DNA of 12,566 nucleotides from an uncultured bacterium (GCA_964510165.1 CAZEBC010000095.1:1-12566); one strand, 5' to 3'; counted from the stretch's first letter, positions 1 to 12,566 are shown. Notes: a model not told the origin generated them from the letters alone. Made by a program: numbers and translations.

Positions 1-26
1 GCCGGAAGTTTCGTCGCTTTCGCCAT
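1..26 (-). CDS. 5' end of an unidentified gene downstream of rhaA (MAKATKLP...), truncated by the window edge
   Basis: ATG at 26 on the minus strand, preceded by a strong Shine-Dalgarno (AAAGGAGA, 31-38). Only 8 codons are visible, so no product can be assigned. Confidence 0.6.
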
Positions 27-39
27 GGTGTCTCCTTTC

Positions 40-94
40 AGGGGTCAGACCTTGACATTTGACACGCTTTGTCACATGTCAAGGTCTGACCCCT
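40..94. repeat. Palindromic REP-like hairpin, copy 1 (GGGGTCAGACCTTGA family); possible terminator or mRNA-stabilising stem
   Basis: Perfect 19-bp arms AGGGGTCAGACCTTGACAT (40-58) / ATGTCAAGGTCTGACCCCT (76-94), inner TGACA/TGTCA stem and a 5-nt loop. A near-identical copy lies at 1384-1436. Confidence 0.85.
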
Positions 95-1361
95 ATGAAC
101 GTTTGCTCGTGACCTCGGCCTCATATTTTCTGACTTGATCGATCCATAATTCGCGCGGAGGGACATTCATTTTGAGGCAGTAATAGTCCCAGACGGCGCC
201 GAACGGCATGCCCTTGAGTTCCTCCAGGAGCGCCAATCGGCCGAAGTTATCGCCTGTTTCCTCCAACCTGAGGAGTCTTCGCCTCGGTTCCAGGAGGGCG
301 TACAGGATTGCTTTCAGGGCAGCGCGCGCGCCGACCACCCAGGCGCCGATCCGGTTGATGCTCGCATCGAAGAAATCCAGCCCGAAATGCACGCGGTCGA
401 GCGCGCCGCTGCGGACGATTTCCTCAGCGAGGTTCCTGGTTTCGTCATTCAACGTGACAACGTGATCGCTGTCCCACCTGAGTCCCCGGGTGATGTGGAG
501 CAGTATTTCGGGAGAGAACTGCAAGATTGCCGATATCTTATCGGCAACCGATTCCGTTGGATGAAAGTGTCCCATGTCGAGACAAATCATCTTGCCCTTC
601 GTCAGAGCGTATCCCATATAAAACTCGTGGGAGCCGACGACGAAGGCCTCGCTGCCGATCCCGAACAATTTGCTTTCGAGCGCGTCTTTCATCCGTGAGG
701 GGTCGTACTCGACCGAGAAGATTTCATCGAGAGACTCCTTCAGGATTTCTCTGTGCGCCCAACGGTCAATGGGAATGTCCTTTGAGCCGTCGGGTATCCA
801 AAGGTTATGGATGCAGGGACTCGTCAGCTTGCCGCCGATAAAGTCGCTGATGTATCTGCATCTCTTGACGTGCTCGATCCAGAATTTTCGGATTTCCTTG
901 TCTTTGCTGCTGAGCGTGAAGCCGGAATCAGCCTTGGGATGCGAAAAACAGGTGGCGTTAAAATCGAGTTTCAGCCCCCGTCTCTTTGCCCAATTAATCC
1001 AGCCCGTGTAGTGTCTCGGCTCGATTTCGTTTCGGTTCACGGAGCGGCGTCCGAACTCGCCGTAGCTGGCGTGAAGGCTCAGCCGATGTTTGCCGGGAAT
1101 GAGAGAATACACCTTATCGAGGTCCATGCGCAGTTCGGCGATGGTCCCCGCCTTGCCGGGATAACTCCCCGTGACCTGGATGCCGCCGCCGTCGAGACGC
1201 GCGTCCGGCTTCTCGAAGCCGCCGACGTCGTCGCCCTGCCAGCAGTGAATCGAGAGGGAGACGCCTTCGAAAGCCTGGAGCGCCTTGTCCGTATCAACCC
1301 CAAGCTCTCCGTATCTGGTGCGGGCCATTTGGTAAGCTTTTTCAATGTTTGAGGCGGTCAT
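93..1361 (-). CDS. rhaA: L-rhamnose isomerase
   Basis: 422 aa with RhaA-type motifs SIHCWQGDDVGGFE, LDFNATCFSHP, NLWIPDGSKD, ESKLFGIGSE, VGSHEFYMGY, DMGHFHPTE, RWDSDHVV and GLDFFDASINRIGAW; adjacent to rhaB and rhaD. Confidence 0.96.
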   Translation of the reverse strand: MTASNIEKAYQMARTRYGELGVDTDKALQAFEGVSLSIHCWQGDDVGGFEKPDARLDGGGIQVTGSYPGKAGTIAELRMDLDKVYSLIPGKHRLSLHASYGEFGRRSVNRNEIEPRHYTGWINWAKRRGLKLDFNATCFSHPKADSGFTLSSKDKEIRKFWIEHVKRCRYISDFIGGKLTSPCIHNLWIPDGSKDIPIDRWAHREILKESLDEIFSVEYDPSRMKDALESKLFGIGSEAFVVGSHEFYMGYALTKGKMICLDMGHFHPTESVADKISAILQFSPEILLHITRGLRWDSDHVVTLNDETRNLAEEIVRSGALDRVHFGLDFFDASINRIGAWVVGARAALKAILYALLEPRRRLLRLEETGDNFGRLALLEELKGMPFGAVWDYYCLKMNVPPRELWIDQVRKYEAEVTSKRS

Positions 1362-1383
1362 GAGTGGGTCCCTTTGCCGAGTG

Positions 1384-1436
1384 GGGGTCAGACCTTGAAA
1401 TTTGACAAGGCGTGTCAGATTTCAAGGAGTGACCCC
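1384..1436. repeat. Palindromic REP-like hairpin, copy 2, overlapping the rhaB 3' end
   Basis: GGGGTCAGACCTTGAAATTTGACA-AGGCG-TGTCAGATTTCAAGGAGTGACCCC; same 53-bp length and architecture as 41-93. Confidence 0.85.
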
Positions 1437-2905
1437 TGTTTTCCGAGCATATCGCAAAAACGGTCATAGGCCTCATTCCATTGGGGCGTCCGGTTGGGTA
1501 TGTATGTTATCACATCGAACGACCGTCTGATAACATCACGCATCTCATCGAACGAAGGGACGCGCCCGTGCGAGAGCGCCTGCGCCATGATGTTTCCGAT
1601 AGCGGTAGCCTCGACGGGGCCTGCAATGACGGGGACGCCAGTTGCGTCCGCCGTGAATTGGCACAAGAGCTGATTCCTTGCGCCTCCGCCAATCACATGG
1701 ATTCGGTTTATTGGGAGAGGGGATATCCGCCGCAACTGGTCCAGCACAAGCCGGTACTTGAGCGCGAGGCTCTCGAGGATGCATCGCACGATTTCGCTCC
1801 AGGATGCGGGCGGCTTTTGGGCGGTCCTGTTGCAGGCTCTGCGTATTGCGTCAGGCATATCGGGCGGATTCAGGAACTCAGGCCAATCGGGATCAATCAG
1901 GGCCGGAAATGGTTTTGCGGCTTGCGCGGACTCAAGCAGTTCGTCATAGCCCAGAGCCTTTTCTCGCTCCCAAGCCCTTCGGCATTCCTGGAGCAGCCAC
2001 AGCCCTGCGATGTTCTTCAAGAACCTGAATGTTTGCCCAACGCCGCCCTCATTCGTGAAATTCAACTTCATGGATTCAGGGGTTATGATCGGGGCCTTCG
2101 TTTCGATTCCCATGAGGGACCATGTGCCGGAGCTGATGTAGGCCCAATCCTCTCCCTCCGCCGGGATCGCCGCCACAGCCGAACCTGTGTCATGCGTGGC
2201 GACCGCAATCACGGGAAGCTCGGGAATGCCAGCGTGTCGTGAGACGTCCTGGGATATTCTTCCAATGACGCACCCTGGCGGAACGATATCCTGCATCAAT
2301 GACATGGGTAATTCCAGCGCCGAAAGGAGTTCATTCTCCCAGACTCGCTTGATTGGATTATAGAGTTGCGAGGTGGTGGCGAAGGTAAACTCGGTCTTCT
2401 TTACACCGGTCAAGAGGTAGTTGAGCAGGTCGGGGATGAATAAGAGGTCGCTGGCGACCTCCAGCAGGGGAGATTTGTCGCGAACCATCGCTTCAAGTTG
2501 GAACAACGTGTTCAGCGGAAGAAACTGAATGCCCGTCAACTCATACACGCGCTCGCGGGGGACCTTCTTGAAGAAGGATTCCATCGCGCCGTCGGTTCGG
2601 CTGTCGCGGTAGGCGAACGGCAGGCCGAGTATACTGCCGTCCCGCGCGAGGAGTCCGAAATCAACTCCCCACGTGTCGATTCCGACGCTGTCGGGGACGC
2701 GCTCGCGCGCGCAAGTATGGAGGCCTTCCTTAATCCGCTCGAAGAGGTTGAAGATATTCCAGTGGAGATGCCCATGAACCGAGAGCGTGCCGTTGGGAAA
2801 GCGAGAAACCTCGCGAATGGAAAGCTTGTCATCCCGCAATTCCCCGAGGATGCCGCGTCCGCCCGACGCTCCCAAATCAAACGCAAGAAAAGCGGATGAA
2901 TTCAC
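1415..2905 (-). CDS. rhaB: Rhamnulokinase (FGGY carbohydrate kinase)
   Basis: GTG start; motifs AFDLGASGGR, GIDTWGVDFGL, YRDSRT, HDTGSAV, YISSGTWSLMG, FTNEGG, LKNIAGLW, GGGARN and GPVEATAIGN; lies between rhaD and rhaA. Confidence 0.93.
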   Translation of the reverse strand: MNSSAFLAFDLGASGGRGILGELRDDKLSIREVSRFPNGTLSVHGHLHWNIFNLFERIKEGLHTCARERVPDSVGIDTWGVDFGLLARDGSILGLPFAYRDSRTDGAMESFFKKVPRERVYELTGIQFLPLNTLFQLEAMVRDKSPLLEVASDLLFIPDLLNYLLTGVKKTEFTFATTSQLYNPIKRVWENELLSALELPMSLMQDIVPPGCVIGRISQDVSRHAGIPELPVIAVATHDTGSAVAAIPAEGEDWAYISSGTWSLMGIETKAPIITPESMKLNFTNEGGVGQTFRFLKNIAGLWLLQECRRAWEREKALGYDELLESAQAAKPFPALIDPDWPEFLNPPDMPDAIRRACNRTAQKPPASWSEIVRCILESLALKYRLVLDQLRRISPLPINRIHVIGGGARNQLLCQFTADATGVPVIAGPVEATAIGNIMAQALSHGRVPSFDEMRDVIRRSFDVITYIPNRTPQWNEAYDRFCDMLGKQGSLLEI

Positions 2906-2935
2906 TTGAGACTACTCGCCTTGATGTTTGTGGCC

Positions 2936-2978
2936 GGTTATTTGGGGACACCATGCGGCATGGTGTCCCCAAATAACC
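2936..2978. repeat. Perfect 20-bp inverted repeat (GGGGACACCA core), REP-like hairpin between rhaD and rhaB
   Basis: GGTTATTTGGGGACACCATG (2936-2955), CGG loop, CATGGTGTCCCCAAATAACC (2959-2978). Confidence 0.85.
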
Positions 2979-2994
2979 TTTGGCGCCGCTGTGT

Positions 2995-3816
2995 CTATTC
3001 TCCCAGATTGAACGCGCGCGCCAACTCATCAAGCTGCTCTTTGCTGAGGCCCGTCGGGGCATGGCCCACGTTGCGGCACTTGAGAATGACGGACGCGGCC
3101 TTATTCACGATGTCAATCAAATCGAACGCCACGGCGGGGTTTTCGGCCTTTGCGACGCATCCATGTATTTCCCACAGGACCACCGAGCACCCTCGGCGGA
3201 AGCCATCCACGGTTGCGCGCGCCAGCGATTCGGAGCCGGGCATCGCATATGGCACGAAGCCGACGCCACGCGGCAGGTTGACCTTGACTTCAGGATGCAC
3301 GCACCACAACGCACGATTGAGAGAGCCCTCGTCCCGATATTCAGGCAGATGCGTGAGGACTATCAGTTCGGTAGGGTGCGTGTGCAGGACAACCTTTTCG
3401 GCTGAGCCGCTCTCGCGGAGATACTCGTGGAGCCTCAGATGTGTGGGGAACTCGGAGGTTGGTTTGAAATTCGGGGATGAAGCGCCGCCCCAGACGATCT
3501 GATATGCCGAGCCGTTTTCAGATATCTGCAATATGCACAGGTTACCGGCGGGGTCGCGCGCGATGTCTCTAAATCTTCGTCCCGAGCCTGTGACAAGAAA
3601 ATAGCGATTCGAGAGAACGGGATAGTTGTATGGGAGCGCTCGCGGGATTGCGCGCGGACGCGCCATTACGGCATCAGAAACAAGTTCCGTGATATCGACC
3701 GACAGATTCCCTGCGTTGCGTTCGGCCCAGCCCTTTTCCCAGAGGTATCCGGAAATAAGCAATATTTCCTCACGCACAGGTTTGAGAGCAGGACATTCGG
3801 CAATCAAATCGTTCAT
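2995..3816 (-). CDS. rhaD: Rhamnulose-1-phosphate aldolase (class II aldolase)
   Basis: Motifs LWEKGWAERNAGNLS, LVTGSG, PTSEFPTH, HTHPTEL (metal-binding His), PGSESLA and WEIHG. Start placed at ATG 3816 (MNDLIAE) because of a GGGAG SD and a resulting 273 aa length typical of RhaD; 3852 is an alternative start. Confidence 0.92.
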   Translation of the reverse strand: MNDLIAECPALKPVREEILLISGYLWEKGWAERNAGNLSVDITELVSDAVMARPRAIPRALPYNYPVLSNRYFLVTGSGRRFRDIARDPAGNLCILQISENGSAYQIVWGGASSPNFKPTSEFPTHLRLHEYLRESGSAEKVVLHTHPTELIVLTHLPEYRDEGSLNRALWCVHPEVKVNLPRGVGFVPYAMPGSESLARATVDGFRRGCSVVLWEIHGCVAKAENPAVAFDLIDIVNKAASVILKCRNVGHAPTGLSKEQLDELARAFNLGE

Positions 3817-3937
3817 GGTTGCACGCTCCCACTTTGGCTTCCGAGGAGACATTATATCTTCCCGGCGTCCCCAGAATCCATTGGCGCCCGACAAATGTGG
3901 GCTTTCTTGAGCGAGGGGGCGGCCTCTTGAGAGCAAT

Positions 3938-4960
3938 TCATGTTCTCTGCGCGAACTCCTCGATGACAGCGACCGCGTTTTCGGTCGGGACCTCTGGCAT
4001 GAGCGGTTTTGCTGGAGCGAGGATGTATCCGCCGCCTTTTCCCATCTCACGGATAAGGCGTCGGATTTCGTTTCGGACCTCTTGCGGAGAGCCGAACGGG
4101 AGTGTCTGCTGGGTACCGAGGCCGCCCCACAGACGCAGGTTGTTTCCATAGCGACGCTTGATCTCATACACATCCATCGCCTCAGGCTGGAGCGATTCGA
4201 GCACATCGAGCCCCATGTCGATCATATCGGGAATGATCTCGAACACGTTGCCGCAGCAGTGCGTGATGGCCCACTTGCCGTGCTGATGGGCGCGCTCGTA
4301 AAGTCTTTGGGTACGCGGCTTGAAGAGCTTTCGCCAGCGTTCGGGGCCGATGATGACGCCGCGTTGGTCGCCCCAGTCGTCCCCGAAGAAGACGCCGTCT
4401 ATCGGGAGTTGGCAGAGTTTATCAACCATCGCGAGGTGCATCTCAAGAATTCGGTCTAGTAGTTCCTCGTAGAAGGCGGTGTTGAGCACGGTGTCCATGA
4501 GCGCGTTCTCGAAGCCGCGAAGCGTCCATGAGCGTTCCCACAGGCCGAAGTTGAGCTGGCCGAGGATGAATTTGTGAGGGTTCTCGTTGATGATGAGATC
4601 GGCGCTGCCCTTGTCAAGTGAATTGAGGACGGTCTTCTGGACCGCATCGAAATCATAACCGTAGAGGCTGGGTTCCTTCAGAGGAGAGCTGACGAGATGA
4701 AGTGGCCGCGCAGAGAAATCCCATACGCAGCCATACTCATCCCTTACGCGCCGGTCATCGAGCAATTCAGGCAGACCCATGACAGGGTAGCTTACGAGCG
4801 TCATGTGCGGCTGAATCCTTTTTTCCCATTCGCAGCTGCCATAATATTCGGTCAGCTTGTCTTCGACTTCCGGCTCGAGGATAACGTCATATGGCACGAT
4901 GTCGGTCTGCTCGAAGTTGAGGGCTGCCAGAACGCGGGCTTTAGGGGTGTAGTTGTCCAT
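3938..4960 (-). CDS. Uroporphyrinogen decarboxylase-fold protein (MtaA/CmuA-like), putative substrate:corrinoid methyltransferase
   Basis: Motifs RDEYGCVW, LRGFENALMD, GDDWGDQRG, THCCGN, LWGGLGTQQTLPFGSPQEV and GGGYILAP. ATG at 4960 follows SD AAAGGAGAGG. Confidence 0.85.
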   Translation of the reverse strand: MDNYTPKARVLAALNFEQTDIVPYDVILEPEVEDKLTEYYGSCEWEKRIQPHMTLVSYPVMGLPELLDDRRVRDEYGCVWDFSARPLHLVSSPLKEPSLYGYDFDAVQKTVLNSLDKGSADLIINENPHKFILGQLNFGLWERSWTLRGFENALMDTVLNTAFYEELLDRILEMHLAMVDKLCQLPIDGVFFGDDWGDQRGVIIGPERWRKLFKPRTQRLYERAHQHGKWAITHCCGNVFEIIPDMIDMGLDVLESLQPEAMDVYEIKRRYGNNLRLWGGLGTQQTLPFGSPQEVRNEIRRLIREMGKGGGYILAPAKPLMPEVPTENAVAVIEEFAQRT

Positions 4961-5000
4961 CTGCAACCTCTCCTTTGCTGGGAATAATAAGGTCAGCTAT

Positions 5001-6101
5001 TCACAAACTGCATCCGTTCTCCATGAACGCCTCGTAGATGACCATATGACGTTCGGGTGAAAGGTTTATGTCGTCGGGGTCGGGATAGTGACGGGCCATG
5101 AGTCCGCCATTGAATTGATTGAGGGTTCTAACCATTTCGCCGACTTCTCTCCTAATATCATCGTCGGAGGGATTCGCCGTGGTGGACCACTGGATGTCGA
5201 GGGTGTTCCAGAAGCAGATCCTTCCGCCGAATCTATCTGCGAGTTCGCGATAACCCATGAGACGCGGTTGGTCCAGTTGCGCGACGTCCACGCCGATCTC
5301 GATCATGTCCGGAATGATGTCGAGAATCTGGCCGCAGTTGTGCCATATGTAGTGCATGCCGTGTTCGTGAGCGGTCTGCACAATCCGTGCGTACCAAGGC
5401 TTGTAGAACCGCCGGAAAATCTTTGGGTTCATTTGGAGTGTCGTTTGCAAGCCCCAGTCTTCCCAAGTCATGTAGGCGTCAACTCCGCCTATTCTCGCCC
5501 ATTGCTTGATGATCGAGATTATCAGCGTGGAAAGGCGCTCCAGCAGCGCCTGCAATCCCTCGGGCTGAGTGTAGGGAGCGACCATGAGTTCCTCGAAGCC
5601 AAGCAGCGCGCGCATGCGTTCAAACATCATGACCGGGTCAAACGCGACTATGTATTTGCCGGCCTCGCGGGCCTTCTCGACGTATGGCTGGAGCCGGTCG
5701 AATCTATCGGGTGAGGCAAGGTCGGGAAACTTGCAAGCGTCGAGTTTGGAGAGGTCCCTGAGCGGATGGTCAAAGGCGTGGTCCCATGTTCTGCCCGTGA
5801 CTTCCTGTCCAACACCCCATTCATCGTAGTATCTGCTGCCTCTCGCCATTTGCTTTTTCTTCTTTTCATTTGCCAGAATCTCGACGGGGTTATCGCCCTC
5901 GGCATCGGCTGCGTCCAGAAACGGAGGCAGTGCGGCGACCTCGAAGAAATCACTTGCGAGGGGAATGAGGAAGCTGTAAGGTATGCGGGGCGGGCTGTCG
6001 AATTTGATAGCCCGCCTGACGATCTCGCGACTTGTCATGCCGGCTGGCGTCGGCGTGGGAGCGATATACAGGTCCAGTAGCTGTTGTAGCCATGGATTCA
6101 T
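5001..6101 (-). CDS. Uroporphyrinogen decarboxylase-fold protein (MtaA/CmuA-like), second paralog
   Basis: Motifs MTSREIVRRAI, YDEWGVG, LLGFEELM, WEDWGLQ, WHNCGQI and GRICFW. SD AGGAGA lies upstream of ATG 6101. Confidence 0.82.
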   Translation of the reverse strand: MNPWLQQLLDLYIAPTPTPAGMTSREIVRRAIKFDSPPRIPYSFLIPLASDFFEVAALPPFLDAADAEGDNPVEILANEKKKKQMARGSRYYDEWGVGQEVTGRTWDHAFDHPLRDLSKLDACKFPDLASPDRFDRLQPYVEKAREAGKYIVAFDPVMMFERMRALLGFEELMVAPYTQPEGLQALLERLSTLIISIIKQWARIGGVDAYMTWEDWGLQTTLQMNPKIFRRFYKPWYARIVQTAHEHGMHYIWHNCGQILDIIPDMIEIGVDVAQLDQPRLMGYRELADRFGGRICFWNTLDIQWSTTANPSDDDIRREVGEMVRTLNQFNGGLMARHYPDPDDINLSPERHMVIYEAFMENGCSL

Positions 6102-6158
6102 GAGAGGTCTCCTGGGTCAATCCATAAGCTGTTCAAGATGTGTATACGATCGCGGCCT

Positions 6159-6788
6159 TCACTCAACCTTCAGGACATCGCCGATGAAGTGTTTGATGCC
6201 CTCGTATATCCAATCCTGTCCGCGCACGTCTCCAACGAGCATGAGCCATGACAGGTGTGAGTTGATGCCATGGATGATTCTCGCCATCACGTCAGGGGAG
6301 TGTCGCGAACTGATCTTGCGGTCCTCGATAGCTTTCTTGATGTCGTCGGTCAGTTGCTTAATGAACACTTCGTCCGCCCGGCGTATCTCCGCTCTAACTT
6401 CCGGATCGTTCACCGTCGCGGCGACAGCCCAGATGAGGGCCGCGTCACGGTTGAACTCCGTCGTGTAATACTTGAACATGTCCGTGAAAATCTGGTATCG
6501 CCTGATGGGGTCTTCGTTCTCCTCGAGCACTTTTTGGGTCCAGCTCAGCAGGTCCTCCCTGCTTTTCCTGATGACCTCGAGGAACAACTCCTTCTTGCTT
6601 CTGAAGTGCATGTAAATCACTGGTTCGGTGATGCCCGCGGCTTCCGCGATTCTCGCGGTGGTTGCGCCCTGATAGTTCTCCTCAACAAACACCTTGAGGG
6701 CGGCCTCGAGGATTTCCATCCTGCGGTTTTCGGACTTGACCCGGTAAGGCTTTCGCTTGCGTTGCGAGTGTTTAGGCACGCCTGTCAT
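6159..6788 (-). CDS. TetR/AcrR family transcriptional regulator
   Basis: N-terminal HTH RRMEILEAALKVFVEENYQGATTARIAEAAGITEPVIYMHFRSKKELF; 209 aa; divergent from the methyltransferase genes. Confidence 0.93.
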   Translation of the reverse strand: MTGVPKHSQRKRKPYRVKSENRRMEILEAALKVFVEENYQGATTARIAEAAGITEPVIYMHFRSKKELFLEVIRKSREDLLSWTQKVLEENEDPIRRYQIFTDMFKYYTTEFNRDAALIWAVAATVNDPEVRAEIRRADEVFIKQLTDDIKKAIEDRKISSRHSPDVMARIIHGINSHLSWLMLVGDVRGQDWIYEGIKHFIGDVLKVE

Positions 6789-6853
6789 AGTGGTCGAATC
6801 TCCACTTGCAAGTCTTAAGTAACTACTATTATATTCGTCCCTGGTTAGTGAAT

Positions 6854-6883
6854 ACTTTAATACTTCTAGACAGCGGATGTCAA
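6854..6883 (-). promoter_or_regulatory. Putative sigma70 promoter for tetR and the leftward operon
   Basis: Minus-strand TTGACA (6878-6883), 18-bp spacer, TAAAGT (6854-6859). Confidence 0.5.
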
Positions 6884-6921
6884 GTTGCGCCGGATTTTCG
6901 GGATAGTTCCAAAAAGAGTGC

Positions 6922-6950
6922 TTGACAAACGATGCCTAGTGTGTTAGTAT
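6922..6950 (+). promoter_or_regulatory. Putative sigma70 promoter with extended -10 for the MT2-corrinoid operon
   Basis: TTGACA (6922-6927), 17-bp spacer, TAGTAT (6945-6950), with TG at 6942-6943; a GGAGG SD follows before ATG 6976. Confidence 0.7.
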
Positions 6951-6959
6951 GTGCTAACA
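6942..6959. promoter_or_regulatory. Candidate TetR operator palindrome TGTTAG-N6-CTAACA overlapping the -10 box
   Basis: TGTTAGTATGTGCTAACA; related TWAGT-N4-RCTWW sites occur at 6816-6829 and 6845-6858. Confidence 0.55.
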
Positions 6960-6975
6960 AATTTGTGGAGGCCTC

Positions 6976-7770
6976 ATGCTCATTGTCGGAGAACGCATCA
7001 ATACAAGCAGAAGAGAGGTTGCCGAGGCGACGAGGGCGCGGAACAAGGAGTTCATACTCTCTGAGGCGACGCGGCAGATGGAAGCGGGGGCGCACCTGCT
7101 TGACGTCAACGCCGGCACGTACGCCGAAGAGGAGAGGACGTATCTGCGATGGATCGTCGAGACCATCCGTTCCGAGGTTGGCGCTCCTCTGTGCCTGGAC
7201 AGCACCGACCCGCGCGTCATAGCCGATGCGCTTCAGATTTGCGGCAAGGGAGCGATGATAAACTCGATAACCGCCGAAAAGGAAAGCTACTCGGCCATGC
7301 TTCCGCTGGCGCGAGAGTATAGTTGCCGGATTGTGGCTCTCTGTCTGGACGACGGTGGGATTCCCACAGAGCTTGAGGACAAGCTTAAGGTCGGGTGCAA
7401 GCTTGTCGATTCGTTGCTTTCGGATGGTATTGCGCCGGGGGACATCTACGTCGATCCTCTCGTCATGGCTGTGAGCACCGATCAGAGGAGCGGATCCGTG
7501 GCGCTCCGGGTTATCAGGGAGATCAAGGAGAGGTATCCGGGCATTCACGCGATTTGCGGCCTCAGCAATGTGTCTTTCGGGCTGCCCGCGAGGAAGTTGC
7601 TCAACCGCGTGTTTCTTGTGGCGGCAATGGCGGCGGGGCTCGATGCCGTTATCATTGATCCACTTGACAAGCCTTTGATGGCGAATCTCATATCGGCGAA
7701 TGCGCTTCTGGGGAACGATGAGATGTGCATGGGATACATCCGCGCATACCGCGGCGGCAGGCTGGAGTGA
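6976..7770 (+). CDS. Methyltetrahydrofolate:corrinoid methyltransferase (pterin-binding, AcsE/MT2-like)
   Basis: Motifs IVGERIN, LDVNAG, LCLDSTD, MINSIT, IYVDP and GLSNVSFGLP, typical of the AcsE/MetH pterin-binding domain; 264 aa standalone, directly upstream of a corrinoid protein. Confidence 0.9.
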   Translation: MLIVGERINTSRREVAEATRARNKEFILSEATRQMEAGAHLLDVNAGTYAEEERTYLRWIVETIRSEVGAPLCLDSTDPRVIADALQICGKGAMINSITAEKESYSAMLPLAREYSCRIVALCLDDGGIPTELEDKLKVGCKLVDSLLSDGIAPGDIYVDPLVMAVSTDQRSGSVALRVIREIKERYPGIHAICGLSNVSFGLPARKLLNRVFLVAAMAAGLDAVIIDPLDKPLMANLISANALLGNDEMCMGYIRAYRGGRLE

Positions 7771-7810
7771 AGGAATTCCTGGAGACTCGCATTCGCAGAA
7801 TTGTTCGCTT

Positions 7811-7837
7811 GTAGGGCGGTTCGCGAACCGCTTCTGC
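7811..7837. repeat. GTAG-type REP-like palindrome
   Basis: GTAGGGCGGTTCGCGAACCGCTTCTGC, containing the perfect 16-bp palindrome GCGGTTCGCGAACCGC (7816-7831) after a GTAG tetranucleotide. Confidence 0.65.
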
Positions 7838-7874
7838 ATACAGGGGCGCTGTTGCCTTTAAAGGAGGAAGGAAG

Positions 7875-8513
7875 ATGGCTGATCTGAGGAAGCTTTCCGA
7901 GGCCCTGCAAGAGGGGGACATGAATGAGGTGAAGAAACTGACGACCCAAGCCCTTCAGGAAGGACTCCCGCCGGAACGAATCCTTGCGGAAGGGCTTATC
8001 GCTGGCATGGACGTGGTTGGGGTGAAATTCAGGCGCAATGAGATGTACATTCCGGAGGTGCTGATCGCAGCGAGGGCCATGCATGCGGGCCTGAGCATCC
8101 TGGAGCCGAAACTGGCGGAGACGGGCGCCAAACCGGTCGGCAAGGTCGTCCTCGGCACGGTGAAAGGCGACCTGCACGACATCGGCAAGAACCTCGTCGG
8201 CATGATGCTGAGAGGCGCGGGATTCAAAGTGGTCGACTTGGGCATTGACGTCCCCGCGGAGAAATTCGTCGAGGGCGCCAAGGAGGAAGGGGTTCAGATT
8301 CTCGCGATGTCCGCTCTTCTTTCGACGACGATGCCGCGCCTGAGGGAGAACATAGCGGCGTTGCATGCTGCGGGACTCACCGGGAAAGTGAAGATCATGG
8401 TCGGAGGAGCGCCGGTTACGAAGCAATACGCGGATGAAATCGGGGCTGACGGATATGGAGCGGACGCGGCGGCGGCAGTTGATGTCGCGCGCGGGCTTCT
8501 CGGAGTATCCTGA
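7875..8513 (+). CDS. Cobalamin-binding corrinoid protein (MttC/MtbC/MtaC-like methyl carrier)
   Basis: N-terminal cap (GLIAGMDVVGVKF, YIPEVLIAARAM) and B12-binding DxHxxG motif (GDLHDIGKNLV), plus SALLSTT and VGGAP; strong SD AAGGAGG. Confidence 0.95.
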   Translation: MADLRKLSEALQEGDMNEVKKLTTQALQEGLPPERILAEGLIAGMDVVGVKFRRNEMYIPEVLIAARAMHAGLSILEPKLAETGAKPVGKVVLGTVKGDLHDIGKNLVGMMLRGAGFKVVDLGIDVPAEKFVEGAKEEGVQILAMSALLSTTMPRLRENIAALHAAGLTGKVKIMVGGAPVTKQYADEIGADGYGADAAAAVDVARGLLGVS

Positions 8514-8519
8514 ACCCAG

Positions 8520-8632
8520 GTCATTTCGAGGGAGGAACGCAGTTCCGTCCGAAGTAACCCCGGCATAGTTGGTCGCGGCGCTCTATCGAGATTGCTTCGT
8601 CATCCCGCTTTCGCGAGATTCCTCGCAATGAC
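8520..8632. repeat. GTCATT..CGAGG / CCTCGCAATGAC palindromic element (RPE-like structured repeat)
   Basis: Terminal inverted repeats GTCATTTCGAGG / CCTCGCAATGAC (11/12 match) and internal arms CGAAGTAACCCCG (8550-8562) / CGAGATTGCTTCG (8587-8599). This matches the widespread GTCATTGCGAG...GAAGCAATC...GATTGCTTC...CTCGCAATGAC architecture. Confidence 0.75.
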
Positions 8633-8690
8633 TCTCCTGAGAAAATGAGCGGATTTTCGGGTCTTGCAGTAGAAACGAGGTGGAACCACG

Positions 8691-9626
8691 ATGCCGGAAC
8701 GCATCATTCTGGACACGGACATAGGAACCGACGTGGATGACGCATACGCGGTCGCGTTTCTTGCAAACTCTCCTGAGGTTCAGATCGAAGCGGTCACAAC
8801 CGTCTGGGCGGACGCCGAGTTGCGCGCCCGGATCGTCAAGAAACTCTTGAATGCGTTGGGCAGGCCAGACGTGCCGGTCGCCGTCGGGGAGAGCTTCCCC
8901 TTGAATCCCGAGCGTCCCGCCTTCCTGATGGGACATGAGGGGCAGGGCATATTGGACGGCGGCGAGAAGCTCCGGCTTTCCGACACGCCCGCGTTGGAGA
9001 TGATCGAGTCGCTGCTGAAGGCATACCCCCGCCAACTCAAGGTTGTCCTCATTGGTCCGCAGACAAACCTCGGCAAGCTGCTCTCCAGAAGGCCGGAGCT
9101 TGCGACGCTCATCAAGGAGTTTGTTATTATGGGCGGGACTCCATTCTATGGGCCGAGGGAAATGAGGCTTTTTGGCGAGAAGCCGATCGACTACAATTTC
9201 ATGGCGGACCCTGAAGCCGCGCGAATCGTATTTGACTCAGGGGTTCCCATTACTATGGTCGGCTGCAATGTAACAATGCCCACGCTGCTCCGGCCGGAAC
9301 ATATGGAGCGTATCGGGCGCTGTAACACCCCGGCGACTGAGCTTTTGTATTCCATGACGGACGTATGGCTGAAGGTGATAGGCCAGAACGAGACCCCGAT
9401 GCACGATGCCCTCGCCTGTTCCGCGTTATTCACGCTCGAATTCCTGGACACCATGATGCTGAACGTGACCATCGAGACGAAGGGCGAGCTCACCTCGGGC
9501 CTCACGGTCGTGAACCGTTATAACAACGAGGAATGGAATAGGGTGAAGGTGGCGACAGACGTCAGGTCGAGGGAGTTTGTGGAATTCATGATGCAACGAA
9601 TCGTCGCCCGGAAGACTCTGTCATGA
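8691..9626 (+). CDS. Nucleoside hydrolase, inosine-uridine preferring family
   Basis: N-terminal Asp cluster IILDTDIGTDVDDAYA, IGPQTNL, IMGG, YNFMADPEAARIV and PMHDALA; SD GAGGTGG. Confidence 0.9.
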   Translation: MPERIILDTDIGTDVDDAYAVAFLANSPEVQIEAVTTVWADAELRARIVKKLLNALGRPDVPVAVGESFPLNPERPAFLMGHEGQGILDGGEKLRLSDTPALEMIESLLKAYPRQLKVVLIGPQTNLGKLLSRRPELATLIKEFVIMGGTPFYGPREMRLFGEKPIDYNFMADPEAARIVFDSGVPITMVGCNVTMPTLLRPEHMERIGRCNTPATELLYSMTDVWLKVIGQNETPMHDALACSALFTLEFLDTMMLNVTIETKGELTSGLTVVNRYNNEEWNRVKVATDVRSREFVEFMMQRIVARKTLS

Positions 9627-9674
9627 TGAAGATGCGGAAAGCGTTTCGCAATGTCATAAGAAAGGATTGAGCAC

Positions 9675-10733
9675 ATGAGAGTTTCGGACTTGCCAAAGCC
9701 ATCGCCGGATTTCACGCGGCTCCGCAACGTCATCACGGGCGAAGCGTTTCCCGACCGTCTGCCGCTTGTGGATTTGCTCGTCGACCAGCCAGTGAAGGAG
9801 CAGATACTCGGCCGCCGAACAGTTTCGGATTTCACCAATGATCCTGACGAGGCGCGTCAAAGGATTGATGATGAGATCGAATATCGCTACGTCCTGGGAT
9901 ACGATTACATTGATGTGTATCCCTTTGTGTACTTCGGGGCAAGCTATGCGATATCGGAGAGCAGCGAGCGCAACTGGATGTCCGAAGCTACGGCGGTGGT
10001 CAAGAATCGCGCCGATTTCGAGCAGAGGTTCTGGCCCGCCCCCGAAATGGTGGATTACTCCGTGCTGGAATACGCGGCTTCGCGCTTGCCCGACGGAATG
10101 ATGATGATCCCGCGCATATCCGGCGTCTTTGAGGGAGTCAGCCAACTGACCGGACTTGAAGGGCTGTCCTATCTGCTTGTTGACGATCCGACTCTTGTTG
10201 GCGAGATGTTTGACAAGGTGGGAAGCATCCTCCTTGCAGTTACCGAGAGATATGTGCAAATGGAGGGTGTGGGCGCCCTTTTTGTAGGGGACGACCTGGG
10301 CTTCAACACAGGTCCGCTCCTGTCTCCGAAACATTTCAGGAAATATGTTTTCCCGTGGCACAAGAGAATCAGTGAAGCGGCGCACGCTCAGAACGTGCCT
10401 TTTCTCCTGCATAGTTGCGGGAATATTGAGCTCATTATGGAAGACCTTATCGAGGATGTAGGAATTGATGCGAGGCATTCCTTTCAGGATGCGGTCGTTC
10501 CGATCGAAACGGCTGTGGAGCGCTATTCAGATCGCATCGCGCTTCTCGGGGGCGTGGATATGGACCTGCTCGCAAGAGGGACCGAGAAGGAAGTAAGGAA
10601 ACGCACAAGGGAAATCATTGAGAAGTGTGCCCCCACCGGCAGGTTTGCGCTTGGCGCCGGGAACAGCATCGCATCATACCTCAACATCGATAATTATCTG
10701 GCGATGCTCGATGAGGGGAGACGCAGCGCCTGA
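9675..10733 (+). CDS. Uroporphyrinogen decarboxylase-fold protein (MtaA/CmuA-like), third paralog
   Basis: Motifs LTGLEGLSYLL, GDDLGFNTG, LHSCGNI, LLGGVDMDLL and FALGAGNSI; 352 aa. Confidence 0.85.
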   Translation: MRVSDLPKPSPDFTRLRNVITGEAFPDRLPLVDLLVDQPVKEQILGRRTVSDFTNDPDEARQRIDDEIEYRYVLGYDYIDVYPFVYFGASYAISESSERNWMSEATAVVKNRADFEQRFWPAPEMVDYSVLEYAASRLPDGMMMIPRISGVFEGVSQLTGLEGLSYLLVDDPTLVGEMFDKVGSILLAVTERYVQMEGVGALFVGDDLGFNTGPLLSPKHFRKYVFPWHKRISEAAHAQNVPFLLHSCGNIELIMEDLIEDVGIDARHSFQDAVVPIETAVERYSDRIALLGGVDMDLLARGTEKEVRKRTREIIEKCAPTGRFALGAGNSIASYLNIDNYLAMLDEGRRSA

Positions 10734-10921
10734 GGATTGACCTCATCTTGTACGCTCGCGTATGAACTCACCGACTCGTTCAAAGACCCCACCAGCCTAT
10801 CCGCAAGAAACCAAAGAAGTCAAACGAAAGCGCGGCAAGGAGAATGCATTGGTAATGCCATGCGGGGTGATATATACTTTATATGGAGAATGTGTCTATA
10901 ATCTTGGAAGAAAGAAACTCC

Positions 10922-12205
10922 ATGTCCGTCAGCGCTCAACAACCTTTTCATATCATGGCCAAGCCTTGCGGCGCCATGTGCAATTTGGAATGCAAGTACT
11001 GTTTTTTCCTGAAGAAGGCCGACCTCTATCCCGGCAGCAACTTCAGGATGAGCGATGAGGTGCTTGAAAGCTATATAAGGCAGGTAATCGAGACGCACAG
11101 CGCGCCTCAGGTCATCATCGCCTGGCAGGGCGGCGAGCCGACACTGATGGGTCTGGATTTCTTCCGGAAGTCGATCGAGTGCGCGAGAAAGTATCAGACA
11201 CCCGGAACCACTATCCAGAATACGCTCCAGACGAACGGCGTACTCATTGACGACGCATGGTGTGAGTTCTTCCGGGAAAACAATTTCCTGATTGGTCTCA
11301 GCCTTGACGGACCGCGGGAACTGCATGACGCCTACCGAAAGGATAAGGGCGGCCGGTCGGTCTTCGACAAGGTCATGCGCGCCGCCCAGTTAATGCGGCG
11401 GCACGGGGTGGAGTTCAACATCCTCGCCACCGTCAACGCGGCCAATTCACAGCATCCAATCGAGGTGTACCAGTTCTTCCGAGACGAGGTCGGCGCTCAG
11501 TTTATCCAGTTCATCCCGATTGTTGAGCGCGAAGCGGAATCCGCGTTTGTTGAAAAAACCAGGGTGACGGACCGCTCGGTCAAACCGGAGCAGTATGGCC
11601 GGTTCCTAAACGCCATTTTCGACGAGTGGATGAAACGCGACGTCGGCCGGGTGTTCGTGAATCATTTCGATGCCGCGCTTGCGTCATGGGTGGGCGCTCC
11701 GCCGGCCCTGTGCACGACGTCGCCGACCTGCGGGTTCGCAATGGTCCTCGAACACAACGGCGACCTGTATTCGTGCGACCATTTTGTCGAGCCGGGCTAT
11801 CTTTTGGGCAATATTCTGGAGCGGCCCCTGGCCGAACTTGCGGCTTCCGCAAGGCAAACCAGGTTTGGGCAAGACAAGCGAGACACACTGCCTCGCTATT
11901 GCCGGGAGTGCGAGTTCCTGTCGGCCTGTCACGGCGAATGTCCGAAGAATCGTCTCTCGAAAACGCCCGACGGCGAGCCGGGCCTCAATTACCTCTGCGC
12001 CGGCTTCAAATCATTTTTCGCGCATATTGACCGACCGATGAGAATCATGGCGGAACTGCTGCGGCAGAAGAGGGCGCCCGCGGAAATCATGCAGATGCAT
12101 GCTCAGGAGGCTGCGCAAGCCCGCGCTACCGAAAAGACAGGGAGAAACGATCCATGCCCATGCGGAAGCGGCCTGAAGTTCAAGCGCTGCCACGGACGGG
12201 CGTAA
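10922..12205 (+). CDS. Anaerobic sulfatase-maturating enzyme (radical SAM + SPASM) with C-terminal SEC-C motif
   Basis: CNLECKYC radical SAM motif, WQGGEPTL, QTNG, SLDGP, SPASM cysteines (C-x5-C, YSCDH, CxxC-x5-C-x3-CP, YLC) and GRNDPCPCGSGLKFKRCHG. Start uncertain (10883, 10922 or later). Confidence 0.92.
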   Translation: MSVSAQQPFHIMAKPCGAMCNLECKYCFFLKKADLYPGSNFRMSDEVLESYIRQVIETHSAPQVIIAWQGGEPTLMGLDFFRKSIECARKYQTPGTTIQNTLQTNGVLIDDAWCEFFRENNFLIGLSLDGPRELHDAYRKDKGGRSVFDKVMRAAQLMRRHGVEFNILATVNAANSQHPIEVYQFFRDEVGAQFIQFIPIVEREAESAFVEKTRVTDRSVKPEQYGRFLNAIFDEWMKRDVGRVFVNHFDAALASWVGAPPALCTTSPTCGFAMVLEHNGDLYSCDHFVEPGYLLGNILERPLAELAASARQTRFGQDKRDTLPRYCRECEFLSACHGECPKNRLSKTPDGEPGLNYLCAGFKSFFAHIDRPMRIMAELLRQKRAPAEIMQMHAQEAAQARATEKTGRNDPCPCGSGLKFKRCHGRA

Positions 12206-12222
12206 CGAAACTGACAACCGCA

Positions 12223-12250
12223 TTGACAGGTAATCGTTAGTGGTGATAAC
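12223..12250 (+). promoter_or_regulatory. Possible promoter for hicB-hicA
   Basis: TTGACA at 12223-12228 with a weak -10 (GATAAC, 12245-12250) and a GAGGTG SD before TTG 12276. Confidence 0.35.
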
Positions 12251-12275
12251 CTTTTCAATGAAGAGGTGAGCGATT

Positions 12276-12527
12276 TTGAAGGGACAATATTCTTATACCG
12301 TCCTTTTTGAGCCGACTGAAGAGGGTGGCTACACTGTCACGGTTCCGGCCCTTCCGGGCCTGGTCACGGAAGGATGCACCCTTGAGGAAGCGCGCTCCAT
12401 GGCTATGGAAGCGATTCAGTGCCATCTTGAGAGTCTCCGCAAAGACGGTGAACCGATACCGGAAGATGTGAAAATTGAGCTGGAACCGGTAAAAGAGAAG
12501 GTCAGCGTTCATTTAGGGGCTGCATGA
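12276..12527 (+). CDS. hicB: HicB family antitoxin (short form)
   Basis: YTVLFEPTEEGGYTVTVPALPGLVTEGCTLEEARSMAMEAIQCHLESLRKDGEPIP matches the HicB N-terminal fold pattern; TTG start with SD GAGGTG. Confidence 0.88.
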   Translation: MKGQYSYTVLFEPTEEGGYTVTVPALPGLVTEGCTLEEARSMAMEAIQCHLESLRKDGEPIPEDVKIELEPVKEKVSVHLGAA

Positions 12528-12566
12528 GCCCGAAAATCCCCGCCATAACACCCCGCGAAGCTCTTG
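12524..12566 (+). CDS. hicA: Probable HicA family mRNA interferase toxin, 5' end only
   Basis: ATGA overlap with the hicB stop; N-terminus MSPKIPAITPREAL resembles HicA starts (M-P-K-x-P-x-x-S/T-x-R/K-E). Truncated by the window edge. Confidence 0.65.
   Translation, partial: MSPKIPAITPREAL

Follow-up and report, generated by a model that had tools for sequence, protein, structure and literature searches.

What function could bring genes for corrinoid-dependent methyl transfer together with genes for L-rhamnose catabolism? This combination occurs in a stretch of 12,566 nucleotides from an uncultured bacterium (GCA_964510165.1, CAZEBC010000095.1:1-12566), which was analyzed at its whole length and is referred to below as the window. 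The original prediction proposed that the locus strips methyl ethers from methyl-rhamnose or a related sugar. Acetogens and Desulfitobacterium have corrinoid O-demethylases (Mtv, Odm and Vdm type) that comprise a substrate:corrinoid methyltransferase (MT1), a corrinoid protein, a second methyltransferase (MT2) and an activating enzyme. Here, profile searches, comparison of gene neighborhoods and structure prediction were applied to the window, to related genomes and to metagenome contigs.

Gene content and extent of the locus

All genes named in the original prediction were recovered where it had placed them (Table 1), and its layout was confirmed by profile searches and inspection of the sequence. 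The minus strand carries TetR, UROD1, UROD2 and then rhaD-rhaB-rhaA, and the divergent plus-strand arm carries MT2, a DxHxxG corrinoid protein (CP), a nucleoside-hydrolase-like gene (NH), UROD3 and an anaerobic sulfatase maturase. The NH gene (IU_nuc_hydro family), the sulfatase maturase and the start of a fucose-isomerase-like gene at positions 1-26 had been overlooked.

Table 1. Positions and profile matches of features in and next to the window
Feature	Position	Strand	Evidence or remark
L-fucose-isomerase-like gene, first codons	1..26	-	rest on contig C217 via 55-nt overlap
rhaA, L-rhamnose isomerase	93..1361	-	PF06134 621 bits; NF002203 656.9 bits, cut-off 572
rhaB-like FGGY kinase (rhamnulokinase family)	1415..2905	-	FGGY_N + FGGY_C; TIGR02627 507.3 bits, slightly below cut-off 527.95
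rhaD, rhamnulose-1-phosphate aldolase	2995..3816 or 3852	-	NF002963 262.3 bits, cut-off 170; two start options, ATG at 3816 or upstream ATG at 3852
UROD2-rhaD junction	3817..3937		85-121 nt
UROD2, URO-D/MtaA-fold, candidate MT1	3938..4966	-	PF01208 77.6 bits
UROD1, URO-D-fold, candidate MT1	5001..6101	-	PF01208 49.8 bits
TetR-family regulator, head of minus-strand operon	6159..6788	-	TetR_N 59.3 bits
Divergent control region	6789..6975		promoter-like sites 6922-6950 (+), 6883-6854 (-)
MT2, pterin-binding methyl-corrinoid:tetrahydrofolate methyltransferase (AcsE/MeTr type)	6976..7770	+	Pterin_bind 92.3 bits; NF005719 322.8 bits, above cut-off 259
Corrinoid (cobalamin-binding) carrier protein	7875..8513	+	B12-binding_2 + B12-binding
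IU_nuc_hydro-family (nucleoside-hydrolase-like) protein	8691..9626	+	PF01156 200.7 bits
UROD3, URO-D/MtaA-fold, candidate MT1	9675..10733	+	PF01208 83.1 bits
Anaerobic sulfatase-maturating radical-SAM enzyme	10883..12205	+	TIGR03942 503.3 bits, cut-off 349
Sulfatase (beyond the window, same contig)	C95:12786-14141		PF00884 137 bits

Profile searches and contig ends identify the window as the core of a larger locus than previously described. Its left end shares an exact 55-nt overlap with the start of contig C217, which encodes the L-fucose-isomerase-like protein (Fucose_iso_N1/N2/C), followed by a GH29 alpha-L-fucosidase (Alpha_L_fucos, 412.9 bits) and a GH3 enzyme (Glyco_hydro_3, 246 bits); the relative G004 likewise has rhaA followed by the FucI-like gene. 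With these genes on one side and the sulfatase and its maturase on the plus arm, the locus is a glycan locus. Because the FucI-like, GH29, GH3, sulfatase and maturase genes are present, it points to fucose and sulfated glycans at least as much as to rhamnose. As in the canonical L-rhamnose regulon (rhaBAD, with RhaS/RhaR or RhaR-type regulators), RhaA and RhaD score above the NCBIfam equivalog cut-offs and are accompanied by a RhaB-like FGGY kinase; unlike in that regulon, a TetR regulator gene and two URO-D genes precede the rha genes, and the FucI-like, GH29 and GH3 genes come after them. No rhamnose transporter or mutarotase was seen within the window.

The TetR orthologs in two relatives (G005 and G007) are 61-63% identical and occupy the equivalent divergent position. 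In the control region, the MT2-arm promoter has a conserved -35 (TTGACA) and -10 (TAGTAT), and the CTTGACAA block and the -10 block are conserved across three genera. The palindrome TGTTAG-N6-CTAACA (6942-6959), found once in the window against 0 expected, lies over the MT2-arm -10 and is a candidate TetR operator.

Corrinoid system and URO-D-fold proteins

Judged by gene content, all parts of a three-component corrinoid system appear to be present, with MT2, the corrinoid protein and the URO-D genes in the window and the activator RACo elsewhere in the genome (C69). In the corrinoid protein, D99-x-H101-x-x-G104, S146-x-L148 and G177-G178 are invariant among 21 aligned sequences. Since AcsB and MTHFR are also encoded (C23), both corrinoid activation and a methyl-tetrahydrofolate (THF) sink exist, in agreement with the earlier proposal that the methyl group may be passed to THF. 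The set resembles the acetogen and Desulfitobacterium O-demethylases in its URO-D-superfamily MT1 candidates, pterin-binding MT2, carrier with B12-binding_2 and B12-binding domains and DxHxxG, RACo-type activator and Wood-Ljungdahl methyl sink. It differs from these aryl methyl ether systems in that the genes lie inside a glycosidase/sulfatase/rhamnose-fucose locus with a TetR regulator, and in that no close relative of its MT1 candidates was detected among characterized enzymes.

The nucleoside-hydrolase-like gene sits between the corrinoid protein and UROD3 genes, paired with the latter. Further pairs of this kind occur on another contig of the genome (C146) and in L082, and the pairing recurs in three unrelated paralog pairs (25-32% identity). 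A polysaccharide substrate does not account for a nucleoside-hydrolase-like partner of UROD3, which counts against a role in sugar demethylation.

The three URO-D proteins are distant from every characterized enzyme. They score 18-66 bits with the NCBIfam MtaA/MtbA models (cut-offs 235-600) and 16-24 bits with the HemE model (cut-off 303), and within the PDB they match by sequence only MtaA (E 3e-10 and 0.008) and plant URO-D (E 0.18). The AlphaFold2 model of UROD2 (pLDDT 94.5) has two tied top structural matches, uroporphyrinogen decarboxylase 1j93 (Z 26.1, rmsd 3.0, 300 aligned) and MtaA 4ay7 (Z 26.0, rmsd 3.3, 303 aligned, 22% identity); by the latter match, UROD2 is predicted to have the MtaA fold. 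Like the methanogen methylcobamide:coenzyme M methyltransferases MtaA, MtbA and MtsA, UROD2 keeps the H-x-C that aligns with MtaA zinc ligands (H236 and C238, invariant in 40 sequences). In contrast to them, the position of the third zinc-ligand Cys holds an invariant Lys across the UROD2 family and Asn in UROD3, the family models score far below their cut-offs, and the context is bacterial and THF-linked.

Linkage to sugar genes in relatives and in other phyla

Two further genera of this bacterial family have orthologs of the URO-D, corrinoid protein and MT2 genes in reshuffled operons with genes for GH29, GH51-like, GH2 and GH4 enzymes, two Gfo/Idh/MocA oxidoreductases and rhaDBA. In G005, MT2-CP-NH-UROD3-UROD4-GFO1-GFO2-GH4-GH2 is divergent from TetR-UROD1-GH29-UROD5 (C54), with the order MT2-CP-NH-UROD3 of the window preserved, and a second contig (C59) carries rhaD-rhaB-rhaA-GH51like-UROD2 with called ORFs overlapping by 4-13 nt. 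In G007, MT2-CP-LutABC-UROD4-UROD3 is divergent from TetR-GH51like-PfkB-GH2-UROD2-UROD1-GFO1-GFO2. UROD3 orthologs are 71-72% identical in G005 and G006, and in the latter UROD3 adjoins a FucI-like gene and GH4; G007 has a partial match, 65% identical, where a contig ends. These arrangements bear out the proposed tie between the corrinoid/MT2/URO-D genes and sugar catabolism, and support the view that MT2, the corrinoid protein and the three URO-D genes are conserved together as a single unit linked to it.

For rhamnose itself, the linkage suggested by the original prediction stands in part: the juxtaposition recurs in G005, but five of seven UROD2-ortholog loci in relatives lack nearby sugar genes of any kind, and it was not seen in the fetched part of G004. 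In the window UROD2 precedes rhaDBA, in G005 it comes after, and the window rha block is closest to that of G004 (79-86% identity, against 63-70% to G005), so that the two juxtapositions, which differ in gene order, probably also differ in origin. It is distinctly unlikely that the rha genes form an operon of their own and adjoin the methyltransferase cluster by chance, with no coupling of the latter to rhamnose catabolism. Such an arrangement would agree with the gap of 85-121 nt before rhaD, with the lack of a second candidate TetR operator upstream of rhaD, and with the resemblance to G004, where the 18 kb fetched with rhaDBA contains no URO-D gene. It would also agree with the five UROD2-ortholog loci that have no sugar genes within the fetched flanks, among them one 4.6-kb contig and two loci downstream of metK-ahcY. 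Set against it are the second juxtaposition in G005, in another order and with overlapping ORFs; the GFO1-GFO2 pair, which bridges URO-D clusters and the rha cluster of G004 (in front of rhaDBA-FucI-like); and the continuation of the sugar genes past rhaA onto C217. The junction also has no minus-strand terminator-like site, its sole hairpin being on the plus strand (3886-3902), a scan of little weight because only 4 such sites were observed in the whole window against 12.5 expected in shuffles. Given 18 URO-D matches in the genome and a rough estimate of ~4,000 genes, one rha operon touching a URO-D gene is about a 1-in-100 event, and the adjacency, which recurs in G005, is thus more than chance would give.

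Beyond the family, among 30 loci of UROD2-like genes in other phyla, rhaA was nearby in only one and a corrinoid protein lay within 10 kb in only two. A glycoside hydrolase or lyase lay at most four genes away in 11 of the 30, against none of nine control loci around the corrinoid gene in the same genomes (a small control; one-sided p ~0.03, estimated by hand). The scarcity of nearby corrinoid genes (28/30 loci without one) would suit URO-D proteins that are not methyltransferases at all and modify sugars otherwise, for example as decarboxylases or isomerases that use this barrel; MT2 and the corrinoid protein would then have no more than the regulator in common with them. The near-equal Z scores of UROD2 to uroporphyrinogen decarboxylases and MtaA, and the sole name of this highly conserved family in all sources, "uroporphyrinogen decarboxylase family", point the same way. 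This is highly improbable, given the low HemE scores, the conservation of MT2-CP-NH-UROD3 as a single gene string and the finding that, on 6 of 11 metagenome contigs, the immediate neighbor of the UROD1 ortholog or relative is a gene for a corrinoid protein (4) or for RACo (2); one of these contigs reads RACo-UROD1-GH5. In addition, a stand-alone corrinoid protein 52-59% identical to that of the window was present in all ten tested other-phylum genomes with a UROD2-like gene, and among 31 non-family genomes in 4/4 with URO-D hits versus 1/27 without.

Corrinoid methyl transfer might also involve another donor, for instance compounds with an S- or N-methyl group, methylated nucleosides, or 2'-O-methyl-ribose that the nucleoside-hydrolase-like protein sets free. 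Or it might run in the opposite direction, with the corrinoid protein carrying methyl from methyl-THF to an accepting thiol in the manner of a split methionine synthase. MtaA, the closest solved relative, methylates a thiol, and its H-x-C is kept; two UROD2 orthologs lie downstream of metK-ahcY; and the nucleoside-hydrolase-like pairing is recurrent. URO-D genes also lie beside homocysteine S-methyltransferase domains on another contig of the genome (C103) and in L110 (MtaB-CP-3xURO-D-S-methyl_trans). The MtaA-like (Mlp1-3) clusters of non-methanogens, which similarly combine several divergent URO-D paralogs with one corrinoid protein, are described as lacking a THF methyltransferase and proposed to serve methyl-sulfur or methyl-selenium (methyl-selenide) metabolism (PMC10418091); unlike them, the present locus has MT2 and sugar-catabolic neighbors and no activator in cis. 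We consider this explanation unlikely: it leaves the co-operonic GH29, GH51-like, GH2, GH4, GH5, rhaDBA and FucI-like genes unexplained, and the third of the zinc ligands, which MtaA requires to activate its thiol, is absent here.

Proposed pathway and candidate methyl donors

The reshuffled co-operonic linkage in relatives, together with the placement of UROD1 beside corrinoid protein and RACo genes, gives good support to the view that B12-dependent methyl transfer is coupled to the catabolism of deoxyhexose glycans. We infer that the URO-D proteins are MT1 enzymes and that methyl flows toward THF. The window would then be the core of a ~21-kb TetR-controlled glycan-utilization locus in an anaerobic Ca. 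Abyssobacteria-type bacterium. GH29, GH3 and the sulfatase with its maturase would act on a sulfated polymer rich in deoxyhexoses and free sugars of the L-fucose and L-rhamnose type. UROD1, UROD2 and UROD3 would act as substrate-specific MT1s on methylated sugar units, with O-methyl ethers of rhamnose or fucose the likeliest, and transfer the methyl groups to the Co(I) corrinoid protein, from which MT2 would pass them to THF and the Wood-Ljungdahl pathway. The freed sugars would enter through RhaA or the FucI-like protein, RhaB and RhaD, and RACo would re-reduce the oxidized corrinoid. That the methyl donor is an O-methyl sugar, and with it sugar demethylation by the URO-D proteins, is a tentative reading that falls somewhat short of probable.

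The glycosidases and rha/fuc genes could instead use the sugar of methoxylated phenolic or flavonoid glycosides (rhamnosides, fucosides), leaving the URO-D, corrinoid and MT2 proteins to demethylate the aromatic aglycone as a classical aryl-methyl-ether O-demethylase. Aryl ethers are chemically the easier substrate, Co(I) cleavage of an alkyl methyl ether being harder than that of the aryl ethers of known O-demethylases, and the Gfo/Idh/MocA oxidoreductases of the related clusters are known also from flavonoid deglycosylation. The characterized MT1s of URO-D-superfamily O-demethylases all act on phenyl methyl ethers, as described for OdmB and VdmB (PMC10418091). Neither the window nor the related clusters showed any gene for the catabolism of aromatic rings, however, and the sulfatase, maturase, GH29, GH3 and FucI-like genes suit a sulfated polysaccharide better than small phenolic glycosides, which makes an aromatic substrate unlikely.

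Substrates suited to sugar O-demethylation exist: cyanobacterial exopolysaccharides are reported to contain sulfate, uronic acids, fucose and rhamnose, with 2,3-, 3- and 4-O-methyl-rhamnose (PMC4500136). In aerobic marine bacteria, a cytochrome P450 demethylates the 6-O-methyl-D-galactose of porphyran (PMC6292453, PMC12316285). Its task, like that proposed here, is the removal, within a polysaccharide-utilization locus, of a methyl ether that blocks sugar catabolism; it is an unrelated enzyme that needs O2 and releases formaldehyde, whereas the present system would run without oxygen and keep the methyl group as methyl-THF. The literature search agreed with the original prediction: it turned up no published sugar demethylase that depends on B12, and according to a 2025 paper the removal of methyl groups from sugars by anaerobes is an unsolved problem (PMC12316285). 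With a B12 methyl-transfer system inside a gene cluster for rhamnose, fucose and sulfated sugars, the locus is a testable candidate for the still-missing oxygen-free route of sugar methyl removal.

Gene content, extent and regulation of the locus

The source metagenome-assembled genome (MAG) is 97% complete and fragmented (325 contigs, 4.17 Mb), and the window covers the first 12,566 of the 15,038 bases of contig C95. Pfam and NCBIfam scans of the window recovered every gene named in the original prediction, together with two that it had omitted: a nucleoside-hydrolase-like gene of the IU_nuc_hydro family (NH) and a gene for an anaerobic sulfatase maturase. RhaA and RhaD satisfy the NCBIfam equivalog criteria for the phosphorylative L-rhamnose pathway RhaA-RhaB-RhaD. 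For the rhaB-like kinase, TIGR02627 is by far the best-scoring FGGY model, and the score against NF007925 is 455 bits (cut-off 639).

Genes of the window, with positions, strands and profile scores
Gene	Position	Strand	Profile evidence
rhaA	93-1361	minus	NF002203, 656.9 bits (cut-off 572)
rhaB-like FGGY kinase	1415-2905	minus	TIGR02627, 507.3 bits (cut-off 527.95)
rhaD	2995-3816 or 3852	minus	NF002963, 262.3 bits (cut-off 170)
UROD2	3938-4966	minus	PF01208, above Pfam cut-off
UROD1	5001-6101	minus	PF01208, above Pfam cut-off
TetR regulator	6159-6788	minus	
MT2, pterin-binding	6976-7770	plus	NF005719, 322.8 bits (cut-off 259); PF00809, 92.3 bits
Corrinoid protein (CP)	7875-8513	plus	PF02607, 78.7 bits; PF02310, 97.6 bits
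NH, IU_nuc_hydro family, nucleoside-hydrolase-like, between CP and UROD3	8691-9626	plus	
UROD3	9675-10733	plus	PF01208, above Pfam cut-off
Anaerobic sulfatase maturase	10883-12205	plus	

When reverse-complemented, the first 55 bases of the window match the opening 55 bases of contig C217 exactly, and this overlap is the sole such link at either end of C95 and C217. Because a 55-nt overlap of this kind is what a de Bruijn assembler typically leaves at a graph branch, the two contigs are probably adjacent. Bases 26-1 on the minus strand form the start of an L-fucose-isomerase-like (FucI-like) gene that runs on into C217, where genes for a GH29 alpha-L-fucosidase (413 bits) and then a GH3 enzyme follow downstream, thereby extending the minus-strand operon; the order of rhaA followed by a FucI-like gene also occurs in the relative G004. 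To the right of the window (12567-15038, 2.5 kb of C95), the maturase gene is followed by a sulfatase gene (L127:787-2142) and a glyoxalase-family gene. The reconstructed first arm thus comprises GH3, GH29, FucI-like, rhaA, rhaB, rhaD, UROD2, UROD1 and TetR, and the divergent arm MT2, CP, NH, UROD3, sulfatase maturase and sulfatase. The locus is a sulfated deoxyhexose-glycan utilization locus built around a central corrinoid methyl-transfer system.

In the divergent region (6789-6975), the MT2 arm has a -35/-10 pair kept in three genera. The palindrome TGTTAG-N6-CTAACA (6942-6959) overlies the -10 element of this arm and is a plausible candidate operator of the TetR regulator; no second copy is present in the window, for instance before rhaD. 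An inverted-repeat finder returned nothing within its length limits, a scan of little power found no minus-strand terminator-like site between UROD2 and rhaD, and no cobalamin riboswitch was found in the window with Rfam models at gathering scores. The counts from the terminator and promoter scans were no better than those for shuffled sequences, and the conserved divergent promoter is the only part of them used here.

URO-D-fold proteins and the corrinoid methyl-transfer system

The three URO-D/MtaA-fold proteins, the candidate MT1 components, score 66, 27 and 65 bits against NF004889 (cut-off 244) and 64, 20 and 61 bits against TIGR01463 (cut-off 235), and none of them reaches the curated cut-offs for MtaA, MtbA or HemE. 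The NCBIfam scan gave no equivalog match for an MT1 role, and a HemE identity was rejected (TIGR01464, 16-24 bits vs. a cut-off of 303). The structural model of UROD2 (AlphaFold2, pLDDT 94.5) matches uroporphyrinogen decarboxylase 1j93 (Z 26.1, rmsd 3.0, 300 aligned residues) and MtaA (Z 26.0, rmsd 3.3, 303 aligned residues) equally well, the next-best matches being MetE-type barrels with Z of ~15. The zinc ligands of MtaA, which we take to be His240, Cys242 and Cys319 in a numbering that agrees with the alignment offsets, include an H-x-C motif that is retained in UROD2 as the invariant H236 and C238, whereas the third zinc Cys of MtaA and MtbA is replaced by an invariant K320 in 40 UROD2-family sequences and by Asn in UROD3. 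The predicted complex of UROD2 with the corrinoid protein scored 0.81, and one unrelated control scored 0.67; this prediction counts neither for nor against an interaction.

The lineages UROD1, UROD2, UROD3 and UROD4, the last known from relatives, share only 25-30% mutual identity, and each has orthologues of 65-83% identity in related genomes. The UROD2 family alone comprises at least 2,099 protein clusters at E <= 1e-40, named in the source records only as ‘uroporphyrinogen decarboxylase (family)’ or ‘hypothetical’, and was found in Lentisphaerae, Kiritimatiellia, Phycisphaerae, Anaerolineae, Armatimonadota, Verrucomicrobiota and others; close relatives of UROD2 include records labelled Candidatus Abyssobacteria and Candidatus Poribacteria bacterium. 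Elsewhere in the same MAG, a 108-codon open frame (C90:12759-13079) with 83% identity to UROD2 residues 235-341 is either the remnant of a second UROD2 copy or derives, as a fragment, from a co-assembled strain.

The corrinoid protein combines a cap domain with a Rossmann B12 domain and contains the DxHxxG...SxL...GG motifs, of which D99, H101, G104, S146, L148, G177 and G178 are invariant in an alignment of 21 corrinoid-protein sequences. MT2 exceeds the cut-off of the methyl-THF:corrinoid methyltransferase model (323 vs. 259 bits), and its presence distinguishes this locus from the Type 1 mlp cluster. The ATP-dependent reductive activator of the corrinoid (RACo/RACE type) lies outside the window; one is encoded on contig C69 of the same genome (RACo_C_ter, 330 bits), where it adjoins an MtrH-like gene and a URO-D gene. 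The genome also encodes AcsB and MTHFR together on one contig and has 18 URO-D matches, most of which do not adjoin corrinoid genes. ‘Ca. Abyssubacteria’ were described as possessing the entire Wood-Ljungdahl pathway along with “multiple corrinoid protein methyltransferases” (PMC6121073).

The string MT2-CP-NH-UROD3 is conserved. Among 11 metagenome contigs with UROD1 orthologues (51-67% identity), a corrinoid protein gene directly adjoins in four and RACo in two, including one contig with the order RACo-UROD1-GH5; three of the other five contigs are shorter than 3.4 kb. UROD2-like genes (40-50% identity) are spread over many phyla, where only 2 of 30 loci have a corrinoid gene within 10 kb; this set leaves out four same-family loci, eight short or partial contigs, three loci at 35-38% identity and 13 distant paralogues. 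A stand-alone corrinoid protein, 52-59% identical to that of the window, is encoded in all ten tested genomes with UROD2-like genes, and its gene is adjoined by RACo in three and by MT2 in one of these ten loci. In a sample of 31 genomes from other families, stand-alone corrinoid proteins occurred in 4/4 with URO-D matches and in 1/27 without them. The 13 distant paralogues (23-37% identity) adjoin a corrinoid gene in 11 cases. A URO-D-fold enzyme without methyltransferase function, for which the equally close structural match to uroporphyrinogen decarboxylase may be cited, is very improbable given this distribution of corrinoid genes; as judged from gene context, UROD1-3 are very probably corrinoid-dependent methyltransferases of uncharacterized specificity.

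Other arrangements of corrinoid genes were also observed. In a Kiritimatiellia MAG (L107:8801-10003) and a Verrucomicrobiota MAG (L109:8986-10197), a gene for an AraC-type regulator of ~400 aa is divergently paired with the sole stand-alone corrinoid gene. In a Fimbriimonas-labelled MAG (L110:3638-10038), the methanol:cobalamin methyltransferase MtaB (542 bits), a corrinoid protein, three URO-D proteins and a protein with a homocysteine S-methyltransferase domain are encoded on one strand, with RACo close by, an arrangement suggestive of a methyl hub that feeds methionine.

Genomic neighbourhoods within and outside the family

UROD2 orthologues (63-83% identity) were found at seven places in six of the nine same-family genomes searched. 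Two of these places are sugar loci, and no sugar genes were found in the examined flanks at the other five (G006, G001, G004, a 4.6-kb contig of G003 and the second copy in G007). Upstream of the orthologues in G003 (L039:351-3980) and G001 (L040:9502-14640), which are 65-69% identical to UROD2, lie metK and ahcY, encoding S-adenosylmethionine synthetase and S-adenosylhomocysteine hydrolase; this setting hints at the methyl cycle rather than sugars.

Gene orders in same-family genomes (GFO1 and GFO2, a pair of Gfo/Idh/MocA genes; UROD5, a further URO-D gene)
Genome	Gene order	Divergent genes or remarks
G005, contig C59	rhaD-rhaB-rhaA-GH51like-UROD2	called ORFs overlap by 4-13 nt; contig ends just upstream of rhaD
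G005, contig C54	MT2-CP-NH-UROD3-UROD4-GFO1-GFO2-GH4-GH2-RraA-like	divergent: TetR-UROD1-GH29-UROD5
G007	MT2-CP-LutA-LutB-LutC-UROD4-UROD3	divergent: TetR-GH51like-PfkB-GH2-UROD2-UROD1-GFO1-GFO2, then a very divergent URO-D-like gene
G004	GFO1-GFO2-rhaD-rhaB-rhaA-FucI-like	URO-D gene absent from the 18 kb examined
G006	UROD3 facing FucI-like gene and GH4	

The genes for URO-D proteins, CP, MT2, the GFO pair, glycosidases and rhaDBA or FucI-like proteins recur next to each other in varied orders, forming a network and not a fixed operon. In the window UROD2 is found upstream of rhaDBA, and in G005 downstream; the rha block of the window is closer to that of G004 (79-86% identity) than to that of G005 (63-70%). 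The gene order is thus not the same at the two juxtapositions, which are probably of separate origin. The lack of any functional link between the corrinoid system and the rha genes, a reading with which the five flanks free of sugar genes are compatible, is distinctly improbable in view of this recurrence. A protein of 360 aa, conserved across genera at 72-76% identity (L038:10516-11598 in G006, L037:14150-15232 in G007 and C129:6396-7454 in the source genome), has no Pfam match at 1e-4 to 1e-8 and a faint URO-D likeness (28% over ~130 aa); its gene adjoins UROD2 in G006 and stands at the end of the cluster in G007.

In other phyla, a glycoside hydrolase or polysaccharide lyase gene lies at most four genes away in 11 of the 30 UROD2-like loci (families GH31, GH63-like, GH36, GH116, GH1, GH4, GH99, GH88/PL8, GH28 and GH127), six more have genes for carbohydrate esterases, sulfatases or ABC transporters (one with a sugar-type solute-binding protein), and rhaA is within 6 kb in one. 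As a control, the corrinoid gene was inspected with its four neighbours to either side in nine of these genomes, and a glycosidase was found in none (0/9; one-sided p ~0.03, a hand estimate from a small control). This glycosidase neighbourhood is suggestive, not decisive. Two sugar loci with UROD2-like genes (L059:7109-11074 and L069:5636-7012) both contain non-pyrrolysine MTTB-family genes, and the former encodes a fused GH4-URO-D protein of 824 aa.

At least three pairs of an NH gene directly followed by a URO-D gene were observed (8691-10733 in the window; L003:20-2187, on contig C146 of the same genome; L082:6621-8527; L101:8995-11064). Between one pair and another, identity is only 25-32% for NH and 22-35% for URO-D, so the pairing itself looks selected. 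The pair on C146 sits with a TetR gene and genes for a glycyl-radical enzyme and its activase.

Candidate methyl donors and implications

The observation behind the original prediction is confirmed and proved stronger than first noted, and its interpretation is partly supported. The coupling of a B12-dependent methyl-transfer system to deoxyhexose-glycan catabolism is well supported; the sugar O-demethylase function is unproven but a good hypothesis. The proposed substrate range should extend beyond methyl-rhamnose to include methylated forms of fucose, rhamnose and further sugars found in sulfated glycans. Methyl groups occur on polysaccharides mainly as O-methyl ethers, and the O-methylated sugars of the glycan degraded by the locus rank first as the candidate methyl donor, with a likelihood somewhat short of even. 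Uronic-acid methyl esters would be a chemically easier variant of this idea. Polymers of suitable composition exist: cyanobacterial exopolysaccharides contain sulfate and uronic acids together with fucose, rhamnose and 2,3-, 3- and 4-O-methyl-rhamnose (PMC4500136).

The three candidate MT1 proteins and one carrier of the window conform to the pattern of known O-demethylase systems, in which several regio-specific MT1 enzymes share one common carrier. A PDB sequence search with the URO-D proteins matched only MtaA and one plant URO-D, with no solved aromatic O-demethylase MT1 among the matches, a result that speaks neither for nor against membership of that clade. Methoxylated aromatic aglycones of glycosides are unlikely to be the donor. 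Another donor class, or methyl transfer in the reverse direction, is suggested by the NH partner of UROD3, by metK-ahcY lying next to UROD2 orthologues and by homocysteine-methyltransferase genes next to other URO-D genes; with the co-operonic glycosidase, rhaDBA and FucI-like genes on the other side, we regard it as rather unlikely. The chemical objection to O-methylated sugars as the donor is the poor leaving-group ability of a secondary alkoxide. Methanol:corrinoid methyltransferase handles a harder case by means of a zinc site, and a similar role could fall to the invariant His/Cys of UROD2 together with its acidic and Lys residues.

The original prediction knew of no characterized B12-dependent sugar O-demethylase, and our search of an open-access collection of papers likewise gave none, nor any paper joining corrinoid methyltransferases with methylated sugars. 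The only characterized sugar demethylase found is, as its report presents it, an O2-dependent P450 (PMC6292453), and a 2025 paper states that methyl-galactose demethylation in anaerobes “has not been elucidated yet” (PMC12316285). A possible oxygen-free route can be examined here through a defined gene set, comprising three candidate MT1 genes, a single carrier and a single MT2, together with a regulator and its probable operator. We tentatively propose that UROD1-3 may be founding members of cobalamin-dependent, oxygen-independent carbohydrate O-demethylases, with the UROD2 family as a ‘spoke’ that strips sugar methyl groups and passes them to a single genomic ‘hub’ of corrinoid protein and RACo; this is possible, at less than even odds. 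Methyl ethers of sugars such as methyl-rhamnose, methyl-fucose, 6-O-methyl-galactose and 4-O-methyl-glucuronate block their normal catabolism. If true, the spoke-and-hub arrangement would give anaerobic glycan degraders access to sugars that are otherwise blocked, along with a C1 unit usable in folate metabolism or acetogenesis. It would also add a new substrate class for corrinoid methyltransferases, tie the degradation of polysaccharides to the C1 and acetogenic metabolism of sediments, mats, the subsurface and guts, and provide a function for a large family now labelled only ‘uroporphyrinogen decarboxylase family’.
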